Source: Somniosus microcephalus
Taxonomy: Eukaryota
Direction: 5' to 3'
Assembly: GCA_052327205.1 (NCBI GenBank)
Contig: CM126202.1
Coordinates: 171,554,001 to 171,618,000, forward strand
Length of the DNA stretch: 64,000 nt
Shown here: positions 1 to 64,000 of the stretch, in pieces
Numbering within the stretch: the first letter of the stretch is position 1
Layout: the number at the start of each line of letters is the position of its first letter
The notes under the pieces: model-generated
What the model saw: the letters and a program-made list of their open reading frames with translations, nothing else
Told to the model about the DNA's origin: nothing
Database searches by the model: none
Made by a program: the position numbers and the translations under genes

Positions 1-1948
1 TTCAAGCAAAACAGCCAGTTACACAAACAGGACACTGTTTACTACTGTTTAGTGCAGGACATATTTACTACTACTATACTGACATTAGCAGGTGTTGGCA
101 AAAGTAGTCACAGCCACATACGAATGTAAATGTATTACAGCACTATTTGGAAAAAAAAGAACATGTCGATTCGCATTGTGCAAGTATTGTTTCATAATGT
201 TAAGGGATCTCTAGATAAATAACATGAATGTACATTAAAAGCAGAAAAATAAGTAATTTATAGCATATTTAAAAGCAAAATGCTTCTGGTGTTAGATTAG
301 GCAAAATCATGCAAGTAACTTAAAACTCAAAAGGTCTTCTAAGTACAATTTCAGGCAAAATTTTCTAATACATTTATCATCCTTGGCAATACTGAGAATA
401 TGATAGAAGTCAATAGCATTTTCTCTTTTACACCCTATATCACATCAGTACATTCAAATGGTCACTGAAAAATGGAAAATAAAAGATGAAAAGATACATA
501 TCTTCATTAAACATTATTTGAATTTACATCCTTTTAGCCCAGTAAGTTGAGATGAAACCTTAAGTACTTTGTCCCATTTTGGTTACTGAGATACAAGTTA
601 AATATTCAAGTCCCAGAGGTGATGCAGAGAAGAGCCACAAGCATAATCCCTAGCATTAGAAGATTGAGTAATGAGGAAAAATTGGATACACTTTGAATTC
701 TTCAGTCTTCATAGGGGACTGAGAGGATGGTTTATAGAAGAATGTGAAATATTAAATGATATAGGAAAGGGAATAAGTTCAAATTGGTGAAAGAAAACAC
801 TTTAGGTTTGATATCAGGAACAACTACACAAAAGAAGTAAATGGACTTCACCATAGGGTGGTGGAGGCAAAACATTTTACAAATAGTTGGATGCTGTGAT
901 GGGAGGGCTTTAAGTATTTTCTAGAAACACGAGCTAAAATGAGCCGAATGACCTTCCTCGTCTCTATCTATTTCGTAATTTATCTTCTGATGAAATTCAA
1001 ATTTTAAGGTATAAAAGATCCCACTATGAGATTGGATTACAAAATATGGGCAAAGAGAACAGTACAGCGAAGTATAATCTATAGTATCATTGTAAGGCAC
1101 AGAATCGCAAATGGCAACTTTGGAATAGAAAAACATCTATTCTGGCTAATGTCGGCAGCAGAAAATATGTCTTTTACTAACATATCATTTCATTTTTTTA
1201 CTAACTGTTGATGTAGATACTAGATTTGTTATTACAACTGAATGTTGAAGCATTGCACTTATCCCATTTAATCAAGTAATGAGACAGAATTCTGCACAGC
1301 TCAATAACTCTGCACCTCAAATTAAAAAATTCCAGTGTTAATTCTGAAATCTGCTTTCATTTCAGACTTCATCTTGGGCTGTTATCCCTTGCCTCATAAA
1401 TCATTAAATTTCAGATTTTCTTGCACTTATGAGATTTCACTTTCTCAACAAATCAATACCTCACACATAGGGATTTCATGAGTTTTTTTTGGTCACACTC
1501 ATAACTTAATGTTAGGGACTAGTTATTAAATGCAACAAGAACTAAATTGTCCTTAGTAATGTCAAGGTTAAATGAATGAATTTTACTTCTTCATTGCAGA
1601 CTCTCTCCGGTGTTCTTTATTCCATTGAAATACTGATAGTATTTTATTCAATTAGGCATGTAGCAGATAATTTAACCTGAGAATTACATTATTGTAAGGA
1701 TGCAGTTCTTTTGTCCCAATTCTTTTTTTGTTTATTGTTACATAAATGAATTTTTTTAACCTTTTATAATTTTACAACTTTTCCACAAAATTAAATGAAA
1801 ATATGTTTTTTACCATTGGTCTTTGTTGGATCAGTAGACTTGACATCATTTACTTTTCCTTTAATGTGCTTGTAGTTATTGCAACTCAACAATGTGCGCA
1901 ATATGATCTTCAATACAGCTCATTAGGCAATCTGAGCAGGTGACAGGA
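1..1948 (-). other. MAN2A1: Probable MAN2A1 3' UTR or downstream flank (end undetermined)
   Basis: AT-rich sequence after the TGA; candidate AATAAA signals on the minus strand at 1731-1736, 1643-1648 and 1616-1621. Confidence 0.55.
610..975 (+). mobile_element. Old degraded CR1 LINE 3' fragment
   Basis: Decayed similarity to the ERVQRR..., YEERL and 3' UTR segments of the younger CR1 copies in the window. Confidence 0.55.
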
Positions 1949-2101
1949 TCATCTTAATCGAATTCTGAATGTACTTATCTCCATTGGATTCAGTTCTATT
2001 TCTCTAGTATTATTGGGATTTTGTGTTGTATGCATCAAAGACAAGGTTGATGGAGTTAGTCGTTGAATTTTTAATTCTCTAAAGAGATTGTGTACAGGAA
2101 T
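1949..2101 (-). CDS. MAN2A1: Golgi alpha-mannosidase II, last coding exon (about exon 22), includes stop codon
   Basis: Acceptor ttttttgcag, then IPVHNLFRELKIQRLTPSTLSLMHTTQNPNNTREIELNPMEISTFRIRLR*. This matches the recalled MAN2A1 C-terminus (LTPSSLSLMH...PMEISTFRIQLR). 153 nt, phase 0. Confidence 0.93.
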   Translation of the reverse strand: MPVHNLFRELKIQRLTPSTLSLMHTTQNPNNTREIELNPMEISTFRIRLR

Positions 2102-2350
2102 CTGCAAAAAAAAATGTTTTAAATTCAATTGATTGACTAGAATCCAAGATTTACATAATTACAATCTTTTAGCACAACTGTTGCAGAAACAAGAATTTTA
2201 CATGCACATATGAAATATTTTCAATAGTTACATATTCTACTTCTTCAATCTGTGGAGGCATAATCTTCAAAATTTCTTTCAGATATGGGATAACTATTTT
2301 AACATTATCTGGACAGCAGGAACCTAGATGCTCACAATAGAAAAACCTAC

Positions 2351-2461
2351 CTTGCCTCGAGTGGTAGAACAAAACAGTCCAGTGTTTTTGTTTAAAAATC
2401 TACAATCAAAACCCTTTCTGTGGATGATCAAGGCTGCTTCATCTGATGGAGTCCCTTCATC
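2351..2461 (-). CDS. MAN2A1: Golgi alpha-mannosidase II exon (about exon 21)
   Basis: cag|DEGTPSDEAALIIHRKGFDCRFLNKNTGLFCSTTRGK|gtaggt; 111 nt, phase 0-0; HRKGFDCRF and GLFCSTT motifs. Confidence 0.95.
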
Positions 2462-2598
2462 CTGTAATGGTAAGTCATGTTATTAATAGATCTAATTTCT
2501 AAGCTTTTTAAGTGCTATAATGAATAGAATATTTTATTTGCAGTAAAAATTCCAATTAAATAAATCAACAGAATTTCTATTTCTATTGTAGCTATAGT

Positions 2599-3525
2599 TA
2601 GAGAATCATAGAAATTTACTGCACAGAAGGAGGCCATTCAGCCCATTGTGTTCATGCCAGCCGAAAAAGAGCTATCCAGCCTAATCCCACTTTCCAGCTC
2701 TTGGTCCGTAGCCCTGTAGGTTGCAGCACTTCAAGGGCATATCCAAGTACTTTTTAAATGTGATGAGGGCTTCTACCTCTACCACCCTTTAAGGTAGTGA
2801 GTTCCAGACACCCCACTACCCTTAGGGTGAAAACATTTCTCCTCAACTCCCCTCTAATCATTCTACCAATTACTTTAAATCTATGCCCCCTGGTTATTGA
2901 CCTCTCTGCTAAGGGAAATAGGTCCTTCCTATCCACTCTATCTAGGCCCATCATAATTTTATATACCTCAATCAAGTCTCCCCTCAGTCTTCTCTGTTAC
3001 AAAGAAAACAACTCCAGCCTATCCAATCTTTCCTCATAGCTAAAATTCTCCAGTCCTGGCAACATCCTCGCAAATCTCCTCTGTACCCTCTCTAGTGCAA
3101 TCACATCTTTCCTGTAATGTGGTGACCAGAACTGTACGCAGTACTCTAGCTGTGGCCTAATTAGTATTTTATACAGTTCAAGCATAACCTCCCTGTTCTT
3201 GTATTCTGTGTCTCGGCTAATAAATTAAAGTATCTCGTATGCCTTCTTAACCACCTTATCTACCTGTCCTGCTATCTTCAGGGATCTGTGGACATGCACT
3301 CCAAGATCCCTCTGTTCCTCTATGCTTTTCAGTATCCTACCATTTATTGTGTATTTCCTGGCCTTTTTACCCCTCTCCAAATGCATTAGCTCACACTTCT
3401 TCAGACTGAATTCCATTTGCCACTTTTTTGTCCACTTGACAAGTCCATTGATATCTTCCTGCAGTCTAAAGCTTTCTTCCTCATGATCAACCACACGGCC
3501 AATTTTTGTATCATCTGCAAACTTC
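2599..3525 (-). mobile_element. CR1 LINE, 5'-truncated 3' end
   Basis: ORFs 3225..3494, 2997..3185 and 2754..2975 give the RT C-terminus (RPQLEYCVQFWSP), followed by a CR1 3' UTR and tail. Confidence 0.9.
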
Positions 3526-4212
3526 TTATATAAGCACTATCTGTGCAAAAACAAACTGTCATCTCCAGTCTCATTTGAGGCTTTTAATTTTAAACCTGTG
3601 TACTACAGTTCTGCACAAGATTCACGTCAAATAAACTCTTACATCATCTGTGCTTCTCAATGTTTTAAAAGATAGTTCTCATTCCACTCATCCTCAAATA
3701 TTTTTGCCAATACAAAGTAATTTTTTGCTCAGCAGGTGCATCCCCATAATTTAGAGTTCTAAGTCCTGGAATCATATTTAATGCCCTGAACACTTTGATT
3801 TATCTATATCCTTTTGATGGTAGGGTGCCCAAAATTGCACGCAAGGTTCCAAATGTGGACTCACCCGTGATCTACACAAAAATCACAATAACTTGCTTCA
3901 ACTCAGTTAAATGTCCTTGAGATGTATTTGAAATGCACCTGTGGGTATCAATGTTGTCATTATAGTGCCTCTATAAGGTAAACATCCTGTGGATTTAGTA
4001 CAGTCATTTGCAAAAACACAGATATTCTTGAAGAAAATAACTCCATTGAATTTTGAAAGGCCGGCAAAATGGTGGGGATGGAGCTATTTACATGATTTAC
4101 CACATCCAGACATCTGATAAAATCTGGTGCCACTTTTTATGAAATCCTGAGATACTAGCCCTACTGGATTTTGTTCCAAATTTGCATAGGTATGCTGTGC
4201 CTGGGAGTCAAT

Positions 4213-5013
4213 GGGGGTGATTTTCACTCAGAAGTCAGGAAGGAGGCGGGACTACAACTTTCGGGGTTGTAGTCCCGCCTCCATCGAGATGCAGCCAATC
4301 CACGTGATTTTAATGATTCACCTTGTTGAGCCCACCCAGGCCAATTAAGGGCCACCCAGCAACAGGTGACGTCACAGACTGAAATTTCATCTGTCAAGAC
4401 GTTTTGACAGATGAAATATCAGTGTTTCACAGCTGTTTGAAGCTGTCAAACACTGACAGTCTTACTTCTAACCTGAGTCCTTCTACACAGACTCAGTTAG
4501 AAATCTCTCCGGCACAGAAAGCTGCAGGCTGTCACTTTTGACAGTTCGCAGCCGCTCTGCTTTCTGTGCCGGTTAGATGATGGACTCCCGAAACCTAGAG
4601 GAAGGAAGGCTAAAAAGGTAAGTACAGGTAATTTAAACTTCTTTACACACTTTAGACACACCAAACCCACTTACCTTTGCACTCATGCACCCATCACTCA
4701 CCTGAACACCGACATCTCGACCCCTCCAAGTCCTTCAACCCGACAGCCCGACTCCTCTAACTTGGCGTGGTTTGGAGCCGTCGGGAATCCCACAGTTCAA
4801 GCTTTAAAATAGGGATTGGGCTAAAAACTGCCTGTTAACTAATCCCTTCCTGCCTTGGGTAGGCGGGTCCCAGTGCGGGGCGGGTACCCGCCTCCTTTGA
4901 AACTTACATGGAGGCGGGCTGGGGGCGGGATGGTGTCGGGACCCCCGAATTCGGGACTTTAACCCCCCGCACGCCTCCAATCCCGACTCCATGGGTCAGT
5001 TAAAATCGAGGCC
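4213..5013 (+). mobile_element. Non-autonomous Harbinger-ended hairpin-array element, copy A
   Basis: TIRs GGGGGTGATTTT / AAAATCGAGGCC, 3-bp flanks AAT/AGT; homologous to 33280-34085, 37148-37951 and 54374-55204. Confidence 0.8.
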
Positions 5014-5837
5014 AGTGAGTGTGCTGGAGGTGACAGGAGCAGAAAGCATTTTCTTTCTAACAACCTGCTGGCTGCACTGGACGAGAATGCTTAGCTCAGG
5101 ATTAAATGAAAAGGAGATGCTTTCTTAACAGTCCATGTTGTGACAGCTCCTTTAGCAATAAGCCAGAAATGGCTGGTAGGTTTTGCTACCATTTTTGAAA
5201 GCTCTCCAGCATTCTTTCAACCAAGTTCCTAAATAAGCTGTTCCCCACAAAGCTCAGCAACATCAGCCTTTTCCATAAATTCAACAGGAAATTGAAAGAA
5301 ATCAGCCACACAAAGTGATACAAGACTTTACCCTGGCGCATCTAGATTGTGTGTTTAAGATGTATGAGGCTGAATACTATAGCAGTTTAGTCATATATCC
5401 AATGATGTTCATATGCGCTTCCATCTGAACTTGAGTTTTAGCCAGCCAAATTCATCTAGGTACAGGAAACTCTTTGGTATCCGGCACCGACGTGTTGCCG
5501 GTTGATCAAAAATTCCGGATGATGGAGAGGGTTATCTACCGAGGCTATTTTTAACAAAGAAAAATTTAAAAAAATCAAGAATGTGCAGTATACAGTAATT
5601 GGGTACTCACCTACAGAATGTTGTGTTAAATGGATGGTGGAAGATGCTTGATTAAGTACAGTACCGCCAGTTGAGAGTAATGCAATGCAATGACTACCAG
5701 CAGCGTGGAAGACACACAGTACCCCTGTAAAATGGCGGATCAGAAGAGACTACCGGCAGCGCGGGAGAGTCAGACTCCTGTTACAGGGGTATTGAAGTGT
5801 TCTGACTTCTGACAGCGCCAAGAAGCCGAGTAGTGGC

Positions 5838-6091
5838 TGTAGTGTATGTACCCGTCTACCTTTAAGAGAACTATTGTATGTAGCCGTCCACCTTTAAGAG
5901 AACTACTTTAGGTGTTGCAGCACTTTGTTGGCTTCTGTATACTGTAATACCGACGGTGACCACACCGGTATATAAGTGCTGTGTCAGGATTTACTGGGCA
6001 GATTCGCCCTGACCTTCGAATAGTAAAGTCCTGTTTTAAGTTACTCTGGTAGTCTGTGTATTAATTAACTAAACAACCCACAGACTTTACA
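5838..6091 (+). repeat. 5' LTR of the Gypsy element
   Basis: TGTAGTG...TTTACA, TATA-like TATATAAG, AGTAAA polyA-like signal. Confidence 0.95.
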
Positions 6092-6647
6092 GTGGCGACG
6101 AGTCCGATCGTACCCTGCGGCAACAATACTTCCGAAGCAGTTAACGAGCGTCGAGAAGAGGCAACCGCCCTCGTCATTCTGCTGGGAGAAAACTCGAGTC
6201 TGCAGAGCTGGAAAGGAGGAAGAATTCAGAGACAAAGACTTCCATCAGCAACAGGCACTGACTGTCCCTTCTGCCACGGTGAGGAGTGAGCCGATCAGCA
6301 CGAGAAGCAAGCCGGCCACGGTGACTGTGAGTAAGGGAAAAGTAAAAAGAATAACCGGAGGATAAGGGCGGTGCACTCGACCACGGTCGAGGGGGAAAGG
6401 AGCCGGACAGAAGTCGGGCCCAGAGGCGGAGACTGGGGCAGCGTGGAGCAAGGAAGCCGCGGTACAGACAGGCTGGGGACGCAACGGCGTCGTGAGACAG
6501 CTAGACCGCGACCGGCGAAAAAGGCCGGGCAGCGACCGAAGCCACGAAGCACTGCGACCGGGAGCGTAGGCGCGGGAAGATATAAAAACTCAGCCGCAGC
6601 CGGGGAGGGAAGCTCCGGACTGCGAGAGGGCTGGGAGGCGCGATTGG

Positions 6648-6968
6648 GAGCCGAGCGAGCGGGAGAGGCAGAGCCGACCAAGGGAGACTGAGCGAGAGCC
6701 AGTCCAGCGGCTGAAACTGTTCGCCGTCAACGGGGGGTACCCAGCGCCGGTAGAGCCGAGCGAGCGGGAGAGAGACAGAGCCCGAGCAAGGGGAACTGAG
6801 CGAGAGCCAGCCCAGCGGCTGAAACTGTTCGCCGTCAACGGGGGGTACCCAGCGCCGGTAGAGCCGAGCGAGCGGGAGAGAGACAGAGCCCGAGCAAGGG
6901 GAACTGAGCGAGAGCCAGCCCAGCGGCTGAAACTGTTTGCCGTCAACGGGGTGTACCCAGCGCCGGTT
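6648..6968 (+). repeat. Three tandem 105-108 bp GC-rich repeats in the Gypsy leader
   Basis: Unit gagccgagcgagcgggagag...tacccagcgccggt starts at 6648, 6753 and 6861. Confidence 0.9.
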
Positions 6969-7255
6969 GCCCTGCCGAGAAAGGGGAAAGCACTGAAGCC
7001 GACGCGCAGGCTGTGAACCTGAAAGCCAGCGGCCGTCGCCCGTGGGGAAAGTGTACCCCTCCCGCTAGGGAAGAAACGCGGGAAGCCGCCATTAGGCGGG
7101 GAAGAAGACAGAAGCGGGAAACCGCCATTGAAGTGGGCGGGGAGAGAAGATAAGCGCGGGAAACCGCCATTTTCGCAGGAACCGCCATCTTGGGAAAAAA
7201 AAAAAAAAAGAAAATTTAAAGAAATAATTCGTGGTGTTATCAGGAAGAGAGGAAG

Positions 7256-10200
7256 ATGCCTAAGCGTGGTAACATCAACGATTTTAATTCCGAGGTAGAA
7301 GACTGGGCCACGTATGTGGAACGCATTGAGATCTATTGTGAGGCCAATAAAATAGAAGAAGATGACAAAGCTATAACCTTGCTAAACTCGATGGGCGCGA
7401 AGACATACGGGCTCTTGAAGCATCTACTAGCACCAGCTAAACTGGCGGATCAGACTTTCGATGATATTGTGGCTGTTCTGAAGGATCACTTGAACCCCAC
7501 ACCGTTGATGTTGGCGGAACGATTCAAATTCTATGCGAGAACGCAAAGGAAAGACGAAAGCAACGCAGAATACTTGGTCGAACTGCGTAGACTAGCGAAA
7601 CACTGCCAGTTTGGAGGGAATCTGACAGAGGCATTGCGAGACAAATTCGTGTGCGGAATGTCGAAGGAAGAAACACAAAAACGACTGCTCGAAGAGAACG
7701 ATCTTACACTTGAGAAGGCTGTCCTTATTGCTGCATCGAACGAAGCCGCAGCGAAAGGAACGGCGGAAATGCAGCTAAAGGCAGCGGCACTCAGGGTGCA
7801 GCAAATTACTTCGGGTACAACGAAATGCTATCGTTGTGGGAAGACAACACACGACCAGAACCAATGCTGGTTTAAAAACCAGGAATGTAGGAAATGTGGC
7901 AAGCTCGGTCACATAGCTAAGGTATGCCGGTCAGGAAAGAAGACCAACAATAATGAGTCACCACAAAAGAGGTACAGAAAGGTACATGAGGTGACTAGGA
8001 AGAGTCCGGAAGAACAGAATTCGGACTCACACTCCAACTGCAAGGAACTGGATAGTCTGAGAATTCACAATGTGAGTAATGAAGCTGACCGACAAGCTAT
8101 CTGGATCACACTACAGATTGCAAAAGTCCAAGTGAAAATGGAAGTGGACACCGGATCGGCGTTGACGGTCATGAATAAGCATGATTATAAAAAGTTATTC
8201 AAGCATATTCCCCTACGGGATACGGAACTAGTATTGAAGACATACACGGGGCACAAAGTATACCCCATCGGAAAGATAGACGTCAAGGTGAGATACAAGG
8301 ACAAAGAGCACCAAAGGATGGATCTGTATGTGTTGCCTGAGGGAGGTCCACCACTTCTGGGACGGGAGTGGATCAGGAAAATAAAGATAGACTGGCATTC
8401 ACTAAACACCATGACGGTAGATTCCGGAAAGGAAGATGTCAAACCTGAATGGTTGTCCAGAATATTAGACGAAGCTAAAGAGGTATTCCAGCAAGGACTG
8501 GGAACACTGCGAGGAATTAAAGCAAAGGTTAAGATTGCAGAACATGCAAGCCCAAAATTTTTCAAAGCCAGATCGGTACCTTACGCGATACGACCTGCTG
8601 TGGAGGCAGAACTGGAAGAACTTGAACGATCAGGGGTACTGTCAAAAGTGGACTGGAGTGAGTGGGCCACGCCCATTGTTCCCGTCATGAAGTCTTCACC
8701 AAGTAACAAGCCAGGGGGACCGGGGAAGGTCCGCATCTGCGGAGACTTCAAGATCACAGTGAATCCGGTGCTTCACATGGTACAATACCCGCTTCCGTGG
8801 ATTGAAGATATCTTTGCTTTGTTGGCTGGAGGGAAACACTTCACCAAGATAGACCTGGCACAGGCATACTTACAAATGGAAGTCGAGGAAGAGTCGCGTC
8901 AGTACCTCACCATCAACACACACAGAGGCTTGTATCGTTATAATAGACTGGTTTTTGGGGTAGCTTCGGCTCCAGCAATTTGGCAGAGGGCCATGGAGCA
9001 GGTATTACAAGGATTTCCAAGCACGCAGTGTTACTTAGACGATATCCTGATTACGGGAGAAGACGAGGAAGAACACCTCACAAATTTGAAACTGGTGCTC
9101 ACTAGGTTGAAGGAATATGGCCTTCGAGTTAATCGCAAGAAATGTGAGTTCTTCCAAAAACGGATCTCGTACTGCGGTCATGTCATTGACCGAGAGGGGC
9201 TGCACAAGTCACCTGACAAGATAGAAGCTGTCGTGAAGGCCCCCGCTCCGGAAAACGTATCACAGTTAAGATCATTCTTGGTGTTGATTAATTATTATCA
9301 CAAGTTTCTGCCGAATCTATCCACGGTGCTGCATCCGCTGAATGCTCTGTTGCGGAAAGAAGTACCATGGAAGTGGAGTGAGGAATGTAAAAAGGCCTTT
9401 CGCAGAAGCAAGGCGTTGATTACCTCTGAAGAAGTGTTGGCTCATTTCAACCCAACGTTACCTCTTCGTCTAGCTTGTGATGCTTCCCCCTATGGAATTG
9501 GAGCAGTACTTTCACACAAGTTACCAAATGGCTCGGAAAGGCCAGTGGCATTCGCGTCCCGATCATTGACCTCCGCGGAGCGAAATTATGCTCAAATAGA
9601 TAGGGAGGCCCTCAGCCTTGTGTGGGGCGTAAAGAAATTCAATCATTACCTGCAGGGCAAGAAGTTCACATTACTGACAGACCACCAGCCGTTGGTGTCC
9701 ATATTCAACCCTAACAAGGCCGTTTCCACCATGACAGCGCAAAGGTTACAGAGGTGGTCCGTGTTACTTGGGGCACACCAATATGACATCGAATACAAAA
9801 GGTCCAAACAGCATGGAAATGCTGATGGGTTATCGCGCTTGCCATTGCCGATAGTAGAAGAAGCGACTACAGTGGACCCGGTAGAGATGTTCCACTCATC
9901 CATAGTGGAATGTCTACCAGTAACAAATTCGATGATCGAAAACGAAACGAGAAATGACCCGACTCTCTCACGAGTCTATGATTTAACGGTGGAGGGATGG
10001 CCAGCACAGGGCGAACCAACGCTGCCAGCATTTTCGCAGAGAAAAGAACAGCTGTCAGTGTGTCGAGGAACCCTGATGTGTGGATCTAGAGTGGTGATTC
10101 CACCCAAACTTCAACAGAAGGTGTTAAAGGAGCTGCACGAGGGACATCTGGGTGGAGTGAAAATGAAGAACCTAGCAAGAGCGTTTGTGTGGTGGCCAGG

Positions 10201-11225
10201 CATTGATGGGGACATCGAAGAAATCACTAAGAGCTGTCTAGGATGCCAGAAGGTCCAAAACGCGCCACCACAGGCTCCTCTGCATCCATGGGAGTGGCCC
10301 TCATCTCCTTGGCAAAGGGTGCACATCGACTTTGCTGGTCCATTTATGGACTCAATGTTTCTAATAGCGGTGGATGCACACTCCAAGTGGCCGGAGGTAA
10401 TAAAGATGTCCACCACCACCACGGAAAAAAACCATCACAGTGTTAAGGACCATGTTTGCTAGGAATGGGCTGCCGGAACAGATCTGTTCTGATAATGGAC
10501 CGCAATTTGTGTCCGAAGAATTCAAGAAATTCTTAAAGAGCAATGGGGTTAAGCACTACACGTCAGCCCCATACCATCCCGCCTCCAATGGATTGGCTGA
10601 AAGGTTTGTCCAGACCTTCAAGAAGGCCATAAAGGCCATGGGTAATGAAGCCATTAACTTACAACATAAGGTGGATAGCTTCTTGTTGGCGTACAGGAAT
10701 GCAACACATGCGGTCACAAATCAAACTCCCGCCATGATGTTTTTTAATAGACGACTAAGATGCCGGCTGGATTTGCTTAAGCCAAACGTCAGAAGGGACG
10801 TAGAGAACCGGCAATTCCAGGGCATGAATGAAAGGCCAACTAGATCTTTTCAGATAGGTCAACAAGTTTTGGCCCGGGACTACCGTACCGAGAAATGGCA
10901 GCCTGGAACTATTGGAAAAAGGCTAGGGCCGTTGATGTATACGGTGGACATTGGGGACAGTATAATAAGGTGCCATGTTGACCAGATCATAGGGTCAGCC
11001 ACAAATGGCCAACCTACTCCACCACCTTACACGGTTAATGTTGAGACAGAGATACCCAGAACACCTACCTCCGATCTGGTAATACTGGAATCAGATGAAC
11101 CTGACACTGTCCTTCAAGCCGAATCGACCTTGCCAGAAGCACCTACTACCCCGCTGGGTGTTATGACACCACCGAGGCGTTATCCGGACAGAGTCCGGAA
11201 ACCTCCAGAGAGACTGAATCTGTGA
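7256..11225 (+). CDS. Gypsy Gag-Pol polyprotein with one +1 frameshift in integrase (A7 run, 10425-10431)
   Basis: Two CCHC knuckles, protease DTGS, RT YLDD, RNase H LACDAS/TDH, integrase HHCC plus D(HIDF)-D(SDNG)-E(LAER); ORFs 7256..10462 and 10440..11225. Confidence 0.93.
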
Positions 11226-11306
11226 ACTGTCTTGCATAAAGTTGTATATATGTTATAATGTATGTTTAATGGGGAATCAGTATGTTGTAAGCTAAAAAGG
11301 GAGGAT

Positions 11307-11560
11307 TGTAGTGCATGTACCCGTCTACCTTTAAGAGAACTATTGTATGTAACCGTCCACCTTTAAGAGAACTACTTTAGGTGTTGCACTACTTTGTTGG
11401 CTTCTGTATACTGTAATACCGACGGTGACCACACCGGTATATAAGTGCTGTGTCAGGATTTATTGGGCAGATTCGCCCTGACCTTCGAATAGTAAAGTCC
11501 TGTTTTAAGTTACTCTGGTAGTCTGTGTATAATTTAACTAAACAACCCACAGACTTTACA
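11307..11560 (+). repeat. 3' LTR of the Gypsy element
   Basis: Direct repeat of 5838-6091. Confidence 0.95.
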
Positions 11561-12287
11561 GTGGCAGTTTGGAGAACTACCCCCACTGACTAACTTGGCC
11601 ACCGCGGGAGACTCGGACTCGGCAACATTGCCGGTTATTGAGGTGTTGTTTTCGGAGTGAGAATTTTGCCGGTTAATAGAGAATTCCGGATATTTAGGTG
11701 CCATTTAAATGAGAGTTTCCTGTATACTAATTGTGTAGAAACTTCAAACAGTATGCTTGATGAACACCTATGCACATTTGCAGCATTTTCTGTGAATAAA
11801 ATATCTTTCCCCATGCGCCGTCTGCTTTGACTTTGATGAAAGGTTCTACCTAAATCATTAACTTATCTTTTCACTTTCAGATGCTGACATACAATGATTT
11901 CCCAGCAATTTCTGTTTTGACATTTTTTTTCCCTGGAGGAGCTGGAGCTGTCCCTCAGTGGACTTGACATATCCCACTTGTACTAAAAAGATGATCATCT
12001 GTCCTTTAGAAGCCAGGGGAACATTATAGAACTCATTAGGCCTGGAGCAAATTTTATAAATTAATTTTGTCATTATCCACATAGCAGTCAGAGCATCACA
12101 CAATAACAGTGACTGCACTTTGGGATGTCCTGAGGATGTGGTAAAGTTTTATATAAATTAAAATTCTTCATTTTCATTATGAAAGTATGACCAGCAGAAA
12201 TATCTTCCAGGTCAATTACAGCATCCTTGCTCATCTTATGACTTGCCTGTGATTAAATAAATAATTCTCGCATTATATGCATCAAAT

Positions 12288-12405
12288 TAAACTTTTTCCA
12301 GTTGTGGCGAAAGGTCATCGCCCTGAAAAGTTAATTCAGTTTCTCTCTCCACATATGCTGCCTGACCTGCTGAGCATTTCCAGCATCTGCAGTATTTTGC
12401 TTTTA
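12288..12405 (+). mobile_element. Decayed Penelope-type terminal remnant
   Basis: Similar to 52505-52650 (ttccagtt...gaaa.gttaa.tc.gtttctctctccaca.atgc.gcctgacc.gctgag). Confidence 0.65.
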
Positions 12406-12407
12406 AG

Positions 12408-13930
12408 GACATAAGAATTAGGAGCAGGAGTAGGCCATACGGCCCCTCGAGCCTGTACCGCCATACAATAAAATCATGGCTGATCTTTGACCTCAACTCC
12501 ACTTTCCTGCCCAGTCTTTTTTCAATTCGTTTATGGGATGTGGGCCTCGCTGGCAAGGCCAGCAGTTATTGCCCATCCCTAATTGCCCTTGAGAAGGTAG
12601 TGGTGAGCCGCCTTCTTGAACAACTGCAGTCCGTGAAGGTACTCCCACAGTGCTGTTAGGGAGGGAGTTCCAGGATTTTGACCCAGCGATGATGAAGGAT
12701 CGGCGATATATTTCTAAATCAGGATGGTGTGAGATTTGGAGGGGAACTCGGAGGTAGTGGTGTCTCCATGTGCCTGCTGCCCTTGTCCTTCTATCCCCAC
12801 TCTCTGCTTTCTGTCCGTTAACCAATCCTCTATCCTTGCTAATATATTACCACTAACCCCATGAGCCCTTAACTTGCATAGCAACCTTTTATGTGGCACT
12901 TTATCGAATACCTTTTGGAAATCCAAATATACTACATCCACTGGTTCCCCTTTATCTACCCTGCTAGTTACATCCTCAGAAAGCTCTAATAAATTTGTTA
13001 AACATGATTTCCCTTTCATAAAACCATGTTGACTCTTCCTAATCATATTATGATTTTCTAAGTGCCGTTACCACTTCCTTAATAATGGATTTCAGCATTT
13101 TCCCGACAACTGATGTCAGGCTAACTGGCCTGTAGTTCCCTGTTTTCTCTCTCCCTCTTTTCTTTAATACATTTGCTACCTTCTAATCTACTGGGAACGT
13201 TCTAGAATCTAGGGAATTTTGAAAGATCACAACCAATGAATCCATTATTTCTACAGCCACCTCTTTTAGAACCCTCGGAGGTACACCATCAAGTCCAGGG
13301 GATTTGTTGGCTTTCTATCCCATTAGTTTCCCAAGTACTTTTTCTCTGCTGATCTTAATTACTTTAAGGTCCGCACTCTCCTTAGCCCTTTGGTTCCCCA
13401 CTATTTTTGGTATGCTTTTTGTGCCTTCTACTGTGAAGACAGATACAAAATATTTGTTTAAAGACTCTGCCGTTATAATTTCTCCTGTCTCAGCCTCTAA
13501 GGGACCAATGCTTACTTTTGTTGCTCTCTTCCTTTTTTACATACTTGTAGAAGCTCTTACAATCTGTTTTTATATTTTTTGCTAGTTTACTCTCATATTC
13601 TATTGTTTCTATTTTTATTAATTTTTTGGTTATCCTTTGCTGGTTTCTAAAACTCTCCCAACCCTCAGGCTTACTACTATTCTTCACAACATTATAAGCC
13701 TCTTCTTTTAATCTAATACTATCCATAACTTCTTTAGTTAGCCACAGATGGATCACTTTTCCCATGGAGATTTTATTTCTCAATGGAATGCATACTCGTT
13801 GAGAATTTTGGAATATTTCTTTAAATATTTGCCACTGCTTATGTACTGTCATACATTTTAATCTAATTTCCCAATCTAGCTTAGCCAACTCAACCCTCAT
13901 ACCTAAATAATTGGCTTTATTTAAGTCTAA
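12408..13930 (-). mobile_element. LINE cluster: CR1 3' UTR (12408-12515), second LINE family 3' end (12516-12792), CR1 ORF2 fragment (12793-13930)
   Basis: ORF 12714..13046 SQHGFMKGKSCLTNLLE...YLDFQKVFDKVPH; 3' ends match other copies in the window. Confidence 0.85.
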
Positions 13931-14118
13931 GGGCTGGATTTTACCAGCCCTGAGGAGGCGGGTTTGGAGGCAGGACTGATGGGAAAATCAAAAAGAATGG
14001 GAGCGGGTCCTGAACCCGCCTCCAGCCAATTTTCCCGGGAGTCGGGTCCCCGATTTGCGCAGGGACCCGACTCCTCGCGGCGGGAAGAGGATGATAACGA
14101 CTTAACTGCCTGTTAACA
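13931..14118 (-). mobile_element. Partial (right end only) copy of the hairpin-array Harbinger family, copy E
   Basis: TAA|GGGCTGGATTTT TIR, GGAGGCGGG motifs, ends at ttaactgcctgttaaca as in the full copies. Confidence 0.65.
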
Positions 14119-15082
14119 TATTCATTCTTAGGGACATAGCTACAACAGTACAAGCTATAGTCAGATATGGGACTTGCAACGGAAATTAATATTAGTGGGG
14201 ATCATTCAAGCAGCTTCATCACAAGTGGCACTGTTTTGTGTCCATTAATCACGTTTTTTTTTTAAATTACAACTTCATGTTCTTTATTGTATTAACAGTA
14301 CAAACTGATACAGTGAATGAATTAGGGGAGAAAATAATTGGAAAATATAGTTACATTAACTTATATGCAGCCTCAGTCCGTGAAAATTTCTGTGAATGTG
14401 ATGTATATGGAATTTATCAAGTTGGTACCCTGATTGCAATTCTTTTCTTCGTACTGATCTATTACAAATAATGGAATTCCATTGTTTGTTCAATATTTGC
14501 AGCTGTGCTTTCATGATTTCACTAAATTGTGCTTTGTGCTATTTATAATCACTCACTTCGATGCCATCATTCTCAATATGTTTATAAAATTACGAGTCAA
14601 TCTTTTGTGGTGTTACACATGGTAAGTTGGAGAATATGGTTGCTTTCTTATCTATTTTTCAGTCTACATGTTGCTGTTTCTCTGATTCTCCTCTTCTGCT
14701 TCTGTCTCTTTTTTTCTCTTTAGCTTCTTTCTTTTATCATCATCTGCTTCTCTGTATTTTTCATTCCTTTCAGGTGGGAGGTGGTATGGCATGTGTGGCA
14801 GTGAAATCACTCATATTTCTTCAAATCCCTCACTTCCTTTACCCTTCCCACTACCCATTCCCCTTCCTTCAACCCCTCACTCCCGTCACTGCGTCTACCT
14901 CTTCCTCTTTGAACTACCCACTCAACTACTGTATCCTCCCCTCCCCCTTGCTCTGCTGTCATTCACCTCACCCTGAACCACTCATCCACTCCTGCTCGCT
15001 CCCCAATGGAAGGTGGTGAGAAGCCACAGTCCCCTCACCCATAACCAATTTCCCTCCTCTCCTCCCTTCCTATATCTTTTAG

Positions 15083-15455
15083 TAAGAAAGAATGAACTAA
15101 CCTACACTAATGTAGTGCCTTTCACCTCAGGACTTCCCAACACGCTTTACAGTTAATTAAGTACTTTTGCAGTGTTGTAATGTAGGGAAATATGGCACCC
15201 AGTTTAAACACAGCAAGGTCCCACAAACAGCAATGAGATAAATGACCAGATAGTCTGTTTTAGTGATGTTAGCTGAGGGATAAATATTGGCCAGCACAAT
15301 GGGAGAACTCCCTGCTTTTCTTTGACAAGTGTGATGGGATCTTTTACATCCAACAAGGAGAGCATGTGGGGCCTCTGTTTAACATCTCATCAGAAAGACG
15401 CCACCTTTAACAGTACATTCCTCCATCAGTACTGCACTGGAGTCTCAGTTTAGAA
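15083..15455 (-). mobile_element. Deu-domain SINE (SacSINE1-like), head truncated
   Basis: Deu core ctcatcagaaagacgccacc...cagtactgcactggag and L2-type tail; homologous to 34118-34545. Confidence 0.7.
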
Positions 15456-15464
15456 TGTTTATTT

Positions 15465-18400
15465 TTTTGGTCGTTCCTGGGATGTGCGCGTTGCTGGCAA
15501 GGCCAGCATTTATTGCCTATCCCTAATTGCCCTCGAGAAGGTGGTGGTGAGCTGCCTTCTTCAACCACTGCAGTCCTTGTGGTGAAGGTACTCCCATAGT
15601 GCTGTTAGGGAGGGAGTTCCAGGATTTTGATCCAGCGATGATGAAGGCACAGCGATATATTTCCAAGTCAGGATGGTGTGTGACTTGGACGTGATGGTGT
15701 TCCCATGCGCCTGCTGCCCTTGTCCTTCTAGGTGGAAGAAGCCTTGGTGAGTTGCTGTAGTGCATCTTGTAGATGATACACACTGCAGCCACAGTGTGCC
15801 GGTGGTGCAGAGAGTGAATATTTAAGTTGGTGGATGGGATGCCAATCAAGCAGGCTGCTTTGTCCTGGATGGTGTTGAGCTTCTTGAGTGTTGTTGGAGC
15901 TGCACTTATCCAGGCAAATGGAGAGTTTTCCATCACACTCCTGGCGTGTGCCTTGTAGATGGTGGAAAGGCTTTGCAGAGTCAGGTGGTGAGACACTCGC
16001 CGCAGAATACCCAGCCTGGCTGGACCAGTTAAGTTTCTGGTCAATGGTGATCCCCAGGATGTTGATGGTGGGGGATAGGGGCGGTGGTTAGACTCTCTCT
16101 TGTTGGAGATAGTCATTGCCTGGCATTTCTGTGGGGCGAATGTTACTTGCCACTTATCAGATGAATTGAAGGTGTTGATAAACACATGGGAGTATGATAT
16201 TGTTGCTATCACAGAGACATGGTTGAGGGAGGGGCAGGACTGGCAGCTCAATATTCCGGGGTATAGAATCTTCAGGCGAGACAGAGTGGGGTGTAAAAGA
16301 GGAGGGGGTGTCGCAATATTAATCAAGGAGTCAATTACTGCTGTAAGGAGGGATGATATCTTAGCAGGTTCCTCTAATGAGGCCATAGGGGTAGAACTTA
16401 AAAACAAAAAGGGGGCAAGCACTTTGCTGGGAGTGCACTATAGGCCCCCAAACAGTCAGGGGGAGATAGAGGAACAGATATGTAGGCAAATCTCAGAGAA
16501 GTGTAGAAATAATAGGGTTAACAATAGTAGGGGATTTCAACTTCCCCAATATTAACTGGGATAGTCAGAGTGTGAAAGGCTTAGAGGGTGCGGAATTCTT
16601 AAAGTGCATCCAGGAGAGCTTTTTGAGCCAGCATGTAGAAAGTCCTACAAGAGGGGGGGGGGGGGGGGTACTGGACCTAATTCTAGGGAATGTAGCCAGG
16701 CAAGTGGTAGAAGTGCCATTGGAGAGCATTTTGGTGACAGTGACCATAATTCGGTGAGATATAAGGTAGTCATGGAAAAGGACAAAGGTGGACCGGAAAT
16801 AAAGGTTCTAAATTGGGGGAAGACCGATTTTAATATGATAAGGCAGGATCTGGCCAAAGTGCACTGGGATCAGCTACTTGTAGGAAAATCCACATCAGAA
16901 CAGTGGGAGTCATTCAGAAAGGAAATAGAGAGAGTACAGCGCCAACTCCCGTAAAGGTCAAGGGTGGGACCAACAAGTCAAGGGAACCCTGGATGTCAAG
17001 GGATATACAAGAATGGATTAGGAAAAAAAGGGAGGCTTTTGACAGATACAAAGGACTAAAAACAGTGGAAGCCCTAGAGGAGTATAGAAAATGCAGGGGG
17101 GTATTAAAAAAGAAATTAGGAGAGCGAAGAGGAGGCATGAAAAAACACTGGCGGGCAAAATAAAGGAAAATCCCAAGGTGTTTATAAGTATATTAAGGGC
17201 AAGAGGATAACCAGGGAAAGAGTAGGGCCCATTAGGGACCAAAGTGGCAATCTATGTGTAGAGCCGGAAGATGTAGGGATTGTGATATACTTGAACAAAT
17301 TAACATCGAGAGGGAGGAGATACTAGCGGTTTTAGCGGGCTTAAAAGTGGATAAATCCCTAGGCCCAGACAAGATGTATCCCAGGCTGCTGTGTGAGGCA
17401 AGGAAGGAGATTGCAGGGGCTCTGACACAAATTTTCAGAACCTCTCTGGCCACAGGGGAGGTGCCAGAGGACTGGAGGACAGCTAACATAGTACCATTAT
17501 TCAAGAAGGGTAGTAGGGATAAACCAGGGAATTACAGGCCAGTGAGCCTAACATCAGTGGTAGGGAAATTATGGGAAAAAATTCTGAGGGACAGAATTAG
17601 TCTCCACTTGGAGAGGCAAGGATTCATCAAGGATAGTCAGCATGGCTTTGTCAGGGGGAGATCATGTCTAACCAATTTGATTGAATTTTTCGAGGGGGTG
17701 ACTAGGTGTGTGGATGAGGGTAGCGCAGTTGATGTAGTCTACATGGACTTCAGTAAGGCTTTTGACAAAGTCCCGCATGGGAGACTGGTCAAGAAGGTAA
17801 GAGCCCATGGGATCCAGGGCAATTTGACACATTGGATCCAAAATTGGCTTAGTGGCAGGAGGCAGAGGGTGATGGTCGAAGGTTGTTTTTGTGACTGGAA
17901 GCCTATGTCCAGTGGTGTACCACAGGGATCGGTGCTGGGTCCTTTGCTGTTTGTAGTGTGCATTAATGATTTAGATATGAATGTAGGAGGTATGATCAGT
18001 AAGTTCGCAGATGAAACGAAAATTGGTGGAGTGGTAAATAGCAAGGAGGGAAGCCTCAGGCTACAGGACGATATAGACGGGTTGCTCAGATGGGCAGATT
18101 AGTGGCAAATGGAATTTAACCCTGAAAAGTGTGAGGTGATGCATTTTGGGAGGACTAACAAGGCAAGGGAATACACAATGAATGGTAGGACCCTAGGAAG
18201 GACAGAGGATCAGAAGGACCTTGGTGCGCATGTACATAGATCCCTGAAGGCAGCAGGACAGGTAGATAAGGTGGTTAAGAAGGCATATGGGATACTTGCC
18301 TTCATTAGCCAAGGCACAGAATATAAGAGCAGGGAGGTTATGATGGAGCTGTACAAAACGCTAGTTAGGCCACAGCTGGAATACTGTGTGCAGTTCTGGT

Positions 18401-19620
18401 CGCCACACTATAGGAAGGATGTGATTGCATTAGAGAGGGTGCAGAGAAGATTCACCAGGATGTTACCTGGGCTGGAGCATTTCAGCTATGAAGAGAGACT
18501 GGACAGGCTGGGGTTGTTTTCCTTAGAGCAGAGAAGGCTGAGGGGGGACCTGACTGAGTGGTACAAAATTATGAGGGGCATAGATAGGGTAGATAGAAAT
18601 GAACTTTTCCCCTTAGTAGAGGGGTCAATAACCAGGGGGCATAGTTTCAAGGTAAGGGGCAGGAGATTTAGAGGGGATTTGAGGAAAACCTTTTCACCCA
18701 GAGGGTGGTTGGAATCTGGAACTCACTGCCTGAAAGGGTGGTAGAGGCAGGAACCCTCACAACATTCAAGAAGCATTTAGATGAGCACTTGAAACGCCAT
18801 AGCACACAAGGCTACGGACCAAGTGCTGGAAAATGGGATTAGAATAGATAGGGCCTGATGGCCGGCGCAGACACAATGGGCCGAAGGGCCTCTTTCTGTG
18901 CTGTATAACTCTCTCTCTCTCTATTATCAGCCCAAGCCTGAATGTCATCCAGGTCTTGTTGCATGCGGGCATGAACTACTTCACTATCTGAGGAGTTGCG
19001 AATGGAACTGAACACTGCAATCATCAGCAAACATCCCTACTTCTGACCTTATGATGGTGAGAAGATCATTGATGAGCAGCTGAAGACGTTTGGGCCTGGG
19101 ACACTGCCCTGAGGATCTCCTGCAGTGATGACCTGGAGCTGTGATGATTGGTCTCCAACAACCACAACCTTGTGCTAGGTATGACTCCAGCCAGTAGAGA
19201 GTTTTCCCCCTGATTCCCATTGACTTCAATTTTACTGGGGTTCCTTGATGCCACACTCAGTCAAATGCTGCCTTAATATCAAAGGCAGTCACGCTCACCT
19301 CACCTCTGGAATTCAGCTCTTTTGTCCATATTTGGACCAAGGCTGTAATGAGGTCTGGAGCCGCGTGATCCTGGCAGAACCCAAATTGAGCATCGGTGAG
19401 CAGATTATTGGTAAGTCAGTGGCGCTTGGTAGCACTGTCGATGACACCTTCCATTACTTTGCTGATGATTGAGAGTAGACTGCTGGGGTGGTAACTGGCC
19501 AGATTGGATTTGTCCTGCTTTTTGTGGACAGGACATACCTGGGCAGCTTTCTACATTTTTGGTTAGATGCAGTGTTGTAGCTCTACTAGAACAGCTTGGC
19601 TAGAGGCACAGCTAGTTCTG
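15465..19620 (-). mobile_element. Second non-LTR LINE family (CR1/L2 group), split by a CR1 insertion
   Basis: Pieces 15465-16160 and 18924-19620 join in register (MFADDC...DKWQVTFAPQKCQAMTIS...STIYKA...NTIQDKAACLIG). Confidence 0.8.
16161..18923 (+). mobile_element. CR1 LINE ORF2 (endonuclease plus RT), frameshifted, 5'-truncated
   Basis: AITETWL, SDHN, QGSVLGP, KFADETK, YCVQFWSP; (CT)n tail; 7-bp TSD TTATCAG at 16154-16160 and 18924-18930. Confidence 0.93.
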
Positions 19621-20220
19621 GAGTAGTTTTGGTGAGGGGAGCAGGGCCTGATGGTGCTTGATTTGGTCCAGCCCGATATGGTGATGAATGGATAAACCGG
19701 TGGTGCAACATAAACTCTGCCTCTTGGACTTAGGAGAGCGAAGATGAGAGCTGTACCATAGGGAAGGACCAGGGTGGGCGACAGTAAGGGGTTTACTGGG
19801 GGCAAGAGCATTAAAGGCAGAGGTGAGAGAGTGATTGAGCAAGGAGAGCAGGGACTTCTTTATCATTAAGATTTAGATCATCCGTTCAGCTGTTACTGCC
19901 GCATCACTCTCTTCCCCTTGCCCACAAAGCCAAAATTCCCCAAAGGCTACCCTCTACCCTGGTCCCGAACTAGCATCTTTCTGCAGTTTCTCTCTTTTCA
20001 CCTCATTTGCCCTTTCCAAGCTCGTCTTGTCCATTAGAATCACCTCCTGCTCTCTCGTTCCTATTCCCACTAAAGCGCTTACCACCCAAATTCCCTTCCT
20101 GGTTCCCAGGCTAGATGACATTGTAAATGGTTCCATCTCCTCAGGTACAGTCTCTCTCCTTCCTTCAAAAAGTAATCTCGACTCCTCTGTCGTTGCAAAC
20201 TACTCCCCCATCTCCAACCT

Positions 20221-23200
20221 CATAGAAGATAGGAGCAGGAGTAGGCCATTCGGTCCCTCTAGCCTGCTCCGCCATTTAATGAGATCATGGCTGATCATCC
20301 AAATTCAGTACCCTGTCCCTGCTTTCTCCCCATATCCCTTGATCCCTTTAGCCTTAAGAAATATATCTAACTCCTTCTTGAATATATTTAATGAATTGGC
20401 CTCAACTGCCTTTTGTGGTAGAGAATTCCACAGGTTCACCACTCTCTGGGTGAAGAAATTCCTCTTCATCTCTGTCCTAAATGGCTTACCCCTTATCTTT
20501 AGACTGTGACTCTTGGTTCTGGACACCCCTGCCATCAGGAACATCCTTCCTGCATCTAGTCTGTCTAGTCCTGTTAGAATTTTATAAGTTTCAATGAGAC
20601 CCCCTCTCATTCTTCTAAACTCCAGCGAATATAAGCCCAATCGACCCAATCTCTCCTCATACGTCATTCCTGCCATCCCAGGTATCAGTCTGGTGAATCT
20701 TCGCTGCACTCCCTCCGTGGCAAGAACATCCTTCCTCAGATAAGGCGACCAAAACTGCACACAATACTCAAGGTGTGGTCTCACCAAGGACCTGTACAAC
20801 TGCAGCAAGACATCCTTGCTCCTGTACTCGAATCCTCTTGCTATGAAGGCCAACATACCATTTGCCTTCTTAACCGCCTGCTGCACCTGCATGCTTACCT
20901 TCAGCGACTGGTGCACAAGGACACCCAGGTCTCGTTGCACTTCCCTTTCTCCCAATCTATTGCCATTTAGATAATAATCTGCCTTCCTGTTTTTGCCACC
21001 AAAGTGGATAACCTCGCATTTATCCACATTATACTGCATCTGCCATGCATCTGCCCAATCACCCAACCTGTCCAAATCATACTGGAGTTTCTCGACATCC
21101 TCCTCACAGCACACACGCCCACCCAGCTTTGTGTCGTCTGCAAACTTGGAGATATTACATCTAGTTCCCTCATCTAGATCATTTATATATATTGTGAATA
21201 GCTGGGGTCCTAGCACCGATCCCTGCGGTACCCCACTAGTCACTGCCTGCCACTCGGAAAAAGACCCATTTATTCCAACTCTTTGCTTCCTGTCTGCCAA
21301 CCAGTTCTCTATCAAAGTCAGTACCTTACCCCCAATCCCATGTGCTTTAACTTTACATGCTAACCTCTTATGTGGGACTTTATCGAAAGCCTTCTGAAAG
21401 TCCAAATACACCACATCCACTGGTTCTCCCTTATCTATTCTACCAGTTACATCCTCAAAAAATTCCAGTAGATTAGTCAAGCACGATTTACCTTTTGTAA
21501 ATCCATGTTGACTTTGTCCGATATTGTCACTGTTTTCCAAGTGCTCTGCTATTACATCTTTTATAATGGACTCTAGTATTTTCCCCACTGCTGATATCAG
21601 GCTTACCGGTCTATAATTCCCCATTTTCTCTCTACCACCTTTTTTGAATAGTGGAATTACATTAGTTACCCTCCAATCCATGGGAACTGTTCCAGAGTCT
21701 ATAGAATTTTGGAAGATGACCAGCAATGCATCTACTATTTCTAGGGCCACTTCCTTAAGTACCCTAGGATGTAGATTATCAGGCCCTGGGGATTTATCGG
21801 CCTTCAATCCTGTCAATTTTCCTAACACCATTTCCCTACAAATACTGATTTCATTCAGTTCCTCCCTCTCATTAGACCCTATGTTGCCCGACATCTCTGG
21901 GAGGTTATTTGTGTCCTCCTTTGTGAAGACAGAACCAAAGTATGTATTTAATTGGTCTGCCATTTCTTTGTTCCCCATTATAAATTCCCCTGATTCTGAC
22001 TGCAAGGGACCTATGCTTGACTTCACCAATCTTTTTCTCTTCACATATCTATAGAAGCTTTTAGAGTCACTTTTTATGTTCCCTGCAGGCTTACTCTCAT
22101 ACTCTATTTCTCCCTCTTAATTAATCCCTTTGTCCTCCTTTGCTGAATCCTAAACTGCTCCCAGTCCTCAGGTTTGCTGCTTTTTCTGGCCAATTTGTAT
22201 GTCCTTTCCTTGGATCTTATGCTAGCCCTAATTTCCCTTGCTAGCTACGGTTGAGTCACCTTTTTTGTTTTATTTTTATGCCAAACAGGGATGAACAAAT
22301 TCTGTAGTTTATCCATGCGATCTTTAAATGTTTGCCATTGCCTATCCACCGTCAACCCTTTAAGTAACATTCCCCAATCCATCCTAGCCAACTCGCGCCT
22401 CATACCATCGTAGTTTCCTTTATTTAAATTCAGGACCCTAGTCTCCGAGTCAAATACTTCACTCTCCATCTTAATGAAGAATTCTATCATATTATGATCG
22501 CTCCGCCCAAAGGGGCCTCGCACAACAAGATTGCTAATTTAATCCTTTCTCATTACATAATACTCAGTCTAAGATGGCCTGATCTCTAGTTGGTTCCTCG
22601 ACATATTGATCCAGGAAACCATTCCGTATACTCTCAGAATTCCTCCTCCACAGTATTGTTACTAATTTGGTTAGCCCAATCTATATGTAGATTAAAGTCA
22701 CCCATGATAACTGTTGTGCTCTTATTGCACGCATCTCTAATTTCCTGTTTAATGCCATCCCCAACCTCTGCATTACTGTTTGGGGGGTCTGTATACAACT
22801 CCCACTAATGTTTTCTGCCCCTTGGTATTTCTCAGCTCTACCCATACAGATTCCACATCATCAGAGCTAATATCCTTCCTTACTATTGTGTTAATCTCCT
22901 CTTTAACCAGCAATGCTACCCCACCTCCTTTTCCTTTTTGCCTGTCTTTCCTGAATATTGAATATTCCTGGATGTTGAATTCCCAGCCTTGGTCACCCTG
23001 GAGCCATGTCTCCGTAATCCCAATTATATCATATCCGTTTACATCTATTTGCGCAGCTAATTCATGCACCTTATTACGAATGCTCCTTGCATTAAGACAC
23101 AAAGCCTTCAGGGTTTTTTTTTCTTTTTTTTAACACTCTTAGACCTTTTAGAATTATTATTTACTGTAGCCCTGTTTGGTTTAAACCCTTGATTTCTCTG

Positions 23201-24431
23201 ACTGCCACCTTTGCTTTTCTCCTTCCTGTCCTTTGCTTCTATCCTTGCTTCCCTTTCCTCTGTCTCCCTGCTCAGGTTCCCAACCCCCTGCCATTTTAGT
23301 TTAAACCCCCCCCCCCCCACAGCACTAGCAAACACTCCCCCTAGGACATCGGTCCCGGTCCTGCCCAGGTGCAAACTGTCCAGTTTGTACTGGTCCCACC
23401 TCCCCCAGAACCGGTTCCAATGTCCTAGGAATTTGAATCCCTCCCCCTTGCACCATTCCTCTAGCCACGTATTCATCTGAAATATCCTTCTATTTCTACT
23501 CTGACTAGCATGTGGCACTGGTAGCAATCCTGAGGCTACTACTTTTGAGGTCTTACTTTTTAATTTACCTCCTAACTCCCTATATTCAGCTTTTAGGACC
23601 TCATCCCAGTTTTTACCTATATTGTTGGTACCTATATGCACCACGACAAATGGCTTTTCACCCTCCCCCTCCAGAATGCCCTGCAGCCGTTCCGAGACAT
23701 CCTTGACCCTTGCACCAGGGAGGCAACATACCATCCTGGAGTCTTGTTTGCGGCCGCAGAAATGCCTATCTATTCCCCTTACAATAGAATCCCCTATCAC
23801 TATAGCTCTCCCGCTTTTTCCTCCCATCGTGTGCAGCAGAACCACCCACGGTGCCAGGAAGTTGGCTGCTGCTGCTTTTCCCCGATAAGCCATCTCCCTC
23901 AACAATATCCAAATTGGTGTATCTGTTTGAGAGGGGGATGGCCACAGGGGACCCCTGCACTACCTGCCTGCGCCTACTACTCTGCCTGGTGGTCACGCAT
24001 TCCCTTCCTGCCTGTGCAGCCTTTACCTGCGGTGTGACCAACTCCCTAAACGTGCTATCAACGATGTCCTCAGCATCGCTAATGCTCCAGTATGTATCCA
24101 TTCGCAGCTCCAGCGCCGCAATGCGGTCTGTCAGTAGCTGCAGCTGGACACACTTCCCGCACACATGGTCGTCAAGGATACAGGAAGTGTCCCTGATTTC
24201 CCACATACCGCAGGAGGAGCATGCCACGGGGCCGAGCTGTCCTGCCATGACTTACCCTTTAATTAATTTAAATCAAATCAATACCACTAATTACACTACA
24301 ATTAAATGACACACTCAAGGGCACTTGGTTACTAGCACTCCCCGATACACAACAGAGACCTTAGAAACTATAACCACTAAAATTAAGACCTTCTAAATTT
24401 TATAAACTATTCATCTTAACTGTCAAACTAT
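20221..24431 (-). mobile_element. Near full-length CR1 LINE (ORF1 zinc finger plus SGNH esterase; ORF2 endonuclease plus RT)
   Basis: ORF1 MAGQLGPVACSSCGMWE...CGKC, GDSIVRG, CLPGA, HIGTN (frameshifted). ORF2 CLNARS, GITETWL, SDHN, then a 579-aa open RT (20305..22044) with KFADDTK. Confidence 0.95.
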
Positions 24432-24508
24432 AACTCGGCGTTCCTCGAATTCTGGCCTCTTGTGTTTCCCCCACTCCCTTCACCCCACAATTGTCATCCA
24501 TGCCTTCA
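24432..24508 (+). repeat. 77-bp local duplicate of 25593-25669 at the CR1 5' junction
   Basis: aactcggcgttcctc...catccatgccttca, 3 mismatches. Confidence 0.9.
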
Positions 24509-26002
24509 ACCTCCTTTTCATCTCCAAAGTCCTTGAACGTATTGTCGCCTCCCAAATGCCCATCTTGCCCGCAACTCCATGTTTGAACCTTTCCAATCAG
24601 GTTTCAGCCCCTACCATAGCACAGAAATGGTCCTAATCAAAGTCACAAAAGACATCCTCCGTGACTGTCACTGTGTTGCACTATCCCTCCTCATCCTTCT
24701 GGACTTCCCTGCAGCCTTTGACATGGTTGACCACACTATCCTCCTTGAACCCCTGCTGAGTGGGACGACCCTCGCCTGGTCCACTCTTACCTATCTAGTA
24801 GCCAGAGAATCTCCTGCAATGGCTTCTCTTACCACTCCCACCCTGTTACCTCTTGACTCTCTCAAGGATCTATCCTTGGCCCCCTTTTATTTCATAAAAA
24901 CATGCTGCCGCTAGGCAACATCATCCAAAGACATGACGTCAGGTTCCACATGTACAGTGACGAGACCCAGCTCTACCTCACCACCATCTCTCATGAGCTC
25001 GCCACCGCTTCTGATTTGCAGGCTGCTTGTCCAAACATCCAGTCCTGTATATGCTGCAATTTCCTCCAATTAAAAACATTGGGAACACTGAAGTCATTTT
25101 CTTCAGCCTCCGCTATAAACCCCGTTCTCTCGTCACCAATTCCATCCCCCTCTTGGCTAATGTGTCAGGCTGAACCAGACAGTTTGAACCTAGGCATTCT
25201 ATTTGACCCTGAGGTGTGCTTCCGACCCCATGTCCTCTCCAGCACAAAGTCCACTGACTTCCACCCCCGTAACAACACTGGTCTCTGTGCCTGCCTCTGT
25301 CTATCTGCTGCTGAAACACTCATCCATACTTTTGTTACCTCCAGACTTGATTGTAGCAATGCTCTCCTGGCCAACCTCCCATCTTCCACCCTTCATAAAC
25401 ATGAGTTCATCCAAAACTCTGCTGCCTGTATCCTAACCCACACCAAACTCCACTGACCAATCACCACTGTGCTCACTGACCTACATTGGCTCCTGGTAAC
25501 ACCTCAATTTCAAAATTTCCATCCTCGAGTTCAAATCCCTCCCTTCAAGCCCCTCCCTTTTCTGTAACCTCTTCCAGTCCTCCAACCTCAAGAACTCGGC
25601 GTTCCTCAAATTCTGACCTCTTGTGTTTCCCCCACTCCCTTCACCCCACTATTGTCATCCATGCCTTCAGCTGTCTAGGCCCTAAGCTCTGGAATTTCCT
25701 CCCTAAAACTTTCTGCATCTCCACCTCTCTCTCCTCCTTTAAGACCCTCCTTAAAAGCTACTTTTGATCACCCATTCTAATATCCCCTTCTTTGGCTCAC
25801 TTTCATTTTTTACACTCCTGTGAAGCACCTTGGGATGCTATCCTATGTTACAGGCGCTATATAAATGCAAGTTGTTGTTGTTGCAGGTACTTATAAATTA
25901 GTTCTCTGTGAAATGCACCCCATGTACCAAATTTAACATATAATAGATTTATCACTCAAAACTTATCAATGCTTAGAATTACACCAAAAATATTGGCCTT
26001 AC

Positions 26003-26200
26003 CTTTCCTTCTATTGTTCTCAGGTTAAGTATGTGCATATCACATGGCATGGATGAAGCGAGAGGACTGAATAAGCTTAATAGTGGAGGAATTCCATCAA
26101 CATTTAGGTTCACAGCCATTGGAATGACTGGGTGATTCAGGTAGGAACATGTTTTGTGGCTCAACAAAGAGGGATAACTCATTGCCTTATTACCTTCATC
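26003..26200 (-). CDS. MAN2A1: Golgi alpha-mannosidase II exon (about exon 20)
   Basis: ttagcag|DEGNKAMSYPSLLSHKTCSYLNHPVIPMA...FSPLASSMPCDMHILNLRTIEGK|gtaag; 198 nt, phase 0-0; overlaps ORF 25979..26182. Confidence 0.95.
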
Positions 26201-26296
26201 CTGCTAAGAAAAGAGATGAGAAAACAAGGTATAACTCTCAATCTCAACAAGCAGAAAGAGAAAAATCAAAGCATTTACAAACATGCAAAGACCATT

Positions 26297-26461
26297 TGCC
26301 TGGAATTTTAAGGGGGTTTCTCTGGTGGGAGATCAGCAGAATACCCAGAGAAATGGTGCAAACTTCTAAAAAGCTGTTTATACCATTTTTCCAAGGGTTC
26401 CACTAATCTGCTGCCAAAGTTACCTCAGGGAATCAGGAGAACTCCACAGAAATTCAAGTAG
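26297..26461. mobile_element. Possible old short Harbinger-like MITE
   Basis: Imperfect ends tgcctggaattt / aaattcaagtag; weak similarity to 53866-53960. Confidence 0.3.
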
Positions 26462-27209
26462 AAATAAGTTACGATTACTATCAAAAGGATAGCTACACCA
26501 TTACTTAAAAGCAGTATATAGCAGAAACCACTAATATTATATAGTATTAAGACATATTCAGTTAAATTAGGCTTCTTAAGCTGTTTTGCTATTTATTTCA
26601 GTTGGGTTACATACTTTTATTCACTGCACTATTATTTTGTGAGGCATTTAAAGAAGATTCAAGTGTGTTAATTGCAAATTAGATACCTGAATTAAAAACT
26701 GAGATAAAAAGAAAAAAAGCAATTGCTGAAAATTTTAAATTAAATCATAAAATACTGGAAATACACAGGTCAGTCAGCGTCTTAAATAGAAATATAGGAT
26801 TTTTTTTAGAAGGAACCTTTCTCTTTCAAATTTTGAGAGGAAATTGGGATTGGTGGAATTGATTTGACCTTTTCTCACTTTATACTTTGTGTTCATATAA
26901 ACTTAGCACCACACTGGACACAAGACTTTAACTGTATGCATAGATAGCTCCAACAGATTTAATTATATATGAAGATTTAAAAAAATTAAAAGGTACACCT
27001 TTCACACTGGGTGATTAGGGAAAACATGGAACTTATTATTTGGCTGTTTTCATGTCAGCCATTATTGATGCAAAACAATAAAACCACATTTATGTTTGAC
27101 ATTACACAAAGATGTCATTCATATACAAATTCCTGATACTGAAATGAATGACAGATACCAACATACAAAGTATCATCCCTTTTTGAAACCCCCCCATATC
27201 ACTGAAATA

Positions 27210-28945
27210 ACCCTAAATAAAGTCAAGAACAACATTCTCTGACTGTAACCCTGGTGTATTATCCCTCTTCGACCTCTCTGCAGCCTTCAACACAATTGAC
27301 TACACCATTCTCCTCCAGCGCCTCTCCTCGGTCAACCTGCTCTCTCTTGGTCTCACTCTTATTTATCTAATCATAATCATCTAGCATTGGCTTCTCTTCC
27401 GCTCCTACACCATGACCCTGGTATCTACCTTGGCTCCTTCTCCGCTTCCTCTTCATCTACGTGTTGTCCTTTGGTGACACCATCTGCAGACCAGGGGTCA
27501 GCTTATATATGTACACCGATGATACCCATAATTCCCCTTGATTCCTCCACTGCTGTCAGGCTGCTTGTCCAATTTTAAGCCCGAGATGAATCTTAACTTC
27601 CTCCAGTTAAACATTGGGAAAATCAAAGCCGTTGGAGCCAATTTTGTCCTCGTTTTTGGCAGGAACAGGGTTGTTTTCAGGAAAAATGGCAGTGTACTAC
27701 TTACTGTCCCATTCCCACTATCGATCTACCTCTCGCCATTTGTCTGGTCCTGGAAATAGTCGGCCTGTTTCAGAAGGGCACCTCAATGTATGCAAATGGA
27801 GCTTCCATGACATACATAGAACCTCAAGGCAATTTCCAGATACCAATGAGAGGAGCATGCACCATGTTCGCTCCACTAATGGTACTTGGCGTAGAGCAGC
27901 CTAACCAGCAGTTCTTAAAGGGACTTCTGCAGGCTGCTCAAAACTCTGCTGCGCATATCCTATTCTTCACCAATTATGCTCATTCATCAACTCTGTCTTT
28001 GCAGACCAGCATTGGCTCATGGTACTGCAATGCCTAAATTTAAAACTCTTCTCACTGTGTTTAAATTCCTTAATGACCTTGCACCTCCCTATCTCTGTAA
28101 CTCCTCCAGCCCTACAATCTTCCTCCCCAAACTCTCTAGGTGCAATTGTCAAGTAGTGTCCAAAACAGATACAAAGTCGATGGAGCAGTCGCTCTGCCCA
28201 CCTGTTCAAGCCGATGTGAAGCCCGAGCCATTTTGAGGCATGGGCCTCATTAGCATGCCACTAGTGAGCTGCTGCAGCTTGCCAGTTCTGGGAGGGCGGG
28301 AAATTGGCTAGCTCTTATGCTGAGCTGGCCACCAGGTTGGTCCAGGGGAAGAAAAGTCATGTGGGGGGGGGGGGGGCGGTGTGGTGGAGGAATGCTGGTC
28401 CTTGTGGGACAAGCAAAAAAAAATGGAAAGTTTCCTGGGCTGTTTTTAAGGAGCCTCCAGCAGGCCCTGCTCAATGCTTAGTACAACTGGTGGAGCATGC
28501 ACGCTGTGCATTGTGCCCATTTGTACCTGAAAATTGCAATTGGAGTCCTACAACTCTATAGGAACCCTGATTTGCATACAAACAGCCTCCCACCTGTTTC
28601 ATTTTTTATCAGCCGGGGCTTGGGTGTCAATGGGGTGGCCAAGGTACCTTTCCCTCCCCAGATTTTCAATTGCTGGACGCAAGCTTTTCAGGTGAGAAAA
28701 GGGAGACTGGCCCACTCCATCCTCTGCTTCTGGCTTGTGCTTCCTCCCTCTCTTTGCCCCACCATTGGAGGCTATGCCTTGAGCTGCCTAAACTCTGCTC
28801 CTCCATCTTTCTATCCTCCTTTAAAACTCCTCTTTGAACAAGCTTTTGACCACCATTCCTCATGTTCCATTTTACTTACACCTCTGAAGTGCCTTGAGAT
28901 GTTTTTCTATGTTAATGGTGCTGTATAAATGTTACTGTTGTTGCT
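27210..28945 (+). mobile_element. Degraded L2 fragments interrupted by DNA-element remnants (about 27634-27925 and 28135-28665)
   Basis: L2 RT remnants (gacctctctgcagccttcaacacaattgac), L2 3' tail near 28900-28945. Confidence 0.55.
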
Positions 28946-29873
28946 ATTCTTGCCATCAGTCCTGAACTTTAAATAATTTATTCTTGGGACATGGATGGTG
29001 CTGGCAAAGCCGCATTTCTTGTCCACCGTTAGCTGTCCTGAGAAGCTGATAGTGGGCCTTCTCCTTGAACCAATGCAGTTCTTTTACTAGTTTATATCTA
29101 TGGTCGCTTATTCTACAGTCATAGTTTAATGTGAAATAGTGTTCTGAATTAACCATTTGTATTCTAGTTAGTATTAAATATACTTAATAAAGTCCTCTTT
29201 CGTCTTCTTTCAAGGCTTAAACGTCTTAAGTTTTTCTAATCTTTTCTGACAACCCAGTCTTCTGAGAATAGGAATGAGTCTTATTGCTCTTCTAGAATCA
29301 TAGAATTTTACAGCACAGAAGGAGACCCTTCCTCAGCAAAAGAGAAGACGACTACAAAATGTTTCTTCCGATCCGAAGGGCGTCTAAGATGTCAAAATGA
29401 ATGAAATTTTTCCCCTCCAGGATTGATTATCTTTTCACTGCAAAAGTGTTGGGGCCAAAAGGTACTCATACCAGCTCTTAGGTGGCGAACATTCCCCTAA
29501 GGCCTACTGTTTTGCTCAACCAACTGTCTCCCATCCTTGCTGTTGTCCCCCAACATTTCTCCCTCACGTCCAAGGGGCAAAAATTTGAATGTGCACGGCA
29601 CACAACGGGTTTAGTCATGCTTTGGCAGATTTAGCTTCACCATATCAAGCTCTATCAGGCATCGCTCCCCTTTGCCAATGCTGCTCACTCTCCTTGGATA
29701 ATCCTGGAGGGTAATGATAACTCCAAGCTCCTTTTTCTATGCTCATGGACTTTGTCACCAAGATAGAGACCATTTAGCTGCCTCTGCTGCTTTCCTTGCC
29801 CATTCAGCTAAAACTTCTCCTAGCCGCCCAGCAACTCTAACCCTGAAATCCCAGCTTAATGGTGAAAGACTAG

Positions 29874-30042
29874 GGCCTAGAAATTCGTCTCGGGCGGTGG
29901 CGCAAAACAGGCGGTATCGGATCGGCTGCCCATTATCCGCAGCACCTGACTGCAAATAACTGAATATTAGGCACTGCGTATAACAGACTGACGATCCAAT
30001 ACTGCCTGTTTTGCGTCACCGCCCAAGATGAATTTCTAGCCC
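29874..30042. mobile_element. 169-bp fold-back Harbinger-type MITE
   Basis: About 50-bp TIRs GGCCTAGAAATTCGTCTCGGGCGGTGGCGCAAAACAGGC... / ...GCCTGTTTTGCGTCACCGCCCAAGATGAATTTCTAGCCC; flanks TAG/GAG; inserted in a CR1 remnant. Confidence 0.8.
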
Positions 30043-31330
30043 GAGGAGTTGTGGGGGAGTAAAGCGATTTAGGTATCCATGTACACAAATACTAAAACCT
30101 AGTGCACAGGTACAAAAAGTAATAATACACTAATGTCAGCCTTTATCCCAAAGGCTTGGAATTAAAAAGTATGTTGTACAGAGTTTTGGTTAGACCCCAT
30201 CTGGAGTACTGCCTTCAGATTCAATAGAAATATACCAGGGCTTAAAAGGTTAAATTATGAGTTCAGGTTGCATACATTTGGCTTGTATTCCCTTGACTTT
30301 AGAAAGTTGAGGGGTGTTCTGAACAAGGTATTTAAAATGATTAAAGGATTTGATAGGGTAGATAGAGAAACTATTTCCTCTGGTGGGGAATTCAGAACAA
30401 GAGGGCGTAATCTTAAAATTAGAGCTAGGCCATTTAGGAATGAAATCAAGAAGCACTTTGTCACATAAAGGCTGGTGGAAATCTGAAACTCGCTTCCCTA
30501 AAAGGCTGTGGATGCTGGATCAATTTATATTTTCAAGACTGAGCTCACTAAGATTTTTGTTAGGTAAGGATCAAGAGTGGGTAAATGGAGTTGAAGTACA
30601 GATCAGCTTTGACCTAATTGAATGGTGGAACAAACTTGAGGGGCTGAATGGCCTACTCCCATTCCTATGTTCCTAGTTTCAGCCCCGTCCTCCTCCTGAC
30701 CTTCTCCAAGCTCAACTTGTCCATGAGACATGCCTCCTGCTCCCTCAACCCTATTCCTACTAAACTTCTGTCCGCTCAAATTCCCTTCCTGGCTCCCATG
30801 CTAGCTGATATCGTAAACTGTATCCTTATGGCAGCGCCTGTCCTCTCCCCTTAAAAGCCATCGGCACTACTTCTCCTCTGAAAAAACACACCCTCTGCCC
30901 CTGCCAACTACTAACCCAATTCCAACTTGCTTTTCCTCTCCAACCTCCATGAACAGAATGTTACCTTCCAGATTTGTGCCCATCTTTCTTGCAGCCCTCT
31001 GTCTGAATCCTTTCAATCAGGCTTCTGAGTCCCCCACAGTATCAAAATGGCACTAATCAAGATCACGAATGACATTCAATGCGAGGTGAAAAAGGTGCAT
31101 TACCCCTCCTTCTCTTCCTGCCTTCAACATGAGCTCCCACATCATCCACCTCCAACTCCTTTTCTGTGTTGGCCAACTCTGTGGGATTGCCCTTACTTGG
31201 TTCCATTCTTGCCTATTCTGAATAAAATCAAAGCATTTCTAGAAATGGTTTCTCCTTCCATCTCTGCACTAACCCATCCCTGGAGTCACCTAATAACCCA
31301 TCCTGGGCCCCTACCTCTTACCCTTCTTAG
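30043..31330 (+). mobile_element. Degraded CR1 3' end (30043-30672) followed by an L2 fragment (30676-31330)
   Basis: ORF 30268..30468 resembles the CR1 C-terminus; the L2 piece matches 20020-20220 and 24510-24900. Confidence 0.7.
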
Positions 31331-31331
31331 T

Positions 31332-33246
31332 TAAAGCACATGGGATTGGGGGTAAGGTACTGACTTGGATAGCGAACTGGTTGGCAGACAGGAAGCAAAG
31401 AGTTGGAATGAATGGGTCTTTTTCCAAGTGGCAGGCGGTGACTAGTGGGGTACCGCAGGGATCGGTGCTATGACCCCAGCCAATCACAATATATATATTA
31501 ATGATCTAGACGAGGGAAGTAGATGTAATGGCCCAGAAATTCGGGTCCCAACGCGTGAGTACGGACGGAGTACTCACGCGTGGACCCGATGGAAGTGCCA
31601 GTTTCTTGCATGCACTACGCATGCGCGGGAAACCGGCATTTCCGATCTTCTGAACCAAGGGGTTCAGAGGTTGAACGCGTGCGCGCAGGAGTCTGCGCGT
31701 GCGCGTTGAACTTCCTTTTTTAAAAATTTTTATACAGGTTTGCCCGTGCATGAAGGCCTCTACTTTTAGCAGATTTAAAAACCAGGCGTATGGACTTCAT
31801 TTTAAAAGGTAAGTGGTCAATTAATTAAAATTAGAACATTTTTTCCACAGGTTTATTATTTTTAAATACTTTACAGTAAGGTAAGTGTATTTATAGCCCC
31901 GATTTTTTATAAAATTATTTTTTTCAAAAATTTAAATTATTGTTAAAAATAGTTATTTAATGTTATTTATAGTTGATTTAAATCGTGTGATTTTTTTTCA
32001 AATTTATTTTAAGGTTAAATACTGTTTTGGGCGCCCGGAGTTTTCATGAGTTTGACAGTTCTTTGTCAAACTCATGAATGGACTTTTCCCTCCTCCAATT
32101 GGTTGCCCAGTGCTCACGTGATCCCAGCCGACGCATCGCACTAAGTACGCCGCTGGATCACGCAAGCACAGCGCGCCAGAAGCTGGACCGGGCCACAGAC
32201 AGGAAATCCACGCAGGCCCAGGCCTCAACTGCCGGCGCGCAATGTAAGTGTAGGTCGGGGGCTTGCACCCGCGGGAAGCCCCCGACACGAATTTCTGGGC
32301 CAATATCTCCAAGTTTGCAGACGACACAAAGCTGGGTGGGCGTGTGTGCTGTGAGGAGGATGCTGAGAAACTCCAGTATGATTTGGACAGGTTGGGTGAT
32401 TGGGCAGATGCATGGCAGATGCAGTATAATGTGGATAAATGCGAGGTTATCCACTTTGGTGGCAAAAACAAGAAGGCAGAATATTATCTGAACAGCAATA
32501 GATTGGGAAAAGGGGAAGTGCAACAAGACCTGGGTGTCCTTGTGCACCAGTCGCTGAAGGTAAGCATACAGGTGCAGCAGGCGGTTAAGAAGGCAAATGG
32601 TATGTTGGCCTTCATAGCGAGAGGATTCGAGTACAGGAGCAAGGATGTCTTGCTGCAGTTGTACAGGGCCTTGGTGAGACCACACCTTGAATATTGTGTG
32701 CAGTTTTGGTCGCCTTATCTGAGGAAGGATGTTCTTGCCATGGAGGGAGTGCAGCGAAGATTCACCAGACTAATACCTGGGATGGCAGGAATGACGTATG
32801 AGGAGAGATTGGGTCGATTGGGCTTGTACTCGCTGGAGTTTAGAAGAACGAGAGGGAATCTCATTGAAACTTATAAAATTCTAACAGGACTAGACAGACT
32901 AGATGCAGGAAAGATGTTCCCTATGGCAGGGGAGTCCAGAACCAGGGGTTACAGTCTAAGGATAAGGGGTAAGCCAGTTAGGACAGAGATGAGGAGGAAT
33001 TTCTTCACCCAGAGAGTGGTGAACCTGTGGAATTCTCTACCACAGATGGCAGTTGAGGCCAATTCATTAAATATATTTAAGAAGGAGTTAGATATATTTC
33101 TTAAGGCTAAAGGGATCAAGGGATATGGGGAGAAAGCAGGGACAGGGTACTGAATTTGGATGATCAGCCATGATCTCATGAAATGGCAGAGCAGGCTAGA
33201 GGGGCCAAAAGGCCTACTCCTGCTCCTATCTTCTATGTTTTTCTAC
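31332..33246 (+). mobile_element. CR1 LINE, 5'-truncated, same subfamily as 20221-24431, split by a MITE
   Basis: ORF 32263..33153 is nearly identical to the C-terminal half of 20305..22044. Confidence 0.93.
31530..32301. mobile_element. 772-bp Harbinger-type MITE with multiple internal hairpins
   Basis: Perfect 14-bp TIR GGCCCAGAAATTCG / CGAATTTCTGGGCC, TSD AAT; removing it restores the CR1 sequence agatgtaatatctcc. Confidence 0.9.
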
Positions 33247-33279
33247 GTCCAATTCTGGGCACCATCATCCGTAGAGATG

Positions 33280-34085
33280 GGGGTCGATTTTCATTGACCC
33301 GTGGAGTCGGGATTGGAGGCGTGCGGGGGGTTAAAGTCCCGAATTCAGGGGTCCCGACACCATCCCGTCCCCAACCCGCCTCCATGTAAATTTCAAAGGA
33401 GGCGGGTACCCGCCCCGCACTGGGACCCGCCTACCCGAGGCGGGAAGGGATTAGTGCCAATTAACTGCCTGTTAACAGGTAGTTAACAGGCAGTTTTTAG
33501 CCTAATCCCTATTTTAAAGCTTGAAGTGTGGGATTCCCGATGGCTCCAAACCACGCCAAGTTAGAGGAGTCGGGCCGTCGGGTTGAAGGACTTGGAGGGG
33601 TCGAGATGTCAGTGTTCAGGTGAGTGATGGGTGCATGAGTGCAAAGGTAAGTGTGTTTGGTGTGTCTAAAGTGTGTAAAGAAGTTTAAATTACCTGTACT
33701 TACCTTTTAAACCTTCCTTCCTCTAGGTTTCGGGAGTCTATTATCTAACCGGCACAGAAAGCAGAATGGCTGCGATCTGTCAAAAGTGACAGCCTGCAGC
33801 TTTCTGTGCCGGTGAGGTTTCTAACTGAGTCTGTGTAGAAAGACTCAGGTTAGAAGCAAGACTGTCAGTGTTTGACAGCTGCAAACAGCTGTGAAACACT
33901 GATATTTCATCTGTCAAAACGTCTTGACAGATGAAATTTCAGTCTGTGACATCACCTGTTGCCGGGTGGCCCTTAATTGGCCTGTTGAGCCCGCTGGGGC
34001 AATCAAGTTAAAATCGCGTGGATTGGCCGCACCCCGAAAGTTGTAGTCCCACCTCCTTCCTGGCTTCTGAATGAAAATCACCCCC
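33280..34085 (-). mobile_element. Hairpin-array Harbinger-ended element, copy B (inverted)
   Basis: TIRs GGGGTCGATTTT / AAAATCACCCCC, TSD ATG; very similar to copy A but lacks about 23 bp of the right arm of hairpin 1. Confidence 0.88.
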
Positions 34086-34117
34086 ATGGAGTCAGTTTAC
34101 ACATGTGCACAGAAATA

Positions 34118-34545
34118 GTAAGAAGAATGAATTTGTATTTATATAGCATCTTTCATGACCCCAGCACGTACCAAAGAACTTCACAGTTAATGAACTGCTT
34201 TTGCAGTTGAGTAACTGTTGTAATGTAGGGAAACAGCAGCCAATTTATACACAGCAAGGTCCCACAAAGAGCAATGAGATAGATAATCTGTTTTGGTGGT
34301 GTTGCTTGAGGGAAAGTACACTAGAAGAACTCCCCTGCTCTTCTTCAAATAGTGTCATGGGTTCTTTTACAGCCACCTGAGAGGGCAGATGGGGTCTCAT
34401 CCGAAAGACAACACCTCCGACAGTGCAGCACTCCCGCAGTACTTCACTCAAATAGCCTAGATTAGTTGCTCACGTCTCTGGAGTGGGGCTTGGATCCATG
34501 ACCTTCCGACAAGTGGCAAGAGTGCTACTACTGAGCTAAGGTTGA
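34118..34545 (-). mobile_element. Full Deu-domain tRNA-derived SINE (SacSINE1-like)
   Basis: Minus-strand head TAGCTCAGTAG (A box) and GGATCCAAGCC (B-box like), Deu core tccgaaagacaacacctccgacagtgcagcactccc, L2-type tail. Confidence 0.8.
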
Positions 34546-35098
34546 CCAATAGAATATTATTGCCTAAAATTCCTACTGTGACCTTGTAGATTTGGAGTGG
34601 AACAGAACTTCCACTTCCCCACAGTTGATGTCCCTGACCCTGTCAGGCTATTTTAGGCAGGAGCCCAAGCCCGAGCCCTTCCTGGCACCTCGAAGAATCT
34701 CCTGACTATAATTCTGCAGTGGGTTCGCAGTATCACAGAACTGGCATAACAATTCTTTCAAAGTCTGACTTTCTTCTTCTGCTCATTTAAACAATCCAAA
34801 CATCCCCCCTCTCCCATGGCCCTAGCAATACTGGAAAGTGACTCACAGCCATCGCTGGCATCCAACGTTGATAAGGACGCAAATAAGAAAAATATATCCT
34901 ATGACGTATTTTCCTGATTCACTCGTCATTGTAATATGCATACCCATAAGCATTCTTAAGAAAATTTAATGATTTAAATGTTACTTGCTGTATTCGATTC
35001 TCTGATCACCACTGAGTTTTTAAAAAAAATTTCCAGTAACATACACTTCTTAGTCATACTTCAGAAAATTGATAGTGGCTTTGCATAATTCATCTTAC

Positions 35099-35232
35099 CA
35101 TATCTACTCCGATTCTTTTCTCCAACAAAACTCTGAATAAACTGGCTGTAACTTTGTTGTCCTTGACACCTTGGCCTAGGCCACGGTTGTCATCCTGCAT
35201 AAGTCTGCGATCCATTATGACTTCCAGCTGAC
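35099..35232 (-). CDS. MAN2A1: Golgi alpha-mannosidase II exon (about exon 19)
   Basis: aacag|(G)[44 protein letters not shown]|gtaag; GH38 signature [12 protein letters not shown]; 134 nt, phase 1-0. Confidence 0.97.
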
Positions 35233-35410
35233 CTGTTAAAGTAAATTATATGTTTTAACTTACTGCTAATTGCAGTTACATCATGGATGCTAATAAAACT
35301 ATTTTAACAACCATAGTACATCAATAGGCCACAACATGCTAATTATTTTGCCAGGATCATCTTAAATGAAACTCAAAAATAGGCATAAAAGATGGATTTT
35401 AATAGATGAA

Positions 35411-36999
35411 GGGGGAGAAATTCGGTTGTTAGCGCCACCGATTAACGCCTAAAGAGGCCGAGAAGTGGGGCGCTAGCCAATTTCCAGGTGGGCGCAGGGC
35501 GCCTAGCGCCTCGCCCCATATTGAGCATGCATTTAGCGCCAGCGCTAAATCTTAGCGCCCGCTCATGGGCGCAGGCTGATTATGACGTCATTTGAGTGTG
35601 CAATGCCTTTTGGGCGCCCCAGACCAGAAATTCAGTGGCGCCCCCCTCCGTAGCGCCTGGCGCTAATAGTGACAGCTTACCTGGAACCTTACCAAGTCGC
35701 TCTCGGGCTGGAGGAGCATTATTTAAAGGGGACTGGTGTGGTTTAAAAGCGGCAGCCATTTTTGGATCACAACTTCCTCGAGAGCTACAAAGAGTTGCTG
35801 AGCTGCAAACTGAGAGCCATTTGACCACTGAGCCAGCGCAGGCAGATGATCTTCAGCCTTCTGACCATCACCTTGCTGTTGGTGAGCCTTGACAACGGGG
35901 AACCTTCCTGTGGGCACTTATTATGGGGGCTGCATTGGAGGGGAACGTCCTGCTGCTGAATCATCTGGAAAGGGCACTGAGACGCTGGGAGAGGGGGGCG
36001 GGCATGGCCAGACGGAGGAGGGCCAACAGACATCACCACAGCAGTCCTTACGCTGGCAGGGTTTTCCGACAGCAGTTTTCCTACATGAACATGCCGGAGG
36101 AGCAGTGTGTCAGAAGGCTGCGATTTAGAAAGGAGGTGGTGACTGAGCTGTGCCAGCTGCTTCAGCCAGATCTGCAGCCTCAGATAAGGTGCAGGACATC
36201 TCTGTCGGTGGCTGAGAAGATGCCTGCTGGCCTGAACTTCTACGCGAGCGGCTCTTCTCAGGCTGCGTGTCAGAGGCTGATCAGAAGTAGCTTCTAGGCC
36301 CCTCTCACGGAATGCTTGCTGCCATTCCAAGAACAGGAATGGAACCGGTCTGATACCCCCAAGCCTGTCAAGGGCAAGATGCATGTAAATAGCAGGCATG
36401 GCCATTGTAAATGAAGAAAGTGCTTCATTACACAAAATGTGGTTCCTTCAAACATGAGAAAGCTATGGCAACAGAAAGCAAAACTAATACACTGACACAT
36501 AACTGCCTCTCACACCCGGGAGACTGTCCAAAACATAAATCACATTCCGACCATCTTCCTTGGCCTTGATTCCACTGCGCCAACCAAAGCATCCAATGCC
36601 CCATCAGTGAGGCCTTCCGTCCTCTGCCTCACCCTTTCCATGTCTTGCTAGGCTGGTGCGCCACAGGTAGGCTCCCACCGCTTTGTAGGCCTACAAGGCA
36701 GTGAGTGTGTCTGGTGATGCCAATTGATCTGCCCCTTTAAGAGCTGGCCGGCGCCAGTGTCTCTTAGGGATAGTGACTATTGACAGCACCTTCGCTGCGC
36801 CCCGCTGCCGCGAAATTGGGTTGCGCCGCCGGGTTAGCACCTTAAGAGTAGCGTTCAGCGCCTGATTTAGCGTCGCAATCACCTTTAGGGGCGATGCAAC
36901 TCAATATCACGCTAGGTGGTGCTAAATTGCGCCCGGCGCTAAACTTTGCGCATCGCCAGGACTAGCGCCCCAAACGCGGCTATACCGAATTTCTAGGCC
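35411..36999. mobile_element. Internally deleted PIF/Harbinger transposon
   Basis: TIRs GGGGGAGAAATTCGG / CCGAATTTCTAGGCC; transposase N-terminus on + (RVFRQQFSYMNMPEEQCVRRLRF); start of the Myb/SANT gene on - near 36640; TSD not recognisable. Confidence 0.8.
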
Positions 37000-37147
37000 T
37001 TCGGATAGGATTCCTGTACAAAACTTTAATAATTAAGCCCACATACTTATTTATACAGCAGTTACAGCAGAAGTAGCAATTTATATTTACAACATTTTCA
37101 CCAGTCTGTTGGATCACCTATACAAATTGAGAGATTGAGGAGACCTG

Positions 37148-37951
37148 GGGCTGGATTTTCATTGAGGAGGCGGGTAGGAGGCAGGACTACAACTTTCGGG
37201 GTTGTAGTCCCGCCTCCATCGAGTTCTAGCCAACCCACGCGATTTTGATTTGATTGACCTTGTTGAGCCCGCCAATTAAGGGCCACCTGGCAACAGGTGA
37301 CGTCACAGATTGATATTTCATCTGTCAAGACCTTTTGACAGATGAAATATCAGCGATTGACAGCTGTTTGAAGCTGTCAAACACTGAAAATCTGTACTCC
37401 AAGTTAATTCCTTCCTCTCAGGATGATTTAGAGATCTCTCCGGAACAGAAAGCTGAATGCTGCAATTTTTGACAGATCGCGGGCCATTCTGCTTTCTGTG
37501 CCGGTGAGATGAGGGACTCCCGAGACCTGAAGGAAGGAAGGCGTAAAGGTAAGTAAAACTCCTTTAAACACTTTAAACACACCAAACACACTTACCTCTG
37601 CACTCATGCACCCATCACTCACCTGAACACTGGACATCTCAACCCCTCCAAGCCCTTCATCCCAACAGCCTGCCTCGCTAACTTGGCGTGGTTTGGAGCC
37701 GTCGGGAATCCCACATTTCACCAATGAAAATAGGGATTAGGCTAAAAACTGCCTGTTAACTACCTGTTAACAGGCAGTTAATTGGCACTAATCCCCTTCC
37801 CGCCTCGGGGAGGCGGGTCGGGTACCCATCTCCTTTGAAACTGGCATGGAGGTGGGTTGGGGGCGGGATGGGTTCGTGCCCCCTGATTTCAGGATTTTAA
37901 CCCCCCACACGCCTCCAATCCTGCCTCCACGGCCCAATGAAAATCCTGCCC
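37148..37951 (+). mobile_element. Hairpin-array Harbinger-ended element, copy C, inserted in a CR1 3' fragment (about 37105-38366)
   Basis: TIRs GGGCTGGATTTT / AAAATCCTGCCC, flanks CTG/CAG. Confidence 0.85.
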
Positions 37952-39264
37952 CAGGTCTTTTTTCCCTAGAATTTAGAAGAATGAGAGGTAATCTAATTGA
38001 AACATTTAAAATTCTTACAGTGCTTGACAGGGTAGATGCTGGGAGGATGTTTCCCCTGGCTGGGGTGTCTAGAGCTAGGCGTCAAAGTCTCAGAATAAGG
38101 GGTCGGTCATTTAGGACTGAGATGAGGAAAAGTTTCTTCACTCAGAGGGTGGTGAATCTTTGGAATTCTCTACCCCAGAGGGCTGTGGATGCTCAGTCAC
38201 TGATTATATTCAAGACTGAGATTGATATATTTTTGGTTATGAAGGGAATCAAGTGATGTGGGGATAGTGCGGGAAGGTGGAGTTGAGGTAGAAAATCAGC
38301 CATGATCTTATGGTGGAGCAGGCTCGAGGGGCTGAATAGCCTACTCCTACTCCTATTTCTTATGTTCTTGAATTCAACCAGGCCAGGCCAAAAAAAACCA
38401 TAAAATGGTAAGTTGCACTGACACTTGCATCACAGAAGATAGTTTCCCTGTTGTGTAAAATTGCAGTCAACAGGCTTGGGCAGGAGGCCAGCGGGTAAGT
38501 CTCCATTCTAACTGCTCCCGCCTGGTTTCTGCCGATCAGGGAGGGGGTTAAACTCCCCCCACCCCAGGAATCCACCAGTGAACCAAACTTCACATTCCAT
38601 CACCCAGTTCTGCTGTACGTCAGGTTCATTCTCCACAGTTCTGCCAAATCGTTGGCTCCCCCTCCACAGCAATGTCACACTAAAGAATTCCCCCCATGCT
38701 GTCAAAGCCCAACAGCCCTGCCATTTTGTTATAAAACAGCATACTGTCTGACTCACTTTGAGCATTGCCATGGAAGATGTGCCAGAACCTTAAATAAATT
38801 ATTTCAATGTTCCTGTGGTCAAGCCCATTGAGGTAAACTGCACACACCCATATGTGGGTGGACTTATGGTAACTACATTTAAATGAGAGAAATATGTTCG
38901 CCACCATGTTTCCTGCCATTTGCACTTTTGAAATGCTGGATCCTGGAATCAGTTAGGTTCCAGTGTCCTGAAGTTAGTAGAGGGGCTCTCAGGGCATGAG
39001 AAGATAAGGTATTTGTGCAAAAGCTTACAGAGATCAGGTCTGCATAGGCCCTATTCAATTAAAAAAAAATAAACAGCTGCCTCTTCCTCCCACTGTGGTG
39101 GGCCACCTAAGACCTGCTACAGCAAGTCTCCAGCCCAGGCTGCAGCAAATCCCTGGCGGAAGTGGTTGACTCCAGAGCCAGGAGTCACCGCAAGGATGGA
39201 AAAAAGTCCAGCGTTGCCAGAAGTGTAATCCAATCAACAGGGGCAGGGAAAGCCTAGGCTATAT

Positions 39265-39515
39265 GTCACTGAGGGAGTACTGCATTGTCACAGGGGCTGT
39301 TCTTTGGATTAGCTGATAAACTGAGGCCCTGTCGACCTGTTTCTGTGATTCAAATAGACATTAAAGATCCCATGGTGGCACCATGGAGTTTTCGTGGGTA
39401 CTTGCCCAATAGGTCTGCACTAAAAACCATCACGACCACCAAAAACAGATTATCTCATGACTGTTCGTGGGATGTTGCTGTTTTTGAAATGCTTGCAACA
39501 TTGACCTACATAACA
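39265..39515 (+). mobile_element. Degraded Deu-SINE fragment
   Basis: cactgagggagtactgcattgtc...aaactgaggccc...taaagatcccatgg...aacagattatctc. Confidence 0.55.
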
Positions 39516-39699
39516 CACACATGTACACCTCCCCCCCCCCCCCCCCCCCAGTAGAGGGTGCTGTGCTGGAAAAGACAACGGATTAGAGGAAATCTCAGAT
39601 GACAAGCCTGCAAAAAGTCTGTGGGCAGCTGTCAGTGAGGTGAACAGCAAGCGCCATTCCTTTGCCGCTGAGAGCAAAATCTGGACCATTATATATTCT

Positions 39700-42600
39700 T
39701 GCACATAAAACTCCTGTTGCCAGACCTGCAGCCTCAGAGCAGGGTGAAGACTGCACTGCCAGTGGCCCTCAAGGTCACCGTGGCCCTCAATTTTTTCGCC
39801 ACCAGATCCTTCCAGTCTGGAGCAGGAGACAAAGCTAATATTTCCCAGTTTGCCGTCCATCACTGCATCTGGGAGGTCACAGAGGCTCTATACTCCAGGA
39901 GAAGGGACTTCATTGTCTTCTCTCTGAAGAGAAAGAGGCAGGAGGAGCGTGCATGTGGTTTGCCAGGATATCAGGCTTCCCCATGATACAGGCGCCATCG
40001 ATTGCACACATGTGGCTTTGCGGGCACCGCATATCAATCCCGAGATGTACCGCAACCACAAAGGCTACCACTCACTTATTGTGCAGTTGGCATGCGACCA
40101 TGCCCAGCACATCACGATGGCGAATACCCAGTATCCTGGCAGCAGTCATGATGCCTTCATCCTGCGCCAGTCCGGTGTGCCAGCAATCTTCCAGCCACCA
40201 CGTCAAACCAGAGGGTGGCTGCTCGGAGACAAGGTCTGTCTGCTCTATACCTGGCTGATGACTCCCCTCCGCAACCCCACTACTTGTGCTCAGCGCTCAT
40301 GAAATGAGAGCCATCAGGGTTCTGAAGGAACAGTTCTGCTGCCTTGTCCGCTCGGGAAGAGCCCTCCAGTACACGCCACAGCGGGTGCCCCATTTTGTGG
40401 TGGTCTGCTGCCACAACTTGGCCATCATGAGGGCACAGCCCTTGGCAGCACGGGTTCTGCGATCACTTCAGGAGGAAGAGGAGGAAGGGGGGAGGCCGGC
40501 TGCAGATTCCCTTTCCGGATGGGCTGTCCGTAAGTGCCTCATCGGAATCTGGTTCCCCTGAATGAAACCCCCTGATCCCCATTGCTCTCGACTTCCCCAC
40601 TTTACCATTCCTCTGCTATGGAACATCACAGCGTCCTCTTGGGCACAAAGCTGAAATGAGAGCTACCACAAAACAAACATTCCAAACATAATTTATAAAT
40701 TAATCAATGCAAAACTACACAACAAAGTCTATCTTTCGTATTCTTTTGCCTACTCTAGTGCTCCTACACAGTGCTACCCCAGTCGCTGCAGCATGGCTGG
40801 TGGAAGGCTGCTGACTTCCTGTGGGGGAAACTACAGATGGTCTTGCAGGACGACCCCGAGCAGCTCTGGGCCAAGAAGGCCCAGCTGTAGACTGCACCAC
40901 CTCGGCATGAGCGGCAACAGTCTGGGCTGGCTTGCTGGCAGGCAGCAGCAAGGGTACTGACGGAATGGCAGTGGCGCCTCAACATTCCTAGCTGTCTGTG
41001 GACTGCTGTGCGACCCTGCAAGCCCCTTTCCACACTCGTAAACCCAGCCTCGATGGTATCAATCTGAGCTTGCGTGGCAGTAAACTGAGCCTGCATGAGA
41101 GCAGTCTGAGCTTGCATGGCAGCAAGCTGAGACTGCTTGGGAGCAGTCTGAGCTTGCACTGCAGCATTCAAATGTTGGGTCGCTTCCGCTTCTGCTGCAA
41201 TGGAAACTGCAACATTGCTCATCACACCCAGCATCATGGTTGGGTTAACAAATGCGCTAATGCAGTTGCCCATCATTTCCATCCTGGAAACCATGGGCTC
41301 CAAGCTCCGCACAAAGCCCTGTGCAATGTTGGAGTCAGACTCCTCCATGCTCCTCGACACTGACAAGAGGCTCTCTGGCAGGTTTGCCATTGCACCAAGC
41401 ATTTGTGTGTGCATGCCCATCACCCTTCTTCTGAAGGCCGTCCCATCAAAGTCATCATCTGAGTCCTGTGAAGAACTCGTGCCCGGTGATTCACCACGTG
41501 CAGATCCCGCCTCTATACTACCCTCTAAAGTACGTGCAATGCCATTTTCTGAGCTGGTGCCTGGGAGTGTCAGATCGAGTGACGGTGCCGCTTCGTCTCC
41601 TTCACTCTTCCTCCACAACGTCGGAGACAGGCTGGGCTGGTGGCAGTTCTTGGGTATCTGAAAGGAGAAAGGCACAAGGGTCAGGTTTTGGTGAGGGGTG
41701 AGGGGGAAGCAAGATGTGCATGGTTACACCATCAGCAACTTGTAAGCAAGAAGAGATTGTGGGATGAAGCGGAACTGGGATGTGAGAAGGTGATATGAGC
41801 ATAACATCATCACAAATATTTTCAACCTCGCCGCTTGACACGGCCTCAGTGACGGTCCCTTCAATGATCTCCAGCACAGTCTCCTCCAGCTCAGTCAGGT
41901 TCTGAAGTCGGGTTGCCCCTCTGCTATTGCTCACATCTATTGGGTGCCACCTTTGCCTGCAAGAGAAAGGGAAATGTCTCAGTGAGTGTGGTGCAATGTG
42001 TTTGGGTGATATGCCTGCCGTGGTAGAATAGCTAGCAGTGTGTGCAAGGTGTGAGTCTTGCAGCAGTGGTAAGTATGTGCAGGTAAAGCTATGATTGTAA
42101 AGTACGAGTCTTGATTGCTGGTAAGTGAGTGATGGATGGTCTGGTGCATTGAGCAGTGCGTGAGGCTAATGGTGCAGTTGGTGAGATATGGCATTTGAAG
42201 GTGCATTCGCTCACCTTAACCATTCGTGTGACATCATTAAACTTCCTGTGGCACTGGATCCAGGTCCTGGGGACGACACAGGTGGCATTCATGGCTTGTG
42301 CTATCTTCTCCCACTGTCTTCTTGCGTGTTACTTGGAAGGCCTCCTGCCCCCCTGCAGGTAGAGGACTTGACGACTTCTGTGCACCCCCAGGACCAAGGC
42401 TTCCAGTGCTGCATCTAAGAACCTCCTTTCCCTCTCTCTTCTCTGTTAAGCCATAGCTTCAGACTGACAATGAGGCGCTTCTGTAATAAAGCACCTCCCC
42501 TTTAAGTGGTGCAGAGAGCCTAGGCAAAATTTTATTGGCCAGTAGACTGCACCAGATATTGGCTCTCCTGCTGCGCGCTAAGCCAACCAGCAGTGCGTTT

Positions 42601-42704
42601 AGCACTGAGATCAGCACTCCATCACCACTTTGAATGGGCGCGGTGGGAAAATCGCGCTTCGCGTTGCCTGCACCTGTTTTTCAGCTTAATCGAATTTCAT
42701 CTCC
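39700..42704. mobile_element. PIF/Harbinger transposon, left end truncated; convergent transposase (+) and 3-exon Myb/SANT gene (-), both decayed
   Basis: GAIDCTH, SHDAFIL and WLLGDK at 39700-40561. Myb exon 1 at 42215-42454 (RTWIQCHRKFND..K|gtgag), later exons to about 40715. Right TIR AATTTCATCTCC. Confidence 0.85.
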
Positions 42705-43847
42705 AAAGACATTTAAGCTAGATGGGGGGAAGACAATTGATAAACTAATCAAACTTAGAGAGAATAAAACCCTTGGGTTGCATTCGCACATATTAAAAGT
42801 AGTTAGTGAAGAGGTATCAGAGGCACTATTAGATATATATAAAAATTGATTAGAAAAGGAAATAGTGCCAGAGGCTGGCGGATAGCTAATGTGCTTCCTA
42901 TATTTAAAAAGGGAGCTAGAACAAGTTCAGGGAACTATAGACCAATTAGCTTAATGTTGGATGTAAGAAAGATAATGGAATCCTTACTCAAAGATGTAAA
43001 AGAAAAACTTCTAGAAACTGAAAACATAATAAAAAGTAGTCAGCAGGGATTTCAAAAGGAAAGATCATGCTTGACTAACCTTATTGAAATCGTTAAAGAA
43101 GTAATGGAAAGGGTAGACGGGGTGATGAAGTAGACGTAATATATTTGGATTTTCAAAAGTCGTTTCATAAGGTACCACATAGTAGACTCATGACTAAGGT
43201 CAGAACATATGGAGTCAGGGACAAGTAACAGAATGGATAGCAAACTGGCGGCCAGAGAGTAGGGGATTAAAGATAGTTACACAGACTGGCAAAAGGTGGG
43301 AAGTGGTGTTCTAAAAGTATCGATGCTGGGACCATTTACATAAACAATTTGGACTCAAGAATCGGACGTACAATTTCAAAGTTTGCAGACGACACTAAAT
43401 TGGGGATTGTAGTTAATGCAAAGGAAGAATGTGACAAAATACAGGAAGACATTAATAAACTTGCAGAATGGGTGTGTAATTGGCAAATGACCTTCAATAT
43501 AGGTAAGTATGAGGTGGTACATTTTGGTAGGAAGAATAAGGAGGCCACATACTCCTTGGAAAATAAGGCCGTGATTTCGCCAGCCAAGGCGGGTTCAGGG
43601 TGGGAGAGGTTGTTGTCGGGATATGGTCCCACTGCCTACTGAAGCCCGCCGAAAAAAAGGATTTTACGTTAATGGGCCTAGTTAAGCCCGCCCGTCGCAT
43701 TCCCCGATCCTATTAGAAAATGCAGGTCAGGTGACGTCAGCGCTGACGCTTCTCTTGCCGGATTATTTAAAGGGCCCATGGCCCCACTTCATTCCACTTC
43801 CTGAATTTGAAATGACCATTGCTGAGATAGCTTGTTCAACTCCAAAA

Positions 43848-45730
43848 ATGAGCTCACAAAGGCAGAGGGCTGCACCTCGATTCAGTGATGACTCCCTCCA
43901 TGTTCTTGTAGAGGGAGCAAGAGCATGCAGGAAGGTTCTCTTCCCTGCCAGTGGTTGGAAGAGACCACCTCAGGAGACCAAGGCAGCCTGGCTGCATTTA
44001 GCTGAGGAGGTAACGGGCAGCTGTGTGGTGATGAAGACCTGGTTTCAGTGCCGCAAGCGTTTTCATGGTCTTTTACGATCTGGAAAAGTGAGTATAAAGC
44101 CACACTTACCTTCATGTTGCTGTGTCTGTTATCACTTCCCCATCACTCAGCATTCCCAACCCTACTCCTGCACAGCGCAACTCAATGCAACATCCCATAC
44201 ACCTTCAGCCATCCCTCTCTATCCAGCTACATTATTGCATCCCCATCTAACTATGCACCCCGAACACTCACCCTCATCCTAATGTAATGACACCAACTAG
44301 CAACACTAAAGGAGGCTACTTGTTACAGCCACCCCACTCCATTATAGTCTCCCTATAAAGATCTAACACATCCATTCGTTACACTCATTTCATCACTCTC
44401 ACTCAACCTTCTCTTCTTTCCCTCCTTGCAGGAGAAGAGAACGCACAACAAGAGGGAGAGGGGGAGAACAAGAGGTGGCCCTCAATCACTCGTCATTCTG
44501 ACTCTTGCAGAGGAGGCAGTCCTGGAGATCACTGGAGTGGTGGATCAGTTGGAAGTGGGAGACAGAGAGAGGGGCTCATCAGAACAACGTGGTTACAGAA
44601 TCATTTCCCATTAACCTACATGTCATTCATCGGTCACTCATATTGGGGCTGATGTCAACAGGAATTGATTGCTCATAATGTACTTATTGGTATCTGTATG
44701 CAATGGACATATCATTTATCTAACTGATGTCTTTACTCTGCCACAAGTCCACCAAGAGCACCCCCTAATGTCCATGAGGACCATCAAGAGGACTCCTCAG
44801 AGGAGGCTCCAGCCTCTGAGGGCGCAGATCTCTGACAAGGCAAGCCAGCACCAGCGCAGATACGCACACCTTAGTGGGCTGTATGCGAGATAGAGTAGTG
44901 TTGTCACCTGGTGTCTCAAGTCACAAGTAAGCAAGAGGAGATGGTGGAGACAGGGACAGACTCTGGAGGGCGCAGGAGTCACCTAGCTCTGCTCAGCTGC
45001 ATGCAGACGGTGAACCTCGGGGACCATCAAGGAAGAGGGCGGTCCTGGAGCTGGAGCAACAAGTGCAGGAGGCTCCAACAGGTTTTGCAACCGCGGTGAC
45101 TGCAAGTGTGCAGAGAATGGAGGAGTCCATCTCAAGCATGACTAACACCATGGCGCACACACTTGCAACTGTTGTTTCCTCCATGGATAGGATGGCCACC
45201 TGCATGGAGGATGTAATGCGCCAGTCGCTTGAGCACATGATCTCAATTTAAAATAGATGGGCATCTATGGAGGATAGATGGGCATCTATTGAGGAGAGAA
45301 ACCAGAGGCGCATAGATGTCCTTGCTAGGAGGAATGTTAACGTAGACATGGGTCCTCATGGCCCCACTGATGTGCAGCAAGGTGCTCTCCAGCTACTTGC
45401 TAGCAAAGAAGTGCGGGTGACCCATGAGAGGGATGATGGTGGGAGGGCACATGCAAGTGGGGGCATCTCTCCAAGCACTCACACTTCAAGCCCCTTGCCT
45501 ACCCCTCAGTCAGATCCCCAGATGCCCCCACGGACAGCGATGGCCGACTCTGCCACTGCTTAAGTCACAGGAGGAGCACAGTTTGGCAGTGCCCACACAG
45601 GCTCCAAAACCCAGAGGACGACCGCCAAAGGTGTCTAAGCAGATGCAGTAGGGAAGTGAGCAGGATGCCTCTAACAGGGGTTGCACCACGTAGAAACACT
45701 CGGAAAAGAAAGATGCCACACAAATAGAGT
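43848..45730 (+). pseudogene. Harbinger Myb/SANT-like DNA-binding protein gene (exons 43848-44087, 44432 to about 44590, about 44748-45730)
   Basis: MSSQRQRAAPRFSDDSL...AW...KTWFQCRKRF..K|gtgagt; pyrimidine tract and cag|EKRTHNKRER..TRGGP; last exon frameshifted. Confidence 0.8.
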
Positions 45731-46013
45731 CACAAGGGTAGTCACTTGGGTGTTTCTTTCAATGTTATTGACAAGTTTCTGTTAATGTGATTTTGTCCAT
45801 TAAATCTTTTCATGCGTGAACTTTGTGGTTCTTGGCAAATGTGTTGATACTTGGAAGTGGCAGAGTGGATAGTCAGGGCTATTTTAATCTTCATCAATGG
45901 TGGTAACATTGAAAAGATAGGACTGGTCATTGTAGGGATGGTTGATGGCGTAGATGTGGGCTGATGCCAATGTGGCAATGCATGTGGCAGCCACATGTCG
46001 GTTTTGCGTGAAC

Positions 46014-48150
46014 TTAACTAAATCTGGCCATGATGAGGTGATTCCTGGCCTCACGGGCAGCAATATGGTCGTGTACTGGTGGCATTGGTACCGGCAGCTG
46101 CTCAAGGTCTTCATCATCCTCATTCTCAAACTTATGCTCCTCCTCCTCGTCCTCCGAAGTGGCTGTGCGCTCTGTGCCTTCTTCCACCTGCAGCACTAAT
46201 CCTCGTTGCTGTGCTATGTTGTGCAGGGCGCAGCAGACCACAACGATTCTGGAGACCCTGGCTGGTGCGTACTGCAGGGCTCCTCCCGATCTGTCCAGGC
46301 ATCTGAAGCGTGTTTTCAGTATGCCTATTGTTTGCTCTATGACACGTCTGGTGGAGATGAGGCTTTGATTGTAATGTTCCTCAGCCTCGTTTGTTCTCCT
46401 CCTCAAAGGTATCATCAGCCACGTCTTTAGTGGATAGCCCTTGTCACCAAGCAGCCGGGGGAAAGACTGTTTGGAGGTGTGAACAGCTGAGGAACGGTGG
46501 ATTAGCGCAGGCTGTAGGAGTCATTGCAGGGAACTTGGCGCACACATGGACAATGATCTTCCTTTGGTTGCAGGCCAGCTGCACATTGAGGGAGTGGAAG
46601 CCCTTGTGGTTGATAAACACTGCTGGGTTATGATGGGGTGCCCTGATGGCCACATGTGTGCAGTCGATTATGCCCTGCACCCGTGGAAATCCAGCCAGAG
46701 CCTCAAAGCCAATAAACGGGTCGTTTTCCGAGTGGCAGGCAGTGACTAGTGGGGTACCGCAAGGATCGGTCCTAGGAGCCCAGCTGTTCACAATATATAT
46801 TAATGATCTGGACGAGGGAACTGGATGTAATATCTCCAAATTTGCAGACGACACAAAGCTGGGTGGGAGGGTAAGCTGTGAGGAGGATGTCGTGAAACTC
46901 CAGTACGATTTGGACAGGTTGGGTGATTGGGCAGAAACATGGCAAATGCACTATAATGTGGATAAATGTGAGGTTATCCACTTTGGTGGCAAAAACATGA
47001 AGGCAGATTATTATTTGAATGGCAATAGATTGGGAGAAGGGGAAGTGCAAAGAGACCTGGGTGTTCTTGTGCACCAGTCGCTGAAGGTAAGCATGCAGGT
47101 GCAGCAGGCGGTTAAGAAGGCAAATGGTATGTTGGCCTTCATAGCAAGAGGATTCGGGTACAGGAACAAGGATGTCTTGCCACAGTTGTACAGGGCCTTG
47201 GTGAGACCGCACCTTGAGTATTGTGTGCAGTTTTGGTCATCTTACCTGAGGAAGGACGTTCTTGCCATGGAGGGAGTGCAGCGAAGGTTCACCAGGCTGA
47301 TACCTGGGATGGCAGGAATGACGTATGAGGAGAGATTGTGTCGATTGGGCTTATACTCACTGGAGTTTAGAAGATTGAGAGGGGATCTCATCGAAACCTA
47401 TAAAATTCTGTCAGGTCTGGACAGACTAGATGCAGGAAGGATGTTTCTGATGGCTGGGGAGTCCAGAACCAGGGGTCATAGTCTAAGGATAAAGGGTAAG
47501 CCATTTAGGACTGAAATGAGGAGGAATTTCTTCACCCAGAGAGTGGTGAACCTGTGGAATTCTCTGCCACAGAGGGCAGTGGAGGCTAGTTCATTAAATA
47601 TATTCAAGAAAGAGTTGGATATATTTCTTGAGGCTAAAGGGATCAAGGGATATGGGGAGAAGGCAGGGACAGGGTACTGAATTGAATGATCAGCCATGAT
47701 CTCATTGAATGGCGGAGCAGGCTCGAAGGGCCGAATGGCCTACTCCTGCTCCTATCTTCTATGTTTCTACGCACGCTCAGCAGCACTGGCTTCATCAGTG
47801 GCAAAGTTGATATAATTTGATGACTTGTCAAAGAGGGCAAGTGTAATGCATCTGTGTGCAGCCGACTGAGAGATGCCGCAAATGTCTGCTGCAGATGCCT
47901 AGAGGGAGCCTGAGGCGAAGAAGTTGAGGGCAAGGGTGACTTTAACAGCTACTGATAAGGGGTGTCCACCCATTCCTCTGGGCTGCACCTCTTGCTCCAG
48001 CAATCTGCAAATGTCCGCCATAACCTAAGCCTCCGTTGGCACTGCTGCTCAATCATGTTGAGGAAGCTGATCCTCTGCCTGTAAACCCTGTGTTGGGGGC
48101 AGCGCCTCTGGCGAAGTCCAGCCATGCGCTGATGACCTCTGCAGCATCAG
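46014..48150 (-). pseudogene. Harbinger DDE transposase (HARBI1-like), disrupted by CR1
   Basis: [54 protein letters not shown]. Confidence 0.87.
46711..47769 (+). mobile_element. CR1 LINE 3' fragment inserted in the transposase
   Basis: ORF 46646..47680 RT C-terminus; same subfamily as 20221 and 31332. Confidence 0.93.
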
Positions 48151-48398
48151 GTGGTTGAGGAGAAGGTTGTTGCTGTTGCTGCTGGGGTGCCTAGTTCTGC
48201 TGGTGTTGGGGTTCATCGTGGTCAGATTCTGAGGACCAAGGTGAGAGAGTGTAAACCGTACCCATTCTGATGTAATAGATGGTAGGTGACGGAGAGATGA
48301 CAGAAGCAAATCCGTCAATGATGAGAGAGGTTGTTCCAATGAGGTGCCACTGGATAGAGAATTGGCTCTAAACACTTGCAAGCTACAGAAAGCTCTAT

Positions 48399-48954
48399 GG
48401 GGGAAAAATTCGGTTGCTTTGTGCCTCCCGTTAGCGCGAAATTCAGCGGGAGGTTAGCGCCCCATGACGCTATGTCCAACGGGGTCAGGGGGCCCTACCT
48501 GTGGTAGGGGCGGTGCTATTTAAAGGCGAGGTGTCAGGTGGCCATTTTGTTGCTGGTCGCCTGCCAGCACCCGCCTCCGCTGCCGTCCCTGGCCTCCTGA
48601 GCACCCCCCCCAGCGGAGTGCTGGCTGTACTCCATGAGCTCGGCACTTCTCGAGTGCCGGGCTCTTTTGCAGGCACTCCGTTCCCGGTGGCCCAGCTGAG
48701 CATTAGGTCACGCTGCGCAAGGCCCCTCCCCTTTAAGAAGGGGAGGAAGGCCTGCAATACCGCAGCACCTAGCACCGCGATATTCCCTTGCAGCGCCCCA
48801 AGAGGGACGCGGGGCGCTTCCAGTAGCACCCCGCTTCCCTCTTGGGGCGCTACCACTCTATTTCGGCAGCGGGGGTGCTCATTTTTTCAGGGCGCTAAAA
48901 TAGTGCCCTAGCGAAGTTAGCGCCTCAAAGGGGGCGCAACTCAATTTTTCCCCC
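48399..48954. mobile_element. 556-bp non-autonomous Harbinger nested in a Harbinger
   Basis: TIRs GGGGGAAAAATT / AATTTTTCCCCC, TSD TAT, TAGCGC/GCGCTA subterminal motifs. Confidence 0.85.
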
Positions 48955-51900
48955 TATATGTCTTACAAATGCAGTAACCAACAGTTTCTGAGCTCTGAAA
49001 CTGAAATGCTGCAACGTGGTATCCTTTATACCACTTCTGCAGCTGTCAGTTAATCAGATAAATCAAAGCAGACTCAACTGACAACAAGGTAAGCTGTCGT
49101 GTTCCCCGAGCAGCAGGTAACCTGTGGGGGAGCACGTAAAATTAGAAGGTAAGCTCAAAATGTAATTATCTAAATTGTCTCCCTCGCCGCTTGGTGTCGG
49201 GTCTGTTCTGCGCAGACAGACCCGACACCTGGGAGACTCATGTGGAGGCGGGTTGACAGTGGGTTTCCTACCTGGTCAATCTTTGCTATTTTGACAGCTG
49301 ACCCACCTCAGATCCCGCCCTCTGAGTGCCAGCAAAATCCAGCCCCAAGTGTCTAAATGGGGCAAAGGAGCAGAGGGATCTGGGGGTACAGTACACAGAT
49401 CAATAAAAGTAGTGAAAGGTTAATAAGGTTATAAAAAAAAAGATAAAGCACTGGGGTTCATTTCTAGAGGGATAAAACTGAAAAGCAGAGAAGTTATGTT
49501 AAACATGTACAGAACCTTGGTTACACCACACTTGGAGTACTGAGAACAATTCTGGTCTCCATATAATAAAAAGGATATAGAGGCACTAGAGAAGGTACAA
49601 AATATATTTACTAGAATTATACCAGAACTGAGAGGTTGTACCCATCAGGAAAGATTGAACAGGCTGGAACATGAACATATGAACATACAAACAATGGCGG
49701 ACACATAACGACCCTCTGGTCCATCGAGCCTGTCCCACACAACTGCGGTAACTTGTGTATCAAAATATATACACTCCACCTCACCCAAAACCATGTGATC
49801 TCCTGGGAGAGGTGAAAAACCAGGTAAAAAATCCCGGCCAATTTGGTGGAAAAAAATCTGGGAAATTTCTCTTCGACCCATCTAGGTGATCGAAATTAGT
49901 CCAGGATTTCAGTCTGGCCCTGAATTTCCTGCAGTACCTACCTTCTGTAAGAGGTGATCTCTGCCCCAGCCAGAAACAGGTCCAGCTCTCGCTTGAAGGA
50001 ATTCAGCGAATTAACATCCACTGCACAAGGCGGCAGCCTGCTCCAGAGGTCCACTATTCTCTGGGAAAAGAACCACCTCCTGACATCTAACCTAGATCTG
50101 GCCTTATACAACTTTAATTTTTGACCCTTGGTCCTCCCTAACCTATTTAATTGGAACAAACTGTCAACTGGAACACAATCTATTCCCTTCATTATATCTT
50201 TTAAACCTCAATCAGATTACCTGTAAGTCTACACTTTTCTAAAGTGTAGAGTCCCAAATCTTTTAGCTTATCTTGATAACTAAGAAGCTTTAAACTGGGA
50301 ATTAGTCTAGTGGCCCTCCTCCGCACCATTTCCAAAGCCTCAATATCACCCACCATGTGAGATGACCAAAACTGGACATAGTATTCCAAGTGAGACCTGA
50401 CCAAGGTATTGTACAGGGATAAAATAGTATGCCTCGTTTTGTACTCAATTGTCCTAAGGATACACCCCAACACCCTATTTGCTCTAGCTATCGCTTCACG
50501 GCATTGCTCATGTACCTTTAGAGATGTATGCACTAGAATGCCCAAATCTCTTTCTATTTCCGCCTTCTTTAATGCTTTTCCCAGAAAGGTGTATGAATGT
50601 TGAGCATTTGCCTTGCCCACGTGCATAACACTGCACTTCCAAGTTATGAGCCCAATCTCCCAACACATTAAGATCCATCTGAAGCAGACGAGCATCGTCT
50701 ACAGTCCTAACTCTCACACAGATCTTAGTATCATCTGGAAATTTGCAGATCGTACCCCCAACACCTACATCCAGATTATTAATAAAAATAATAAAAAGCA
50801 ACGTTCCAACACCGATCCCTGCAGGACACCACTGGTGACTAGTCTCCAAACAGATCCAAATCCATCTATAACTACTGTTTGCCTATGTCCTGCCAGCCAG
50901 TTCTCAACCAGCTCAATACATTACCACTAATACCACCAGGGGTGTCAATCTTATATAGAGTCTCTTGTGTGGTACCTTATTAAAAGCTTTTTGGAACTCT
51001 AAGTAGACACTGTCTACTGGGCTTCCCTCATCCACCATCTTTGTAACTTCTTCCAAAAATAGAATTAGATTTATAAGATATGACCTCCTTTTTATGAAGC
51101 CATGTTGGGTGTCCCTAATATGTCCCTCTCTATCCAAACATTCATATATTGCATCCCTAATGATTCCGTCAAGTATCTTACCTATTACTAATGTCAAACT
51201 AATGGGCCTATAGTTAACCGGGTCCGTCTTGTCACCTTTTTTAAAGATGGGGACTACATTAGATCCTTCCAGTCTATGGGAATCATTCCAGAGTGCAGTG
51301 AGCTATTAAAGATACAGGCTGGGGGTTGGAACAGCACATATTCGATCTCCCTGAGGACCCTCGGGTGGCTATCACCTGGCCCAGCTGCTCTATCTATTTT
51401 CAAGTTCTTAATTCTTTCTAAAACAATATATTCATCTATGTTAATATTACTAGTTTTGTTAGTAACATTATTAAATTCTAATAGTCGAGCATCATCTTCA
51501 AGAGTGAAGTCCAATGCAAAGTCTCGTTTAATACTTCTGCCATACCCAGTGAATCCTTTGTAACCTGTCCTTGAACATCCTTAAATGGTCCAGTACAGTC
51601 TGTGACAGTTCTCTGACTCTTCACATAACTGAAAAAGCTTTTCCCATTACTTCCACAAATGTCTATGATCCTCTTTTCCATTAGCCTTTTTGCTGATCTA
51701 ATAGCAGCCTTCGTTTTGTTTAGTTGTTCCTTGTACTCAACTCTGTTTAGTTGAGTCTTAAATACCTTTAATTTATAGAAACATTTCTGTTTACATCTTA
51801 TTTGTCTTTGTACAAAGCCACCTTGGCTTTTTCTTACCACACTCCCTTCTTTTGACTTTGGGTACATATTTGTTTTCCACATTTTTTATCTTGTTCTTAA

Positions 51901-52070
51901 AAACTTTCTACTTGTATTCTACATCGGTCTCATCACCACCCAGTAGGGTTACCCAATTTACCCGTTCCAAATCATCTGCCATTTTGGTGAAGTTTGCTCT
52001 TCTGAAATCTGGTACGAGTTGCAGATTCTCAGTACCTTTAGTTCTACCAGCCAACTGAAACCATATAATG

Positions 52071-52650
52071 ACCCCGAGCTTCTGGTCACCTGTCACTTTA
52101 ATTCTCCGCTCCATTCCCACTCAGACCTCACTGTCCTCGGCCTCTTACACGGTTCCAATAAAGCTCAACGTAAGCTTGAGGAACAGCACCTCATCTTTCG
52201 ATTAGGCACTTTACAGCCTTCTGGACTCAACATAGAGTTCAATAATTTCAGACCATAACCTCTGCCCCATTCTTTTTTTTTCCATTTATTTTATTTATTA
52301 TATATTTTTTTCAGCTGTCTTTCATTCTGCCATTTACACTTCATCTAGAGCCATCTTTTGTTTCTTAACTTGTCCCATTACCATCTCCTTTTGCCTTGCA
52401 CCATCTCTTAATGTCTCTTAATCTCTCCTGCCTTCCATCCTAGCACAGACCTTCCCCTTTTATTCTTTCCTCCCCTGCACTTGCTTAAAAACCTGTTCGA
52501 TCTCCATCTTTTTCCAGTTCTGACGAAGGGTCATCGACCTGAAATGTTAACTCTGTTTCTCTCTCCACAGATGCCGCCTGACCGGCTGAGTATTTCCAGC
52601 ATTTTCTGTTTTTATTTCAGATTTCCAACATCCGCAGTATTTTGCTTTTG
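52071..52650 (+). mobile_element. Penelope-like element 3' end (GIY-YIG C-terminus plus terminal repeat)
   Basis: VTCHFNSPLHSHSDLTVLGL...RKLEEQHLIFRLGTLQPSGLNIEF; 15-bp TSD TGAAACCATATAATG at 52056-52070 and 52651-52665. Confidence 0.88.
52516..52552 (+). ncRNA. Minimal type I hammerhead ribozyme motif (Penelope-associated)
   Basis: AGTT-CTGACGA-[AGG(G)TC atc GACCT]-GAAA-TG-TT-AACT: core boxes, stem II, and stem I AGTT/AACT. Confidence 0.6.
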
Positions 52651-53368
52651 TGAAACCATATAATGTTGTGGGCACTTTTGGCCAGATGCTCCCCCCACAT
52701 GGAGGCACGATACGAGGTCAGGCTCACTACTAAACACTAGATCTAATATATGATCATCACTAATTACTTCATTAACATGTTTAGTCAGGAAACAGTCTTG
52801 TATATTTTCGACAAATTTTTCAGCTGCACTTCCCAGCACAACAGAAGGTAAACCATTGTGAACTGAATGCCAGGAAAATTAAAATCACCCATCAAACAAA
52901 GTGGCAATTTATTTTAGAAAAGAGTAGACTGAGGGGTGACCTGATAGAGCTCTTTAAGACAATAAAGGGTTTGAGAGGGTAGACGTAGAGAAGATGTTTC
53001 CACTTGCGAGGGAGACCAGAACTAGGGTCCATTAATATAAGATAGTGACTAATCAATTCAATAAGGAATTCAGGAGAAATTTCTTTACCCAGAGAATGGT
53101 TAGAGTGTGGAACTCACTACTATAAGGAGTAGTTGAAGCGACTAGCATAGATGCATTTAAGGAGAAGCTAGATAAACACTTGAGGGAGAAAGGAATAGGA
53201 AGATGATGGAGTTAGATGAAGAAGGATGGGGGGAAGCTCGTGTGGAGCATAAACACCGGCACTGACCTGTTGGGCCGAATGCCTGTTTCTATGTTGTAAA
53301 TACTGTTGCAAATCATTTCCTCATCTGGTGTTTAAGCTTTAGAGGAAAGAAATGTAAATAATACATAC

Positions 53369-53510
53369 CACTCTTCAGACTGGCAACTCCCAAGGACTGA
53401 GCAGAGTGCAGGGTCAAACGAACATCATTGTCCTGAATGTACGCAGTTGTTGTCAGAGGATAAAAATTAGCTTGAAGAGGCAATTTGCTCAAAGTCTGCC
53501 GTGGCTGCAT
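53369..53510 (-). CDS. MAN2A1: Golgi alpha-mannosidase II exon (about exon 18)
   Basis: cag|[47 protein letters not shown](G)|gtatg; 142 nt, phase 0-1, in frame with the next exon. Across all exons the residues fit MAN2A1 better than MAN2A2. Confidence 0.96.
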
Positions 53511-54373
53511 CTGGGGTCATAAATTGAACCTAGTCAGCTTTAAGTATATCTCATTTTTTTAATCAGTTAACACTTTCTATGAATAATTTATTAGAAATAA
53601 TTTCTTTTACATGTAGTTTTTGCAAGAAAAGTCCAGGGGGAGAGGTTAGTAGATACAATAAGTGATTTAGACAAGCTTTTGTTTGAGTAAAAATTGAAAA
53701 GTAGAAACTGAACATTTAGTCCAAGCTACAAATTTGTCACAGAGTGAAAATTCAGTTTCTGTCACAGCTGAAGCAAAATGAGGTTCTGATCTCTTATCCA
53801 CAAGCGCAGAATACCCTTCATAGGAAAGCAGAATACTTATTGCCCCAGAACAGTAAAGGACATTTTCGCTGGGAATTTCCTTGGGGCTTCTCTCGTACTG
53901 CTGCTAGAAGTTCTATGGAAGTTCGGCACAAACCCTGCTTACAAGTTAAGTTACAGCGACAGAGCAGGGAGGGAACTAAAATGCACAACATTTTTAAGAT
54001 TGTTTTGCATTTTTAAGAAGTAGAGCAGAGTGTTGGAGATAGAAAGTGTAAATTATCCTAATTGTAACAATCTTTCCTATATCTATACCTAGCTTGGAAC
54101 TGTCAATTGTTTTTAGTTTGTTTTAACTTACTTCTCCATGGCTTGCTGCAGATAGTGAGAAAATGGAAATAAGAATGGGCAGGATCAGGGTTGGGAGTCA
54201 AACACTTGGGAAGAATGACTCAATAAGATTACATTATCCCAGTAAATTTGCCTCGATAATACATTTAACTATCATTAAGTATAACTGAGAAGTGTTATAG
54301 AGAAATATTACAGAAACTGTGAAATGGCGCACAGGTATCCTGTGATATTGCTCATGGTGAGTTGGAAGATTTG

Positions 54374-55204
54374 GGGCTCGAATTTATCAATGGGGATGTG
54401 ATGGAGGCGGGACTCCCACTTTTTGGGTTGTAGTCCCGCCTCCATCGACTTGTGGCCAACCCACGCTATTTTCCCTTGATTGACCTTGTTAAGCCCGCCC
54501 AGCGGGCTCAGCAGGCCAATTAAGGGACACCTGGTTACGTCAGTGATTGACATTTCATCTGTCAAGAGCTTTTGACAGATGAAAAATCAGCGTTTGACTG
54601 CTCTGTGAAGCTGTCAAACACTGACACAATCTGTCTTCTAACTTGAGTCCTTCGACTCAGACTCAGTTAGAGATCTCTCCAGACCAGAAAGCAGAGGCTG
54701 CAGCTTTTGACAGTTCAGCGGCCATTCTGCTTTCTGTGCCGGTGAACTGAGGGACTCCCGAGAACTGAAGGAAGGAAGCCTGCAGGAGAAAGTAAAGGTA
54801 AGTAAAACTTAATAAAACACTTTACACTTACCTCACACACTTACCTCTGCACACATGCACCCATCACTCACCTGCACAATGGACATCTCGACCCCTCCAA
54901 CCCCTTCAGACCGACGGTCTGCCTCGCTAACTTGGTTCCGTGGTTCAGAGCCGTCGGGAAGCCCACACTTCAGGGCTAAAAATAGGGATTAGGCAAAAAA
55001 CTGCCTGTTAACAGGCAGTTAATTGGCACTAATCCCCTTCCCGCCTCGGGGAGGCGGTTCCCAGCACAGGTCGGATACCCGCCTCCTGGGACATTGGCAC
55101 GGAGGCGGGTTGGGGGCGGGATGGGTTCCTGCCCCCCGATTCTGCAATTTTCCCACCACTCCCGCCTCCAAACCCGCCTCCATGTGGCTTGGAAATTCGA
55201 GCCC
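54374..55204 (+). mobile_element. Hairpin-array Harbinger-ended element, copy D (divergent subfamily)
   Basis: Perfect TIR GGGCTCGAATTT / AAATTCGAGCCC, TSD TTG. Confidence 0.88.
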
Positions 55205-55879
55205 TTGTTCTTTGGAAATAATAGGAGCGTTATGCAATAACATCATGGCCTTTGATTTATGGTATTGAATAAGTCGAATTCCATTTTTATTATATAGTAT
55301 TCTAGAATTTTGCGGATTGAATTCTGCAACTCTGATCATTATTCTGTGAAACTACTATATGTTCCATATATATATTTATTATATATATATAATTTTTATC
55401 CATTACCATTTAAAAAACTGAGGATACACAGCAAAATAGTATCTAAGATGCATCAGTTGGAGGTAGGTGCCTGGGGAGGGGGTGTTGGGATTTACTGCAT
55501 TGGGGAATGGTGGTCCTGGAGTTTGGCAACACTGGGGTGAGAGTGCTGGTGTTTGATATTTTCTAATTACCAACACATCACAGCTTTTCTGAGAAGCTTT
55601 CAAACCCCCCCCCCCCACACACTTTTTTCTGCCAATGTCCCCTCCATCCAGGCAGTGAAGGCACAGCCAGCAGCTCCTAACACCCACTTTCCATGTGCAA
55701 TCTACAAAGCAGGTGTTCATCCAGCATTAATCTTGCAAAATAATGTGGAAGACATTGTGACATCACTTCTGTGTCATTTAAATGTGCCTGCCTGTTTGAA
55801 CAGGAGCTTCCCCTGGATGTTTGTTCCCTTGACATGTACACTATGCAGAAAAAGGGTAAAGAAATACACAAAAACACAA

Positions 55880-56225
55880 ACACTGAAACAGGCCATTTGG
55901 CTCAACTAGTCTGTGTTTGCATTACCTTCCACATAAGCAAATAGTCTTAATCATACTTACCCACCCTGTTCCCATATCCCTTCGCCCCTCTTTCCTTCAT
56001 CCAACTATCCAATCTAATTTGAATGTTGACATAGTTTCTGCCAAACCCTAAAAGTGAATTCCACAGTCTTACAATGCTCTGTGCAAACAAGATTCTACTA
56101 CCTTCTGTTCTAAACCTCTTACATTTAATCTTGTATCTATGACGCCTCATTCTAGATCCCTCAACTATTGGAAACAGTCTACTTCTATCTACCCTGTCCC
56201 ACCCTTTCATAATTTTAAATACTTT
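55880..56225 (-). mobile_element. Degraded CR1 3' fragment
   Basis: ORF 55947..56279 VFKIMKGWDRVD...IVRLWNSL. Confidence 0.7.
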
Positions 56226-56982
56226 GGGGGAGAAATTCGGTATCGCCCCATTTGGGGCGCAATTGTCAGCCGGGCGCAAAGATTAGCGCCTGGCGCTAAT
56301 TATCGCCTCTGACAGCAAACTTGGCTTTTATTGCCCCTGGAGGTGATTGGAGCGCTAAATCAGGTGCTACACAACTCTCTTAAGGCGCTAAGGCCGAGGA
56401 GCGAGGCGCTACCTCAGAGGGTGGGCGCAGCGCAGGTGCTGTCAGTTAGCAATTGAACACAGACACACTGGCGGTCAGTTCTTAAAGGGGAGAGTCGATC
56501 TTGCTCTGCAGCCACACCCTGCTCAGTGGAGCCTTGAATCTCGGCCTGGGCAGACCTGTGGCTAAATCTAGCAGCCAGACACTATGGAAAGGGCCAGGGA
56601 ATGAGCGCAGCACTTCTGCGAGCGGGCCTTGGAGGCTCTGGTATGCGGGGTGGAGCGCAGAAGATCCATTCTGTACCCAGAGAGTGGCAGGAGGCCTTTG
56701 CCAAGCGAGTACAGGAAAGTGTGGAGGGAGGTGGCTCAGAGAGTGTCCTCAAGCAGCATGGTGCCTAGGACCCCTGTGCAATGTAGGAAAAAGTTCAATG
56801 ACCTCACTTGGGTCGTCAGGGTGAGTGCCTTTTTTTCAAAACCTTTTCATCCCTCCATCTCCACCTCACTTTATGGCCAGAGGGTCTTGAAAGCCCCAAT
56901 GTCCAACACTCATCCAATACCTATGGCCCTTTCATGAAACACACATGCACATTCCACACTCTGCATACAGTAAGGGCTATTC
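56226..56982 (+). mobile_element. PIF/Harbinger end with Myb/SANT exon 1 (about 56584-56820), cut by the assembly gap
   Basis: TIR GGGGGAGAAATTCGG; VWREVAQRV...RTPVQCRKKFNDL..R|gtgagt. Confidence 0.82.
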
Positions 56983-57482
56983 NNNNNNNNNNNNNNNNNN
57001 NNNNNNNNNNNNNNNNNNNNNNNNNNNNNNNNNNNNNNNNNNNNNNNNNNNNNNNNNNNNNNNNNNNNNNNNNNNNNNNNNNNNNNNNNNNNNNNNNNNN
57101 NNNNNNNNNNNNNNNNNNNNNNNNNNNNNNNNNNNNNNNNNNNNNNNNNNNNNNNNNNNNNNNNNNNNNNNNNNNNNNNNNNNNNNNNNNNNNNNNNNNN
57201 NNNNNNNNNNNNNNNNNNNNNNNNNNNNNNNNNNNNNNNNNNNNNNNNNNNNNNNNNNNNNNNNNNNNNNNNNNNNNNNNNNNNNNNNNNNNNNNNNNNN
57301 NNNNNNNNNNNNNNNNNNNNNNNNNNNNNNNNNNNNNNNNNNNNNNNNNNNNNNNNNNNNNNNNNNNNNNNNNNNNNNNNNNNNNNNNNNNNNNNNNNNN
57401 NNNNNNNNNNNNNNNNNNNNNNNNNNNNNNNNNNNNNNNNNNNNNNNNNNNNNNNNNNNNNNNNNNNNNNNNNNNNNNNNNN
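56983..57482. other. Assembly gap (500 N)
   Basis: Run of exactly 500 N, probably a placeholder length. Confidence 0.99.
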
Positions 57483-58210
57483 GCGCAGCAGGAGCCCCGG
57501 TGCGACTCTGTTCCGCGCTCGGCTCGGGGGGGGGGGCGGGGGGGGGCGGTGGTGAGGAGTTTAGCAGCAGCCCAGTTACCTAGCTCGGGCCTGGCTGGGC
57601 AAGAAAGGCCCAGGCTTTCAGGCCTAAGAAAAAAACGGGCAAAGGTAGGAAAAAGAATGTTCAGGTGAGATCAAATATTTACAAATGAGTGATTTATTTT
57701 AAAAGAATTTAATAAATTGAATTTTATTTTGCTGGAAATGTATATTTGAAAAGAAAGACGCAGAAAGCAGGAAAAAGAATGGAAGCAAGATGGCGGCTAC
57801 TCACCTCGGTTCAGAACGATAAGGCCCGCCCACACACGCACCGATTGGTCGACCGTCAGGTGACCAAAGCGTAGGATTGGTCAATCGTCCCGTCACTCGA
57901 CCATAGGAGGGCCCGGCCACACGCGGCAGCAAGCCGCCGTACGATTGGTCGACCTCGAGGTCACTCTGTCGCTAATGAGCGGATAATGAGATGCTAATGA
58001 GCGGAACGTTGAAGGTTTTTCAGATACCGCGGGCGCGATTTTAGCCCGGCCGAAACGTAAATACGCTTAAAACCGTCTTGGAAGCGCAAGCTTTCTTTGG
58101 AGGTAACGCGCGCGTAGGTACGCCCTGTAACTTTCGAGCGCATAGCCCAACAGACGCACAGGCAATGACAGAATGACAGACAGACAGATGTACCGATTTA
58201 TATATATAGA
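57483..58210 (-). mobile_element. Probable Helitron 5' end
   Basis: Minus strand reads A|TCTATATATATAAATCGGTACATCTGTCTGTCTGTC: 5'-TC after a host A, a (TA)n run and a (GTCT)n tract. CpG-rich; the 3' CTRR end would lie in the gap. Confidence 0.6.
57787..58005 (-). promoter_or_regulatory. Promoter-like module with a splice donor inside the probable Helitron
   Basis: CCAAT boxes at 57844, 57876 and 57944; GC box 57825-57831; GAG|GTGAGT donor at 57804; YY1-type GCCGCCATCTT 57787-57797; 3x TAATGAG. Confidence 0.5.
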
Positions 58211-58974
58211 TTATCATGCTACTCAAATCTGTGTCAAAATACCATTTTAATTCAATAATCAGGAAAACTTTTCTCAGTGTCTTACATTCCTTATTCTGTT
58301 GTACAGGTACTAGAACAGATTCTGATTTTTATTTGCATGATTAATTTTTGTGTCAAAATAATCAGGAAATTAGAATTGTTCCCCAATACAAAGTAACTCA
58401 TTCAATAAATTCTAACATCTTTACCTCCAATGTTTATTTATTCACCATACTGGAAGCTGCTAAGCTGTGATTCAATTAAAACCATCCCAAAATATAAAGT
58501 CTGTCACATAACCAATTAAAAATGTTGTTCTATGCCTGAAAAGCAGCTTTACTGATGCAAAGAGGAAGAGGCAAAGTGAGAAGAAAAGAAAGTTTTCACT
58601 CCAAATCACTATTCAGTGACATAATTGGAAGTGGGTGGAGATTGGTAGAGATCAGGATTGGACTTGGCTGTGATGGCACCCACTGCTGAAAACCCACCAA
58701 TAGTCTCTTCAGACTTACAAGTGATCAAGGGCAAGATGCTGGGAATGGGCCTGGAACAGTAATGTATTTTTGCTTCGTTTTGATTTGGCCAGAGAACTTT
58801 GGGAGTGAGAACATTTCTTTTAAAAATAAAATGAATTAGGGCAAGGGTTGGTAAGGCAGGGTAAAGGGGGAGCAAAAAGATTTTTAAAAAAGGAATTTAG
58901 AACCCTGAGGGCAGCAGGGATGACAGCCTTTAGGGCTCCAATTTTGTTTTACTAAAGTTGGGGCAGGGGTAGAA

Positions 58975-59420
58975 AGAACATAAGAATTAGGAACAAGAGT
59001 AGGCCATATGGCCCCTCGAGCCTGCTCTGCCATTCAATAAGATCATGGCTGAACTTTGACCTCAACTCCACTTTCCCGCCCGATCTCCATATCCCTTGAT
59101 TCCCCTAGAGTCCAATAGGCCAGAATGGTGTGTGGAATTCAACAGTGGGGCGGGGCCTAAAGAGGCCAAGTGTTAAAAAAGGTGGGCACAAGCATCGACA
59201 AAAAGAAAGAGAGGAGCCAAAGGCAGTGAGACGCTGTAAAGAAAAGCCAGTGATTGCATGAAAGCAGATCTGGCAGATTTTTCCAAAATGTAGATAGGGA
59301 AAGATCAAACAGAAGCGGAGAGCAGCCAGAGAGAGTGATGAGTGGAACGGGTGACTGAGGGGAAGGCCAGAGTGATTGGAGCATGGAGAAGGAAATGAAG
59401 AAATATTGGTTCGCAAGTCA
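58975..59420 (-). mobile_element. CR1 3' UTR (58975-59110) and L2 3' remnant (about 59150-59420)
   Basis: Matches the 3' ends of other copies in the window. Confidence 0.6.
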
Positions 59421-60016
59421 ACGGAAAGCAGGAGAGGGCGGCCTAGAAAGGGGAAAAATAATAAGCTATTAAATATTTTAAAATAATATAAAAGGTGAAG
59501 GAATTTTTTTTAAGATGCCATTCTGTATTGGTGACAAAGCACTATACAGGTAAAAGCATTTGAGTCACAGATGCCAAGCTGCTGTTCATCAACACAATCA
59601 CATTACATTTATGATTTTATTTAGTACACACCATGTGTAGAACCATTTGGACTGGATTTTCCTCCAGCCACTGAAAATGGAGCAGGGTGGGGATTTTATG
59701 AAGCGCTACCAGAAGCCCACTGCATTTTCCAAGAGAGGGCCTCATTTGATATACAGGGTCATTTTTCAGTGCTGTTCTCATTCCTACGTGGCTTTCCAAC
59801 ACTCGGAGGGCCAGAAGCAATTGAAATTGAACGAGACCGTGCCAAGAGAGGTCTGAAAAGGCAGAAAGAGGAGCAACATCAAGGTCTTCATCAATGGCAA
59901 AAACCCCATGGGGCAGAAATTCGGTATCGCCCTGTTTGGGGCGCAATTATCAGCTGGGCGCAAAGTTTAGCGCCTGGCGCAAATTATCGCCTCCAACTGC
60001 AAACTTGGCTTCTATC

Positions 60017-62657
60017 TGTAATGTCCGTGTGTAATTGAGACACGGACTGCAGAAGTTGGTTATAACAGGTGTTTACTGAATGGAGACAAAACTGGAACTA
60101 CTATACAAAGTTACTACACAGGCTTATATACAGGGGTGGTCACTACTGGTACTGCAGTATACAGGGGCTGCAGAATATAGTTCCTTCTTCAAGGTACATA
60201 CACTACAATTCCTCCCCTTTTAGCTAAATAGTACATAACATTCGATTAATAATTAAATAACATATTTACAATTACAGTTGCTAGATACATTAGCTGAAGT
60301 TAATCAATTATAAATTCAGTCTTTGAGGAGGCTTCCTGATTCTGTCCGGATAACGCCTCTTTGGGGTATCAGGTTCTTCTGGCAAAGTTGATTCGGGATC
60401 AACGTCGTTGTTTGGTTCGTCTGCTTCCAATATAACCGATTCTGAGGTAGATGCAATTGGTACTTCGGTTTCATCACCAGGTGTATAGGATCGTGGTGTA
60501 GATTTGACGTTTTCCAGTGACTCTAGAATCTGGTCAGCATGGCATCTTACAATGCTCTCTCCAACGTCCACGGTATACATTAGAGGTCCTTGCTGTGTGC
60601 AGATCGTTCCTGGCTGCCATTTCTCTGTGCGGTAGTCCCGGGTCAAAACTGGTTGACCTATCTTGAAGTATGTACAGATACAATTTCTGTATTTCCTTGC
60701 CGTTGTATTCGACAGGCACCCTTATTTTCCCTCTGGGGTATACTTTCTGCCCCGTATATGTCTTCAAGACAATCAATGGATGTGTCTTTCAAGGGTATGT
60801 GTGAGAATAGCCGCTCGTAGTCTCGTCGATTCATGACGGTCAGGGCTGATCCTGTATCCAATTCCATTTTGACTTGGGACCCTGCTATCGTGAGGGTGAC
60901 CCAAATGCTTCGGTGATCCTCTTTTGCGATTACGTTGTGTAGTTTGAGACAGCCTAGTCTCTTGTTCCCAGATTCACTATCGCTCTTCTGGTCTTCGGAA
61001 CTACTGTCCGTCATCTTTTGTACTTTCCTGTACTGTTCCTTAGTAGTCTTTTTGTTGTCGTTAGTCTTCTTCCCGGACCTGCAAACTCGTGCAATGTGTC
61101 CCATCTTTCCGCATTGCCTGCATGTTTTGTCCTTGGACCAGCAGTCCTTCTGGTCATGGGTTGTTCTGCCGCAGCGATAACATTTTTCAAATCCCCGTGT
61201 CATTTCATGGGTGCCGTATTCCTGTGGCTTTTGCTGTATTTCCGCAGCTCCCCTTGCTGCTGCTTCGTACGATACTGCCACGCTGAAAGCCTTATCTAGC
61301 GTCAGCTCTTTCTCTGAGAGTAACCTCTTCTGGGTTCCTTCACTCAGGAGTCCACAGACAAATTTGTCCCGTAGGGTATCTGCCAGTCCTGCTCCGAACT
61401 GGCAGTGCTTTGATAGCTTGCGTAGTTCTGTAAGGTAAATCAGCATTGCTCTCATCTTTATGCTGATTTCTCTTGTGGAATTTAAATCTTTCTGCTATCA
61501 GCAGCGGTGTAGGATTTAGGTGTTCCTGTAGGATATCAACAATTTCGTTAAAACTCTTCGCCATCGGTTTGACTGGAGTGATCAGGTTCCGCAATAGGCC
61601 GTACGTTCTTGCGCCCATTAAGTTTAGTAGTACCGATGCCTTTTTCTCATCGGCTACTTCATTTGCCTTGCAATATACTTCGACTCTTTCCGCATACGTG
61701 GTCCAGTCTTCTATTGCATTATCGAAGGCAGTGATATTGCCAGTCTTCGGTATCTTGGAGGTCTAAGATGGCGCCTCCCGCGCTTTGCCTTCTTCCCCGC
61801 TGGATTAAGATGGCGCCTCCCGCGCTTTCTGCCTTTTCAGCTGCTGCCAGCGCTGTTGCTGGCGTTTTTATGCCTTGATGGCGACGCCCTATGGTCTTCG
61901 CGCACTTCCCCCGCGCTGCTGCCAACGCCGCTCTCCGCGGTCCCCGTGGCAAACTGCAGCTCCTCGCGGCTTTCTGCGCTTCTAATTTATTTTTCTTTTA
62001 TTTTAATTACTGTTCCCATCGTCAGAGCAGACCCTATGGGACACTTCCCTCCCTCTTCTCGGGTCTGTACGCTGCCCGGCTTCGTAGCACCGGCCGTGCC
62101 CTGTGTGCTCCACCCTCTCTCTCTCTCTCTCCTCTTCCCGACAACGCTGCTCGGCCCCGTTGAAAAGCCACCCGATCGAGCTCTAGCCCGCCGCAGCCCA
62201 GGAAGGATCAGTGTACTACCTGCCACCAGCCCGATTAGCTGGAACACCATAGACTGGATAACCAAGCCCAGCTCTCGACAGCCTCTCCTGCAAATCTTCG
62301 AATTCGATGAATCAGAGGGCTGTTGCCCACGGTCGACGCCCGTTTCTTCTGTTTGTTTGTTTTTTTTTCTTTCTTTTTTTTGGATTTCTTCTTTCTGGCT
62401 TCGACCTCTAATAACTTCGCTAGGTGGTGCAGAACTGTAGGTAAGTTCGGATCTGTTCGTCGCCAATGTAATGTCCGTGTGTAATTGAGACACGGACTGC
62501 AGAAGTTGGTTATAACAGGTGTTTACTGAATGGAGACAAAACTGGAGCTACTATACAACGTTACTACACAGGCTTATATACAGGGGTGGTCACTACTGGT
62601 ACTGCAGTATACAGGGGCTGCAGAATATAGTTCCTTCTTCAAGGTACATACACTACA
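60017..62657 (-). mobile_element. Non-autonomous, internally deleted Gypsy (Mag-like) LTR element
   Basis: 191-bp LTRs at 60017-60207 and 62467-62657 (2 mismatches), TSD CTATC, PBS TGGCGACGAA, PPT AAAAGGGGAGGAA. Confidence 0.95.
60308..61753 (-). pseudogene. Gag-protease fused to the integrase C-terminus; RT, RNase H and integrase core deleted
   Basis: Start ATG changed to ATA (61751-61753), frameshifts near 61440 and 60775, two CCHC knuckles, DTGS, ends RRYPDRIRKPPQRLNL like the 11225 copy. Confidence 0.9.
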
Positions 62658-63497
62658 CTATCACCCCTGGAGGTGATTGGAGTGCTAAATCAGGCGCTTC
62701 ACACCTCTCAAGGCGCTAACGCCGAGGAGCGAGGCGCTACCTTAGAGCGCTGGCGAAGCTCATGTGATGTCAGTCAGCAATGGAACACAGACGCATTGGT
62801 GCCGGCCAGTTCTTAAAGGGGAGGGTCGATCTTGCTCTCCATCCACACCCTGCTCATTGCAGCCTTGAATCTTGGCCTGGAGAGACCTGTACATCAAATC
62901 TGCTGGAAAGAATAATAGAGAGGCCCAGGGAAAGAGCTCAGAGTGCAACCCCCACTGTCTCTTCTAAATCGATGCAAGGAAGGTCAAATCAAAATGAACC
63001 TACAAAGTGCTGCTCATTACCCAAAACTCCTTCACACAGCGTTGAATCTCTCCAGAAGTCTCTCTCTCTTTCTCAGAATGCGTGGTGCCAAAATGTCGCT
63101 GACAAAAAAAGGCAGGAAGAAGCCACCTTTAAATAGCGCTCCCCCAGTCCCTTCCCGACTGCAAAATGCTCCCCTCAACCTGTCGCTGCTAGCGGCAGGC
63201 GGAAAGGTAGGGGGCGCCACTCAACATCCGGTCCAGGGCACTCCCGGGGCGTTGCACGCTCAACTGACGTCTGGAAACTGTAACCAATCCCTATTATAGA
63301 CAATCCCTTCCATTGTGAAGCACTGAGCACAAGTGACCAGGAGGAGGGAGAGGAAAACCAAGCCATGCCTCACTGGAGGATAGGGAAACTACTGCCCTCT
63401 GCCGAGAAGCCTAGGGATCCTGATCTCAGGAACACAGTCTTCAAGAGAAAAATGATACAGAAGCATTGATCTCATATGCAAGTATCCATGTCTGTGG

Positions 63498-64000
63498 TGG
63501 AGATGGTGGCTAAGTTGGAGGAGTCCACCAATCAGTTTTGCAACATTATGCTGGAGGATTACATAGGATGGACAGCACAGAAACAGGCCATTCTGCCCAA
63601 CCAGTCCATGCCGGCATTTATACTCCACTCGAGCTTCCTCCCATCTTTGCTCATCTAACTCTATCAACATAACCCTCTATTCCCTTCTCCCTCATATGCT
63701 TATCTAACCTTCCCTTAAATGCATCTATACTATTTGCTTGAACCACTCCCTGTGGTAGCGAGTTCCACATTCACACCAATCTCTGGCAAAGAAGTTTCTT
63801 CTGAATTCCCTATTTGATTTCTTGGTGATTATCTTATATTGATGGACTCTAGTTTTGCTCTTCCCACAAGTGGAAACACTCTCTGTGTCTACTCTATCAA
63901 AACCTTTCGTAATTTTAAAGACCTCTATTAGGTCTCCCCTCAGCCTTCTTTTTTCAAGAGAAAAGAGACCCAGCCTGTTCATCCTTTCCCGATTGGAATA
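63498..64000 (-). mobile_element. CR1 LINE 3' end, running off the window
   Basis: ORF 63725..63982 RLGLFSLEKRRLRGDLIEVFKI. Confidence 0.85.

Follow-up and report, generated by a model that had tools for sequence, protein, structure and literature searches.

The A-D family of repeats in the window, the whole stretch of 64,000 nucleotides of Somniosus microcephalus that was analysed (CM126202.1, positions 171,554,001 to 171,618,000), is a non-autonomous PIF/Harbinger MITE, ordinary by every testable feature; its unusual point is a traceable, stepwise palindromisation. We observed the structure of its hairpin array, a series of deletion families, a rise in folding, concerted change of stem arms between subfamilies and neutral decay of the inserted copies. 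Between a two-gene Harbinger element and a hairpin-tiled MITE, a graded series of forms survives in the genome. A preliminary description of this DNA had taken the array for retained cargo; it consists instead of the promoter, leader and first codons that belonged to the parent element and were turned into palindromes, and nothing in it calls for a foreign source.

Copies in the window and size of the family

Four full copies had been proposed, and their coordinates and strands were confirmed. They align end to end, and B, C and D are 88, 80 and 77 % identical to copy A.

4213-5013, + strand: copy A of the non-autonomous Harbinger MITE (subfamily A)
4213-4224, + strand: left TIR of copy A, flanks AAT/AGT
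5002-5013: right TIR of copy A
33280-34085, - strand: copy B, TSD ATG/ATG, 23-nt deletion in H1
37148-37951, + strand: copy C (subfamily C), flanks CTG/CAG
54374-55204, + strand: copy D (subfamily D), TSD TTG/TTG
13931-14118, - strand: right end of the sister MITE family E, separate from the A-D type

The last segment had been read as a partial copy; it matches family E at 90 % versus 71-77 % for the six A-D subfamilies. The ends, described as 12-bp TIRs with 3-bp flanks, hold in part: the TIRs of A pair at 8 of 12 bases only, and the flanks, identical in B and D, show a single-base difference in each of A and C. Copy B indeed lacks the right arm of H1, and the non-coding status was supported by tblastn, which found no Myb or transposase match inside the window copies. 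The assignment to Harbinger agrees with the 3-bp TSD, the short TIRs, the palindromic target and the ends shared with an element carrying Myb and transposase.

A 21-mer outside H1-H5 had 19,869 exact matches in the genome of 6.45 Gb (control, 0). As it is present in 69 of 94 copies found independently of it, the A-D family comprises about 27,000 copies, likely an underestimate. Ninety consecutive 21-mer matches on one contig served as the subfamily sample. Full length was reached by 68 of them, which fell into six subfamilies (C 28, D 11, A 9, G 9, H 7 and I 4 copies) with consensuses of 831-844 bp; the consensus of I rests on these 4 copies. Individual copies diverge from their own consensus by 3.1-4.5 %. 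Subfamily I looks like a mosaic of C and D. The TIRs measure about 12-17 bp and start with GG; in some subfamilies they are imperfect. Identical 3-bp flanks were present in 56 of 90 close copies selected by search and in 34 of 68 full-length copies selected by the motif. The 56 sites with intact TSD revealed a preference for A at -5 (0.96), C at -2 (0.73), G at +2 (0.75) and T at +5 (0.93) around a mainly A/T-rich central triplet (TAT, TTT, AAT, ATA). Exact motif matches were 1,184 for family E and 8,156 for F/E2 versus the 19,869 of A-D, but the motifs differ in length and these figures are not comparable copy numbers. Three further organisms contained 63-81 % of the sampled words, and in two of them contigs cover the whole element.

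The hairpin array

The hairpins H1-H5 are real: copy A has four stems of at least 12 bp, compared to a mean of 0.007 (maximum 1) in 150 dinucleotide shuffles. The window holds 23 such stems, 14 of them inside the four copies.

4239-4285 (perfect core 4242-4282): H1, inverted pair of the subterminal GGCGGG motif
4375-4381 with 4457-4463: outer stem P1, closes H2 and H3 into a three-way junction
4378-4423: H2, one mismatch, loop at about 4398-4403
4419-4456: H3, one mismatch, collinear with the Myb 5' leader
4466-4502: H4, collinear with the first Myb codons
4509-4572: H5, extends over the 5' leader of the transposase and, at about 4513, the Myb/transposase deletion junction
4614-4678: further 10-bp inverted pair, its arms splice-donor-like motifs on opposite strands
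4861-4992: right subterminal inverted pairs around GGCGGG/CCCGCC, already co-varying in the two-gene parent type

Persistence of the stems across copies was borne out. Their description as a discrete module of five separate units has to be given up: the consensuses of D, I, A and G hold 10-12 stems of at least 10 bp over the whole element, and H2 and H3 are enclosed by P1. H4, reported as decayed in C, is partly re-paired in the C subfamily instead of simply lost. The H3 mismatch, C-C, is carried by 42 of 44 subfamily A copies. H1 is weak in subfamily G (11 of 18 pairs), and its counterparts in the families E, E2, F and W are shorter and imperfect. In subfamilies A, C and H the H1 arms contain the motif ACTACA (window 4250-4274), which we take to be a ZNF143/THAP11 site; it is missing from the left arms of E, D and I and is thus derived. 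A splice-donor reading of the + strand motif at 4614-4678 was dropped: the motif forms a 10-bp inverted repeat together with its - strand counterpart, and E lacks it at that place. Breaks near hairpin centres (model positions 194-199, 239-246 and 652) occurred in 8 of 22 partial copies and hint that hairpins may be hot spots of deletion or insertion.

Collinearity with a two-gene relative

Family W, about 4.3 kb long, has two genes, Myb/SANT on the + strand reading in from the left end and a DDE transposase reading in on the - strand from the right end; both ends were found in 8 of 16 fetched loci. A decayed copy lies in the window.

43567-49345, + strand: two-gene Harbinger family W, a decayed copy holding nested insertions
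43818-44093, + strand: Myb/SANT exon of the W copy (PF13873, 23 bits, cut-off 21.7)
46179-48116, - strand: interrupted transposase of the W copy (46179-46508: PF13359, 71 bits)
4341-4345, + strand: CCAAT of the promoter on the parent's Myb side, shared by F, E2 and E and absent from W
4367-4374, + strand: TGACGTCA of the parent's Myb-side promoter, in all families

The two promoter motifs, CCAAT and TGACGTCA, are presumably NF-Y and CRE sites. Family F (about 1.8 kb) kept Myb exon 1 and little transposase. In E2 and E (about 870-890 bp) about Myb codon 20 is joined to the transposase start region, and this deletion junction is common to E2, E and A-D. A 24-26-nt segment holding the TATA-like TTAAAGG, still present in W, F, E2 and E, is missing from A-D alone. 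Aligned in the order W-F-E2-E-D-A, the left ends need almost no gaps, and the start codon of W falls at about 4459-4461 of the window; by this alignment promoter and leader correspond to H2 and H3, the first codons of Myb to H4, and the junction together with the transposase leader to H5. Identities (left/rest) were 0.65/0.82 for W-F, 0.78/0.68 for F-E2, 0.83/0.79 for E2-E and 0.73/0.67 for E-D, and about 0.5 for W-A. The consensuses behind these values derive from 9 of 30 loci (E), 7 copies (E2) and 14 copies (F), and the link from W to A-D came via diverged profile hits. W is the nearest two-gene family found, a cousin rather than a proven ancestor, and the direction of the series therefore rests on deletion polarity and parsimony.

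A parent search led by Pfam profiles (PF13359, PF13873) yielded other Harbinger families with unrelated ends. Among 30 loci with a PF13359 transposase no match to the MITE ends was nearby, and among 30 Myb (PF13873) loci there was one chance neighbouring MITE only. Inspection of 30 E-motif and 30 F-motif loci with 1.5-kb flanks (from 1,184 and 8,156 matches) revealed no element combining intact ORFs with H2-H5 or H3. Elements combining a W-type promoter with an F-type second half of Myb exon 1 are recombinants between families. In the F consensus the W start codon is lost, and an open frame from an upstream ATG runs through H3, adding about 20 mainly hydrophobic residues ahead of the Myb domain; this ATG sits just past the TATA-like box and may not be transcribed.

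Build-up of folding along the series

Folding of the first 320 nt strengthened along the series, with z values of -1.1/-1.3 for W, -2.3 for another Myb family, -3.3 for F, -5.5 for E2, -11.8 for E and -9.3 to -17 for the six A-D subfamilies; single copies gave the same family order. Stems of at least 10 bp, the right half included, numbered 3 in W, 5 in F, 4 in E2, 9 in E and 10-12 in the A-D type. Counting the pairs defined on A-D in W, F and E was rejected as circular, hence the gradient rests on the folding z values and the de novo stem counts. H3 is absent in W, bulged in F and E2 and near-perfect in E, there after a one-base insertion, and in A-D. At H2 the deletion of 24-26 nt and three adjacent changes jointly give the reverse complement of the other arm. 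Inverted pairs exist already at the right end of W, and between W and A-D their arms change in concert while the core stays fixed; the interior array thus extends a subterminal habit. In similarity to E, stem columns barely exceed non-stem columns (0.70 vs 0.61, p 0.08), which indicates that the arms were rewritten rather than conserved.

Covariation between subfamilies and decay within them

Outside the stems the subfamily consensuses are 8-25 % apart, yet 82-91 of 97 pairs are kept in each. Variation on both sides affected 13 of the 97 geometric pairs between subfamilies, against 4.5 expected (p 0.0008). Six pairs are compensated Watson-Crick pairs, a number reached in none of 5000 shuffles (mean 0.63); partners slid along the alignment gave 0-3. 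The stems were defined on the same sequences as tested; the best slid control reached 3. The compensations were confirmed in single copies. Examples are C-G/T-A at 4379/4459 in P1, A-T/T-A at 4516/4565 in H5 and the series G-C, C-C and C-G at 4428/4447 in H3; three compensations pass via abundant mismatched intermediates. Geometric stems were used instead of RNAalifold pairs (127 pairs, 18.5 % variable, 12 G-T vs 5 A-C), which were rejected because they overstate conservation and + strand wobble. The preliminary description had suggested examining covariation, and had stated that its lack, with stems no better conserved than loops or spacers, would speak against a retained array. The covariation exists, in the 6 of 97 pairs; the stems are not significantly better conserved, with 21.6 % variable columns versus 32.4 % in loops (p 0.10) and 22.9 % in the mid region.

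The inserted copies decay neutrally. Pooled over 163 copies, with columns dropped where a variant exceeded 10 %, the transition rate was 0.0110 in stems and 0.0110 in unpaired sites, a comparison in which a handful of exapted copies would escape notice. Relative to their own consensus, copies have lost on average 4-17 of 97 pairs. Among the same 163 copies no excess was observed of novel perfecting changes (5 vs 13.6 expected) or novel compensatory doubles (12 vs 13.9 expected), counts that leave aside variants common to other subfamilies. Such shared variants, which are not independent events, lean to perfecting (6.7 % vs 4.3 % non-stem and 2.7 % breaking). There was no G-T bias on either strand (6 G-T vs 5 A-C in the consensuses, 156 vs 177 in copies), and none of the five hairpins had an inverted loop. 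Neutral decay in resting copies together with covariation between subfamilies implies that symmetry was kept in source lineages only.

Origin of the hairpins

With moderate confidence we regard the hairpins as quasi-palindromes, most likely perfected by template switching in a lineage that kept transposing. After the loss of the genes and the TATA-like box the perfection of palindromes would have been unopposed, and one arm of an imperfect inverted repeat could have been copied onto the other by switching during DNA synthesis tied to transposition, e.g., the repair of the excision gap. Myb and transposase acting in trans via the TIRs and the GGCGGG subterminal repeats presumably mobilised the element, and the interior array would then have no host function. 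Template switching is described as making perfect inverted repeats and compensatory changes without selection (PMC5453318), and perfect stems and compensatory pairs have been attributed to it (bioRxiv 2021.04.15.439925). Against it, no event was caught in the 163 inserted copies, which also lack loop inversion in the five hairpins, and clustered divergence occurs outside the stems also. The mismatched intermediates of the three compensations fit two-step selection equally well. In resting copies the switching rate is too low to offset decay, so some filter or a transposition-coupled step is needed. A selection among source elements that favours symmetric DNA inside the MITE is a serious rival, though we consider it less likely. 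Benefits might be, for example, the formation of hairpins or cruciforms, inverted protein sites aiding the transpososome, or a promoter shutdown that lowers transcription-dependent silencing. The co-varying arms and the neutrally decaying resting copies are as expected if only the founders of bursts were filtered; the pairs kept despite the divergence outside the stems and the many A-D motif matches, with the reservation on motif length made above, point the same way, and internal sequence is reported to alter the mobility of mPing (PMC9921582). On the other side stand the stem columns, not significantly less variable than loops, spacers and mid region, the persistent C-C mismatch of H3 in subfamily A and the weak H1 of subfamily G. 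Slightly less likely again is that source elements were selected for DNA symmetry rather than sequence, the parent's promoter, leader and first codons having become a co-varying hairpin scaffold that enhanced its own mobility and let the lineage out-transpose its relatives.

Two functional readings fit the data less well than template switching. The motif TGACA(G) is associated with TGIF/MEIS, and the array had been proposed to be a cassette of palindromic TGACAG sites for host TALE homeodomain proteins (MEIS, TGIF, PKNOX) or the element's own Myb, which we judge improbable. Each A-D subfamily holds 4-6 sites, where 1.8 are expected from the genomic background, and both H2 sites are invariant across the six subfamilies. 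All families, however, hold 4-8 (expected 1.8-2.2), the parent ends being equally rich (W 6, F 8); there the sites lie mainly in the right end, where A-D have lost all of them, so that they shifted to the left interior. Moreover, subfamily G changed three sites to TCACAG/CTGTGA with the pairing of H3 kept. GGCGGG, which in each of the ten consensuses ranks with the most enriched 6-mers (7-11 copies, at both ends), appears to be the better candidate for a Myb site, by analogy to the binding of ORF1/Myb to element ends (PMC2836001; PMC9179366). Very improbable is a functional RNA: either a structured RNA, the other half of the earlier proposal, here with a three-way junction and hairpins, or a small-RNA precursor. 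Compensation in P1, H3, H4 and H5, the three-way junction of H2 and H3 and the G-U pairs used on the + strand in H4 of C and I would suit it. Yet Rfam returned no match at the gathering score and six weak ones far below the cut-off (E 0.075-0.65), both strands fold about equally, G-T does not exceed A-C, and purifying selection on stems was not seen in the copies. In addition, A-D have lost the TATA-like box, upstream of which H1 lies, and cut-and-paste transposition passes through no RNA stage at which selection on the element could take hold. Two runs presumed to be RNA gave many fragmentary contigs of relatives; among the matches listed, none spans the element and no consistent break falls at the donor-like motifs, which weighs neither for nor against a transcript. 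For RNA discovery this is a caution, as significant covariation and a three-way junction occur here in an element with neutral decay and no strand bias.

Relation to known elements

Like mPing, which derives from Ping, and zebrafish Harbinger3N_DR, the A-D family is a two-ended deletion derivative of an element with Myb/ORF1 and transposase, and it shares with them the short TIRs, the 3-bp TSD, an extended target preference and a high copy number (PMC2836001). According to the same source mPing is a perfect deletion derivative, whereas the interior of A-D differs from that of the two-gene relative by about 50 % and was rewritten into 10-12 hairpins via at least three intermediate families. The target of Harbinger3_DR, AAACACCWGGTCTTT, has the same bases at -5, -2, +2 and +5, but a central CWG in place of the mainly A/T-rich triplet of A-D (PMC3016246). 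Quasi-palindrome correction, as described in PMC5453318 and bioRxiv 2021.04.15.439925, yields the same perfected repeats, clustered changes with an indel and compensation without RNA function. These sources treat single genomic events and rRNA histories; here the events would have accumulated over one transposon lineage. Spacer inversion, the hallmark of inter-strand switches, was not seen.

Eulor and UCON repeats are hairpin-rich, non-coding and of likely DNA-transposon origin; they are ancient, low-copy and under purifying selection. From this general description A-D is set apart by its youth (3-4.5 % from consensus), tens of thousands of copies and neutral decay. A search of the openly accessible literature listed no description of the A-D family or of a hairpin build-up in Harbinger MITEs. 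The natural intermediates make it testable whether the success of a MITE depends on its interior, a question posed in PMC2836001. If the hairpins raise mobility, they offer a design lead for transposon vectors; if not, A-D is an ordinary MITE whose mutational history is documented unusually well.

Other repeats in the window and genome

The Harbinger load of the genome is very large, with 96,620 (transposase) and 93,085 (Myb profile) first-look candidates, and the top matches of each profile are dominated by one family with long open frames. The decamer TGATTGACAG, which we take to be a PBX-PREP site, occurs in an unrelated young Harbinger family, in the promoter of its Myb gene. According to PMC9179366, Harbingers were undetected in elephant shark. 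At least 17 left-type and at least 14 right-type Harbinger-like end motifs were counted in the window. A different Harbinger-like MITE (48399-48955) is nested in the W copy; it has a TAT duplication and contains a 22-bp hairpin of its own (48792-48851). Further Harbinger transposase and Myb remnants and a 170-bp palindromic mini-element lie at 36058-42361, 56572-56826 and 29874-30042. Two 259-bp direct repeats (5838-6096 and 11307-11565), 97 % identical, about 5.5 kb apart and with TG...CA ends, are probably retrotransposon LTRs.
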